Source of the DNA: Diplonema japonicum
Lineage: Eukaryota > Protista > Euglenozoa: Diplonemea
Length of the DNA stretch: 64,000 bases
NCBI GenBank assembly: GCA_964019335.1
Contig: OZ025745.1
Span: 248,001 to 312,000 of the forward strand
Direction of reading: 5' to 3'
Part shown: in pieces, positions 1 to 64,000 of the stretch
Position numbering within the stretch: the first letter of the stretch is position 1
Layout of the letters: each line of letters opens with the position of its first letter
Translations under genes and position numbers: made by a program
The notes under the pieces: model-generated
The model's database searches: none
Told to the model about the DNA's origin: nothing
Seen by the model: the letters and a program-made list of their open reading frames with translations, nothing else

Positions 1-62
1 CTACCCCGTGCCCCCATCATTTTCTTTTTTTTTCTTCTTTTTTTGCTGGGCAGAAAGAATCA

Positions 63-109
<47 letters not shown>

Positions 110-437
110 AATCTCGGAACGGGAGTCCCTTCACCGTGCGTAAAGGGCAAAAGAAAAAAAAAAAGAATAATACACCGTCCTGGATTTTTTCATTTTTCAT
201 TTTTTTTTTTCCCCTAAAAAAACAATCCCCCCCCCCCCCCCCCCCCTTCACACGCAATGTCAAAAGAAAAAAAAAATCTAACCGCGCCCCGTACTACAGG
301 TCGCGAGAATATGAAAAAAAAAAAAAAAAAACTCAAGTACAGGACAAGCCCCCCGCTAGAGGGCCGCCCTATGGGAGGGGGGTCTATCTGTTAATACTCC
401 CCTTCTGGAGCAAAAAAAAAAAAAAAGAGAGAGACTA

Positions 438-706
438 TTTAAGGGTGCCTGCAGTATGTGGCAGGGCGCCCTGCACAGTATCGTCTACTTGATTACAGGG
501 GGCGCGCCTCGGCCTAGTTGTAGCTTCTTCTGCGTTCCGCGTCGTGTCCTCAATGCGTGCGGTGTGCAACTCAACCCCAGCCATGGTGCCCCCGGTAACC
601 AAGATTCTGAGCCCGTGCAGTTTGCTGCCTGTTCGTCACCCTGAGCATCTGCGTTACGTTCTTCCACTCGGGCGCTACCGGTGATGACCGACGTGGAGGT
701 CAACAC
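438..706. repeat. Dispersed repeat family member (copies at 12125-12262 and partly 47854-47880)
   Basis: TCTACTTGATTACAGGGGGCGC...GGTAACCAAGATTCTG aligns by eye with 12126-12240; CCTGCAGTATGTG recurs near 47862. Confidence 0.8.
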
Positions 707-789
707 ATCTGATGTACTTCTTTATATTTCCATATTTCTGTGTTATCCCCACCACCCAAAAAAAAAAAAAATTCAGAATCCGCTTTTCA

Positions 790-1944
790 TCACTCCCGGG
801 TTTTCTGAAGGAGGATCATGTCCATAAGGGTGATCGACGCCATGGCCTCCACAATGGGCACAGCACGGTTCACGACGCACGGGTCGTGGCGACCCTTTGC
901 CTCCAAGGTGGCCTCCGTCCCCGCCATGTCGGTGGTGGTCTGCGCCCTGGAGATGGTGGCGGGCGGCTTGAACGCAACGGTGAAGTAAATAGCCTGCCCG
1001 TTAGTGATGCCCCCCTGTATCCCCCCGCTGTTGTTCGTCGTTGTGGACAAGGGACCCTTTTGCGCACCATGCGAAGGCTGAGGCCCCTTCTCCCTATGGC
1101 AGAAGGCGTCGTTGTGCGAACTACCGGTCTCCTGCGCACCTCTGAAACCAGACCCAACCTCAAACCCCTTAGTGGCGGGAATCGACAGCATGGCGTGCGC
1201 AAGCATAGCTTCCATTTTGTCAAAGCATGGTTCGCCAAGCCCATCGGGCACACCCCGAACAACACATGTCACACAGCCCCCTACAGAGTCGCCTTGATCC
1301 TTGAGACCAGTCACGATGTCAGTAATCTGTGCAGCAATGGCATCGTCAGGGCAGCGCGTCATCGACTTGTCAACCTCATCACGTGAGATAGTCAGCATCT
1401 TGTCAGCCGGCATGTCGTAGGTGAGGGTCCCGACTCGGGAGACCCATGCAACTATCTCGATGGATGGGTACTTCTCTTTGAAGTATGCTTCTGCGATGCC
1501 TCCTGCTATGACGCGGCCGATGGTTTCACGCGCGCTTGACCTGCCGCCTCCTGAGCTTGCGTGGATGCCGTATTTCACCCGGTAGGTGTAGTCGGCATGG
1601 GATGGGCGGGGGACGAATTTGTCTTCTGTTTTCGTGCGTTTCGCAGCTTGATCTTCCTGGAACTGGTAGTCTCCCGGACGTTGGTCTTTGTTCCTTACCA
1701 TCGCGCCGATGGGTGTCCCCAGAGAGACGCCCTTTTCAACGCCGGAGAGGAGCGTCACCTCGTCTGCTTCGTTTCTTGCCGTGGCGAGTTTGCTCTGTCC
1801 CGGTCTTCTCCTTGTCAGTTGCGGTTGTACCATTTCCTCTGTGAGCGGGATCTTGCCGGGCAGACCGTCCACAATGCACCCTACGCCTGGGCAGTGGCTT
1901 TCTCCGAAGGTTGTCACCCGGAAGGCTCGGCCGAAGGTGCTCAT
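790..1944 (-). CDS. aroC: Chorismate synthase
   Basis: 384-aa intronless ORF with signature motifs TTFGESH, PRPSHAD, GGGRSSARET, NNSGGIQGGITNG and GRHDPCV; ATG preceded by an A-run. Confidence 0.97.
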   Translation of the reverse strand: MSTFGRAFRVTTFGESHCPGVGCIVDGLPGKIPLTEEMVQPQLTRRRPGQSKLATARNEADEVTLLSGVEKGVSLGTPIGAMVRNKDQRPGDYQFQEDQAAKRTKTEDKFVPRPSHADYTYRVKYGIHASSGGGRSSARETIGRVIAGGIAEAYFKEKYPSIEIVAWVSRVGTLTYDMPADKMLTISRDEVDKSMTRCPDDAIAAQITDIVTGLKDQGDSVGGCVTCVVRGVPDGLGEPCFDKMEAMLAHAMLSIPATKGFEVGSGFRGAQETGSSHNDAFCHREKGPQPSHGAQKGPLSTTTNNSGGIQGGITNGQAIYFTVAFKPPATISRAQTTTDMAGTEATLEAKGRHDPCVVNRAVPIVEAMASITLMDMILLQKTRE

Positions 1945-1975
1945 TTTTTTTTTTTTTTTTTTTTTTTTCCCCGCT

Positions 1976-2006
<31 letters not shown>

Positions 2007-2615
2007 GACTCGGAGGAAAAAAAGAAGAAGAAGAAAACAGGTTTTTATGTCATTGTGCAAAGCCCCACTCTATGTCCAACAAATGCTAGCTTTGCCATTC
2101 CGAACAACATTAGCATCGCTACTGTCTCTGCCATCCCGGACGGAAGGGTTTTTTCAATTTGAAAAAAAAAAAAACTTCCTCCCTTCCCCCGCCTGCCGTG
2201 ACACGGAAGTCCTGCATGGTGGTGTTTTTGACAATGCAAAGAGAAAAAGAAAGATAAAAAGGGGGGGATGGATCACTAAAAGGGTTTTTTTTTTTCTTTT
2301 TTTTTTCTTGCAGCGCGAAAAGAGGGCGGACAGGTGCAGGAATCAAAGGCATGCGACTCACTGCTATGCTGAGGGGAAAGAGCAAAACTGCCCAACGCGA
2401 CCTCTAACGAAAAAAGAAAAAAAAAAAAAAAAATGAGCTTGGCAAGGAGCGTCATCGAAAAGAGAAATAAGAAAAAAAAAGAGTCGGTGTTTGGTTGTTA
2501 TACAAATCAGTCAACCTGCCGAAAGGTTAACCAACAAGTTGCCACTACTCTTTTCTTTAATGATGGGGGGGGCAAAAAAAAATAACAAAAAAAAAAAAAC
2601 AACACTTACACCACC

Positions 2616-5026
2616 TCAAATCTGGCGCTTACGGGACCAAACGGTGTTCTCGCCATCGCTCTCAAGCGATAGCTCACCCTTTTTGCTTATTTTCGCTGCG
2701 AAAGTAGGTGCGTGGGGCTTGCTCAGTTCCTTGAGGTTGCTGCTGTGATGAGGCTTCAACGAAAGCTGTTAAGTAGTATAATCCTTCCCCCCCCCCCCCC
2801 CCTTCCCCCATACCATTCCAAGCTTCTGGTCATATTTGATGCCACCTGCACGGCTCGTTAATACGGTAACTGGGCCTTTTTCCGTGTGGAGCTATTTTTT
2901 TTTTTTTTTTTTTTTTTTTTTCCCATCTTGTTGTATACCACAGAAGAACCCTCCTTGCCAGCACCAAATATCGTTTGATCGAAACAACCTTCTGAAGTAA
3001 AAGTCATTATTCCTGACACCTCAGGATACTTCTGCCCGTTTAGCTCCACCAAGTAGTACCTCTGGCTGAAGTCTGCCTTCACAGCAACCCGCACACCATC
3101 CACGAACTCAGGGAGCTCCTCCTTCGGCTTCTCCTTTTTGTCATCTTTCTTTGGTTTCTCGGTTTTCTTCTCATCTTTTTTCTTCGGTTCCTTTGCCTTC
3201 TTGTCCTTCCCCTTGGGCGCCTCTTCCGCTTCCTTCGCCTTCGCTGCCTGCTCGGGGGTCACCGCAAGGTTCAACACAGGGAACAGAACCTTCATCTTTA
3301 GGTCGCCGTGTTCTGCCCAGTCGCCCTCCTTGATCTTCTGCCCTGCGGTCAAATTGAGGAAGTCTGACCGAAGGGATTTGATGGAACCTTTTTGCTTGAG
3401 CTTGTCAAAGATGAGGGAGCATGTTATGGGCAGGAACGGGGCAAGGAAGTGCGCCAGCACGTACACCACCTCAAGAGACAACCTCAGGACGGAGCGACGC
3501 TCGGCTGCACGGTCGTCTCCCTGTGGATTATGTTGTTTTGGAAGTACAAATGCACACCTTCATCTTCCAGGGCTCGGCTGCTGCCAACCACGAGTTGGTC
3601 TTCCTTGCTGCTGTCATGATCTCCTGCAGCGCTTCCTTGGTTTTGAAGGACGCCATGCAATCCTCAACGTTGTCCCTCAGCTCGTCGAGGTCGAAGGGCG
3701 CCTTCATGTCACCCACAAACTGCGTTTTTTTTTTTTTTTTTTTTTTTTTCTTTTCTTCCCCCCTTCTTTTTTTTAAAATACCTCTGGGACCTCCCACTCG
3801 TGTCCCTTTTCCTTGCCGAGCAGCGAGGTGGCCCTCTGACTGAGGTTCCCGATTGTGTCTGCGAGGTCGTTGTTGTGCGCGTTGACAAGGTTTTGCTCGG
3901 AACATTTCAAATCCGCACCGTTGGCCGCCTCGTAGATAATGTAGAACCTCACCGAGTCCGCTGGGTAGCTATCGAGAATCGCGTTGGGGCAGATCACGTT
4001 CCCAAGCGACTTGGACATCTTCCTGCCTTCACCGTCCATCACGAAACCATGCCCGCAGACTGTCTTGGGGAGGGGAAGCCCGGCAGACATCAACATAGCA
4101 GGCCAGTAGATACAATGGAACCTTGTGATGTCCTTACCAATGATGTGAACATCGGCAGGCCACAGACCAGTGCGGTCGGGGTTTTGTTGGTCTTCCGGGA
4201 GAAGAATGTTGGTGGCGGACAGGTAGTTTGTGAGCGCGTCAAACCAGACATACATAACATGCTTGTCCTCGAAACCCTCGGGGAGCTTGATGCCCCAGTC
4301 GAAGGTGGTTCGAGACACGCAGAGGTCAGGCACTTTTTCGGTGTTTGCGAGCATGTTAAGAACCTCGGTCTTACGGGATTCGGGTTGAATGAACTCTGGG
4401 TTCGACTCGATGTGGTCCTTCACAGACGACGCGAATTTTGAGAGTTTGAAGAAATAACATTTTTCCGAGACCTTCTTGAGCGGTTCACCGTAGGCATCCT
4501 TGTAGTCGTCCTTCAGGGCGTCTACGTCCGTCACAAACATTTCCTCGCGCACGTTGTACCACCCTGTGTACTCTGCGAGGTAGATGTCGCCTGCCTTGAA
4601 GCATCGCTGCCACAGTTCTCTGCAGGAGTCTTCGTGGTACTCGTCAGTGGTGCGGATGTACTCATCGTTTGAGATGCTGAGTCTGTTGTTCAGAGATTGG
4701 AACTTTTCCACCCACATGTCGCAGTGCGCCTTCGGGGTTTCCTTTGACAATTCTGCCGCCTGTGCTATTTTCTGTCCATGCTCGTCTGTCCCGGTCAGGA
4801 AGAACACCTTTCTCCCATATATCCTGTTGTACCTGGCAATCACGTCCGCCATCAGGGCTTCATACGCGTGGCCGATGTGGGGCGGGCCGTTTGTGTAACT
4901 GATCGCAGTTGTGATGTAAAACTTCTCGCTCGCACCCTCCAGGTTCACGGAACCATGCAGACTTCCCACAGGCGGCACAGGGAACGCCTGGTACGTCCCT
5001 GCCTTTGCACTGACCTTGACAGCCAT
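2616..5026 (-). CDS. MARS: Methionyl-tRNA synthetase, 5 exons (about 738 aa), with C-terminal lipocalin-like extension
   Basis: YITTAISYTNGPPHIGH (HIGH), TGTDEHGQK, YVWFDAL, IGKDI and KMSKS motifs. Exons 5026-3782, 3719-3558, 3520-2939, 2891-2814 and 2765-2616 are joined by GT-AG introns (3720-3781, 3521-3557, 2892-2938, 2766-2813) and keep frame. Confidence 0.93.
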
Positions 5027-5050
5027 TTTTTTTTTTTCTTTTTATATTCC

Positions 5051-5320
5051 ACTCTTCTGAAATTACGTAATTCACGCTAACCCCCCCCTCCCCCCATTGG
5101 TGAATTAAGGAAAGACGCCAGATATGCCTCGGGTATCCCACCCGAAGGGATACACCCCCCCTTTTTTTTAAAAGTGAAATGCCATAGCAAAAGAAAGCGG
5201 GAAGGACCGGGAAGAAGTCCGAGCCGTCTGCCATAGCTGCTGCGAAGAAGGGACATCAGCTAACGAGCTAATGATCTACATCACGCGGGCACGTTACCCT
5301 TGTCAAGGAAATAACGAGTA
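5051..5320. mobile_element. Degenerate relative of the 20561-21140 element, immediately upstream of MetRS
   Basis: Shares ACTCTTC(T/A)GAAATTAC...TTCACGC, ATATGCCTCGG and ACCCTTGTCA motifs in the same order. Confidence 0.4.
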
Positions 5321-5521
5321 AAAAAAAAAACCCTTCCCACAGGCGGCACAGGGAACGCCTGGTAACGTCCCTGCCCTTTTTCCCCTTCGTCGCGGGTTTT
5401 GAAGAAAAAAAAAGAAGAAAAAAGATGCACTGTGTTAGAAAGGGGGGGGGGGGGGGGGAATTAAACGAGGGTGGGGGTAGGGGGGTACTTCTCTCTTTTG
5501 TTTTCATTCCCGCCTCCTCCT

Positions 5522-8500
5522 TCAAAATACACCAAGCCGTATTCCAACTGCAGGGTCGCCAGCAACCCCGTCGTCTTGCAAGGTAAAGGACGGGGAGATG
5601 GAAACAGCAGCCACCGTATTCGTTTCCTTTGAATCGTAGTGGGCGTAGGCAGGACACGACGGCAGGGCGGGACCCAATGTGCATCCAGACACGGAGAGTT
5701 GTTTCGACGGGGCAAACGGTTTACGAACGAAGTTCATGATGTCCAGGTGGGCGTTTCCATGGAAAAGTGTCGAGGTAGAAACAAGCTTTCCGGAGGAAAG
5801 CTTCATGTAGTTGTCCCCATATCGAAGGCCGACCATGTTGAAAGCGAGCAGGCTGCGTTCGACGTGCCCGGACGCTGTCTTTTCAGAGTAACCCATTTCA
5901 ACTCCTTGTTGACACCTGATGATGACGCTGTCGGTGATGGTGGCAACCCGATCGACGCCGGATAGGGCAACGCCTTCATGTTGGCAGGCATCGATGATCG
6001 TTCCGGTGATTTTCAATGTCCCGCCTTTTTTTTTTATCGATGAAGGTGTGCCGCTGTCGATTCCGTCATCGGCGGTGTACGCCACCACGCTGTCTTGAAC
6101 AATATGGTCGCCCCCTGAGAGGTATAGACCATCGTTGTCGCCGTCTGTGTAGGTTGCATCGTGTTTGTTCGGGATGTTCATTACAGAAGAGCTTTTGAAA
6201 GAGAATTTGCAGATTTTACATTCGCCGCCTTGTTGAACGTTAGATATCACGGTGTTGTGTATCGATATGTCTGCGTGTTTTCCGGCTCCGAAACCGGGTC
6301 CTTTACACTCTACGATTCCAGATTGGTCCATGTTTAGTTTTCCTCCCTCCGCGACGCTGATCGCGGGTGTTTCCTTCCGGTGGGAACCCGTTTCCGGGAT
6401 TCTTTTAAATGCTGTCCCGCCTGTTCCCGAGATAACGGTGTGTTCGGTTTTCAGTTTCCCGTACACGGCGAACCCGCCCCACCATGAGCTTCTGGTGTGC
6501 GGTGCAAAGTATACAGGGGATGCTTCGGTTCCTTTGATGTCGAGGGTGCCGTGGATGGTAAGGCGCCCAGTGGGTTTCGACGAGATGAAGACACCGCTTG
6601 GGATGGTCACGGTGGTACCTTCTGCGATTGTAACATGCTCGCTGAGAGTGTAACATGTGTCCTCTGAAAACTCGGTGCCCGCGGTGAAAACCGAGCATTT
6701 TTTTGAAAAAGACCCGGGTTTTTGGTCGCGGCGAATTTCAAACGATGCCAGACCAACCTCCTCGTCAATGTTGGAGTTTTCCGTGTCTCCTTTAACATAT
6801 ACAGCTGCTGCTCCGTAGGTCAGTTCCGGGTGTTTGTCGTCTTCGCTTTTTTTAAGGTTTTTCCGAACCCACCGCCCGTTGTGTTCTGTGAGGCGGTAGA
6901 TTATCGGAAACCCCTGCGTGCTGTGAGGGATGTGTTTCGGTATTGTGACTGTGATTTTTTCGTTTTCTTTGTTGTGGAAATCGTGTGCTTTTAAAGGCCG
7001 CTTGTAAGGCGGGACACCCCACTCCGCGCCGCCGCGTGCTTTATCGCGGACGATGAAGGGATCCCCGCAGGGTTTTACGCAAAACCCGCCGCCTTCCGAC
7101 GTGGAAAATTCCTCCCCCTCCCATTTCTTCTCCTTATCTATGGAAACAACAGAATTACCGCCGGACAGGGAGAACGCACTGTGTTTTGAAAATTCTTTTT
7201 TCGGAGGTTTTTGACAAGCCTCGTGTGTGGTCATGCCCCCGCCGAGCTCGGACGACAAAAATTCATAACGGTTTTTAAAATCTTTTTTGAGCATCTCGGC
7301 ACCCTTAGTCACGTCGGGCATCTTTTCATTAGCCTCAAAGCTTCCCTTAGAAACCACGGGATCAGCAAAATATCGCAGGAGGGACTCTAAAACGGAATCC
7401 ACGGCAGTGTTCCACCGGTCGGGAGTGGCGAAGGTTGAGAGTGAGCACTTCAAAATCTTCTTGTATGACGCGAAGAGAGAAGGCGTGGCGAGGATCTTCC
7501 TGTCGAAGTCTGCCTCAGCACAGTACAGCAGCGGCTCGTTTTTGATTGCAAACTTCCCGTCCTTGTGGCAGCTTTGGAATACTGTGTCGAAATCCCAAGC
7601 GTGGATTTTAATACCGCCCTGTTCATCCTTGATCAAGAACACTTCATCGTCATAATCACCATTCATTAGCAGACTATTCAACCCCATCCATGTGAGGTAC
7701 TGCACACCATCTAGAACCCTCTTGTCCCCGATTAGTTTTTCAGCAAAAATCTCGTTCTTCACCAAAGCGAGGTTTTTGTACAACCCTGACAGGGTGGAGT
7801 TCCCTTTGAACGACGGGAAATGGATCACATCGTAAAACGCGGGTTTAGGATGGTAACGCCACACCCGCGCACCGATTTCTATCGTGCTGTCTGCGGTGAA
7901 GGTGTGCTGGTCCCTGCCGGTGTTCAAGCATGATGTGAACGCTGCTGGTGGAACACCTAGTTTGTCAATATTCCGGTGAATCGCATTGCTCGGAAACTCT
8001 ATGAGGAGGTACACACCGAAGCTTGGTTTTTCGGTGCACACTTTGTGTCCTGTGCATTTTACTTCTATTAGTTTAGTGTATGGTGTCCATATCCCGGTGT
8101 TTTCCAAGAATTTTGCGGTGGACGCATATGCAAGTCGATGTGTGTCTTCCCATAAGGACATCAGCATGAATTTGGTTAAAGGCGGGCTGTTATGTGCAAC
8201 GCGTAGGGTTTCTCCGGGGTTTGTGGTGACGAGGAGCGACCGCCGTTTTGCCAGCCGGAGTTTTGCGGAGGATTTCCCCCAGAATGTTAACCGGGCGTTT
8301 GTGGAAGCCGTGGTCTTGCCGTTGATCGTCAAGGCGGTGGGTTCGCCCTCGAAAACCGCTCCTTTCTCACCCGTGAAGCTCCCCCAGGCCTTTCCCATAC
8401 CAGGGGTGAACGACATTTCTAATATTGTTTTGTCAGACAATTCGTTAGCCTTACCACTGGATATTGGCGGTGGTAGGACGGGAGGAGAAGAAGAAGAGGA

Positions 8501-8656
8501 AGAAGAAGTTGTTGGGAAAGGAGAAGCTGTTGCCGGTGTGCTTCGCGCCACCACGAACACCCACAATATCAATACAATCGCCATGCACAAAACAATTCCC
8601 TTTTGAAGATTTACAACCGGCCGACGCTTTCCCGGTCGGTAGTGGTGTGGGCGCAT
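5522..8656 (-). CDS. Type II membrane protein: CotH-like kinase domain plus right-handed beta-helix domain
   Basis: 1044-aa intronless ORF. N-terminal TM (GIVLCMAIVLILWVFVVA) and Ser/Pro stalk; CotH-like motifs GVYLLIE, LLMNGDYDDEVFL and IHAWDFD; C-terminal beta-helix-type repeats (GDNDGLYLSGG, ADDGIDSG, HEGVALSG, QQGVEMG). Confidence 0.75.
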   Translation of the reverse strand: MRPHHYRPGKRRPVVNLQKGIVLCMAIVLILWVFVVARSTPATASPFPTTSSSSSSSPPVLPPPISSGKANELSDKTILEMSFTPGMGKAWGSFTGEKGAVFEGEPTALTINGKTTASTNARLTFWGKSSAKLRLAKRRSLLVTTNPGETLRVAHNSPPLTKFMLMSLWEDTHRLAYASTAKFLENTGIWTPYTKLIEVKCTGHKVCTEKPSFGVYLLIEFPSNAIHRNIDKLGVPPAAFTSCLNTGRDQHTFTADSTIEIGARVWRYHPKPAFYDVIHFPSFKGNSTLSGLYKNLALVKNEIFAEKLIGDKRVLDGVQYLTWMGLNSLLMNGDYDDEVFLIKDEQGGIKIHAWDFDTVFQSCHKDGKFAIKNEPLLYCAEADFDRKILATPSLFASYKKILKCSLSTFATPDRWNTAVDSVLESLLRYFADPVVSKGSFEANEKMPDVTKGAEMLKKDFKNRYEFLSSELGGGMTTHEACQKPPKKEFSKHSAFSLSGGNSVVSIDKEKKWEGEEFSTSEGGGFCVKPCGDPFIVRDKARGGAEWGVPPYKRPLKAHDFHNKENEKITVTIPKHIPHSTQGFPIIYRLTEHNGRWVRKNLKKSEDDKHPELTYGAAAVYVKGDTENSNIDEEVGLASFEIRRDQKPGSFSKKCSVFTAGTEFSEDTCYTLSEHVTIAEGTTVTIPSGVFISSKPTGRLTIHGTLDIKGTEASPVYFAPHTRSSWWGGFAVYGKLKTEHTVISGTGGTAFKRIPETGSHRKETPAISVAEGGKLNMDQSGIVECKGPGFGAGKHADISIHNTVISNVQQGGECKICKFSFKSSSVMNIPNKHDATYTDGDNDGLYLSGGDHIVQDSVVAYTADDGIDSGTPSSIKKKGGTLKITGTIIDACQHEGVALSGVDRVATITDSVIIRCQQGVEMGYSEKTASGHVERSLLAFNMVGLRYGDNYMKLSSGKLVSTSTLFHGNAHLDIMNFVRKPFAPSKQLSVSGCTLGPALPSCPAYAHYDSKETNTVAAVSISPSFTLQDDGVAGDPAVGIRLGVF

Positions 8657-8743
8657 TTTTTTTTTTTTTTTTTTTTTTTCCCTCCCTGGGAAAGTTTAAA
8701 AAAAAAAAAAGTTGGGGAAGGGAGGGGAGGACATGGGGTATAA

Positions 8744-8995
8744 CTATATTTCCTCTAGGTTAATGTCCACCACTTTGATGGCCAGCGAACAAGTGGGGCA
8801 CACCAGGATTGTCATTCCGCTTTTTAGTTCCCCTTTGCTCACTGCGAAGATATCGCCACAGGGACAGTCATACCAGTACAGCTCCTCGTCTTCATCCCAC
8901 TCCATGTTGTTCATGGAGACGTCCTCATATATTTCATGATCTGCTTTGATATCGCATTCCTTAATGGCTAGATTGTCAGGGATACTCGCGAGCAT
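8744..8995 (-). CDS. DPH3: Diphthamide biosynthesis protein 3 (CSL zinc finger, KTI11)
   Basis: YEDVSMNNMEWDEDEELYWYDCPCGD...CPTCSLAIKV; start taken at MLASIPDN (ATG 8995), 83 aa. Confidence 0.93.
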   Translation of the reverse strand: MLASIPDNLAIKECDIKADHEIYEDVSMNNMEWDEDEELYWYDCPCGDIFAVSKGELKSGMTILVCPTCSLAIKVVDINLEEI

Positions 8996-10723
8996 AATTT
9001 TCTTTTCCTTCTCCCTCCGTGTTTTGTGGACCTTTGTAGTAATTACAAAAAAGGAAGAAGATAAAGGAAGAATTTTAAAAAAAAAGAAAACCGGAAAGAG
9101 TCTGCGTAAAAAACAAAAGAAGAAAAAAAAAACAAAAAGTTTGTGGTGGTTGGTGGAAGGGGGAGACAATAGACCAACAAAGAAGTCAGCAATGGGGATG
9201 AGAGAGGGGGAAGGAATTTGCTTGAAAAAAAAAAAGAAAAAAGAAAAAAAAAAAAGGAAAACAAAAAGAACAGAGAGGAAGGGGAGAAAAAAAAAAGGGG
9301 GTGAGGGAAAAAAAGGGGGGGTTTTTTACCGGAAAAAAAAGGGAGGGGGAAAAAAAAAAGGGGGGGGGAAACCGCAACGCATTTCCAGTCAAGGAGAGCG
9401 TTTCAATGCATTAATCTCCATTCAGATATATAAAAAAAAAGGGGGAATTATGCTTCTTATTTTTCTTCTTTCCCCCCCCGTTCCTCCATCTTTTCTTTTG
9501 TTTCCTCCCCCTCCTGTCTTCCAACACTTGAATATAAAAAAAAAAAAAAAAAAAAAAAAACCAAATTTAAAAAACCCCTTGCGGTCACTCCCCTCCCCTC
9601 TCCTTCGTTTGTGTTTTTTTTTTCTTTTTTTCTTCTTCTTTTTTTTTCCTTCTTTTTTTTTTCTTCTGTTTTCTTCTGTTTCTTTTTTCGAATTTTATTT
9701 CTCCTGCTGTGAGCCCTTTTCAAAGGTTATTTACTCTTTTTTTTTCTTTTTTTTTTTTTTTTTTTGGGAGCATCCCAAGAGGGGCTTACTAATGCGCCAA
9801 AATCACTTCTTGGCTACAGGAGTTCCTTTCTCTGAAGAAGAGAAAACAGCACCATTGAAGAGAAAAGCAAAAAAAAAAGGGGGGGGGAAGGCTTTCCCCT
9901 TTTCGTAAAACTTAGTCTCTACCGGTCACTCTTTTTTAAAAAAAAAAAAAAAAAAAAAAAGGGAGATGGGGGGTAAGAAATAGAGGAAGTGGCAATTTGA
10001 AGACTCCAGAGAATGTCAAAGAGGAACTGGCCGTTGTAAGTGCCGAAACAAAGTACAAGGTGTCAAAAAAAAGATTTCTTAAATTCGCCACAATGTCACT
10101 CTTCCACTCCGTAAGGCCGCGAGAACCTAAAGGCATTAAAGACTCGCTTTGCTACAATTTTTTTTTCTTTTTTTTTTATTTTTTTGTTGTTGTTGTTGTT
10201 GCTTTGTTGGTATGGTCTTGTTCTCCGCAAATAAAAAAATTTAAAAAAAGTTCAGATGGGCTTCTGACTTTTTCGGAATATAAAGAGAACTACCCCCCCC
10301 CCCCCCCATCACTACTCTTTGTTGAGAAATAAAAAAAATTGGAGACAAAAAAAGACCAAAAAGTCTTTTGCCATTTTTTTTTTTTTTTTTTTTGCACACC
10401 CTCTCTCTCTTTTTTCGCCCCCTTCTGGTTTAAAAAAAAAAAAAGAAAAAAAAAAAAAAAAAAAAAAAACTTAGATTCACAGTGATGGCCGCTAAAGTGT
10501 CATTGCGACCCTTTGGCGACCGGGGTGGGGGAAGGGGGAAAAAAAAAAAAAGTTTCACTATGATTGACAATTGACCCTTCGTCGTTTCGTTTCCCTATCA
10601 TAGTGGAATTTCTTTTTCCATTTTTTTTTTTTTTCTTTTCCATTTTTTTTTCTTTTTCCCCCTTATGATAATTATCGATATAACAAGTGTCCTCTGTTTC
10701 ATCATGTTAATAAAAAGTATTAA

Positions 10724-11676
10724 CCCCTAAAGGCCCGGAGCCTATCTACGGTACCCCCCCCATTTTCGTTGTTGCTTTAAATACTCAAAAAAAGGGCAGC
10801 ATGCAACCATAGGAAGGTGCAAGGAAAGGGTAAACGGTACTAAAATTTTCAATTCCAGGTGCCAGATTCAGATGAGAACACTTAACTATGTGTGTAAGAG
10901 GGGGATTGGTGTACTTTTTATGTCCGATTTTGGGGGGTCTTGTCGTGGGGGGTCCGTGGAGTTATGGCTGGGCTAAAAAGGGTAGCATTCAGCCCTATTT
11001 GGTGCCCTGAACTCTAGGATTGAGGTCAGTCTGGAGACCTTTTGGGGCTGTGGGATGAAAAAAGCAACTTGTGAGTTTTCTTTCCAGCTGGGGTAGCATG
11101 CAAGGGTAAAAAACACGTTTTGCATAAGGGTGTTTTGCAACAGGGGCACCACGTTTGCACCTTCTTCCCGCACCCAGGAACAGCACAGAGCACCCTCCTC
11201 ACCTTCGTTCCGTCTTGAATCGAAACGACCGTTCGTGGAAGAAACTATGAGCTCAAGTACCGCGTGTGCAAAAAAAAAGATTAAAAACACCCTCCTCATT
11301 GGCCGCTTCACCTAGAGGTGTCCTAAGCCCACCTTTTCACGGAAATGATATGTTTTGGGCCTTTGGGAGTATTTCTCCCACCCAAGCATCGTTTCCGGCC
11401 CCTCTTTGACCGCCTCATCGTCTTTTTCTTCTTTTTCTGACCAGTCGGGGGAGACTCACGTTTTCGCTGCTATTTTGACCATCTGATTTCATTTTAAGCC
11501 AACCCTGCCGGTTTCAATTAAAACAAAACTTTTAACGCAAAATGTAGTTCCAAGACAAAATAAACCGCGCAACAATGCCATATTTTGAAGTCCAGGGGCC
11601 GTGTTCAAAAAAAAGTACTTAGCGAAAAAGCAAATTTTGAAATAAGGACAAAAATGTCCGCGCGGGCCTTTAGGGG
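10724..11676. mobile_element. Non-autonomous piggyBac-like DNA transposon (MITE), 953 bp
   Basis: Perfect 14-bp terminal inverted repeats CCCCTAAAGGCCCG / CGGGCCTTTAGGGG, each flanked by TTAA (10720-10723, 11677-11680). Interior lacks the host's long homopolymers; no transposase ORF. Confidence 0.85.
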
Positions 11677-11682
11677 TTAAAG

Positions 11683-11720
<38 letters not shown>

Positions 11721-12067
11721 CATTTTTTTTTTATTCACAACGAATAATGAAAAGAAAAAAAGGAATTTCATTAGAGCGTGGATAAGGTTTTTTTTTTTCT
11801 TTTTTTTTTTCTTTTTTTTTTTTTTCCCATAGTGGGAAATAAAAACTAGGGTGCAGTCAATGAAGAAAAGTCGAGAGAGTGAAAAAAAAAAAAAAAAAAA
11901 AAATTAATGGGGAAAAAAGAAAGTCCCCAGAGGGGCCTCCGAGCGATGTTTTTTTTTTCTTCTTCTTCTTTTTTTTTTTCTTCTTTCTTTTTTTTTTCTT
12001 CTTTTCTTTTTAGAGAGTTGAAGCGACTAAATTTGTAGGTCATAACAAATAAAAATAAAATAAAAAA

Positions 12068-12262
12068 TAATGGGGCTGATTGCAACACTAATTGGCGTTA
12101 AGTGTGCAACGAAGATAATAAGCTATCTACTTGATTACAGGGGGCGCACCTCGGCCGAGCTGTAGCTTCTTCTGCGTTCTGTGTCGTGTCTTTAATGCGT
12201 GCGGTGTATAACTCAACCTCCCGGGTAACCAAGATTCTGCACTCATGCATTTGGTGACCGAC
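12068..12262. repeat. Dispersed repeat family member
   Basis: Matches 484-610; its 5' part (AATGGGGCT..GATTGC..CGTTAAG(T/C)GTGCAACG) matches 48188-48247. Confidence 0.75.
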
Positions 12263-13056
12263 CTATAAAAATAAAAAAAATTAAAAAAATGCATTTTTAT
12301 TTTTTAAAACTTTTTGCGGGCACACCAGGAGTCTTCCCCCCCCCCCCCCCCCTTTTCCATCTCCTCGGTTGCCCGTGTGGGGGAAAAAAGAAAAAAAAAG
12401 TTTCAGTTTCTATTTCCCTTTATTGTCCTGGGCAAAGGGAGTCATGCGCAATATAGGGAAGGGGGTCCTCCCTATAGTGGGAATAACCAAGAGTCCATCA
12501 GAGTTGGACTTAGTAAAAAAAAAAAATCGAAATTCTTTTTTTTGCGGGGACGATGGCAATGTAGGCCTAAAATTCAAAAGATAGAAAAAGGTTTTTTAAA
12601 GTAGTCAACATGAAAAAAAAAAAGTAGTGTAAGGTTACCCCCCACAGTCCGTAAAAATGGTTGAAATTCTGATTAAAGATGTCTACATTGCACCCCCCCC
12701 ACCCCCTATCCATCCACTTCTTCCCTCGTTTCTTCTACTTCAACTCAGGGGAGCACCTTTCATTGAAAAAAGGGAACAAAAAATACAAAACAAAACAAAA
12801 ACTGGGAAAGTTTCTTTTTTTTTTTTCTCTCTCTCTCCTAAAAATACACAGGGCTGTATGCTGGCTCTATGTGATCGAAAGGGGAAAAAAAAAGAATTAA
12901 AAAAAAAAAAATAGCGCACCTCTCGGCCCTAAAAAGGGTGAAAAGGGGTTTGCAAAAGAGAGAAAAAAAAAAGAAGAAAAAAAAACAAGAAGTGATCCAT
13001 CAAGCTACTGTTGCTCAGCCTCTGGGATGGAAAGATTCAGATTCCGCTGTTTTTTT

Positions 13057-13088
<32 letters not shown>

Positions 13089-13286
13089 AATCGCCTCTCT
13101 TCACCCTTGTTTATGTTTAGATGTGGTAATGAATTTCGAAAGGAGGGAGGGTGGGGGGGGGGGGTGAGAAAAGAAAAAAATATCAAGAAGAAAAGAAAAA
13201 AAAGAGATATTTAAAAGAAGAGAAGAAGAATTGCCCTTGAATTTCGCACAGAAAAAGATGAACTCGCCCCGGGAAAATCAAAAACG

Positions 13287-13318
<32 letters not shown>

Positions 13319-13847
13319 AACCGAATAACTATTTTGCTCGGCACAAAAAAGAAAAGTAGCATTTTTACACCTTTTTGCAACACATGTAAAAATGTAACCC
13401 CCCCCCCAAAAAAAAGAAATAACGCCAAATGTGGACAATGTGGACCAAAACGCGCGTTACTTTTAGTCTTCAAGAATCTGAACAGTACTTGTTTGATACA
13501 AAAAAAAAATCAACAGCATGAAAGAATTCGGGTAAGCCAAGACTGAACGACAAAAAGATTTCCCCCCCCCCCTACCGGACGAGCTCATAAGAATAAAAAA
13601 CCATTTTCGCACTCTCATTTATTAGAAAAGAAAAAAAAAAGGTAGACAAGAATGCATCAGAAAAGATGTGGGTATAGAGTAACTTCCCCTCTTCTTTTTT
13701 TTTCTCCCCCCCCCACCGTTTCTTTCTCAATAAAAAAAAAAGGAGAGGGAACAAAAAAAAAAACCCCCATTCACCCACATGTACCCATTTTCTTTTTTTT
13801 TCCCCCTCTTTTTTTTTTTTTTTTTTTTTTTTCTTCTTTCAATGGGA

Positions 13848-15074
13848 TCAGTCTTTAGCTTTAGGTGTGCGAGTTTTTTCCCAATTTTTGATGTGAGCAT
13901 CAAGTTCCTGTTCAGACATGGCGTGTACGCCTTCGTTCTCATGTGCAACGGGAGTAGGAAGCGACGACACCTGAGACGTAGGCGAAGCACAAGCATGCGG
14001 AGGGGAAGTGATAGTTATGGGAGAGAGAAGTGCCCCAGTAGGCGACCCCTGCGCCGAGGGAGTAAGTGAAATGGCAGGTATGGCCCCAGATGACAACGCA
14101 AACCCCGATGCCATCGCAAGCATACGCGCCTTCTCCAAGGAGTCAAAGTCGTCCGTCGACGGCCGAGTAATAACCTGCGGGCTCCCCATCTGCCCACCCT
14201 GCGTGAAAATATTAATACTCCCATTCATATTCTCATAAGGAACCTGGTATCCGGGTGAAGACGGCGGTCCATCCCCCATTGGCGTCGCTACCAACGACGG
14301 CATCGATTCCTTCCTTAAATGCCGGTAGTCCTCGTTCGGTGGTGAACCCAACTGCGCAGCGTAGTAAGTTGGGCTGTCTGATGTTATAGGGCTAGCAAAA
14401 CCACGCCTTGCAGCCAAACCTTGGCGTGGGACATCGCTTCCTGCTAATGGGCTTGGCGGTACCATTCCAGGTACCGCAGCTGGTGTAGTTGGGGTAGGTG
14501 GTGCGGGTGACATTAATGGAGGCGGTGCGTCGCTGTTGGCAGGGGATGGGAGTTGTCCCATGAGGTGGTAGGGCATTCTTTGCTGTTGTTGTTGCATGTA
14601 TGCTTCATAGGCCGGGTTCGAGTACGGGAATTGAACCTGGATCTCTTTTCTATCTTTCTTCCGGTGCTGTAGTTCTGCCTTGAGCGCGCTTACCTCGGAG
14701 GATTCCTCTTCCGGTGTCAGGATCCCTTGCTGTTGTTGTTGTTGTTGTTGCTGGTGCAGGTGTTGTTGTTGTTGTAATTTGTCGTGTGCTGCTAAGACTG
14801 CCGCGGGGACTTTTTCTTTTTCAGCTTTTTTTTTATAGACGTGGAGCATATGGCACATTTCTCCTTTTTCGCAATGCCCGTGGAGGAAGTAACTGCATCG
14901 TGGGACGGGCATTGGTAGTTTCCACTTTGCTAGGCAAGCGCGGCATTGCAGGATCTTTGCGTGTCGTCGTGTTCTTACGTCATCCCAGCAGTTGTGCTGG
15001 CACGGCCTGACCATTTCAGGCGGGGCACGCCCGTTTCTGACCATTGTTTCCGGGCTTTTCGGTGCGGTTTGCGG

Positions 15075-15105
<31 letters not shown>

Positions 15106-15260
15106 GGTTGCTGGCCGTTCCCCGGTGCTGCTCCTATGTTTATGTTTCCGATCCCTTGCTGCCCGGACATGACCGGGATCACGATCGGCATCTTCAGCAC
15201 ATTGTTCAAAGCCGACTTCTGCGGCAACAACGGTACCACAGGTGGCGCAATAGTTGTCAT
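13848..15260 (-). CDS. CCCH zinc-finger, Gln/Pro-rich protein (putative RNA-binding)
   Basis: CSYFLHGHCEKGEMCHMLH CCCH finger, preceded by a PCQHNCWDDVR...CRACLAKWK Cys/His module; polyQ tracts; first ATG at 15260. Confidence 0.8.
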
Positions 15261-15552
15261 CACCACTTTCTACCTTTTTTTTTTTTTTTTTCTTCTTCTT
15301 CTCTCTGTGCCTTTTTTTTTTCTTTTTTTTTTCCTTCTAAATAGAAGATGTACAAGAGAGCAAATAAAGGTTACGGGGGAAAGGGGTGGGGGGGGGGGTT
15401 TTTTTTTTTTACTACACTTTTTTTTCCCGTAAAAAAAAGAATGATAAGGGGGGGAGGGAGAGACAAAAAGAAGAAGAGAAAAAAACGGGGGAAAGAGATC
15501 CCCCCCCTAACACCCACACATTAACATACATACAGACACACAAGCAATTTTC

Positions 15553-16505
15553 CTAATGAACTTTTTTCTTTTTCCCCCTCACTCTTTTGCTCCCTTGAGG
15601 ACGCGGCCTCTTGCTGTCACCCCCGTAAGGTGGCGGCGGGGCATATGCCCCCCTGCCGCTGGCATTCCCGCCAGTACCGGTTTCAAACGGGTGATAGTCC
15701 TGACCCCCTTCGTCGTGCTCATCCTCGTCTTCTGAAATCGGCCGTTTTCGATCCGGCTGTTCATTCGTTTGCGCCACCATCTGCTTTTTTCTTTTCTTTT
15801 TTTTTTCCCTGCTTCCATACCACGGCAACCGGTGTGTAGTCATCGTCACCATTTTCATCGTCTTTGATCTCCACCGCCTCTACTGGCAAGGCGACAGGGA
15901 TGTTAGCGGCGGCGGAGGGTTTTTTAACAACAACAGGCTTGGCCATAGGAAGCGACGTTAGTTTAGACACAACACCGGCATCGACAATAAGCGAGACGAT
16001 CTCGTCCCTCTCAATGCATCTCGAAATATCCACGTTGTTGTCGCGGGCAAGGGTCCGCAGCGCGTTGGTGGTGTATTTCCGCAGACGCTCTATGTCTTCA
16101 CGAGACGGGGGTGATTTCTTCTGCTTCTGTGGTGGGTCGACAGGCTCTGCGGTGGGCATGGCAGCGCTCAGGTTCGCCGTCAGCCTCTGTTCCAAATGCG
16201 AAATCCTTGTGTTGTTGTCCACTATCTTCAACTGGGCCTTTTTGCTAGTCGGGTTTTCAACCAAAGCCTTCATATGCCCTGCTCGCTTCGCTCTGCATTC
16301 CTCAAGCTCCCTGCGGATATTCTTAATTTCTTTCGTGTCGAATAACTGCGTCTTTGGACAGTCTGAAGAAAGATGTCCTCTTAGCCCGCATAGTGTGCAC
16401 CTCTCTGTGGCTGCTTGTGGCGGGGCATAGGTCATATTGGGATGCCTTTTATTCGTTTCCACTGGAAGTGCGGGTTGTTTTTGTTTCTGTAGTTGTTGTA
16501 GCGGC

Positions 16506-16536
<31 letters not shown>

Positions 16537-18679
16537 GCTGTTGTTTCTTCGGGGGTAGTTCTTGTTGTTTTTGCCTCGCGATGAGGGATACGTTTGTCTC
16601 CCAGAGCTTTTTGTTGGTTTCCTTCAAGGCTTCGAGCTGTGCTTCCATCTGTCTTTGTTTGTCTCGTTCTTTCTTCTCCGCTTCCTGCTTCGCCCGCAGC
16701 GCGTTGGCAGCGTTTGCTTCTCTCTCCCGAGTTCGCTTTTTCGACACTGTTTCATAGGGTTTCTCGGGGTCGCCTTCCTCCCACAGCCTCCCTGCCACCG
16801 GGACCAATGCGCTGTATTGAGTAACTCGCAATGGTGAGCCCTTTTGATTTAACGTGCAGTGCTGTTGTAGAAGCTCGAAGATTGGTTTGAGCTTCATGGG
16901 TTTGTTGACCTGTATCACAGCGGAATAGCAGGACATCACAGACGAGGGTGCTTGTTTAAGCCGGAAGTGGTCGACCCATAGTATATCGTTGGAATGACTC
17001 TCTGCTCCGAGACACGATTTGAGCATGTTGGAAATGGCCTCTTGCGTCCATTGCTGCGGCAAATTATCGATACGAATGCTCTTCTTGTAAAATCCCGCCG
17101 CGTCGCCCTTCGGGAAATTGTGGTTTCTCGCACAGTTTTCCACGAAGCAGTTCCCGTACACACAGTGGAAACGACACGGCATGCTGGAGTCCTTGTTTGG
17201 ACGGAAGAAAAGAGCGGGGTCTGAAGGTGGGTGAAGGACCTCTTCGCCTCGCTCGATGGTGGGATCTGTTCCGAGGGTGGTGTGGAGACCGCCGAGGGAA
17301 AGATTCCCCAAATCGTCATTCTGCTCTGCGAATGGGATAGCATCGAAGGTGTTCGTGCAGCCAACAATCTGCGCCGCTTCAACAGGCACCGCGGTTTCAA
17401 TTTCCGCAATGTTGTATTCATTGCCGTCGATTAGCCCCTTCCCACGGTGTACTTTAATGGATTGACATGTTGGTGCTTGCAAACCGCAGGCTCGTGATGC
17501 GAATCCTACAAATTGCTGGACGACCTCTCCTACCCATGCTACCGGTAGGGGGTACATTGTCACCACCTTTGTTTTTTCCACGTTCTGTGTTGATCGGGGG
17601 ACTACGCCTCGGCAGAAAACTCTTGTCCGGATGTCTTTCACCATTCCCCGGTACTGCCCGGCTGCGGAGTTGCTCGCAGACCTGCACCCCTTAACGACCT
17701 TCCAGTATTCGTTGTTATTCGGATCCGTGGGGTCTTTCTCTTCTGTTTTCTGTGCTGTTTCCGGGGCTGTTTTTTCCTTGTCCTGGCTTGTGTATACGTA
17801 CAGTTTGAACTCACAGGTTACCGGTTCCGATGCAGACGGCAGTACACCACATTCGTCCAACGCGAGCATTGCCTCCATCGATGCTTGTTTTGTCGCGTAT
17901 TCGGTGATGTAAATATTGTCACGTTTCCACGTTCCGATTAGTGGACCGTGGGATGCGAAGAGTGCTCTTGCGTCTTGGTAGGTATACGAGGCTGGGATGC
18001 CGGATATCCAAACGGTTTTGGTGTCGGTGGGGGGGTTCTCGCCTTCCTTTCTTTGTGGTTCCACAACGCTGACGGCGATGGAGTTCCCGCTGTTAACAAA
18101 GGCATCCTTCACCTCACCGAGGTTCTTTACAACCTTTCCGTTTACAGAGTGAACACGCATCCCTTCACGAATGCCTGATTTGTACGCAATCATGTTGTCC
18201 CATGTCTTTGAGACAGTGGTGCCATGGAAGTCCATTCCCAGCTTCTGACCAGTGTTCCTCGTCATGTGTATTGTCCGGCGTGGCTCCACAGGTGGGAGAG
18301 GGGGGTGTGGTTGTGGTTGTTGTTGTTGTTGTTGTTGTTGTGGTTGCTGTGGTTCGGAGAATTGAGGTTGCTGGGCATAAGCTTCTCTGCCATAGTACTG
18401 GCCTGGCTGTTGATGTTGATGTTGATGTTGATGTTGATGTTGATGTTGATGTTGATGTTGATGTTGATGTGGTGGCTGGTAGCTGTGTTGTTGTTGTTGG
18501 TACTGGTAGTCCCAGTTGTTTCTGGGTGGTGGTGGTGCGCCCCGTTTTCCTCTGTCACTGCCTTCTTTTCGATGCTCGTAGTGGTGCTGTTGGTGTGCGG
18601 TTTGCTGTGAGTAACCCCATTCCTCGTGATGGGTGGGTTGTTGCTGCTGTTCGCCATATGGGTTAGCATAGTGGGGTGG

Positions 18680-18711
<32 letters not shown>

Positions 18712-18838
18712 GCTGTTGCTGCTGCTGTTTGTATGATTCATATTGCATCAGATGGGGGTTGTGCTGCTCCTGTTGTTGTGGGTATGCATGTTGCTGTGGG
18801 TATCGCTGCAGGTACTCTTCTTGGTCTCCTGGATCCAT
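15553..18838 (-). CDS. Multidomain RNA-binding protein (Q/H-rich N-terminus, PDZ, RRM, CCCH, CCHC knuckle), 2 exons
   Basis: PDZ-like QKLGMDFHGTTV...GMRVHSVNG; RRM TVWISGIP; CRFHCVYGNCFVENCARNH; CTLCGLRGHLSSDCP. Intron 15781-15820 (GTATGG...GCAG) joins a terminal exon ending at TAG 15553. Confidence 0.82.
18409..18470 (-). repeat. (CATCAA)n coding microsatellite encoding an HQ dipeptide run
   Basis: Plus strand (TTGATG)n, about 10 units, inside the RNA-binding protein CDS. Confidence 0.9.
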
Positions 18839-20286
18839 TTTCTTTTTCTTTTTCCCCTTTCAAAAAAAAAAGTTTTTTTTTTTATGTAATTTTTTTTTTT
18901 TTCGTCTCTCCCCTTCCTTCCCCCTCCTTGTGGTATTGTCTCGCAAAAAAAAAAAAAAAAAAAGGGGGAAAAAAAAAAAGAAAAAAACAGGGATGAAACA
19001 GTGGGGAATTTTAAAAGAAAAAAAAAAAATCACGAGGGGACGGTGCATTTCCTCTTCTGGGAGCGGTATTCCGATACTGCGCCGGTAGATGGTAAGAGAA
19101 GAATAAAAAAAGATGGCTTGGTGTTCAGTTTGTAGCCGCCCTCTCTCTTTTTTTTTTTCTTTTTTTTTTTCGGAGGAAGAGAGGGAGAAAAGTCCAAGAA
19201 GAGTGGTGGTTCTCAAACAAAAGAAGCCTCTCCTCAAGTCAGAAAAAAAAAAAAAAAAAAAAAAAAAAAATAGCTAGCCAAGACCATAATAATTTAGAAA
19301 TAAATGAGTGTGTGAAAAGAGCAGGGGTCCTTTTAAGATGGCGAAGAAAGGAGGGAGTTCCCTCTTTACTTGCTTTTCAAGACCCTTCCCTTTTTCAGTT
19401 GCTTTTTTTTCTCCTTCTTTTTTCGTCTTAAGTTATTTGCCTGCACATAGCCAGACAACCAAAAAAAAAAACCCCCCCTCCCACCATTTTTTCTTTTTAA
19501 TTTACTTGTTTGAAACAAAAAAGAAGTCATGCAGCAGAATTGTATGCACAGCAATAATAAAAAAGTCCCACTTTTTTTTTTTTTTTTTTTTTCCTTCTTA
19601 GCAATACTAGTTCTCATCTCGGACCTCCCCTTTTTCTCTCTCTTTGCGGGGAGACAGAAAATAAAAGAGGAACTGGCCGTAGTTTGCACGTGGTAATGCC
19701 CCCTTTCGTTTAGACAAAGTCGAAAACTCATTCTTGCAAAAAAGAAAGAAACAATAAAAACTTAGTAAGGCAATGGGCACCTTTTATTTTCCTTCCCCCC
19801 CCCCTCTTTTTTGGAAAGAGGAGGTGGGGGGGAGCAAAACTCGTTTTTTTTTTTTTTTTTTTTTCTCTTTTCTGAGACGAGTAACCAGGCTGAAATTTCA
19901 AACAGAACAGGAGGCCTGAACAGGAAAAAAAAAAAAAAAAAAGAAGAAGCTACCTAGCTCGCAGCTCACCTCGAAGAAGAAGTAAACAAATTTAAAAAAA
20001 AAAAAAAAAACTCCCCTCCCCAAAAGAAATAGCCTGAATTTCTTTTTTTTTCGAAAAAAGAAAAAAGAAAAACTTGAAATAATAATGAAAAAGAAAAGGG
20101 CCCCGGACCTATATAAATAGGTTCCCCGTTCTTAAGGGTCTTGATACAACTTAATTATCTTTCCCTGGAGAAAAAAAAAAGAAAAAAAAGAAAAAAGGGA
20201 AAAAAAAGGGAGTGGGCATGCCGAATGAACACCCTTTTGACGCCAAAATCAAGGGGAGACATCCTTGCAACAAAATGCCAAACCCC

Positions 20287-20318
<32 letters not shown>

Positions 20319-20560
20319 TGTATCTCTTTTTTTTTTATTATTGAGGGGGAGGAAATCTCGACCTTGCAGTCAAAGAAACGAAGGGAGGGGGGGGGGGGAA
20401 TTCTGACAAGGTGCAAACAGGAAGATGAGAAAGGCTCCCCCCCCCTCCAAGTATAGACATGAATTGGTTTAAAAAAAAAATAGGTGAAAGACTTCAAAAG
20501 GGTACGAGCGACCTCCTCTTTTCTTTTCCCCCCCCAATTTTTTTTATTTTTTTTTATTTC

Positions 20561-21140
20561 ACTCTTCAGAAATTACTTCACGCACTGGGGGGCCCATTAC
20601 TTCACGCTAAATCTCATTACTTCACGGTGAAATAATGGCCTGTTTTCCGTGAAGTAATAGGGGGTTTCCGTTAAATAATATGCCTCGGTAGGCCAATTTT
20701 GCCTCGGTTCAGTTCCCAGTGGGGCTACTTTTTCCTCTCAGTTTGCTATTTCCCCCCAGGTTCAGCTCAATTGGCCAACTTTTGCCTCGGCTCAGTTCCA
20801 AGTTGGACTACTTTTTCCTCCCAATTTGCCCACTTTTGGCTGGGCCTTGTTCCCAGTTTCTGTGGGTAACTCTTCTGTGGGTAAGAGTAACTTAGTCAGC
20901 TTACCCAAGCACCCCAAAAGACTTCAAAATACCGAAGCAGCAGAAAAAAAGGAGCCAGCGGCCGCGCTAGGTATGGGAAGGCCTGATTAGAGATGGTGAC
21001 AGTGGCAATGCCAGCGACAGCGGCAGCTCTTAGTCAACAAAGGAGGAAAAACAACTTGTATTGTAACCTTTGTAACCCCTCTCTTGTTGTACCCCTTGTC
21101 ACCCCTCGTGGTGAAGTAATTTCAGAGTATCGTGAAATAA
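20561..21140. mobile_element. Putative MITE with imperfect TIRs and internal TTACTTCACG repeats
   Basis: Left ACTCTTCAGAAATTACTTCAC versus right GTGAAGTAATTTCAGAGT; three TTACTTCACG copies and repeated TTTGCCTCGG(T/C)TCAGTTCC inside; homopolymer-poor interior; related sequence at 5051-5320. Confidence 0.55.
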
Positions 21141-21289
21141 AACCACTTACCTACCGCCAAGTAATGCTTTACCGACCTCGAGGTAACGGTAAAGTCATTA
21201 CTTGTTGGCAGTAAATAGCTATTCCTTTGTAACAAAAAAAAAAAAAAGAAAAAAAAAAAGAAATCCTATCTTTCTTCTCTCTCACTCTT

Positions 21290-22896
21290 TCACGTTTGCA
21301 CACACTCCTCCTTTGGGGAAAATTTTTTTTTATATTTTTTTTTTCCCTCTCCCCAATACCTTTCCATGTGTCCCAACAGATGCCTCAATCGGGTCTATTT
21401 CAAGAATGGGGTGGCGAATTTCCTCAAAACGGCCGCCGTATGTAGGATTCACCTTTTTTTTTTTTTTTTTTTTTTTTTTTCCTTCCCCTTCCCCTGTTCA
21501 TACCTGTACAACTGTATGCAAGGGCATTGAAAGATTCGTGCAAACCTCAGGCCGTGACTCAACAATGTATGCATAGATGACACGCAACACAGCTTGATGG
21601 GAAATGATCAAAAGCGGCTTTTTAGACCTCTCCAGCTCCATGATCACCGGCTCCAGCCTCGCAACTAGGTCATGATAGGACTCCCCATGGGGGTATCGGT
21701 ACCAGTACTTGTCCTGTGCCCTCTTGTTGAACTCGTCGTTGGCGTTCTCCCTGATTTCTTCGTAAGTCCACCCATCATATATCCCAGCATCTATTTCCTC
21801 TAGTGCCCGCCAGTGGACGATGGGAAACTCACCTGGAAAAAAAAAGTTTTTTTTTTCTTTCCCCAAAACAAATACCTGAAACCGGGATAGCTGTCATCTT
21901 TGTTCTTTGCAGCGTGCTGCACCAGACCTCTAACCCTTCAGGTGCGTACTTTGACATGAAATTTTTAAGTTCTTGCGCGTATTGTTCACCTATTTTTTTT
22001 TTTTTTTTTTCTTTCCCCATATCAATACCAAACGGGGTCAGACCGGAGTCCCCGCCGATTTTCCCTTTCAAATTGAACTGGGACTGCCCGTGTCGCGACA
22101 GGAATATAGGTCTCATAGACAAGTTCACATTCATCAAGAAATTAGCCACTCTGCATGGGACGTATCCTCTGATTTTGTTGATTTCAAGGTCAGCTCCTCC
22201 ATCGCCCATTCTGATGTAAGGATAGTCCTCCTCAAGGGGCTCGTAAGCGTTTTTGTAATGTTGGAGCCGAGCGTCGAAAAGCGCCGAGGCTTCCGCGTGT
22301 TCCAGGGAGGAGAAAGAAGAAGAAGAGGTGAGCGTCATTTCTTTGTATTCTTTGAGTTTTAAGTCGTTTGTTTCACCCACCTCAAGGAACATGATCCTGT
22401 CGGGGTCGAGGACCTTCGACAATTCTTCAAATATCATTTTCCTTCGTTTCTCTTCTACGTTCTGCCCGTCGAGGATTCCAACTTTCCCGCCTTGTCTGAG
22501 CCAGGTCACCATGTCGGCCATAGCTTGCTTGACGACGTTTTCCCTCCGGCTGGAGGCATCTTCGTTTGAATGGTTGAAAAATTCTGTTTCTTGCCCGCCT
22601 TCTATCTCCCGTCGGTATCCATGGACTTGGAAGACGCACGCCTTTAACCCTAGCCAGCTTAAGAAGCGGACGATTCTCCGTGACACATAGCTTTTCCCCC
22701 TCCCGGGTAGGCCCACAGTCACGATAACGAGGGGGCGCCCCACGAACTCGTTTGTGGCCTCGTAGCCTGAGGTCACGACAGGGCCTATCTTCCCGTCCTG
22801 TGGGTTGTTCCCCTTGTTGTCATACTCCACCGATGATATCCTCTCTCCATAGGTAGTGGCATCGATGACTACACGTGTGCTTTCGTCTTTTGTCAT
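21290..22896 (-). CDS. PFKFB: 6-phosphofructo-2-kinase/fructose-2,6-bisphosphatase, 5 exons
   Basis: P-loop VGLPGRGKS; phosphatase motifs LSRHGQS, EIDAG, YRYPHGESY and ISHQAV. Introns 21990-22028, 21833-21875 and 21453-21503; a last intron and short exon ending TGA 21290 are tentative. Confidence 0.92.
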
Positions 22897-23075
22897 TTTT
22901 TTTTTTTTTTTTTAAAAATCCCACCGACCTTTTTTTTTTTTAATAACAATTTTTGTCAATTTGACAATATTTAAAACGGGGGGAATTTTTAAAAAGGGGG
23001 GAAAAAAAATGGACGTTGTCGGTAGAAAAAAGAAAAAAAGGGGGGGGTGGAGGGGGACCAGTTAAATATAATATG

Positions 23076-23108
<33 letters not shown>

Positions 23109-23298
23109 GCAAAACCCATGAGTCGCGAACAGGTTAGTGTTAATACAGAAAAGAGATTGCTTAAAGGCAAGAGGTCAAAAAAAAGGGGGGTAAGCTATGG
23201 GAAACCCAAAAAAAAAAGGCGATGTTTAAGGGCAAATCCCCAATATCAACTAAAAAAAAAAAAAAAAAAAAAAAGAGAAAAGAACACACTCCATCATC

Positions 23299-23338
<40 letters not shown>

Positions 23339-23444
23339 CGGAGCGGAAGGAACGCAAGTACAAGAAATTTCGTTTTTTTTTTTTGCTTTTTTTTTTTTTT
23401 TTTGAGAAATAAAAAAAAAAAAAAAAAAAAAAAAAAATGTCAAC

Positions 23445-26400
23445 TCAGTCAACTTCCTCCACAACCGGGTTGTTACTACAACCAGACCCAATCCTCCACG
23501 GGAAGAAATCTCTGAATTCTGTCGTTTCCGGACAAGGCAAATATGGCGACGCTTCGTGCACCAGAAGGGTTAGAAGCCTGTTCAAAACAGTTAAAGAGGG
23601 AAGGACGCTCGACGAAAACACAGTGTTACGAAGCATCGCGACATTGGACAGAAGATTGGACTCGGCGGCAGTCCTGGGTGGGTTGGGAACCAGGGGCTCT
23701 ATGTAAGTAACGATGGAACGAAGCTCAGCAGCTTTCTTCACGGGCCACACCCCGACGGGGGGATCCTCCCGCTCGGCAGCTTTGCACATCTCATCGATTT
23801 CCGACTGAGAAAGATCACTCTCACTAACATTAATTTTCTTGCTTCGGACCCCATCACCAGAACATGAAATTGTCATAGAATCATCAAAGTTGGTCTCGAC
23901 CTCAACATGAATCACCACAATATGTTTTTTCGCCACATCGACACGGATATTAGCAAGAAGTGAGTTATTCTTCGTGTAAAAACTCTCACCGGCGAAGAAG
24001 CTGAGTGTTACATGGTCGCAGAATTCTTCCGTTGTACACACATCGATGCTTTTCTTGGTTGGGACTGTTGTGTTTCGCTTCACAACCGGAAATGAGTAGA
24101 GGTTCATGTTGCTCTCGCACGATACCCCCGCCACCTCGCGTACCTTTGGTATTGTTGTTACCAATGTGTGGCTGTCATCAATGTCTCCCTTAACAGCACG
24201 CTCATTAGGTGATAAAACCCCTGATACTGTGTTTCCCTCATATACATCCTCCACAGAGAATTCTTCCCCACCTTTTTGCCCTGATACGTATCCCGGAGGC
24301 GGACGGAATGCCTTTAACCAAACATGCATAGTTGGTAGCTTTCCCGTCTTATCGTACAAATGGGATTTTCTGGCGTATGGTTCTACCGTGTCCACCCACG
24401 ACCCGAATCCTGTGCACGTAACCGGCGGGCGTATCACTTGTTCCAGCTTTTTTATTTCCTTGTCGATGCCTTGTACCTCCGGGTACATTTTTTTCAGATC
24501 GTTCAAGATGACAATTGCCATGGCATACGACACCTGTTGTGTCTCGGCTTGCGCATTATGCTCACGAGCGTATGTGACAGCAAGTAGAATTACGCTTGAC
24601 GAGAGGGATTGATAGCCATCTATGGTAGAGGTAGTCGATGATGGGTTAGCTACTGTGATGCCGGAGAGGAGGTTGGCGTTGCTGGCACGATACAGATACT
24701 CCGCAGAATCGGTTTGTTCCAATCCCACTGTGACACTGCCTTGTTCGACCTTGGACATGTCGATGGAGGTGTACCCTCCGCAAACCTCTGTCAAGTCGTT
24801 GATGTGGTGCAATGTGTAGTAAGCAGGTACATTTGACAGAACCACTGTTCTTGATCTACAACATGCAGCGGGTGGCTGGGACGAACCGACGCTGATCGTC
24901 AGCGGCGTTACGTCCAGCAACAGGACGTCCGCTGATGCTTTCTTAGACCTTTTGCCTATTTTGCAAGAATATCCAGCTTGTTTAATCGTTGGTTCTTCTC
25001 TCGCACTGTGTGTTTTAAGAGTTTAAATGTGGAGGGGAGGGGGGGGGGGGGGGGGGGACATACATTTTCTTCTTTCGTTTTGCCTTTAGTTGGTTTAAAC
25101 AGGTATTCTTTTCGTAGCGATGCGATTCTTTTTGGAATGAACAGCTCTCTTGTTTTTCCTCAACCACTAGTTCGTCCAAGTAGTCGCAGAAACCTTCGTT
25201 TTCGTCGGCGCGAGCTTTGGCGGACCCGCGCGAAGAAGCGCGTGCTGTCTTGCTATTAAGGTTTTCATCGATCCCAAGAAGACATTTTTCTTCCTCCTCG
25301 TCACCCCACCCCCCCGAGAACATGTCGGCATCTTCGTCTGAGCCTTCACTTTCATCGTCGTCTTCATCATTGCTATCGCTATCGCTGGAACTATCGGTTT
25401 CATTTTCGCAAACCACTTGGGCCTTGCCGCTGATGAACCCGAGAGTTTCTTCTACCTTCGGTCGCTTCTTCAGAGAAGAGAGACGCTGCATCATGGGAAT
25501 TGTCCTGTTTCCTCCCCTCCCACCCTTGCCTCCCCGGCGTGTTCCAGTGACCATACACTTCTCCTTCTCACCTCGAGGAGCAGAGACCCTCTCTCTCTCA
25601 TCACAATCTTCATCCCTTGAAGGAACTAGCGATGAAGAGACTCGCCGCCTCTCAAGACGAGATTCATTCGTTTGTTTCACTCGTTGCCTAATCTTCTCTG
25701 AAACAGGTGATGAAGCAGGCGCAGGGCATGGTGCCGGAGGCGGCCCTCCAAAAGAAGCGTATATTTCATTCGATGGTGCACAAGGTGGCGCACCACCTGG
25801 AGCTGGAGCTGGGGCTGCAGGAGACGGCCGGCATGGTGCCGGAAGCGGCTCACCACCACCACCACCACTTCTTCGCGACGAACGTGGTGGACCAACTGAA
25901 GGTGGAGGAGGCGGCGGAGGACCTGCGGTAATTCGTGAGAGTGGTGTTGAGCAGAACTTTGAGAGAGTCGAACAGTCGAAATTGTCCAAACCAGCCAGCT
26001 TTTTTTTCTTGTTGGGGATGAGCTTGGCCCCAAAAAAGATTTTATCAATGCTGCCAGCTACCGCAGACACAGTTACAGCCGCGCTTTCGCTTTTATCGTG
26101 TACCTGTACTTCATGTTCACCCGAGTCCAGCTTTTTTTTCCTCTTGGTTTTACGTTTCTTTTTCGAAGCCGCGGTCTGTTCATTCGTCTCGGTGTTGTTG
26201 AAGCCGGTTTGCAGCCTTCTGAGCAACTGCCGTTCTTCCTCCTGTTCATTCAGGATTTCTTGGGTGCTCTTGAAGACCTGCTCTGGGAGGACATCAACAT
26301 GCTCCTTGCCGGCAACTTCTGCGAGGCCCGGTGTCGTGTTTGCCACTGATCCTGTTTTTTCAGCCTCGCTCCTCTCCTCCACTGCGAGCATCGAGGTGAA

Positions 26401-29400
26401 TTTCGTGACAAGGTTGTACTTGATACCGATGTCGACGATATGCGGTTTCATGGCTTGCTTCCTTTGCTCATTGACAACGGGGTTTGGGTGGTACATCCCG
26501 TCCTCCCAGTCTCTGATCACATTCCTTGCACACAGTTTGTGTATGATGCTGCCCGACACGTAGTGCGACGGCCACGGTGTTACCAGGAAACGCTCTTCGG
26601 GTATTTCGTCAGCGTACCCTACAGGCTCGACACCTGGCCCTGTTCTGATAGCCTTCATCTCTGCACGGCGTGGGGTCTTGTCGCAGAACGAGTACACGAC
26701 GGACCGCTCCCCACAGTATAAACCTGCTATGTGCTGGGGTGCTTGCACCACGGTCTTGTCAAAGGCTTCCTTAAGAGCGGGAGACACCTCACCAGACCAG
26801 TCCACTGTGGCCTGAGACATTACGCCTTGGCCTGCTCGCCAAATTTGTTTCTTCAGCTTCGAAACCCATTTCGATTTCGCATCGGGACCCAGTACCTCGG
26901 CCATACCGTTCCCCGCATGGGCCAAGGCCCGCAAAGTGTGTGTGCACATGGAACTGCCAACACCCACTGTGAACAGCCGAGTGTGGTGCTGAGATCTCAT
27001 GATTGCAATGCTGCTTTGTAACTGGCTGCCGAGCTGGCCGTCTGTGAACATGATAATGTTGACATTCTCCTTGCGAAGGGCCGTCACAGAACTCACGAGA
27101 TTTTCGACGTTAGTGCCGCCACGGCAGGGGGCAAGAATCGACACAGCCTGCAGGGCACGCTCAAGGTTAGAAGGTGTCATTGGGAGGCTACGAGGAAACA
27201 CCGGGGCGTGGTTGTTGCCGAAGGGCAACACGTTGAAGAGAGTCTTCTGAGGGATTTCACGGAGCGTCTCGTGCACTGCAGTGATGGCGTCGTTCATGGC
27301 GCCGCCCTGCTGCATGCTGAACGAGCAATCCACCGCAAGAAGCAACTCCATGCCGCTCTTAACCACATGATTTTCAAACTCAGGGAAAAAACAGATCATC
27401 CCCGCTTGCGTCCCCGAACCGTCGTTCTCTACCCACATCCTGGGCACAGTGAGGTCGGAGATGAACACTTCCAACACAAAGTCCTCCCTGCCCGCATCAA
27501 CACCAGGTGCCAACTTGACAGTCGCATGTTGTTGAGACCGCTTTTGAAGGACCTCGTGGCTGGTGACGAGCTTTGTAATATCCCATGGCATCGCAACACC
27601 GATCTCAATGTCGGTCCCTGTAGGGTTAAAGGCAACGTGGCTGTCACCACCGACAACAGGCCCTTCTGAAAGAGCTGCCATACGCGAGGCAGGGTGAACT
27701 TTAGAAGGTAACACCCACCTGATGCACCCTTGCGCGGCGTCGACTTCAAGCTCAGTTACGTAAGTGATCTTGATGACAACGTCAGACTTCGGGGGCAGGT
27801 TGCCCACAGAGACTGTGAAGACGTCAGGTGTTTCTGACTCGTCAAGGAGATATGCGCCCTTCCCGGCTGCGACGGCTTTGGTGTATTCCCGTTTGGCTTG
27901 TTCCTTTTCTTTGGTGATGCCGACGAGATGCTTGTCGTTGATGAAGGCTTCGAACCCGCACACCGCAGCACCGCCCTGCAATGGAAACACGTACTTCGCC
28001 TCAATGGTGTACGAGGAGGCGTTCCGGTAGTGTTGCATCACAACAACCTCACCAATTGTGTCGAGAAGCTTGCCCTTCACGTGCGTCGCCTTGAGCGGGA
28101 CCGCAACACCGTCGCTCACCAACCCGATCTTCACGTCTTTAATCGCCGGGGCTAACGGGGTTAAATCCTGCGGAACAACGTTGAACGGCTCTGTGTTTTC
28201 AGACACAAATTTACCTCGGGGTGGGAGGGGCGGCGGGATCTTACGGTCGCACTTAATCCGGACAAGATACGAAAGAGCCTGCTGAGTGGTTCTGTACACA
28301 CAGTACTCATCGTCAACGAAGCTGGAAGGGCTGCCAGGGTGGTGCTTCCTACCGTGCACACAGTCGAACCCTTCAGGCGCCTCAGTGGCATCGCACATAA
28401 TCTGCGTTGTGTCGGCGACCCTTCCGGTGGCAACATCACACACCAAGACGTAGCAGTACCCGTTGTAGCTGTCGGCGTACTTCAAAGCCGTGTCGATGCT
28501 GTCCGTGAAGTACAAGCCCTTTCCGAGCATTCCCTTGTCGCGTCTTTTTCTTTGGTATTTGGGAAGCCGGAGGCCGCGGGATAGAATTCCCGGTATGTTA
28601 CCGGCAGGCGAGGCGTGGAGGAGGAGCGAAGACGGTGTGATGGGCTCCTTGTTGTTGACCTCGGCGTCCTTTCGAAGAGAGAAGATCGACTCGATTTCAA
28701 TGTCCCTCGCCGTCCCTCTGCGGATCATTGCTGCAATGTCTTTGAAACGACCCTCCTTGACTTCGTCCATCTGGCAAGACAAGGACGCGTACTGCCAGGA
28801 AGTTCCCGCGTCATATATGTTCCCCCCGACAAACTCCCCTACAGACAGCATGTCTCGAAGGATGTCGAGAAGGTCCTGCTGTTCGGAGATGTCGGCAGTG
28901 CATGTGATGGAAACCTTGCCCTTCAGTTTGCTTACATATTTAGAGAGCTCTGGGATGGCGGTGAGGTCTTGGTTGTCGAACTCGGTTTTTTGAGCGATCG
29001 TTGCCAACAAACACTCCGCATCTTCGACATCTTGAAGAGACATCCCGTGCGCAATGTCGTGCGGGTTAAGACCAGCTTGTTGTACTTTGGTCCATCCCGC
29101 TTTGAACATGTGATCGACAACGGTTTCAAGTGATTGGTTTTGGATATTCGGGACGGTGGTGTTCAAGGGAGCGGAAGAAAGCCCGACCTTGGACCCGATG
29201 TTTTTGCATGACGACGACGATCGTGAGTAGTTCTCTTGCTCGGCGAGTTGGTGCAGGTACTCGAAGAGCTTTTCAGCGTTCTCCACATTATCCGTCACCG
29301 CCACCTTCGACACAGTTTCGTTGCAAAACAACACTTTATACGCAACAGCCTGCGATGCGTTTGTCACACACACAGCGTGCAGTTCTATCACAATTTCTTC

Positions 29401-29913
29401 TTTGTTTCTCGCGTACACAGTACGGTACACGACAGTATATAATGTAGAGGGTTCGACCCAAGCTGTCCAGGAAGGATGGGTTGGGTCCGGCCATGCGTCT
29501 TGTCCGGGTTTATCGCCGATGGCTTCCCACCATCTTTCTGGTTCTTCGTGTTCAATTGGTACGAGTCCTTGCGTGGCGCCGTGTGGTGTTGCAATTGTGT
29601 AGTCTGATAGATCTGGTTGGGCTGCGGGGTTGTCGGCCCATGTTTTCAGGTATTCCTCTGTTACAACGGGAACGCCTAGTGCGACGGCTTTCTTCAGCGC
29701 GTAGCTCCCTTCCCACTCGTCTTTCCCGCAGCGCCGTGTCACGACCGCGTGGGTCTTCGCGTTTACAAAACTGCTCCCCTTCGCCCCGACCGATTTTAGC
29801 ATTGTGAGTATCTCCTTTTTCTTGCTGTACCCCACGGGATCGCTCACCAAGGGCGTCCCGAGCTCCCAGACAATGTGGGTGTCAACAGGAAGTGCCTCCA
29901 TTGGACGGGGCAT
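23445..29913 (-). CDS. PARP4: PARP4 (vault PARP)-like protein fused to Hsp70 linker, RRM, Hsp70 substrate-binding domain and EEVD; 2 exons, about 2136 aa
   Basis: BRCT-like N-terminus; PARP H-Y-E motifs (LLLHAS, GKGLYF, DDEYCVY); VIT (IEAKYVFPL, SVGNLPP); vWA MIDAS (VDCSFSM, FTDG). Phase-2 intron 25006-25063 (AT|GTATGT...CACAG|T) joins it in frame to DVLLLDVTPL, VVKRNTTVPTKKS, LSQSEIDEM and PVVEEVD*. Confidence 0.85.
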
Positions 29914-30158
29914 TTTTTTTTTCTTCTTTCTCCTTTCTTTTTTTTTCTTTTTTCTCTTGGTCTTTCTTCTTGTGTATCCCCTTTATAAAGATGTGCAGTG
30001 GGGGGCAAAAAAAAACGTAGAAAGAAAAATAATAATAATAAAAAGGGGTGCGTGTACCGAGGCATTTTTTTTTTTTTTTTTTCCCCAAAAAATAAAAAAC
30101 TGTTTGTAACTAACAGAAATTGAAGGGAGGGGTGGGGGGGGGGGGGGGGGGGGGGTAC

Positions 30159-30497
30159 TTAAGGCGGGGACTGTTGGCTGGCTAATACAACAGATACAGC
30201 GGTGCAGCCAGCAATCCCACCGACGGAGGTCCCAAGGGCAGGTAACGCGTCAGCTGCAGAAGCAGCTGTAATGGCGCCACATGCACAGCCTGAGACGCAC
30301 CCTATGCAAGAGGGGTACAGCGCTAAATTTGCAGGAGTGCAATTCGCCCCTTTCCGGATCTGTAGGTCGGTATCTGGTTCATCTTCACCCTGCGTCAAGA
30401 GGGATATGCCGACCATGGAGACCGCTATGGCCACCCCACCTGTTGCACCAGCTACCCCCCCGTACACGGCTGCTGGAATCCATACTGGTATCCCCAT
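30159..30497 (-). CDS. Small Gly/Ala/Cys-rich hydrophobic membrane protein, unknown function
   Basis: 112-aa ORF with ATG start, coding-like composition between homopolymer spacers, 2-3 hydrophobic segments. Confidence 0.65.
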   Translation of the reverse strand: MGIPVWIPAAVYGGVAGATGGVAIAVSMVGISLLTQGEDEPDTDLQIRKGANCTPANLALYPSCIGCVSGCACGAITAASAADALPALGTSVGGIAGCTAVSVVLASQQSPP

Positions 30498-30730
30498 TGT
30501 GTTGTTTAAGTGTGCATTCTTTTTTTTTTTAAATCCTTTTTTTTAATTCCCTTTATTGTGTCATTTATTCTCCCCAGGAAAAAAAAGAAAGAATAAGAAT
30601 GCTCACTGGGAGATATGGTTAGACCAGGAAGAAAAAGGCGAGAGGGAGAAAAAAAAAAAAGATCGACATGGTATTCATGGCAATTTTTTTTTTTTTTTTT
30701 TGGATGAGCGCAAAAACGCATACCACGAAT

Positions 30731-30774
<44 letters not shown>

Positions 30775-30809
30775 CCCCCTTCAAAAAAAAACTGAGGATG
30801 CAAGAAGAA

Positions 30810-31700
30810 TCACAGGCTTCCAGTGGTTTTCTTTTTTGCATCCCCACGTGCGTCGTTATCTTGCGACTCGCATTTCCGCTTCTCCTCCCTGGCAACGGCC
30901 CGCTTCTCAAAACGGGAGAGAGAGAGATACTGAGATGCCCCCGCAGCATGGCGCAGCGTTGGGGTCTTTTTCTTGAGCCAATCAGTCCCAACCGCTTTCT
31001 GAGACATGGCATACATATCCCCGTGCGCTAAGGATAGGCAAATCGGCGGCCCAATGGGAAGGGAATTTTGAAACCACTGGTATTGAAGAGGAATGGGTGT
31101 TCCCAGTCTGGCTGCGATGACGATACGCCGCTCCGCGTCACCGTGGTAACCAATGCCGCAGTCCTTTTCGAAATAATAATTGCCCTCTGCCAAAAGCGCG
31201 TTAGCCTTGGATCCAAACAGTGCAGAAAGGCCGTCTCTGATCTTCCTCGTGCAGGGCACAGAGGTGAAAGACACAACTCGCCCCTTGCCTGATTCAATAT
31301 CAGGGTCTTGTGGTGTGTCAGCAAAGCATAGATTGTACCGAGCTCTTTTGTTGACCACCTTGCCTCTCATGAGGGCTTTCTTATCAACGTCGAGGCTTGC
31401 TTGTTCGTGGAGCATAGAGCGGGCGCCGTTCTCCCCTACAAAATAGGAAACGCCATTACGGATTACCAGAACGCAAGCGTCCTCCGCCTCGACTTCTAGG
31501 TCTTTGTTCAAATCGATGATTTCGCAGCTGACGTTGTGTTGTTGCAGTCGTTCCTTTGCTCTTTCGAGGTCCTCGCGGGTCAGGCCTTCCTCTGCCATCT
31601 CGCCCAGCTTCTGCATCCGGACGTGGTTCTCCGCAACGTCTCCGAAGGTGACGGAGATGGAACCGCACTTCAACGTGGAGTACAGGTTTGCGCTGGGCAT
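30810..31700 (-). CDS. AlkB-like 2OG-Fe(II) dioxygenase
   Basis: NYY...GIGYHGDAE (HxD), LAHGDMYAM and LRHAAG; N-terminal VTFGDVAENH and VVNKRARYNLCF. An alternative in-frame ATG lies at 31745. Confidence 0.82.
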   Translation of the reverse strand: MPSANLYSTLKCGSISVTFGDVAENHVRMQKLGEMAEEGLTREDLERAKERLQQHNVSCEIIDLNKDLEVEAEDACVLVIRNGVSYFVGENGARSMLHEQASLDVDKKALMRGKVVNKRARYNLCFADTPQDPDIESGKGRVVSFTSVPCTRKIRDGLSALFGSKANALLAEGNYYFEKDCGIGYHGDAERRIVIAARLGTPIPLQYQWFQNSLPIGPPICLSLAHGDMYAMSQKAVGTDWLKKKTPTLRHAAGASQYLSLSRFEKRAVAREEKRKCESQDNDARGDAKKKTTGSL

Positions 31701-31880
31701 CTTTATTTGTTTTGGGGAGGCCCTTAAAAGCCGGGAGAAAAACATCAAACAGTGGGGGGGGAAACACCTTTAAAAAAAGAAAAATGAAAGAATAGTGAAC
31801 AAAAATCATTTTTGCATCTTGAAGTGTCAAAAAAAAAAAAGAATCCGGGGTAAGTAGGAAGAAATTTGGCAACGCCAAAT

Positions 31881-31917
<37 letters not shown>

Positions 31918-31925
31918 CTTCTCTC

Positions 31926-34043
31926 TCACGTGTTCAGCACCACAGCCAACCCGCCATGATCGGATAAATTCACAACTTTCCTCTCATGCGGTCTGGAGAT
32001 CAGAACTGTGTCGGTGCCCATTGTGAGGGTCCTCGACCTCCTCTGTCCCACGGGAGCAAGGTAGGGAGACGAAGTGGCGCCTTTCCAAGACGGGGGGAAA
32101 GGGGAATACCCTAAACACGGCACGGAAGTACCGTTCAAACAAGGGATAACCTGCAACGGGGTACGCGATACAGCACCCGCTGTGCTACGAGTAGGTGTGA
32201 TATAGAGCCTTTCATGTGTTGTAACACCCTTTGCCGTTCCTCTCCTAAGCACGCATGAAGCATTCTTTAACCTGCGCTGTATGCTTCGCAAAGAGGACCC
32301 AGGGGACTCTAAATCAAAACCGGTACACAGTTCAGAATATGCCCCTCGCATACTATGGTACAAATCCATTTCCTCTCTGAAGATTTTTTGTTTACTGGCC
32401 ATTGATTGCATGATGGGTTTCCAGTGATGTCTGGTAATCCACCCCTTCCAAGTCTTTTGTATTAACACAACTGCCTCCGTGACCACCGCAATCTTTCGAA
32501 TCAGTTCGGAGCAGCGTTTCCTCGCGAGGTGGCCTCTCCAAACCCGCTGCATAGTACAGGGGGCGTTTCTTTTAACCATCTCTCTTCGTGCTTTTTGAAA
32601 CCTGATTTTTGCGAGCAGCACCCTTATAGCGTGTTGGATAGTCAGGATCTCCCGGAGTACTGGGGTGTATATTTGAACTGTTTGTATAGTGGTCAGCCGG
32701 CGGTAGTGTTTCCCCCTGTATCTTCTTGTTTTGAGTTGTCTCTTCGCCGAGATACCCTTGAAGAAGTTGATGATGACGTTTGCAGCGTAGTTCGTGACTT
32801 TCCCGCAGAGCATTTCAAACAGAATCCGTTTCGCCTGAACGATTTTGTAAAAGCCCTGAAGGACCCGAGCATGGCCGTCGAGCACTGCACGGTTTCGCAG
32901 TCTGACCGCTTTTCTTCTGGCAAGAAACCCCCTTACGCACCTTTGAACAGACACAATCTGGCACATGTAATCGGTACTAACCCGACTCGTGTACCCACGA
33001 TAGCACCGTTGTATATTGATGGCAGGAATGTGTTTTTCTCGAACCTCTTTTTTAAAACGGTTTCTCTCGACGAAGCCCTTGTAAATACGTTGGATATCGA
33101 TGGAAGCCATGGGGCTTAAAAGATTCGTGTAAAGTGCTCTGCGTGATAAGGTCTCTTCGAGTTCAATTGCATCGCTGCAAATCGCCGGTTTCGGGAGCAA
33201 ATCGAAGTTCTTGGTGGCGAGGAGATAAGTTTCGAGAGGGGCGGATATTTCTTCCAAAACGTTTCGAGCTTTTGCGGCGGTGATGAGATCAACAGCGTTG
33301 AAAGCAAGCCGCGATGCGTTAAACACCGGAACGATGCATTTTCTAAAATACAGCACCACGTCCGATACCACAACCGAATCCGTTGTTAAATATCGCAACA
33401 CGGCAGGATGCGGTGGAACGTCCGTCAGATCAGGGTCCAACAATAATATTTTTTCAATGCTCTCCGAGAAATTTTTTGAGGGGTCCGGTGAGATTATTGC
33501 GGCCAACGCCACCATCAACCCATGAACGGAAGAATGTGCCGCATCCTCGTCTTCAACGGCCTCACAAAGGCTTGAGAACAGGGTGTCGCGTATACCAGGG
33601 ATGATGTAAGGATTTGACTGAACCTCGGTCAGGAGAAATTTTAATAATGCGGAGAGTGCGTCGGTGTCCTTCATGCAAGCATGGAAAACTTGCAGGGTTT
33701 CACTTTGGTTTGGTAACGCCATCCCGCCTTTCCCTCCGGATATTAATATTCTCAACGCATCATGTGTGGTATTTTGGTCTTGGTTTTTCACGCCGGCTAC
33801 TAATAGGTTCCAAGCGCCCTGCACCCAGCCTTCGCGGAATAATTTTTTGGTGATGGTGTCTATGTCTACGGTGCCACGGTGTTTTATCAAGTACTCCTTT
33901 GCCGTTTTTTCAAACCTCGATTGCAGGAACAATTCTGCAAGAGCTTCGCCTTCCATTTCGCTAAGCATCTCGATCGCTTCGCTCACCACACATTCCGTGC
34001 TTGGCGAGCCCCCTAGAGCATCCACCTGTTCTACTCCTGCCAT
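31926..34043 (-). CDS. IQ calmodulin-binding motif repeat protein
   Basis: IQRIYKGF, IQRCYRGY, VQRCVRGFLAR, MQRVWRGHLAR and IQKTWKGW; start MAGVEQ at 34043. Confidence 0.82.
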   Translation of the reverse strand: MAGVEQVDALGGSPSTECVVSEAIEMLSEMEGEALAELFLQSRFEKTAKEYLIKHRGTVDIDTITKKLFREGWVQGAWNLLVAGVKNQDQNTTHDALRILISGGKGGMALPNQSETLQVFHACMKDTDALSALLKFLLTEVQSNPYIIPGIRDTLFSSLCEAVEDEDAAHSSVHGLMVALAAIISPDPSKNFSESIEKILLLDPDLTDVPPHPAVLRYLTTDSVVVSDVVLYFRKCIVPVFNASRLAFNAVDLITAAKARNVLEEISAPLETYLLATKNFDLLPKPAICSDAIELEETLSRRALYTNLLSPMASIDIQRIYKGFVERNRFKKEVREKHIPAINIQRCYRGYTSRVSTDYMCQIVSVQRCVRGFLARRKAVRLRNRAVLDGHARVLQGFYKIVQAKRILFEMLCGKVTNYAANVIINFFKGISAKRQLKTRRYRGKHYRRLTTIQTVQIYTPVLREILTIQHAIRVLLAKIRFQKARREMVKRNAPCTMQRVWRGHLARKRCSELIRKIAVVTEAVVLIQKTWKGWITRHHWKPIMQSMASKQKIFREEMDLYHSMRGAYSELCTGFDLESPGSSLRSIQRRLKNASCVLRRGTAKGVTTHERLYITPTRSTAGAVSRTPLQVIPCLNGTSVPCLGYSPFPPSWKGATSSPYLAPVGQRRSRTLTMGTDTVLISRPHERKVVNLSDHGGLAVVLNT

Positions 34044-34559
34044 ATTACCTTGTAGAAAAACATGAGATACAAAAAGAGAAAAGAAAAAGAGGAAAAAAAA
34101 AAAAAAAAGAATAGGAGGAGAAGGCACGTTAGAAGGTGGGGGAGGATAATACGAGGAATAGGGATGTAAAGAGGAAAAAGAAAAAAAGGGGGGGGAAAGG
34201 TTGCCTTCTTTATAGATGAGGGGGGTGGTGGGGGGGGTGAGAAAAAAAGGGGAGGAGGAAGTTGAGGAGAGAGAGAGAAAAGATTTTTTTTTTATAATTT
34301 ACCGCTTACGTTCGTTTACAAAGGGTTGAAAAAAAAGATTCTCTTTTTTTTGGGGGGGTCTCGAGTTGGGGAGGGGGGAAAATCCCATGACCAGCGACAT
34401 TTCTGTTTTATCAAAAAACGGAAAGTTTTTCTGGCTCAAGTCGTTCAGTCTTCTTAGGGAAAAAAAAAAGGAAAAAAAAATGGCAGCTGCATGGAAGGAA
34501 GTAACTATCATTCGCGCGTGCCTGGGTAAAAAAAACCTGGAGAAGTTTATATATCACCC

Positions 34560-34607
<48 letters not shown>

Positions 34608-34660
34608 ATGCTGACCAAGCATCCAGCATTCCCTTTAGTTTAAACAAGTCAAAAGACTCG

Positions 34661-34692
<32 letters not shown>

Positions 34693-35138
34693 TAATACTA
34701 TCGGAACAGAAGTTAACGGTGAAACAAAAAAAGGAGAATAAAAAATGGGGGGGGTGGGGGAAATAAGAAGAGAAGAGAAGAAGAAAAAAAAAGGAGCCCA
34801 TCTACTACATTGTTCCCTTACAACAATAGTTCTAGTTGTGAAAGATGCAACAAGGCAAAATAAAAAAATAGAGGGGGGGTCTAACAGGAATAAATGAAAA
34901 GAGAAAAAGAAAAATTCACTATGATAGGAACGAAGTGGCTAGCAACGGCCCGCAGAAAAAAAAAGAGGGGGAAGGTGCTTGAGGTCGATCTACTGACTTA
35001 GCTACCACGGTTTTCAGGAAAAAAAAAGGAACTGGCCGTTGTTTTTACGTGCCGGGCAAAACTTAGAGAAGTTTGTATACCCATAATACGTTATCAATGC
35101 CCCCCTTTTGTTTAAACAAGCCAAAGACTCGTTCTTTG

Positions 35139-35177
<39 letters not shown>

Positions 35178-35748
35178 AGTTAAAAAATAGTAAAGTTATT
35201 AAGCAATAAAGGTATTGGAGGTTTTGGCCAATAAATTTTATTTTAATTTTTTTTTGGTGTTAATTACAAGCTCTTGCACCCAGAATTCTTTTTTTGGAGC
35301 AAAGTGTAAGGAGGGGGGAATGTAGCCCATTGGAAGTAAGCTTGAATAAGTTTCTTTTTTTTTTTTTTTTTTTGCCAGTGTGCGTATTCTTGTACATTTT
35401 TTTTTTCAACAAAGGTGGTAAGATGTCAAGACTTTTTTTTTAAAAAAAAAGGTAGGGTGGGGGTGTTACACTTTCCCCCCATTCTCAATCTAAACAGCAT
35501 TTTAGTCTCACCCCCCCCCCCCCCCCCTCCTTTTGTTGCATAGATTTTTTTGTGCCGATGTTGAGTTTCTTTTTTCTTTTTTTTTTAAAGCAACCGTATC
35601 TTTGAGCAAAAAAGAAAGAAGGAATCTGCCATCTTGTAACTTTTTTTTTGACAGATTTCTTTTTTCTCAAAAAAGATTCTAAAAAATTCTTAAAAAATCG
35701 GTGCCTCCCTTTTTTTTTTTTTTTTTTTTCTTCTTTTTTTTTTTCGCG

Positions 35749-35749
<1 letters not shown>

Positions 35750-35791
<42 letters not shown>
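35750..35791 (+). repeat. (TA)n(GT)n microsatellite
   Basis: Read directly from the sequence. Confidence 0.95.
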
Positions 35792-35793
<2 letters not shown>

Positions 35794-36527
35794 ATAAATA
35801 GTGACAAGTATTCTTATTTTGGTAAAGTAAACAGCAATTATTTTTGAAATACTATAAAAAAAACGAGATCAACGAGGGGGGGAGGGGTGGGGGGGTGAAA
35901 AAAACTGCAACACATTACACACGGCATCCGTTTACTTAAGTCCTTATTTAACTTAAGTACCCCCCCAATATATTATACTACATTTGAGGGGGGGAAAAAA
36001 AAAGAAAATTGCCACACAGGAAGTTGGGGGAGAGGAAACTCAGTTAACAGGCCATGGATAAATAAATAAAAAAAATAAGATGAATAAAAAAGTAAGCAAA
36101 AAGGGGTGCTTTTTTTTGCTGTAAGGTTTCGCATCGTTGGTTATTTGGGGTTGGGGAATTCAAAAAAAAAAAAAAAATCGTGAAAAAAAAGAGATGGGAG
36201 GATGAAAAAAAAAAAAAAAAAAAAAAAAAAAAGAAAAAAACGATTCTTCTTCATTTATTATTTTTTTTTTTTTTTTTCCGTTCTGAAAAAAAAAAGATGT
36301 TTTTCCTTTTCAAAAAAAAAAGAAGAAAAAAATTGTTTTTTCCCCCAGTCGCGAGACACCCAGGAAAAAATAGATTCACATTATCATGAAACTAGTAGCT
36401 CTTTATGACATGCATATGAAAAAAAAAAAAAAAAAAAAAAAGCATAGGAAAAGGTAGCAGGCATAGAAAGAAATAGCCGCGTGTCCAGACTTATAACACG
36501 GACACGCATAGATTGTCGGCCTACACG

Positions 36528-36563
<36 letters not shown>

Positions 36564-39136
36564 CCAATTCTTTTCGACTTGCTAAGGCCGCACCCACTAG
36601 GTGGGTCTCTGGACTATTTTTTTATTTTTTTCTCTTTTTTACTTTGAAAAACTTTCAGTTCTTTTTTTTTCTTTTTTTTTTTTAATTAATATTCTTCTTC
36701 TCCTGACGAGCTCATATATTTTCTTTAATGATTTTCCTTTTCTGTGTGGGTTTGTTTGCTTTTTTTTTCCCCTCTTTTTTTTTCTTCTTATCTATTCGTT
36801 ACCCTTTGTTTCCCCCTGCTGATATTGCAAAGGGGGCTGGTGAAAAGGGAGAAGAAAAAAAAAAGAAGAAAAAAAAAGAGAAAAAAAACTAAACAAACCG
36901 ACGCCCCCCCACCCACCCCTCAAATCTAAATGAGGAGGTTTTTTTAAAAAGAAAAAAGATCAGTAAGAAAAAAAAATACAAAAAAAACACACAAAGAAAG
37001 GTGTAGGGGAAGAGAAAAAAAAAATACAGTGAAAGCTCAAAGTTCTCCCACCCTCTTTGTTTGTGTTTTCTTTTTTTTTTTTTTCTTTACTTTTCTTTTT
37101 TTTTTCTAATTTGTTTCTTGGTTAGAAGAAAAAAAAAAAAAAAACAGGACGGGGAAGGGGAGGGGAAAAAAACAAAACAAAAAAAGAGAAAAATATGATG
37201 GGGGAGAGGGGGATCAAAAAGAATGTGAAAGCAAAGGCCTTCGTTTTGACAGTTGGGCACACAGGAGAAGTTACCTACACGGTCCAGGGACGCGTGGAGC
37301 AACTAAGAGCAAAAAAAGAAAAACGTACGGCGCTCAACCGGTGCCCTTCTGTCATTTATTTCTTCTTTTTTTATAAAAATATTTTTTTTTTTTAAAAAAA
37401 AATTCCCTTGACAAGAACATGTGAAAGTTTTTTTACACCAACGTATGGAAAAAAAAAAAAAGAAAAAAGCAATAAAAAACCAGCCGCCTTTATACCTAAT
37501 AGGGAGCAAGAAAAAAAATAGAAACAAGGAGGGGAAAACAAAAAAACAAAAAAAATGAAAAAAAAGAAAAACTATAAAAAGGCAAGATTCATTTTTTTTT
37601 TTTTCTTTTTTATAAAATACCTAAAATAAAAAGATAATTTATACGCATAGTGCCCTAACCATTCTTTTTTTCTTTCCTTTTTTTTTTTTTTTTTTTTCCT
37701 CCTCAATAATTACAAAATAACAAGTGTTTTCTGTTTATCATAATAAAAAAAAGAAATATGAAAAAATAAAAAAGGGTATGGGAAGGAGGGGTTTTTTTTT
37801 TCAAATGATTGCTTGTAATTTTATTACGTTCCCCTAAAAACCCTTTCTTCTTCTTCTTCTTCTTCTTCTTCTTTTTTTGATAATTACAAAAATACAAGTG
37901 TTCCCCCCCCCCTTTTTTTTTATGTAGTGCTCTGATGTTTCATCAAAAAAAATCCCCCCCCCGGAAGAAAAAATAAACCAAAGAATTGCTATGGAGAAAA
38001 AAAAAATAAGCCAAGCGAAACATAATATTTATTTACCCATATCTAAGCCCTGAGACTCGTTAAAAAAAGATTTTTTCCCCCCCCTTCTTTTTGAAGGAGA
38101 GGTTTCTGGCCATTGTCATGTTGACCCATTTACCAGTGCTGGCTTTTTTTTTTTTAAATCTCCCTGAAGCTTAATGCGTCTACATAGCCCCCTTTTTACT
38201 TGGAACTCTTCGATATGAAGGGCTTTAAAAAAAAAGAAAGAGGGGCAAGGAGCAGAACTAAGGTATTTGATTTAGCATAAACTGAAAGAAAAAAAGGGGG
38301 GGGGGAGAGGAGAGGGGAAAACGTTTATGTTTTTTTTGTTTTGTGGCAATTCTTTTTTTTTGTGGAAGGGGGGGGTTTCTCCCTTCCTGGGGTACACGCT
38401 TTCTCTAAGTTTCAAAATCTAAGAAAAGGGGGAGGGGAAATGGGGGGGGGGGGGGGGGGGGGAAGTGGTGAAAATTGGGATTTAGCACCAGGCTTTTCCT
38501 TTTTTTTTTAAAAAAAAGAAAGAAAAAAAAAGGGGGCTTTTTTTTTTGTGCCGTGCACTTTTTTGTGTGAAAAAATAGAATAAAAAAAAACGGGCTCCAG
38601 GGTGATCAGAGGAGTATTTTGTGTGGGTCTACCCCAAGAATAGTGATTTCCCCCCCCCCCCCCCCCCCCCCTCCTTTTGCACCTCTTACATTCTCTTCTG
38701 GCAAAAGAATTCAGAAAAGTTTCAAAGAAAAAAAAAGAGAGAGAGAGAGAGACCAAACGTTTCGGCCGGTTCACGTCACATTATACATAGAAGGGAAAAA
38801 AAAAATAATTTAGGGGGAGGAAAAAAAAAAAAAGAGAGAGAGAGAGAGGGAACCCAATGCCTGCAAACCGAACATCAGGTAAAAGGGAGAGGGGAGGGTG
38901 TGTAGAATTGAGAAGTTTCCTTATGAGGAGCATTTCATAGTAGGAAAAAGAAAAAGCTGGCGATTTGCTGAAGGCGGGCTCATACCCACCTACACATATA
39001 TTGTCAAGACTGGGGTTGTTTTTTTTCTTTTTTTTTTTGAGCAAATCAGCGGGTGTACAAAAAAAAAAAAAAAAAAAAAACACGGAATTTACTCGCCTGC
39101 TGACTGCCGAAAGAATACCGTATTTTTAAAGTAATA

Positions 39137-40751
39137 CTGTAAAACGAAAAACTCCCGGACGGAAAAATGTCCGAGTTTTTTTGGCGTCCGGGAATTTTTC
39201 CGTCCGGGAATTTTTTTTAGGTAAGGCCGTCAGGGGGCCTGGTACCTACATACTGGCCTGGGCTGCAAACGGCAACCGCGCGAAGAAACCCCCAGGGTTC
39301 CCTTTCTGCATCTTTGTCCTCCCTTGCTGCCCCTGAGGCAATCAGCTTGTCGAGCCTTCGTGTGGCCTACTACCTTTCTTAATAGATGCTTTACAGCTGC
39401 GTTCAACCCAATATCCATCGGTTGAACCATGTAGGTGAGCCCAGGGGGACAAAAGCAATGTGCACGTTTGCGCCTGCGAACCACTCTACCAACCCATAGG
39501 CATAGGTCGTATGAGAGTTGTCCGACAAGCAGCAGAATCGGCCCGTTCGGCAAAACCATGGGAATCGATAATTTATAGCAAAAAGGAAGAAACAGCTCCG
39601 TAACCCAGATACCGAGTATCATAATTAGCCCAATGATTGGGCGATGCCGTTAGGCTCCATTCGGTGGGCGGGTGCTTGACCGGGGCATCACCGGATAATC
39701 CCTGCCGGTTGCGTTTCCGCTTTGCCTTTGTATTTAACCATCCAGCCAAGGAAACAGCCAGCTGTTCGGTTATAGCCCGTTTTGTCCCCCAAGCCACGGA
39801 CTTTTACGACCTTAGCACCCCTTTTTGTTTTGGTTTTTAACCCCGTATTCCAGACCAATTCCGGCCTTACTTTATGGGTGTCGATTATGGACCTGAATTC
39901 CATGGTGAAACAGCGTGCCTTCTCGTTTCCGAACTTTCCGGAGGTGGCTTGCGGCTTTTGTCTTTCTTGCTGCAAAATTTTGTCAGCCTAGCCAGTGGAA
40001 AAGGACAGTGTCCCACCAAAGTCTACCAGGTCTGTCTTTCGGGCTGGATTGGCGCACAGCAGCCCTTCTGCATAGGTGCATATTTGTTGTGCTGGGATAG
40101 GCTCACCAAGCCCGTTTACCTATTGACTCAAGCAAAAATCTTTCAGCCCCCGAAGGATGCTAAATCCCGTATTGGGCGATACGCAGCTATCACGGCGTCG
40201 CGGCGGCCAGGGTGTGGTAGGGTGGAAGAACTGTCCAGTATTTCCGTCTGGAAGAAACCGGGGGCTCTGTTGAACCTGTTGCTGCCGTCTTCTGACCGAG
40301 GCAGAGGCCGCCAAGCTGCTTTCGGGGGTTTGTACTGGCCCGGTGTAAGGAGTTTATCTCGGGGGTGAGCTGGCCGGGGGTGTCAGCACCAAAGTTGGGC
40401 CCCTCACAAGCCAGCTGCTCAACGTGCCTTGGGTAGTCGAACTGGTCAATCTGACGAAAGAAGTACGGGTTTATGAGAAGTTAAAGATCCCGTGGGTGCT
40501 GTTTGTTGGTGCATTGAAAGGGGAAGAAAAATTCAAACTGCCACGCAGGGTGACATTTTGGCTCTGCACAAGGAATAAAGCCCTTCCAGGCAAACGTGGT
40601 GGGAGCTGCTACCCCCCTTAAGTAAAAAAACTTCTTCCCAGAAAAACTCCCGGACGGAAAAATGTCCGGGTTTTTTTGGTGTCCGGGGGTTTTTCCGTCC
40701 GGGAGTTTTTCTGTCCGAGAATTTTTCCGTCCGACATTATTCGTTTTACAG
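39137..40751 (-). mobile_element. Decayed pogo-like (Tc1/mariner superfamily) DNA transposon, 1615 bp
   Basis: 12-bp TIR CTGTAAAACGAA / TTCGTTTTACAG with TA on both sides; subterminal CCCGGACGGAAAAA / TTTTTCCGTCCGG arrays; internal transposase fragments. Confidence 0.88.
39300..40000 (-). pseudogene. Frameshifted DDE_1 (pogo/CENP-B-type) transposase remnant
   Basis: Fragments in different frames: IIDTHKVRPELVWNTGL (cf. WNxDETGL), GDK, SPNHWAN and PPGLTYMVQPMDIGLNAAVKHLLRK (cf. QPxDxG). Confidence 0.75.
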
Positions 40752-41304
40752 TAAGTTTTTAAATAAAGACCAAAAGCAAATTCTGAAAAAATTTGTCCCC
40801 GACCTTAATCGCTTAAACAACATAATCAATTAATTTCTTGAAATTGTTTCAGACCTTAATTCTTTAAAAATACGGTAACAAAATATTTAAAAAAAAAATC
40901 AACCCTTTCAACCTTTTATGTTTCCTTTTTTCTTCCTCGTACCCCCGACAAAGTGCGAAAAAGGAAAATCGACAAAATTACAAAGTCAAAAAAAATTTTT
41001 TTTTTCGAAGCCGAAACGTAACAAGCTGCGGGTTCCTTAGTCTAGGGACCCTGCAGAAAAAAAAAGGGGGGAGGAGGGATGCATTTGAGGAGGGACGGCG
41101 GCCTTGTGCCAGATCTAAGACCACATATGTGTCAGCAACGTTTGCTTCTTTTTCTTCCTTCTTCTTTTTTTTTTCTCCTGCTCTTGCTTTTTTTTTTTTT
41201 TTTTCTTTTTTTTTTTTTTCCCCCTCTTCTCTTCAACCTTGTTGGTGCGTCGTGCGCAATTCTACCCCATTATTTTTCTTCCTATTGACGCGCCCCTCCT
41301 CTCA

Positions 41305-41342
<38 letters not shown>

Positions 41343-41441
41343 AGGGGAGGGGATTTTTTTTTTTTCCTGGTGCTCGGATAAAAAAAAATAAAAAAAAAAG
41401 AAAAAAGAAAAAAAAAACGCTGACTTTTTTCATTTCTCCCT

Positions 41442-43150
41442 TCACATTATCGATTGCGTCATATTTTGGTAAGATGGATCTGTTACATTTTTTTTTCCCC
41501 TCCCGCCCCCCCAAAAAAAATCACACCAACAAGCCACGGGGCAGCATTCGGGTCCATAGTATGCATAGGGGGGCAGTAGAACGCAGGAGGATCGTAATGC
41601 AACGACGGCTGCTGCTGGGGAACAATATGCTGGGTCTGCTGGTGGGGCTTCTTGGGGGCAGGTTGGAAGTTCAACGATAAGTCAAGAGGAAGCGACTCAG
41701 CAGCAGCCTTCTCTGTCAATCTTGCCCAAATCCGCTCAGCCGCCACAGGCGGCAAATCAGGCAGACAGCCTTTCACCCTTGTAGACACCATGTCCCACAT
41801 CTGCGCCGTGCACCGCATGATGGCAGTCTGCAGCACGTAGTTCCCAGACTGCGACCTGGCAAGACGTGCAGCTGAGCCACTGGATCTCACCAGCTCCGAC
41901 AGCATGTCGCCCAGCACAGGGATGGAGACGTACTTCAGGATCTGTTCCACAACGTGGGAAGCGTGCCTGTGTAGGGACATGGACTCGGCGGAGCCTTTAA
42001 TCTTCTTCGCGATGCTGTCCGCAAAAGAGAATGGCGCCAGTTGGATGCACTGCTGCACCAAGAAGTTCCCCGACCCGCTCCTCATCAGCGTGGTGCAGTG
42101 CGCGAGGATCTCGTCGAGAAGCGGCCTCACCACCGCGACACCACCAGCAGCACCCTTTGCGCACTGCAACCTGATGCACGCCTCCAATGCTAGCCCAGCA
42201 CGGGGACGGTCTGCGAACGGCAAGACAAACCCCACAGCACGTTTTAACAGCCTTGCCCTCTGCGCCTCCGACATCCTGCTGAACGTGGCGCTGAACAAAG
42301 CAGGCACCTCAAGTAGCTGTCCCGTGCATTCCTCCATTGAGGTCAGCAGTGTGTCCAACGCAGGGCCCTCCTGCACCTTGTTGAGGAGCTCGGCCACCGC
42401 TGCGTGGAGCTGCGGGTGGTGTGCCTGCAGCACCTCCTCCATGCATTGTGGGACCAGCTCGGCCAGCTTCACGAGGTCATCGTCCTCAGCCCATGTGATG
42501 GCCAGCGTGAGGCTGTCGGAGTCCTCATGGTATGCAGCCATGATACCGTCAGCGATGATGCGCTTTGCGGTGGTCCTGACGTCGAGGGGTGAGGTGTCTA
42601 CGTCGACAGGCGTGGTGGGCGTGGAGGGCGTCGTGGCATTGGAGCTGGCGACAGAGGAGGCTGCTGGGTATATGTTCGGGAGCGTTGTTGCCTGCACGGG
42701 CTGCTCGGCGGGCCAGAGCCAGATCTCTGTGGGCCCCTGCGGTGTGCCGGACCCGATGCTCCCGCAGAGCTCGCCGTCGTTTGGCTGCTCGATGTACCGC
42801 CCCTTCGCACACCCGATGCTTAGCCGCTCCTTCTTCGTCCTCCACCGCGGGGCAACGTGCGCCTTCAGCACCCCAATAGGCTGCACGGCCCAGTCGCACG
42901 TCAGCAACAGCGGTGTCTTGTACTGCATGCCGTCCTTCACCACAAACATGTCCTGGTCACTCGGAGACAGGTCGTGCAGGCTGGGCCTCTTCGTCACTGG
43001 TTGCGGTTCCCTCACCGGCGGGACTTGCATCGTTCCTGCCGTTACTGATGATACGGGCATTGCTGTGCTGTTTTTTTTCTCTTTCGTTTCTCGGGGCAAG
43101 GTTCGCTGCCACTCTTCCCCTTGTGTAGTGCTGTGGGTAGGGGGGTTCAT
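41442..43150 (-). CDS. Pumilio (PUF)-repeat RNA-binding protein, 2 exons
   Basis: Repeats GSGNFLVQQCI, HASHVVEQIL and QSGNYVLQTAI. Intron 41480-41526 gives C-terminus DPSYQNMTQSIM*. Start codon uncertain. Confidence 0.8.
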
Positions 43151-43272
43151 ATAAATTTGCAAGCAACAAAAGAAAAAAGGGGGGGGGTAGAAATTTGTGT
43201 ACATTCACAATTAACAAAAGAGAGGGGTATACAATCTAAATAACAGCCGTGCCAGTGCCAGTGCCAGTACCA

Positions 43273-44331
43273 CTACCATGGACGCGTGGACATGGGTTCA
43301 ACAGAGACAGAGCGGCGCGTGGCACGGGGCTGCGGTGAGGGTGTAGGGGAGGGAGAGGGACGTCTTGAGGGCATCGGTGAAGAAAGAAGTGTACCGACAG
43401 TGGACTCGTTGTGGAAGGCGTTGGAGCGACGGCCGGGACGCTGCTGCGAGAGCGCAGCAGGGGGCTCAGCATGACGCTTAAGCGGGTAGGAAAACTTATT
43501 CCTCTCACCTGTCGACGGCAGGGGAGGGTAACTAGGGTTCGACAGGCAGGTGTCAAAGGGTGCAGGCGTTCTGGCGTACGCCGGGTGGTGGAACTGCTTT
43601 CTCTTCGGCGACGCCGACCGTGTCCTTGCCATGCTGGAATCAACCTTCTTTCTGCGTGAGAAGGCCTCTCCTTCCACCGCTGCAGGCGGTTGCACGAACC
43701 TCTTTGCAGACACATCTACCTGCTGCGACACTTCCGGCTGGATGTTCAAGGTTGTGGTGACGCTGAGCGCCTGGTCAAGGTGGCTTTCGATCATCTGCCG
43801 CTCTTCCTTCACACGCATCTGTTGCCTGAGGAACCGAGCGTGCTCCTGTGCACGCTGTGCCTTCATGTCTGCATCGAACTCCGCCTGTTGTCTGTCCTCC
43901 GTGGCCATCATCTCGTGGCGTCTCCTGTCCACGCTCTTTTCCCTCCCCAGCTCTTGGGCTTTAATCAGTTTCATCCTCCTGACATGGTCGGGTGACGGCA
44001 GGCACTCCCTTGTGGGGCTTGAGTGGAGCGTGGTCTTTGCTTTCCTTTCGACCTTTTCCCGCCTCTCCGGGAGTTGATTGAACCTCTTTGCGGTGTACAC
44101 CCTCCCTGCAGACTGCTGCTGCCCGACCCCGTAGGGAGGGGGGTTGCTCCCCTCCGGTTGGTGCATCACCTTTCCGGTTTTGTGTTCCGATTTCGGTTCG
44201 GGACGCACCATTCTTTTGGTGAAGGTGAACTGCCCCCCGCCGCATGAGGCTGCGGAGCTTTCCTCCCATCGACCGAACGCCCTGCTGCCGCATCCCTCAG
44301 TGGAGTACGAACGAGCCACGGAGTGCACCAT
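43273..44331 (-). CDS. Hypothetical protein (coiled coil, Ser/Pro/Arg-rich)
   Basis: Long GC-rich ORF, ATG at 44331 (MVHSVARSYS); no recognisable domain. Confidence 0.7.
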   Translation of the reverse strand: MVHSVARSYSTEGCGSRAFGRWEESSAASCGGGQFTFTKRMVRPEPKSEHKTGKVMHQPEGSNPPPYGVGQQQSAGRVYTAKRFNQLPERREKVERKAKTTLHSSPTRECLPSPDHVRRMKLIKAQELGREKSVDRRRHEMMATEDRQQAEFDADMKAQRAQEHARFLRQQMRVKEERQMIESHLDQALSVTTTLNIQPEVSQQVDVSAKRFVQPPAAVEGEAFSRRKKVDSSMARTRSASPKRKQFHHPAYARTPAPFDTCLSNPSYPPLPSTGERNKFSYPLKRHAEPPAALSQQRPGRRSNAFHNESTVGTLLSSPMPSRRPSPSPTPSPQPRATRRSVSVEPMSTRPW

Positions 44332-44405
44332 TTTCCCCCCCTCTGAAAAATGAAGATTTGGGGTGGAGGGGAATGTACCGTCTCTCGACAATAATATTGT
44401 TAAAA

Positions 44406-44443
<38 letters not shown>

Positions 44444-44460
44444 AGAGAGAGAGAGAGAGA

Positions 44461-45363
44461 TCATGACGCGAGTCTTCCGACTGCGTTCCTGTTAATGTCG
44501 TCGATGACAGTTTCCATCTGCACAAGCATCACAAGGTGTGCGGGTGACAGCGCCTCCGGAGGAGGTCTTGCGAGCATGGCATGGTGTTCCTCAAGCGAAC
44601 GGGCGAAGTAAGGCTGGACCGTCTCACCGGCCATTCTGTCCAACCGTTTCTTCTGCGACTTTTGCATGGACGAAACCGCAGACGATAACCTGCCGTCGAG
44701 GGCAGCTCTGATAAGCCGTTGCCTGGCCATTTCCAAGGAGCAGAACCCAGATGGGACTAAAGGGGCGGCTTCATGACCAGGAAGAAGTTTTTTTGCGTCT
44801 TCCAACAAACAGCATATCGGTAAGATTCTGTCCACAACCTCTTGCGGATCGTCCCATCGGCAGAACCCTTCAGCAAGGTGTTGCAACCTCGCGGCTGGTG
44901 TGGTGGTTTCCCAGTTTTTGTACAGTTCAACATCGTTAGCTTCACATATAATCTCTTCTGGATCGAGGGTAAGATGAGCCTTGGAGTAACACCACGCAAC
45001 ATATGTTGAAATCACTCTCTTTTCATTCACGAGTTTTTCTTCTATGTCCCCCCTAGAATCGTCTCTAGCCAGCGCACCGTACTGTAGGGCTCTGGACAGC
45101 TCGAAGGCAGAGCGAGGTGTGGTCATGGGGATGCCCTTGCTTATTACCACACGACGCCTTGAATGGTCCCAGCCACACCCGTGGATGGTCCCTTCATCCA
45201 CCTCCAAGGGCACGTCGATCCCTTCTGATAAATAACCGCTTAGTTCGGGCCGTTCATCGCCGAAGATTTTCGCGTCGAAAAAACATGGTTCTGTTTGCTT
45301 GCTCTGCCCCTTCTCTCTGGTTTCTTTGAACATGTCGGACAGTGTAGATGCTGCATTTGCCAT
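44461..45363 (-). CDS. Hypothetical protein, 300 aa
   Basis: ATG after an A-run; globular-looking ORF between homopolymer spacers. Confidence 0.75.
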   Translation of the reverse strand: MANAASTLSDMFKETREKGQSKQTEPCFFDAKIFGDERPELSGYLSEGIDVPLEVDEGTIHGCGWDHSRRRVVISKGIPMTTPRSAFELSRALQYGALARDDSRGDIEEKLVNEKRVISTYVAWCYSKAHLTLDPEEIICEANDVELYKNWETTTPAARLQHLAEGFCRWDDPQEVVDRILPICCLLEDAKKLLPGHEAAPLVPSGFCSLEMARQRLIRAALDGRLSSAVSSMQKSQKKRLDRMAGETVQPYFARSLEEHHAMLARPPPEALSPAHLVMLVQMETVIDDINRNAVGRLAS

Positions 45364-46652
45364 TTTTTTTTTTTTTTATGTTGTTGTCCCTTGGGTGGGT
45401 TGGTTTTGAGAGAGAGGAGAATAAGGAAGGGAGGGGGGGAAAAAAAATGAGCAAAAGAAGAAGAAGAGAAAGAAAAAAAAAATCCCCCCCATTCTTCCTG
45501 CTTTCTTATTCCGCTTGCTCCTCTTTTGTTTGCCATTCTTGCAAAAAAAAGGGGGGGGGGAAATTGTGGTGCTTCCATATTGTGTAGATTGTCAAAAAAA
45601 AAAAACAACTTTTTTTTTTCATATCGGTTTTTGCTTTTCTCATTCTTAAAATTAAATTTTCGCCTTTGCAATGCACTCTCTTTTTTCCCCCCCTTCCTCT
45701 TCGGTCATGGCACAGGCCTCTTTCCTCTTTGTACACTGCGCATACAAACAGGGGGGGGGGGGGGGGGCCTCCATCCCTGAAAGAAGAAAAAGAAAAACTA
45801 ATAATAATAATAATAATAATAACCCCCTGGGATATCTCATGGCATTGTGGCAGTCAGCAAAAGTGAGGAGAGGTCGGCATAAAATAGCACAAGCACGCAA
45901 CAAAAATCCCCAACCACACTTTCGCCCGCAGGGGGGTTTTTTTTTTCTTTTTTTTAAAGAATCAGTCCTAGGGAAGAAATCATGGAAGGATAACATGGGA
46001 TGAAAAAATAAAGCCCCCCTGTCCCCTCTTTTTTTTTGTTGCAGAAAAATGAAAGGACAGGAGAGAATAATAAACACACTTTTCTTTTCTGGAAAAAAAA
46101 AAAAAGAAAAAAAAAAAAAAAAAAAACAATAACACGGACACATGAAACAGGCTGGGGGTATGGAAAGAACGGACTTGGAAGAGGGGTAAAAAAGAAAAAA
46201 AAAGAAAAGAAAAACAGAACACAGAATAAAGAAAAAGAAAAAGAGGGGAATATTGCACAAAAGATAATAAAAAACTGAAAATGAAGAAGAAAAAAAAGGG
46301 GGAGGGGGAAATAGATTCACTACTGGGGAACGTAACATGCAACGAACCACGCGAGAGAAGGGGGAAAAAAAAATGATCCTCTTTTTTTTTACCCTCTCCC
46401 CCTTTTTTTTTGTTCCACATTTCCTTTTCCCTCTCTCACCCCCGCGCTCCTTACACTTTTTTTTTTCCGTCTCTTTTATTTTCTTCCACCTGTCTCTCCC
46501 TTCTTTTTCAAGTAGATAACAAAAGAAAAAAAAAAGAAAGAAAGAAGAAAAAAAAAACTTTAGGTTAGGATACGGTGGTTTAATATATTGAGTGTTTCCG
46601 CGCCCCCCCCCCATTTTTTTTTTGAAAATTTTATTTTTCATATTTTCTTTTC

Positions 46653-47075
46653 TTAGCCAAGATCAACAGTCGATGTATAGTCGTAGTCAATAGTGGGGAT
46701 AACGGAGGAGATGAACTGTGTTCATTTTTTTTTTTTTAAATATTTTTTCCCTTTACCTTAAGAAACAAAAACAGAGCCATATCAGTGTTAATGCCGAATG
46801 CCGCCGCAGCTTCCTCATCCTGAGATGTCCTTTCTTCATGCGCTTCCTTGAGCTTGTCGATCATCCTCTTCATAGTCTCAGCATGTCTGCAGGGGTGGAT
46901 CGACACCATGCTCGCACCTTTTTTATTTTTTTTTATTTTTTATTTTTTGTCTCTAACCCCCCTCCCATACCAGTATAAGGGTGCGTCTCGATGGTAACCG
47001 TCTTCTCCTTGTAATCAGCAAAGATGTCCTGAAACATTTCCTTGCTGTTCAGCTGGGTACCGCTTTCGCTGTACC

Positions 47076-47106
<31 letters not shown>

Positions 47107-47684
47107 CTTTTTTCCCCCGCAAACCCTTGCAGATAAACCCTCGGAGTGTACTCATAATTGTCGTAAAGCAAATGGATATCGTACTTACGTGACGGAACGA
47201 GGCCTTCGGTGGTGACGGCGGCCGCGTCGTCGTCCTCTACCACGCAGTTCTCTTCACCGTCCTCGCCCATTTCAGGGATGCTGTCGTCGTCATCCTCGTC
47301 TGGAGCGGCTTCCTGTGCTTCGTTACCCATTTGAGGGGCGTCCTCGGGTTGGGTTGGGTGGTGGTCGATGTGGGTGGCAGTCCATCCATCATCGACTTCC
47401 TCCTCACCTCCCGCATCGTTGGTAAGATCAGCCGCACGTTTTTCGCACCTTGCCCCCGTCATAACGAGGTACCGCTTGTTCTTCGGCATCATTTTGTGGA
47501 CGCTCTCCGTCCCGTCCGTGGCCCCGTGCCATTTCCATGTAGGGCACCTCGTAACTAGCTTGTCGCCAGCATCGACGTACTCCTCAGGAGTCATCTGTCC
47601 CTTCTCCATGAACCTTGTGGATGTTATTGGCGAGACCACACTGCTATAGACCTCTGTCCATTTCTTGTATAATGCTGCGGTCAT
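46653..47684 (-). CDS. ATG3: Autophagy E2-like enzyme ATG3, 4 exons, 295 aa
   Basis: MTPEEYVDAGDKLVTRCPTWKW, YTPRVYLQG, catalytic SIHPCRHA and FLKFISSVIPTIDYDYT after removing introns 47075-47124, 46918-46970 and 46716-46756. Confidence 0.95.
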
Positions 47685-48755
47685 GTCGGGGGGGGAGGTC
47701 TTTTTTTTTTTTTTTTTTTTTTCCCTTTTTTTTTCGTGAATAATTTTCGTGAATAATTTTTATTTTATTTTCAAAAAAAAAATTCAATAATTGGTTTAGG
47801 GGGGGGGGGGGGAAAGAAAGAAAAAAAAAGAAGAAAAAAAAAGGGTCACTTCGAAGGTGAACCTGCAGTATGTGACAGGATCGCCTAACGATGGTCAACT
47901 CATTTAGTGTTTGATCCCTTCTGTCGTGGTGTTGCCTTAGGCCCCTCGGAGTATCTATTGCAGCTTGGGTATGAAGAGGGCACTGATTTTTTAGTTTCTG
48001 CGGAATCAGATGGCTGATGTCAAAATCCGAGGTAAAAAAAAAGGGGGGGATATGATAACTTGTATTTTTATTTTATTTTTTTTTTTTATTTTGTGTGGAG
48101 AAAAAAAATAAAATAAAAAACCGAAGTTTTACCATAATATTTTTTTTTGGGGGGGATTCACTTATTACCCTCCCCCCCCCCAAAAAAAATGGGGCTTTGA
48201 TTGCGTTAAGCGTGCAACGTTTTTTTTTTCCGTTAAGCGTGCAACGAAAAAAGAAGTCGAAAAGTTCACTAAATACCCGGGAAAAAAAAGGGGGGGGGGG
48301 TTTTTGAGTATTTTAGCAGCCTCCAAAAAAATCTTTTTTTTCTTCAACGGCACTTCTCCCCCCCCCCAAAAAAAACCGGTTTTGGTAAAAACTGGAATTT
48401 TGCGACTGGGAACTAAGTGAATTACCCTACTATTTTTGAAGAGAGGGAAGAAGAAAAAAAGAGAGAGAAAAAAAAAAGGGGAGGGGGTTTTTTGTTGATT
48501 TGTATAGTTACAAGGGGTGGGGGAAAAAAAAAGGTGGCGAGTAATGGTGAGAGAAAAAGAAGAAGAAAAAAAAAAAAAACTAGCTATTTTTTTTTTAATT
48601 CTTTTTTTGGGGGATCGTGGAATATACCTTCCGGTTCTCACTTTCGTAAAGTTTTTTTTTTTTTTTTCCCGCTTCCCCCTTCTTTATAGCAACATGGAAA
48701 TGCTGCCTATCCCCTTTCCCTGTTTCGACACCAATCAAACTAGTGGGGGGAGGCA

Positions 48756-50034
48756 CTAGCGTTGTTTAGCGCTGGTATTGGCAATGTTGCTGTCAACTTC
48801 TTGATCCTGATTAAAAAAAAAAAAAAAATTCCCCCTCCCTGCCCATTTTTTTTTTCTACACACCGAAACCAATGTTGGGTTCTTCGGTATTTGCACAGAA
48901 TTATCCAGCTGCTCCTTCGTGAAAACCGACTTGGCCACCTTCTGCAATATCTGCCTGTTCTTATCAACATTCTCAAATGTGAGGACGGGGTTCTGCGAAG
49001 ATTAAAAAAAAAAAAAAAAAAAAAAAAAAGGGGCCACCCTTGTGAAACTTCGCCCCGAAGCCTCCCAAGTCCCCTGTGGTCCCGTAGAAAGTAAAAGTGG
49101 AGAGGTAAAGAAAGCTTGAAAATTGAAATAGGGAGAGGGGCCACAGAAGCAATTAAACACCAACTGGAGAGTATGCTGTGGGAGGCTTGCTTCACTGGCA
49201 CGATGCCGCGGAGAGGCTACTTACCTGACCTGGTGAAGCCACCTCCTTGTTCGATGTAATGGGATAAGGGACTCTCCGTTGAGGGCGATGCTAACTGGCG
49301 CCACGCGTAGGGTGGGCTCTCCACCCCCGTCCAGGTTTCCCCACGTGTACTTTCTCCAAACCACACTTACCAGGAACCACCACAGGGAGGTTGGAAACAT
49401 TGGTCCCCCCCCAAAAAAAAATAAAAAAATACCATCTCACTGCTCGTCTGGTGGCAAAGAACAGGACTAACAGGCTTCCCGTCCAACCATTTCCTAAGGC
49501 GAATCTTCCGTTCATCATAGCAACGCTCCGCATCAGGCACCGAGAGTATGGACGAATCTTGTAAAACAGGATGGCTCCCCCCGCTCTCAAGCTCCAAATC
49601 CTTGGTCCGTTTTCTATTTTTTTTTAATTTTTTTCCCAAAAAAAAAAAAGATTTTTTTTTTTTTACCTGCCCTGTACGGATAATGGGTTTGTATTTGGTG
49701 TTGTTTTCCCGCTAAATGTCCGTAAGTCCTGTGAATGCAAAGTTCCTGAGGTATCTGCCTCGGTGCTTGCGTTGACGGTGTCGTTGTCAAGAATTCGCTT
49801 TAATTGGGAAGGAGAGATTGGAGGGACATGCATCTGAGGTAATGTTGAGGCCGAGACCTCCTTATCGACATCTTCATCCTGGCTCAACTGTTCCTTGCCC
49901 GACGCCTGGTTGCTCACCAACACAGGTGCCTCCCCGACTAGAGTGCCTTCATCTTCTTTCTCTGTTGAATCCTCGCGGTCCACCCTTACTTCGCGCTCAT
50001 CTTTTTCGCGATTCTTTGACTTGCAACACCCCAT
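48756..50034 (-). CDS. Putative N-myristoylated/palmitoylated hypothetical protein, 5 exons
   Basis: Starts MGCCKSK. GT-AG introns 49614-49666, 49074-49432, 48993-49037 and 48807-48863 preserve frame; the 36-nt exon is tentative. Confidence 0.62.
49208..49337 (-). ncRNA. Candidate HDV-like ribozyme / ingi-SIDER signature remnant inside an intron
   Basis: AACCTGG...CCAC-CCTACGC-GTGG-CG-CCAGTT...GGTAAGTAGCCTCTCCGC resembles the trypanosomatid Pr77/79-bp signature; P1, P2 and P3 pairings can be drawn by eye. Confidence 0.35.
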
Positions 50035-50195
50035 TCATTTCTAATAGACAGCGACCCCTTTCGCCTGGAGAGGGGGTTTTTTTAATGGTATTGGGGGGGG
50101 GGGGGGAGAAAAGAATAAAAAATACCCCTCTTTTTTTTTTCCCCCCCCGGTTTGGTTTTTTTTTTTTTTCCCTCCCCCTTTCCCCCTGTTAACTT

Positions 50196-50721
50196 CTAAA
50201 GAGCTTTGAAAACATCCTCACAGGTTTCGTATTGCTGTACCTCGTGTGAGCCAGCGACAAACTGAGAAAATGGTTTTGAGGGGGAGAAAAAAAAAAAAAA
50301 AAAAAAAGTCCATACTGCGCCCATAGAGCCTTTCCCAAACCTCACAATGGACTCGGCGTCCTGGCATATCGCGGCTTCACCAATGGCACAGTTTCCAGGG
50401 TAGTTTTTCAAAGTGTTGCGTACCTCTGCGGATCCTGTCTGAACCGATTTTTCAACATCGGGGGTTCCACAGTAGGCTTGACCCGCGATATTTTCGTTGA
50501 TTTCTTTGTCGGCCCACCCCATCCAGGCCTTGAAGAAGCGGTCGCGAGCAGCGGAAGGAGATCCTGTCTCGGGGTTCAAGTCCGATATGACAAAGGCCTT
50601 GTCGCTTCCTTTCATCGTTTTCTGAACGATGGAAACAACACCTTTGATGCACCTCTTCATGTAGTCCGAGGTGCCGAGGGTTTTGATCGTTGCCTTTCCG
50701 TCCTTAACTGCTTTCAACACC

Positions 50722-50752
<31 letters not shown>

Positions 50753-50947
50753 TCCAAAAAAAAAAAAAAAAAAATACCAATTTCTCGCCTCTTATGTGAA
50801 CGCATGTGAAGACATTGCCGCCAAACCTGCTCTTCACCACCTTCTTCCCCGCAGCCTTCCAGTGTTTTGCGATACTTGGCCATGCGGTGAACCCCGGGTG
50901 CGTCCCACATATCTTATGCGGTGTGTCTTTAAATAGGAGCGCCAACT

Positions 50948-50980
<33 letters not shown>

Positions 50981-52132
50981 GAGGGGAAATACCTCTTTCT
51001 CCTTGTTGTGTGGTGAGTGCCACCAAAACGAATCCCTAATGAGCCCCGGGAAGTTGGCGATCATCACGGTCCTCTTGTTGTTCAAGGGACCCGCCCTGCT
51101 CAGGAACGTCGCTCCCTTCACCATCGCCTGAAGACCCCCGCATTTAACAGACCCAACCTTCATTTTTTGAGAGCGGATCACGTGTGCGGTTTCGCCCCAG
51201 AACTCCCAAGGCCCGTTCCAAAAAGGGTCGAGATCCCTCTTATCGAACGTCTTGTGGAGGGAGGATAAGAATTTAGGGAAGCATTCGGCCAACGGTAGGG
51301 TTTCTTGCGGTGCACTACCGGGGGCAAGGGCAGTTCCGATTTCCTTCTCAGAACCGAGAAATAAAACGGAGTCGACAGTGTTGTTCGTGCGGTGCATCCA
51401 CTCCTCGTGGGTGATGATATCGACGCAGGGCATGCTGGAACGAAGCTCATCAATGTCCAGAAGGTACGACAGCGGGACAAAACCTTGCTTGGGGTCGACA
51501 GTGGTCGACCGAAAAGCAGGGATCCCGAACGACCCTGCAGGCAGCACAGCTGTCATACCCGCTTTCGCTGCCACCGCCAAAAACGGCACCAACTGTGTAC
51601 GCACCCCTGAAGCGAACCCAGCGGTCATAGTCGACACCATCAGAAACCGTTCTTCACGACGTTGCTGTGAAGGTGGTGGTGGTGATGGTGGACTCAACTG
51701 TGGGGGGTTCGGCATGGTTGAAGTGGTGGGGGAGGGTGTTGCCGGTGCGGGGTATAAAATCGCCTTTGCTGCGGCTACTATCCTCCGCCAGTGAGCGTGC
51801 TTTATCATCAGCTCGTCTCTGTCTTGATCGTCTGCCCGTGCGATGATGTGGACCCTGTCGAGGCCTGACGCCCGCATCCCTTCGTAGTACTCGGAGTGCC
51901 CGAGTCGTATCAGCATTGTTTTTACTTCTCGTCTATTCGCTCTGTCTTTCTTTCTGGCCTCTGCGCGGCTCATCACGGCGACCCGCCCCTTCCCTTCCAC
52001 CGCGGCCATCATTGCCTTGTAGTACTGATCCGCCTCCGCGCTGTGACCGCTCAGCATCACCACCAGCATCGCAGCAATTATCCCCGCAAACAGGATTGTG
52101 TACCGTGACCATGAGAGCCCCACTTGATTCAT
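50196..52132 (-). CDS. Type II membrane O-fucosyltransferase-like glycosyltransferase with SAM-like domain, 4 exons
   Basis: N-terminal TM; SAM-like LIRLGHSEYYEGMRASGLD...HWRRIVAA; Pro stalk; TAVLP, PLSYLLDIDEL, CVHIRGE and FVISD motifs. Introns 50946-50992, 50721-50777 and 50262-50315. Confidence 0.68.
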
Positions 52133-52283
52133 ATCACAACGGGGCTAGGGGGGGGGGGGGGGGGGTGGTCCCTGTAGAGTGTAGCTTTTTCAAAAAGGGT
52201 TTTTCTTTTTTTTTTATATAAAATAACAATTTTCTCTTCAAAGGTAAAAAAAAAAAAAAAAAAAAAATTGACACTGTAAAGCA

Positions 52284-53087
52284 TCAGTTCTTTCCGCGCC
52301 GCTTACGTGACTTGTTCTGGGCCTGCAACGCGCGGACCCTTCCAGGGCAGAGCGCGACCGTGAGGCTCTTGGCCTCCGGCAGGGTGAAGGTTGAGTTTTT
52401 GAGGAACGTCTGCTTGGCCTTCGAGATGTTTCGAGTAACCGTCGTCAACCTAGGGTGCTCAACCTTGAAGGCCGCTTTGAAGATCTCCTCCGCCTTGTAG
52501 TAAAAGACCAACGCGTCTGAAGTACGCCCCATGAAGTTCAAGCAAACCCCGATGTTGTTCAGGGTGAGGCCTGTATCAGGGTGTGCAGGGCCGACCGTAC
52601 TCTCTCGCAGCTCGAGGCACCTGATGAAATGGTCGGCAGCCAGGTCGTACTGGGAAATGTGTGTGTAAACACACCCAAGCATCGAGTCTATCATGCCTTG
52701 TGCTTGGTGGTTTCTTGGGAGGGCTGAGCATAGCCTTTGAGCTTCGAACAGTTCAGCCAGCGCTCTTTCGTCATTTCCAGCTGAGTCGAAAACAGCAGAG
52801 AGAACTAATCTTAAAAAAACCCTTCCCAGTAACGGTAGTGTGGGTGCGCCTTCGGGGGCCATGACCCGGCCTAGTTGTTCCAGTCCTGCCCGTGCTTCTT
52901 CTTCCCATGCCAGTTGGGCTTCCATGTAAGCGCGAACTGCTGCGTCATACTGGCTGGTGTTATGTCTCGCCAACGCCACCTCGAACAGCAGGGCTACCTT
53001 CTCCGGGCAGGGCGGTGCGTATAAAACTTCCTTTATCAAGCAGGGCATGCCTGCCTTCATCCAAGCTGGGCCAATGGGTGGCTTCAT
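52284..53087 (-). CDS. Tetratricopeptide repeat protein (kinesin-light-chain-like TPRs)
   Basis: LGCVYTHISQYDLA, GPAHPDTGLTLNNIGVCL and EHPRLTTVTRNI. Confidence 0.8.
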   Translation of the reverse strand: MKPPIGPAWMKAGMPCLIKEVLYAPPCPEKVALLFEVALARHNTSQYDAAVRAYMEAQLAWEEEARAGLEQLGRVMAPEGAPTLPLLGRVFLRLVLSAVFDSAGNDERALAELFEAQRLCSALPRNHQAQGMIDSMLGCVYTHISQYDLAADHFIRCLELRESTVGPAHPDTGLTLNNIGVCLNFMGRTSDALVFYYKAEEIFKAAFKVEHPRLTTVTRNISKAKQTFLKNSTFTLPEAKSLTVALCPGRVRALQAQNKSRKRRGKN

Positions 53088-53417
53088 GTTATGTATATAC
53101 CTATCGTGGGGTGGGTATGATGGGTAAAGAAGGAAAAAAGCAAAAAAAAAGAAGAAGAAAAAAAAAGAAGGAGGATTAGAGGAAGGGGGTATAACATTTC
53201 CTCGGGGTGTGGGGGAAGGGGTGGGGGGGTATTGTGCTCAGCTATTTTTTTTTTTTTTGGTTTCGTTTTTTTTTCCCCTCCTTTTTTTTCCTCTTTTTTT
53301 TTTTCCTCTGGTGTTTTGGCTTGTTGCTTGACCCGTTGGAGGGAGGGGAATTATTAAGGGGCAAAAATAAATAAAAGGGGGGGGGGGAATATGCCGTGTA
53401 AAGTGAGAGTGTAATAA

Positions 53418-53624
53418 CTGTAAAACGAAAAAAAAAAAAAAAAACGAAGAAGGAAAAAAAGAAATTCGTCAGCAGACATATTTAGGAGGAAGAATAGAAC
53501 GGCGATGCTAAGGCATAAACCAATGTTAATATTGTTGGCACCACCACATATCTACCGATGGCCAGCGAAAAAAAGTATGTTTCTGAAGGGCACATCCATG
53601 ACGAAAAAGTATTTCGTTTTACAG
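53418..53624. mobile_element. 207-bp MITE with the same TIR as the pogo-like element
   Basis: CTGTAAAACGAAA ... TTTCGTTTTACAG followed by TA; left flank is TAA. Confidence 0.75.
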
Positions 53625-53664
53625 TAAGAGAAAAAAAAAAGGGCATGTTTCTTTTTTTTTTTTT

Positions 53665-54402
53665 TTTTACTTAATTCCGCAAAGTTACATGAGGAAATTT
53701 CTAAAGGGCCATAAAAATCAGAAATCACTTTGCCGTTCACGAGTAAATGCAAAGTGAAGAATAAATGCAAAGTAATAGGCCGAATTTGGCTTAAAAAAGT
53801 AGCAGTAAATGCAAAGTAAAATCTGATTTTTACTCTGAGCAATTCTTTCGGGCTTTTTCGGGTATTCGTCATCATTTTTTGCAAAAAAGGGGTCGAGGTT
53901 CAAGTCCCGAGGGACCGTTTTTTTTGACCCCGATTTTATCGAAAAAGTTCGAGGTCCGGGATTTGATCTGGCGTCTCCAGGAGACGAGTGCGACGACATA
54001 GCCACTGAGCTACGGCATGTTGCTCTTTTACAAACGTCACTCAACATATAAGTTAACTGGTTCGCAAAATATGAGACGTAACCCAACCTGCCCAAAACAC
54101 AGCCAGGCATCCGAGGCAAAAGAGGCATAAACACACTTTACCAGGTTTCCGAGCCACCAAGCATCACACCTGAGGCCGGCAAATGCCGAAAATTACACTG
54201 GCCATGCATGCAGTTTCTGAAGAGCGATGATCAAGTGCCAACACAAATTACACAAAACCTACAGAATTCTGTCAATTTGACATCGTCTTCTCAGGCAATC
54301 AGGCTTCGTTTTGACATCAATGTGAATATTTCGCAGAAGTGAACATAAAGGGTTCACAGTGTCCGAAATTTCCTCATTTAACTTTGCAAAAATTAAGTAA
54401 AA
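53665..54402. mobile_element. Non-autonomous element with about 37-bp imperfect inverted repeats
   Basis: TTTTACTTAATTCCGCAAAGTTACATGAGGAAATTTC (53665-53701) versus GAAATTTCCTCATTTAACTTTGCAAAAATTAAGTAAAA (54365-54402); internal AAATGCAAAGT repeats. Confidence 0.7.
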
Positions 54403-54566
54403 TATCATATAAATAAAAATCAGCCAGATTTTTTTTTTTTTTTTTTCACTCGTTTTTTTTTGAGTTTCACTCGCTTCGCTTGTGAAATTCAACTACTCGT
54501 GGAAAAAAAAAAAATTCTTCGTAAAAATCAGGTAATCTGATTTTTATTTAGTAAATAGTCATTTTT

Positions 54567-56366
54567 TTATTCCCCATGCATTTTCGCCTGCATCTTCTCA
54601 AAGTCAACTGAGGTCTGTTCTTGTTTTCCCCAATATATATACCGAGACCCCATATATTCTAATGCCCAGAGCATTTTTTCCCATTGTGGTTGAGTTTTAA
54701 CGATGGGCCCACCGGGGAGGCGCATGCTTTCATCGATATCAATGCCTTGGATATTGTGAGCAAGGGTCCGGGCGGCCTGTCTGGAGAAGAAATCAGCTTC
54801 ATTGCAGCCCTCTTCAAACAGATAAGAAAGCCCTTGGACCTCGATTTTTTTTCGGTATTCCAGTTGTATTTTCTCCCGCTGCAGGGTAACCGCCTTGTCC
54901 AAATCATCCGCGGCGCCAGCGTGATCGCCCGAATTGAGTTTTTCAACAGCTTGTTCCATCAAAGGGGTGAATTCCCCTGCAATATCGCTGTTTTGAGAAA
55001 ATTCCACGGTGATTTGTTTCAACTCTGCAACGGTGACGCAAGGAAACGCTTTGCTTCGGACCCTTGTGGATACTGTGGCTAAAACGTTTAGTTTTTCCTG
55101 CCATTTTTCCGCCCAAGCCTGGACCCATGTTATATTCACGACTCTACCCAGCCTTGCACAGGTACGGCTGCAAGCGTCTGAAGACTCCCGCTGACCTTCC
55201 CAGACAGCCTGCAGCCCGCAATACGCGTTCATGTACTGCCTGGCTTGTTGCTGATAGCCGATTCCAATTGTTTTCAATAGTTCGCCGATGCCGGGTGCGG
55301 TTTTGACCTTTTGGATGAGCTGCGATTCGAGTTCCATAAACCATCGTTTTTCATTGTCGACAAATGATTCGAGCTTTTCAAGGAGTAGAAAAACGAGACG
55401 GTGGATCCGTGTTTTATCAGCGTCGCTGCGGGTCGCTTCTAACTGTTCGGGCGAGAGCGACATTTTAGCACGCATGGCGGTGGCGTCGAGTTGGTTAAGA
55501 ACCTCAAGATCGCCGATTTCTTCCTTCAAAACCCCTTTTCCGAACAGCCTGTTTAACGATGTTTTCATCAGCGCCGCCTCGTTGTTGTCCTCCGTCTTCC
55601 CGTTTTCGTCGTAAGTTTTTCGTTTCGCATCGTCGCCGAGAACCTCGTACGCGGCAGCAAGATTTTTGAACTTTTTCTCCGCAACGGGGTTATTCGGGTT
55701 CTTGTCGGGGTGGTACCGCAGGGCGAGCTTTCTGTAGCTTCTCTTTATCTCTTGTTGCGTGGCGTTTGGTTTCACATTCAGAAGTTTGTAATATTCATCA
55801 TCCGCAACCTGTACCTCTTCCTTATCATTTCCGGTGTCAGGTTCATCGTCAAACTGTTCCTCTGGAAGATCCTTCGTTTTGTCCTCAATACAAAAAACAA
55901 ACTCGTTACCAACATTGCTCCTGTAACCTGTTACGTATAAAACTGGATTGTCCGCTGGTGATTTTCTTGGTTTCCCGGTTGGTTTTCCTGTGGCGCTGGC
56001 AGGATCAGCGCCTTTTTCTAGTACATCTATGATTGGGGAGGAACACCCGAATACACTGTGGGATACCGCGATCAGTAATTCGTAGTTTGTGTCGCCTATC
56101 TCGTAAAGAACATGGCCTGCGGTGCCAGCGGGGACCCATGGTTTGCCTGTTAGGCTTAACCACATGATTCCCATTGGGGCTATGTAGTCAGGGGGGGGAC
56201 GCCCCCAAACACCCCATTTGCACACGGATTTCTTCAGCATTAAAGGTTCCGTGCTGAAATTCTTAACCACCACCGGCGTGACGTGCCATCGTTCCTCCGC
56301 AGCGCATTTATCCCGAAGCTCCCGTAGATGGTTCCCCCGCCTGTCCGGCAGCTTGGCTGGACCCAT
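54567..56366 (-). CDS. J-domain (DnaJ/Hsp40) protein with DnaJ-X region and N-terminal aegerolysin-like beta-sandwich, 599 aa
   Basis: YYKLLNV...[12 protein letters not shown]-domain followed by a Djp1/Caj1-like helical region; N-terminal [27 protein letters not shown]; ATG at 56366. Confidence 0.85.
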
Positions 56367-56577
56367 TTTTTTTTTTTTGTGTGTTTGTGTTTCTCTTTTT
56401 TTTTTTTTTTTTTGTCTGGTAATTAGTGGGAACGTGAATATAATTGAAACGGGTGGGGGTGGGGGGGGTAGATATGGGTTGGTAAGTGGAGAATATTGAA
56501 GGGGTTCTTTTTTTTTTTTTTCCCCTTCTTTTTTTTTTTTCCCGTGGGTATCCCTTTCTCCTTTTTTCCCTCCCTTC

Positions 56578-56612
<35 letters not shown>

Positions 56613-56659
56613 GGTTTTAAATATTGGGTTGCAGCTTCGCACCCCTTTCCCCCCTCAGC

Positions 56660-57541
56660 TCAATGAACCACCTCTCTGAAGATCTTAGGGTGCGAAGATG
56701 GGATGTTCTGTGTGAGTTTTAAAAAAAAAGATTTTTTATTTCTTCATCTTTCACATACCGAGCCACGGTTGTACGAAGTCTGTTTCTGAAAAGTCTGGGT
56801 GCGTGGGGTATGTGGTGGGGTGCGCTGCCGAGGACGGCCACCAGAGGGTCTCCCACCACCAAAGAATCTCCCACCACCACCACCAGAGAGTCTCCCACCA
56901 CCACCAGAAGGTCTTCCGTCAAAAGAAGAGAAAGGCCGGCCGGCAGGCCGGCCGGGGCGGGGGTTGGGGTGGGGGTGATGCCGTGAGAACGAACTCCTTC
57001 CACGGACACCACCGTTGTTGCTGTTGTGGCTGCGGCTGTTGTAGGTGCTGTTGGTACTAATTCTGTCAGGGTGGCGACCCAATGATCTCCCTCGTGGAGC
57101 CGAGGCGGACCGTGGCCTTGGTCGGTAAGGCTCGTAACGGTTCCTGCTTCGGCTCCGTTCCCTATCGCGGCCTCTGCCTCTTTGAACAGAGTTAGACCTG
57201 CTCCTGCCCTTCCCACCTCCTTTCCCGTTTTGTACAGGGTTATGCCCGAACCTGCCCCGTCCGAGGTCGTTCGGGCTGATTCGGGAAAGTTCAGCTCTGC
57301 ATATTTTATTACCCACGTCAGCCCCATTGAACACTGTTACTGACTCCCTTGCTACCGACGATTTCTGATATACCACCAACACTCTTCCCATGCCGCCGAT
57401 TGCCTCCAGCAGCGTGAACGTTTTTATGCTCCCGCAGTGACTGAAAATGTCTCGAAAATCTTGCTCACCCCAGTCGGTCGGCAGTTCGGAAAACAGCACT
57501 GTTTTATTCGCATGCGTTTCATCGTCGTCTTTGCTAAACAT
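56660..57541 (-). CDS. RRM protein with RS/RGG-rich tail
   Basis: TVLFSELP RRM followed by RSRS/RGRG/GGGGR repeats; a probable terminal intron (GTATGT...CACAG) extends the CDS to TGA 56660. Confidence 0.78.
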
Positions 57542-58336
57542 TTTTTTTCTTATATTACCACTCCCCTCCCCTCTTTATTATTTTCTCCCCCCCCCCGAAA
57601 AAAATGGACTCAGCAAGACTTCCTTTTTTTTCTATTGGCCAGCACACGTTTCAAGAAGAATACCGGTGGTATAATGAAACATCCACAACAAAAAAAAGAG
57701 AAGAGGGGGGAGATATAAAAAAAAAAAGGAAAAACGCGGAGGTGCGGGGAGGGAGGGGGTAAAAAAATAAAAGAAAAGGGAGGGGGTAAAAATAAAATAA
57801 AAAAGAGAAATGCATGGTGTGGTGGGGACTGGAAGCGGAGGGGGGGAGGCGTGAGGATCTCTCTCTTTCTTCTTCTTTTTTTTTCTTCCCTTCCTCTTTC
57901 TACCTCTTTCTTTATATTCTTTTAAATAAGAGGGCCTTCGTGTGCTACGTGCGGGGGGAAGGGGGGGGGGGGGAGAACAAAAAAGGGGAAAACAAGAAAA
58001 AAATGTAGTCATGAAATCGGAAGAGATTAAAAAAAAAAACACAATAAGAACACCGCAACACACCCTCTTGAGGCACACATCTTTTTTTTTTTTTTCCAAA
58101 GAGGTTTTCCTGAGAAACAAATATAAAAAAAAAAGGAGAGGGGGGGAAAAAAAAAAGAGGACCCCACTGGGGAGAGAGGGGAGGAGAGGGGGAAGTACAG
58201 AGTTTTTTTTAAAAAAAAAAAGGGGGGGGAATACAAAAAAAAGGAACAATAAAAAACTACACTGAGCAAAAAAAAATACCCCCCCCCCCGCTTTTATCTC
58301 GCACTATGAAAAATGACATTTTCTCCCAACTTTCTT

Positions 58337-59424
58337 CTAATGAGTAATCCGACGAGGGGTAACGCTGTACCTCGGGGTACGGGGAGTTGCTGCCCTGCTC
58401 ACCGGACGAGGGGAGATTGAACGCCTTGGAGATGTCATAGGCCGGGGAGAAAGCCTTCCGTGACCAATGGTGAATTTATTAGAGAGAGGTGGAATCGACT
58501 TGTTAGCCTTTGCCACCTTACTGGCGCCGACGGTGCCCAGCTGCATCTGCAGTTTCTCGATTAGGCTTGAAAAGTCAGTGCAGATAGTTTCCAGCTCACA
58601 ACGCTCCTGCCCCAACAAAGATCTTTCTTTATGAATGTCGTTGAACTGTCTTCTAAGCTTGGCGGTGTCGGTGAGGCAGTCCTTCTGGGCTCTCTTCAAA
58701 TCGTTTGCAAGGTCCTTCTGCGATCTCTTCAGCCTCTGGATTTCTGAAGAGAGTTCAACAGCGTCGTCACGTTTTCTTCTGGAATCTTCTGCGAGTTTTA
58801 CAGATTCGAAATCATCGTCAAATCGAGCGGTTCCTTTGTCAGCTTTCGCTGCGGCCCAGGTTTGTTTGTAATTTGTGCCTCTTTTAGTGTGGTAAGCGAG
58901 TTCGCGGTTTTTGGCTTCCAAACCCATGTAGATGTTCTCCAGTGCGGCAAGTTCTTTTTGACAGTCGACAATCATTTGGTGTTTTGTCTTTTCGCATTCG
59001 TCCCTGATTCGAGGAAGGGAGAACAGGGTTTTGTTTTGGAGGTCTGTGAGCGAGGCAGTGAGGACACCGTCGTCCGCTCTTGATGCCTCGGTTTGGACTT
59101 CGATGATGTCGAGGCCTTCTTCTCTTTCTTTCTCAATGTCTTGGAGGACTTCGAGGGTTTCGGGGACGCAGATTTGGTTAGCGGACTCGGCTCGCGATTT
59201 GTTTTCCGTCACCATGCCTACCAGCTCCCCGACCATCTCCTTCAGCACCGTGCTGAAGTACGACTGCCTCTTCTCCAGGTCGCACGTTATCTTCTTGAAC
59301 CTCTCCAGCTCCTTTATCTTCTGGTCCCTTGTGAACGACGCCATCCTCGCCTCCTCGATCTTCAGAACCGCTTCTTGCGCCATCGTGATGACCTCTGACT
59401 TTGACGGCCCGTTGCGGGACAGTT

Positions 59425-59464
<40 letters not shown>

Positions 59465-60084
59465 ATACATGGCTTTTTCCTTGTCCATCACGGAGTAGCG
59501 TCTTTCTTGTTCCGCTTTGTCGCCTTCCTGGTATGAATAAGAAGATTTTTTTTTTTTCTTTTTTTGTTTTCTAATACACACCGTGATGGCCCTCACGAGA
59601 TTGGGGTCTGTCACATCTGCGGACTTGATCTCTATCATGATGGACCATGCGGATCGGTCCTTCGGCAGTTTTGCGTCGTCGGTCATTTCGTGCAGGACAT
59701 GCCACGCGCCTTTTAAGATTTTTTTTTTTAAAATTATTATTATTGTTTTGTTTTGTGTTGTGTACCGTCTTTCTCGATGGATCCTTCAAGGAGCCAGTGC
59801 TTGGGGTCCGTGTTCGGATCGTCGCACGAGGTGCGCATCCTGTACCCCATGAGTGCCGCGGGTTCCTGCAGTTCCAGGATCACGGGGCGGTGTTTCTCAT
59901 CTCTCCATGCCGTGCTCGCTTTGCTGTCAATGATGTGCTCTGGCTTGATCTGAGGGGGGGGGGGTGTTGTTGCGGGGAAGGGGGGGAAAAAGTACGCTAC
60001 CGAGCTGCTCCATGTGTTGCACCATGCGTCCCTGAACTTGGCCTCTGTGCCGTCGAGTTGCATGAGCTGGGAATTTTTTTTAAA

Positions 60085-60135
<51 letters not shown>

Positions 60136-60382
60136 CCTGAATCCCAGAGACCGCAGGCTTAGTCAGCGCATTGTTGTCACGGGTTTCCCTCACTGTCAGT
60201 CGGATGTACTGAACAATGTCCACGTCTCCCACCTTTTTTTTTTTTTTTTTTTTTTTTTTGAAATTGTTTTTTTTTTTTTTTTTTTTTAAACACACCTGGT
60301 CTATAAGTTCTTTCTCCTCAATGCACAGGTCCTCATATTTCCTTCTCAGCTCTGCTACCTCCTGCTCTGGTTCCAACTCCAT
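58337..60382 (-). CDS. Discoidin/F5-8 type C-like domain plus coiled-coil protein, 7 exons
   Basis: GYRMRTSCDDPNTDPKHWLLEGS...WHVLH motif. Introns 60233-60295, 60067-60136, 59950-60000, 59710-59765, 59528-59581 and 59427-59468 join three separate ORFs in frame. Confidence 0.78.
59427..59468 (-). other. Minimal poly(A) intron: GTATGC-A35-G
   Basis: Removal converts [18 protein letters not shown] to AMEL; GT and AG boundaries present. Confidence 0.75.
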
Positions 60383-61299
60383 GTATTGAAATGGCCCCTG
60401 TCCCCCTTTTTTTTTCTCTTTTTTTTTTTCCAAGACGCATAGAGGGAGGGGGGGACATGACGACGAAGAAAAAAAAAAAAAGCGGGTGGGGGAGATGCGG
60501 AGACTAACAAAAAGCGGCAAACGGAAAGGGGGGGGAGTGAACAAAAAAATCATGACCTGTTATCTTTTCTTTTTTCCCCTCCCCAATTTTACTCAATTTT
60601 AATTTTACTTCATTCACACTACCATTCCAGAAAATTCAATTTCTCCGACATATGTCGGGTTGGACGTGCCGCTGGGGTAAGAAGCGCGTACCTCATACAA
60701 AAAAAAAAAAAAAAAAAAAAATTGCCGGGCAAACTCCCTGAGGAATATCTTCTTTGTTGTATTTCTTTTTTAAACCCCCCCGGCAAGGGGGAAAAGCTTC
60801 ACCCTTTCCCCGTTGGCAGGGTGCCCCCCCCCCCCCCCCCCCCCCCCTCTATTCTCCACTGACTGAAAAGCTATAAAGAGAATTTTTGATGCCGGAGTCC
60901 GGCATTTTTTTTGTTTTACAGCAGCTTTTTTTCTTCTGTTTAGGATGCGGACGAGGTACTTTTAAAAGGGGGGGGAGAAGAGAGCAAAAGGGCTGATGGC
61001 GATCAAAGTAAAAAAATGGGGGGGGGACGCTCTTTCTTACAAGGGCCTCTTCGAACATTCGACCTATGACACGCAGCGCAAACCCATGGATTGGGTGAGA
61101 GTGTTCTCTTTGAGGAACCAGGCTTATCTACACCACTGAAAAGAGTCTCCCGTTTGTTTCCTAAAAGAGGAAAAAAAAAAAGAGGGGAAAAAAAAAACCT
61201 TTTCTTCTCTCTTAGAAGGTCCTGGTTTTTCTTCTACATAAAAGAAGCAACTCTCTTCTCCTCTTTGTCCACTCCAAAAGAACTGATATTTATCAGTGT

Positions 61300-61331
<32 letters not shown>

Positions 61332-61837
61332 AGGAAAAAAAAAAGGACAAAGAATTTCTTTTTCATTAATTTGTGTTGTCCCCCCCACCCCGTATTTTGC
61401 CCATCTTAAGATAAGGTGATCAATCTCAAAAAAAAAAAAAACTCGTTTTTCTTTTCTCTCTTTTTTTCTTTTTTTTTCTTTTTTTTTTTTTTTTTGCTTA
61501 TGGTCAGCAGTTATCTCGTTGTTGAAAATGGAAAAGAAAAAAATATAAAAAAAAAAGGGGGAGCGAAATAAAATTTAAAAAGAAAAAGAGAAAAAAGGGG
61601 GGGGGGGGGCGGGGACCCCCTCTTGTTTGCGTTAAGAAACCTTAACTCACAAAAAAAAGTTTTTTTTTTGTTGCCCCCTTTCCTCTTGAGGGGATAGAGG
61701 GAAGGGGTCCGCCCGACGGGGAAAGAATTAAAAAAAAAAAAAGAACAAAAAAAAAAAAAAACTAGACAATTTAATTTTTAGGGCGCTTTTTTTTTTTTTT
61801 TTTCTCTCTTCTTTTTTTTCTTCTGTCTTCCATATAT

Positions 61838-64000
61838 TCACTTTGAAGTACGGATATACTTCCTCCCCTTCACCAAAATGAGAACTGCAACGATACCAAT
61901 AGCAAGCAGCTGCCACGGGAACGGCTCGGGTTGCATGTTCCTCCGGATGCGATTGGCCGCCTTCTCCTCATTGGTGAGCCTTCTCAAGTGGGTCTTATCA
62001 CCATTGTCGTCGCTTTCGCAGAACTCTGGGAAGTCCGGACAGCAGTCGTTTCGCTGACGGCACCCAACACTGCAAGAGCAACCTTTGCACGCGGCTGTTG
62101 TCCCACAACTGTCTGCACACGTGCAGGTTTCTAGAGTAGCAACGCCACCGCAGGATGCGACCTTATCATGGCAACAACTGTTGTCGAGAGCGCAGAACTG
62201 TTGGCAGCTGCACGAGAATGCTGTTAGTTCAGAGCATGCACCGGAGCACTGGGGAACGGCCTTGGGGCCTGTTGTCTTAAATGGAGTAGGTGAGCTGCCA
62301 GCAGAGCTCTTCTCGTCGTCATCCGACGGCGCCCCGCAGTCCGCCTCCACGGTGTCACAGCACCTAGAGCATTCAATGGGGTCTATCTGTTCTGGAGGCA
62401 GGACCCCACACATGCGGCACTCCATAGAACATGAGCATCCACATGTCGGGTGCACCTTCTTCCCGCAGTGTTCTGTTTCACACTTGCAGTCTGTGTTCAT
62501 TTCCAAGCATGCGCCGTAGTCGTGGCAGCAAGGGATCCCTTCGCCTCCGTTTTCCATGCACGTTGATGAACATGAACACTGGCAGCCGAACGTGGACTCT
62601 TCCCCTTCGTTGCACCTGCTCGCGCACATGCATTCTTCTTCCTCTCTGTTGGAGGTGCACTGGGCGGCGTATTCATCTGAGGTGGGCGCGCAGCACACTT
62701 CACCAAAATCGCCCCCGAAGATGCACACGCTGTTGTCGCACGTGCAGCCGCATTTTTCAACGTCCTTTGAAGGCAGGTTTTCAGCGCAGTGGCCTTCGCA
62801 TGTCGGCTTGCATGTTTCTGCTTCGTCTTTGATGCAGCATGCGTCTTTCATGTCCCACCTGTAAGGTTGGGTGGACACAGGCCACACATCTGAGATAGCA
62901 GCGTGGAGTTTGCTGCAGCTTCCTAATGCACCACATTTCAATCCTTTGCCGCAAGTGTTGCTTTCGGAGCAGTCACCGTCACCTTCACCGAGCTCCCCGC
63001 CGCAGTTGTCCCTCCCAAGGCACATGCCCTTGCAGACACCGGCTTTGCATGTGTCGTGCTGTGTCAGGATGTTGTTGTCGTCGCAGAGCGTGCCGTCGTC
63101 CAACGGTACATGGGTGCACTTCCCGTCTTCGCACTTCGGTGCCTTGCATGGCGTTGCAGTGCAAGGTTCCCCACCGCACTGCAAGCTCCCCAAACATATG
63201 CCTGCTATGCACATATCTTCTGTTGTTTCATCGCTGCCGTCATCACAGGACTTGCGGTCGGGTTTGTTGATGTAGCTGCAGAGGCCGGCCTTGGGGCTGG
63301 GGGGTTCGATGCATGATCCTAATTCGCGGCACTGTCCGTGGTTGTCGCAGGACAGCCCGTCGCACGGGGACACCCCCCTGCACGTACCCGCTTTGCACAT
63401 GTCGTTGAAGGTAGCTGGGTTGCCGTCATCACACAGCGTGTCGTCTATCCTGTTCTCTTTCACGCACTTCTTCTTGCCGTCGATCTCGATGCAGAGAGGC
63501 CACTCGCATTGCGGTGCTGTGCACACCTCTTCACCGCAAGGGACGCGGACGTCGCAGAAATCCCAGTCGTTCTTCTCCGGCCCGGTGCGGCACCAGATGC
63601 TCCGTCTGCCATTCGCGTTCCTGCAGTAGTTTTTTCCAGCACGCACCCCGAACCCAGGGATGCTGGCATTCCAGTTGATGCACGCCTTTCCGGTTTGTGT
63701 TATGTTGGTGCATCCCCTGTAGTCCATGCCGTCCTTCGATTTTGGCTTCGGTGGCGAGGCAACGCAGTAGTTGGTGACAGTGACCTGGCGGGGTGGAGGA
63801 GGTGGTGGTGTCTCGTCTTGATTTTGGGATTCGTCAGTAGCGGGTTTGGATTCGTCAGTAGCGGGTTTGGATTCGTCAGTAGCGGGTTTGGATTCGTCAG
63901 TAGCGGGTTTGGATTCGTCAGTAGCGGGTTTGGATTCGTCAGTAGCGGGTTTGGATTCGTCAGTAGCGGGTTTGGATTCGTCAGTAGCGGGTTTGGATTC
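61838..64000 (-). CDS. Cys-rich type I membrane protein (kringle, CDDGN repeats, somatomedin-B-like modules); 5' end outside the window
   Basis: YRGCTNITQTGKACINW...NYCRNANG...WC...WDFCDV kringle; CDDGNPATFNDMC repeats; CSC...C...CC modules; C-terminal TM (LLAIGIVAVLILV). Frame stays open to the window edge. Confidence 0.88.
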   Translation of the reverse strand, partial: ESKPATDESKPATDESKPATDESKPATDESKPATDESKPATDESKPATDESKPATDESQNQDETPPPPPPRQVTVTNYCVASPPKPKSKDGMDYRGCTNITQTGKACINWNASIPGFGVRAGKNYCRNANGRRSIWCRTGPEKNDWDFCDVRVPCGEEVCTAPQCEWPLCIEIDGKKKCVKENRIDDTLCDDGNPATFNDMCKAGTCRGVSPCDGLSCDNHGQCRELGSCIEPPSPKAGLCSYINKPDRKSCDDGSDETTEDMCIAGICLGSLQCGGEPCTATPCKAPKCEDGKCTHVPLDDGTLCDDNNILTQHDTCKAGVCKGMCLGRDNCGGELGEGDGDCSESNTCGKGLKCGALGSCSKLHAAISDVWPVSTQPYRWDMKDACCIKDEAETCKPTCEGHCAENLPSKDVEKCGCTCDNSVCIFGGDFGEVCCAPTSDEYAAQCTSNREEEECMCASRCNEGEESTFGCQCSCSSTCMENGGEGIPCCHDYGACLEMNTDCKCETEHCGKKVHPTCGCSCSMECRMCGVLPPEQIDPIECSRCCDTVEADCGAPSDDDEKSSAGSSPTPFKTTGPKAVPQCSGACSELTAFSCSCQQFCALDNSCCHDKVASCGGVATLETCTCADSCGTTAACKGCSCSVGCRQRNDCCPDFPEFCESDDNGDKTHLRRLTNEEKAANRIRRNMQPEPFPWQLLAIGIVAVLILVKGRKYIRTSK
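63828..64000 (-). repeat. 21-bp perfect tandem repeat encoding ESKPATD
   Basis: (GGATTCGTCAGTAGCGGGTTT)n, at least 8 units, runs off the window and is in frame with the kringle protein. Confidence 0.95.

Follow-up and report, generated by a model that had tools for sequence, protein, structure and literature searches.

A PARP4-like gene of Diplonema japonicum with a predicted tail derived from the C-terminal half of Hsp70

The 64,000-nt window of the genome of the marine protist Diplonema japonicum contains, on the minus strand, a two-exon gene whose predicted product joins a PARP4-like core to an Hsp70-derived tail. Two open frames share this strand, at the positions reported by an earlier note on this DNA. 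The listed ORF at 29913-25015 contains the BRCT-PARP-VIT-vWA part and ends in a stop at 25017-25015 (frame A). The second frame is open from 25022 to 23445, with the nearest upstream stop at 25025-25023 (frame B), and encodes the Hsp70-derived module. Exon 1 (25064..29913, 4850 nt) starts with the ATG at 29913, encodes the PARP4-like core followed by a long low-complexity spacer, and has an N-terminus that can be aligned with the ortholog P0002. Exon 2 (23445..25005, 1561 nt, of which the last three are the TGA stop at 23447-23445) encodes the C-terminal module. The joined CDS has 6411 nt, corresponding to 2136 aa and a stop. A manual check of the phase showed that the final AT of exon 1 (25065-25064) and the first T of exon 2 (25005) form the codon ATT. 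The two exons are one gene of D. japonicum with a product of ~2136 aa. Exon 1 and exon 2 were used as separate queries in searches. No fragment of the gene was found among public predicted proteins, including the D. japonicum transcriptome, and its expression in D. japonicum may therefore be low.

The exons are separated by a 58-nt phase-2 mini-intron (25006..25063, minus strand), which begins with GTATGT, continues with a run of ~22 C interspersed with few T, and ends with CACAG. Published introns of D. japonicum, more than 10,000 in number, have the consensus (G)/GTATG...CAG and a median length of 41 nt (PMC12621601), with which the GTATGT start, CAG end and short length of the 58-nt intron agree. 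In-phase GT-AG pairing was rejected as stand-alone evidence, since 37 such pairs arise by chance in 25300-24800. The consensus donor GTATG(T) occurs just once in the same interval, as the donor of this intron, and GTATGT is present six times on the minus strand of the 64 kb. P0001, a protein derived from a D. japonicum transcript, proves homopolymer mini-introns in the paralog.

The junction is crossed by one contig, from a ~94%-identical relative (run X1), which covers 23448-25233. At the junction, 8 nt stand in place of 66 nt, which makes the contig precisely 58 nt shorter, and it reads through in frame (KRRNKSARE). The X1 coverage declines toward the 5' end (14 > 6.5 > 2.7 > 0), a 3' bias resembling that of poly(A) RNA; the RNA status of X1 is a tool's guess combined with this coverage shape. 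If X1 is DNA, the relative has an intron-less continuous ORF, which is no proof of splicing. DNA-like contigs from two studies (runs X3, X4 and X5) reproduce the intron-containing genomic sequence without change, and this sequence is therefore no artefact. The possibility that the C-tract hides a frameshift or a misassembly was rejected, because the switch between frames A and B would need the 5 nt at 25022-25018, outside the homopolymer, and the three DNA-like runs agree. The in-phase intron and 6411-nt CDS proposed earlier are thus upheld by the manually checked phase, the intron sequence and the in-frame loss in the relative, and the relative's contig and the consensus together predict that the 58 nt are removed from the D. 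japonicum mRNA.

The N-terminal 1230 aa are predicted to be a PARP4-like (vault-type) ADP-ribosyltransferase. The BRCT-like domain (aa 32-90, 29644..29820) is borderline, with 20.9 bits for Pfam PF00533 against a cut-off of 21.3; in the paralog on contig C80 the same family scores 30.1 bits, above the cut-off, and P0001 also passes with ~30 bits. The PARP catalytic domain (aa 403-536, 28306..28707; PF00644, E=6.7e-16) has human PARP4 as its best solved structure (8swy, E=1.7e-26 in a phmmer search of the PDB, compared with 1.4e-10 for PARP1). Its H-Y-E triad is intact, with LLHAS, GLYF and DDEY aligned with LLHGS, GIYF and DDEF of human PARP4. The VIT domain (aa 607-718, 27760..28095; PF08487, E=3.2e-35) and then the vWA domain (aa 856-1006, 26896..27348; PF13768, E=5.3e-18, also PF00092) are both located C-terminal to the PARP domain, as in PARP4. 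The PARP4-like BRCT-PARP-VIT-vWA architecture described in the earlier note is confirmed in that PARP, VIT and vWA pass in Pfam, with BRCT at the margin.

The similarity of exon 1 to human PARP4 ends at approximately human residue 1260, beyond which PDB and Pfam searches found no match. What follows is a spacer (~aa 1230-1617, 25064..26226) that is not conserved and contains many K, P, S, D and E residues; the equivalent region of P0002 is likewise low-complexity. This spacer of ~400 aa is presumably disordered. Sequence comparison with the C-terminus of human PARP4 detected no major vault protein (MVP)-interaction domain; MVP genes are encoded by the D. japonicum genome. The protein shares with human PARP4/vPARP (8swy, 9bw6) the BRCT-PARP-VIT-vWA order, with BRCT borderline, and a PARP domain that is closest to that of PARP4, but has the low-complexity spacer and Hsp70 tail in place of a detectable MVP-interaction region.

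The last 520 aa correspond by sequence to the C-terminal half of a cytosolic Hsp70 minus the ATPase, and comprise a linker, a split SBD-beta, a degenerate lid and EEVD. The interdomain linker with SBD strand beta-1 (DVLLLDVTPLTISVG, 24885..24929) aligns with HSPA2 residues 384-408. The linker DVLLLDVTPL occupies exon-2 aa 26-35 and has counterparts in P0002 (LLLLDVTPLSLGI), in Flectonema P0143 (ILLLDVTPLSVGI) and in bivalve PARP4 proteins. SBD-beta strands 2-8 and the start of helix A (exon-2 aa 301-412, 23769..24104), set ~260 aa apart from strand 1, match positions 405-516 of the 599-position profile PF00012 with 32.3 bits (cut-off 20.6). The PDB matches of this region are the SBDs of Kar2, HSPA2, Hsc70 and DnaK (E=2e-6 to 1e-2), and its identity to BiP of the same genome is 30%. 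The degenerate lid-like region (exon-2 aa 413-515, 23460..23768) aligns with the tails of P0002 and P0123, has no profile match, and forms low-confidence helices in AF2. The protein ends in ...NNPVVEEVD*, with the EEVD at 23448..23459; the corresponding ends are ...PVIEEVD in Flectonema and ...ISEVD in P0002. The exon 2 translation contains every one of the previously listed motifs (DVLLLDVTPLTISV, VVKRNTTVPTKKS, GESFYTKNNSLL, LSQSEIDEM and, at its end, PVVEEVD*). The AF2 model of exon 2, calculated from a three-sequence alignment, has a mean pLDDT of 34.5 and is unusable.

No Hsp70 nucleotide-binding (ATPase) domain (NBD) was found in exon 1 or exon 2 by Pfam, in agreement with the claim of an NBD-less Hsp70 C-terminal half with a linker that aligns to HSPA2 and a terminal EEVD. 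Because the NBD is absent and the profile match is limited to positions 405-516, the tail is predicted to be a derivative of the Hsp70 C-terminal half and not an Hsp70 chaperone. It shares with cytosolic Hsp70/Hsc70 (HSPA8, Ssa1) the stretches DVLLLDVTPL, RNTTxPTKK and GE..TK.NN, the helix A start LS..EI..M, and EEVD. However, it lacks the NBD and the PPAPRG loop, its lid is unrecognisable, and the cleft loop L1,2 contains an insert.

The insert in SBD loop L1,2 (24105..24884) is lineage-specific and ~260-265 aa long; P0002, P0123 and P0143 contain homologous inserts. It matches no Pfam family even at E<=10 and has no Atlas neighbour; in AF2 it is mostly helical with a pLDDT of ~25-45. Its earlier identification as an RRM was rejected, as no RRM profile matches and the AF2 model, although of low confidence, is mostly helical. 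The insert is an orphan that splits the SBD-beta sandwich, and an RRM identity is unsupported.

Both halves of the protein occur in the same layout in P0002, a gene prediction of 2200 aa with 47% core identity. Flectonema transcripts contain the linker, insert, SBD and EEVD, and their 814-aa isoform (i2) has an unrelated 264-aa N-terminus where PARP4 sequence is expected. A search of 1.84 billion representatives with exon 2 yielded 18 weak matches, among which only P0002 and Flectonema P0123 are real relatives. The P0002 tail matched nothing but P0002 among long proteins, and exon 2 matched ordinary Hsp70s only among proteins of 285-908 aa. The three diplonemid taxa are ~22-24% identical over the module and all retain the linker, the insert, the RNTTxPTKK stretch and the (E/S)EVD end. 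Exon 2 is under purifying selection, because 25 of the 40 substitutions relative to the 94%-identical X1 fall at third codon positions (p=1.5e-4) and all X1 indels, including one of 6 nt at 24932-24936, are multiples of three. The SBD-splitting insert and the terminal EEVD are specific to diplonemids. D. japonicum has two old paralogs with differing tails, ubiquitin in the one on C80 and the Hsp70 C-terminal half in the one described here.

Perina et al. (2014, PMC4245714) described 14-3-3, actin or ubiquitin domains attached to PARP4-like (clade 5) proteins of amoebae and some animals; they trace the clade to an origin in unikonts and say nothing of Hsp70 pieces. The D. japonicum protein resembles these proteins in having a PARP-VIT-vWA core followed by C-terminal domains from abundant cell proteins. 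Here, the PARP4-like family was found in the Euglenozoa Diplonema, Bodo and Euglena. The fragments on PARP4-like C-termini comprise the Hsp70 linker with SBD-beta, ubiquitin, actin, 14-3-3, synaptobrevin, ribosomal-P and EF-hand, and form variable arrays across distant lineages. Their limits recur sharply: actin 4-50 of 410, synaptobrevin 5-60 of 89, Ribosomal_60s 47-88 of 88, and Hsp70 ~376-536 of 599. A search of the literature for Hsp70, synaptobrevin or decoy tails of PARP4 found none beyond Perina 2014. The Hsp70 piece of D. japonicum is, by these comparisons, an unusual, diplonemid version of a recurrent PARP4-like trait, the C-terminal attachment of pieces of abundant conserved proteins.

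The earlier statement that no protein with this architecture has been described was too strong, as bivalve RefSeq models and transcript-like Logan contigs carry PARP4 with the Hsp70 linker and SBD-beta, matched at ~381-528 of the 599 profile positions. An NBD-less Hsp70 piece behind a PARP4 core is shared by the PARP4 models of Ostrea edulis, Magallana gigas, Crassostrea virginica and Dreissena polymorpha, and by Logan P0070 and P0010; P0070 is transcript-like in occupying nearly all of three ~8.4 kb contigs. The bivalve and Logan piece begins exactly at the LLLLDVTPL linker and spans SBD-beta (profile ~376-536 of 599). Its SBD is uninterrupted and nearer to real Hsp70, with 80-102 bits in P0014, P0070 and P0089 and 46 in P0010, compared with 32 in D. 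japonicum. Unlike the diplonemid tail, it is internal, being followed by 200-350 residues, lacks the EEVD end, and is arrayed with pieces of ubiquitin, actin or synaptobrevin.

We consider it fairly probable that the locus as a whole is best explained by one gene for a PARP4-like enzyme with an Hsp70 look-alike docking tail. The docking role is what we infer from general knowledge of Hsp70 motifs, and the client binding and the link to vaults or proteostasis suggested in the earlier note are hypothetical. The tail is unlikely to work as a chaperone, because the ATPase is absent and the substrate loop is disrupted. It may instead be a docking module, the best-kept parts of which are short surfaces, namely the linker, RNTTxPTKK and EEVD. 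The EEVD would recruit TPR co-chaperones. An Hsp70 SBD can bind the hydrophobic interdomain linker, and the tail surfaces could also engage genuine Hsp70s. Docking of this kind would bring the ADP-ribosyltransferase to chaperone complexes or to the clients of these, possibly within or next to vaults.

It is highly improbable that the locus instead holds two genes, with the C-tract and AG at 25006 serving as a spliced-leader (SL) acceptor and the downstream ORF as an independent mRNA for an NBD-less Hsp70-like protein. Diplonemid mRNAs are SL trans-spliced, an SL acceptor consists of a pyrimidine tract followed by AG, which the tract at 25006 resembles, and the Flectonema 814-aa isoform has the module behind a non-PARP N-terminus. 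However, the earliest ATG of the exon 2 frame is at exon-2 aa 83, 3' of the conserved Hsp70 linker, which could then not be translated, and the in-frame 6-nt indel at 24932-24936 would fall in the 5' UTR. The upstream stop is 9 nt from the acceptor and leaves no 3' UTR or spacer, compared with the intergenic spacers of at least 245 and 548 nt that flank the gene, as the earlier note had argued from the lack of space. The relative's contig crosses the junction in frame, and P0002 unites both halves in one protein. A real fusion whose Hsp70 tail is a degenerating remnant, a mere C-terminal extension with no specific function, we hold to be very unlikely. The weak profile score (32 bits), the lost lid, the substrate loop broken by the insert, the poor AF2 model and the mere 18 weak matches in 1.84 billion representatives would fit such decay, but the purifying selection on exon 2, with its in-frame-only indels, and the elements kept in three diplonemid taxa at ~22-24% identity argue against it.

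The Hsp70 piece could also be a bait. Like the pieces attached to other PARP4-like proteins, it would then be a built-in copy of a host protein that serves pathogen effectors or toxins as a binding partner, target of modification or cofactor. When this copy is attacked, the ADP-ribosyltransferase, and with it the vault, would become active or change its location, and would so work as an innate-immune sensor. We regard this as rather unlikely. In its favour, none of the appended units is a working enzyme; they are fragments whose sharp limits recur, in variable arrays in distant lineages, and D. japonicum keeps two old paralogs with unlike tails. Toxins classically target the imitated host proteins or use them as cofactors, and primate PARP4 is a fast-evolving protein. 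Against a bait, no publication proposing a decoy role was found, the SBD is very diverged (30% identity to BiP) and interrupted by a 260-aa insert, which is odd for a mimic that needs to be recognised, and the same list of domains equally fits simple adaptor roles. It is quite unlikely that PARP4-like proteins across eukaryotes are effector sensors on the integrated-decoy principle, with C-terminal fragments as baits and PARP, perhaps with the vault, as output. The baits would be ubiquitin, the actin N-terminus, 14-3-3, the synaptobrevin SNARE motif, the ribosomal P-stalk tail, calmodulin-like EF-hands, and the Hsp70 linker and SBD, with or without EEVD. If this were true, a long-sought role would be found for vault PARP, and possibly for the vault, in cell-autonomous immunity, and this role would be older than the animals.

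What PARP4 and the vault particle do has been a question for many years. A PARP4-like VIT-vWA enzyme is present in diplonemids, although the origin of its clade was placed in unikonts, and an Hsp70 look-alike, not a recognisable vault-binding domain, forms the end of one old diplonemid paralog. With the Hsp70 pieces of bivalve and bodonid-like PARP4, it belongs to a recurrent unexplained design in which an ADP-ribosyltransferase carries fragments of the most abundant hub proteins. This design raises the question whether the tails recruit partners of the imitated proteins, such as TPR co-chaperones, Hsp70, ubiquitin receptors and SNAREs, or act as baits. Hsp70 has been reported among the vault interactors of human and T. 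brucei (PMC12547018), and the covalently attached Hsp70 tail of the PARP4-like protein may therefore be a natural clue to a link between Hsp70 and vaults.

The PARP4-like gene lies on the minus strand and can be read as two exons joined by a short intron. ORF A (29913-25015, minus strand) encodes 1632 residues. Frame B is open on the same strand from 25022 to a stop codon at 23447-23445. Codons start at 25017+3k in frame A and at 24920+3k in frame B (phase checked by hand). Removal of 58 nt between a GTATGT donor at 25063 and a CACAG acceptor ending at 25006 joins 'AT' to 'T' in phase on the minus strand. The exons (25064-29913, 4850 nt, and 23445-25005, 1561 nt) make 6411 nt and a product of 2136 residues, and the hand-checked phase matches the two ORFs, in-phase intron and product described in the earlier note. 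The TTG "start" at 24920 is an artefact of an ORF lister using the bacterial code. The earliest ATG of frame B is residue 83 of exon 2, 3' of the conserved linker DVLLLDVTPL, which is therefore translatable only as a continuation of exon 1. The real intergenic spacers flanking the gene have minimum lengths of 245 nt and 548 nt and are rich in long homopolymers; the stretches at 29914-30158 and 22897-23444 are largely long runs (T30, A20-30, C20). The downstream neighbor (21829-22896, minus strand) is a 355-aa ORF of the PFK-2/FBPase-2 type (6-phosphofructo-2-kinase/histidine phosphatase), which holds just the start of the phosphatase domain and probably extends past an intron.

A rival reading, an unlikely one, is that of two separate genes. 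An in-phase GT..AG pair by itself says little, because 37 such pairs exist within 25300-24800. The same interval contains a single donor of the species consensus, and GTATGT occurs six times on the strand of the gene across the 64 kb. RNA evidence supports more than 10,000 introns in D. japonicum, 98% of them GT-AG, with a median length of 41 nt and the consensus (G)/GTATG at the 5' end and CAG at the 3' end (PMC12621601). The intron is kept in DNA-like contigs of three sequencing runs of the identical organism from two studies (X3, X4, X5) and is therefore no assembly error; this comparison covers the sequence outside the repeats at 23200-23447 and 25790-25824. In X1, a run of a relative about 94% identical, a single 1725-nt contig covers 23448-25007 and 25074-25233. 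At the junction, 66 nt are replaced by 8 other letters, a net loss of exactly 58 nt, and the minus strand reads AAA CGA AGA AAC AAA AGT GCG AGA, passing from frame A to frame B without a stop. X1 has a depth of 14 along the last 1.7 kb at the 3' end, which drops to 6.5, then to 2.7, and reaches 0 across the conserved PARP-VIT-vWA core. This is the profile expected when a long, scarce mRNA is sequenced from poly(A) priming, and not that of DNA, the RNA nature of X1 being a guess. Were X1 DNA, the relative would still have an uninterrupted frame across the junction. A single gene very probably spans both exons.

Exon 1 and exon 2 were each searched separately for domains and homologs. Exon 1 contains PARP, VIT and vWA domains, and a BRCT domain at a borderline score. 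The closest match of the PARP domain is human PARP4 (8swy, E=1.7e-26, versus 1.4e-10 for PARP1). All three residues of the H-Y-E triad align with their human PARP4 counterparts, which is consistent with catalytic activity. The similarity stops near human residue 1260, and the MVP-interaction region is not detectable by comparison with human PARP4. Exon 2 matches positions 405-516 of the Hsp70 profile with 32 bits and solved substrate-binding domains (SBDs) with E=2e-6 and weaker, the linker being aligned separately. Relative to Hsp70, exon 2 has about 260 extra residues between strand 1 (LTISVG) and strand 2 (SFPVVKRN), an insert whose position corresponds by alignment to loop L1,2 in the substrate cleft. 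The earlier note had taken the insert for an RRM. The insert matches no Pfam family at E<=10 and has no neighbor in the Atlas, and the AF2 model of exon 2 (pLDDT 34.5) is unusable. The observation behind that note stands, as does part of its interpretation (a single gene, an Hsp70 half devoid of the NBD); the RRM is not supported.

Indels in X1 are all multiples of three; one of them, at 24932-24936, measures 6 nt and precedes the supposed TTG start. Third codon positions account for 25 of the 40 exon-2 substitutions listed (binomial p=1.5e-4). The Hsp70-derived tail, which lacks an NBD, is under purifying selection. Conserved positions in the tail cluster in the linker, in a stretch reading RNTTxPTKK, in a handful of SBD motifs and at the (E/S)EVD terminus. 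The ortholog P0002 (2200 aa, on a 118-kb ENA contig) shares 47% core identity and combines in one predicted protein PARP-VIT-vWA, a low-complexity spacer, LLLLDVTPLSLGI, an insert of about 270 residues, SBD-beta (PVIPRNTTIPCRK...) and a terminal ISEVD. Two Flectonema neradi transcripts, P0123 and P0143, encode ILLLDVTPLSVGI, a homologous insert, SBD-beta (68 bits) and a terminal PVIEEVD. P0143 (EukProt EP01060, 814 aa), the longer Trinity isoform, has coiled-coil-like residues 1-264 before the Hsp70 linker. These show no resemblance to anything in P0002 or exon 1, and may be a fast-evolving spacer, an alternative exon or a Trinity chimera.

The D. japonicum assembly (62.5 Mb, 132 contigs) contains a PARP4-like paralog on contig C80 (107311-113698; locus L010, 4312-10699) with a 49% identical core. 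It is composed of BRCT-PARP-VIT-vWA-ubiquitin followed by 540 residues without a Pfam match, and is 99.9% identical to P0001 from the EukProt Diplonema japonicum transcriptome. When set against the genome, transcript-derived P0001 establishes two paralog introns of the same style as the 58-nt intron. One paralog intron spans 41 nt (GTAAGG-A24-...AG), and one of about 700 nt opens with GTGTGT-C11. In a quick maximum-likelihood tree built on the core, the window gene and P0002 adjoin, yet lie outside, a clade of the ubiquitin-tailed paralog and P0003 (100% support); the ubiquitin-tailed and Hsp70-tailed types are thus old paralogs in the diplonemid lineage.

Among the best 120 relatives of the core, counted from precomputed Pfam columns, the extra C-terminal families are actin (about 30), ubiquitin (about 21), 14-3-3 (14), Hsp70 (13), synaptobrevin (7), Ribosomal_60s (5), EF-hand (3) and Snf7 (2). 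Re-scanned example proteins carry mostly sharp-edged fragments: profile positions 4-50 of 410 for actin, 5-60 of 89 for synaptobrevin, 47-88 of 88 for the ribosomal P-stalk tail, and about 376-536 of 599 for Hsp70, which is the linker plus SBD-beta. The Hsp70 piece begins exactly at LLLLDVTPL in Ostrea, Magallana/Crassostrea and Dreissena. P0070, a PARP4-like protein on Logan contigs, fills almost all of three contigs of about 8.4 kb and is therefore transcript-like. Variable arrays, with units that also include EF-hand pairs, Snf7 and WH2, occur in bivalves, sponges, amoebae, Euglena and Bodo (e.g. P0014, P0089, P0010, P0019, P0005, P0036). Appended 14-3-3, actin and ubiquitin domains were described by Perina et al. 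2014, who regarded the clade as having arisen in unikonts (PMC4245714); their list lacks Hsp70, and the arrays found here go beyond it. A literature search returned nothing on Hsp70 tails of PARP4-like proteins, nor any rationale for the arrays. PARP4-like proteins that carry added fragments of hub proteins are already known, though unexplained; the split SBD, orphan insert and terminal EEVD are new here and diplonemid-specific.

The tail could, less probably than the docking role described below, be a bait for effectors, as one of several hub-protein pieces appended in this family, or, less probably still, a decaying relic, as an Hsp70 half with an interrupted cleft; its purifying selection and conserved terminus count against the latter. 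In cytosolic Hsp70 and Hsp90, EEVD serves as the ligand of TPR clamps. The hydrophobic Hsp70 linker is bound by Hsp70 SBDs and also docks on NBDs. Judging from Hsp70 biology, a tail that lacks an ATPase and whose L1,2 loop is disrupted would not cycle clients. Because of these properties, we tentatively read the tail as a possible Hsp70 look-alike docking module, which would bring the ADP-ribosyltransferase into complexes of co-chaperones or of Hsp70, possibly located at vaults; we give this reading somewhat less than even credence.

The D. japonicum genome encodes MVP at four loci, arranged as two tandem pairs, together with a single TROVE-domain protein. The MVP pairs (MVP shoulder domain; C3, 219109-225887, and C45, 298122-302629) lie 6.4 kb and 4.2 kb apart, and within each pair the two copies have equal scores, in bits as well as in E-value. 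Vault interactors reported from human and T. brucei cells include Hsp70 (PMC12547018). A BiP-type Hsp70 is present on contig C19 (344171-428551) in three copies of equal score (L002-L004), located 27-57 kb apart. Copy L002 ends in ...DSDEL, and its gene is interrupted, with the NBD and SBD parts in different frames.
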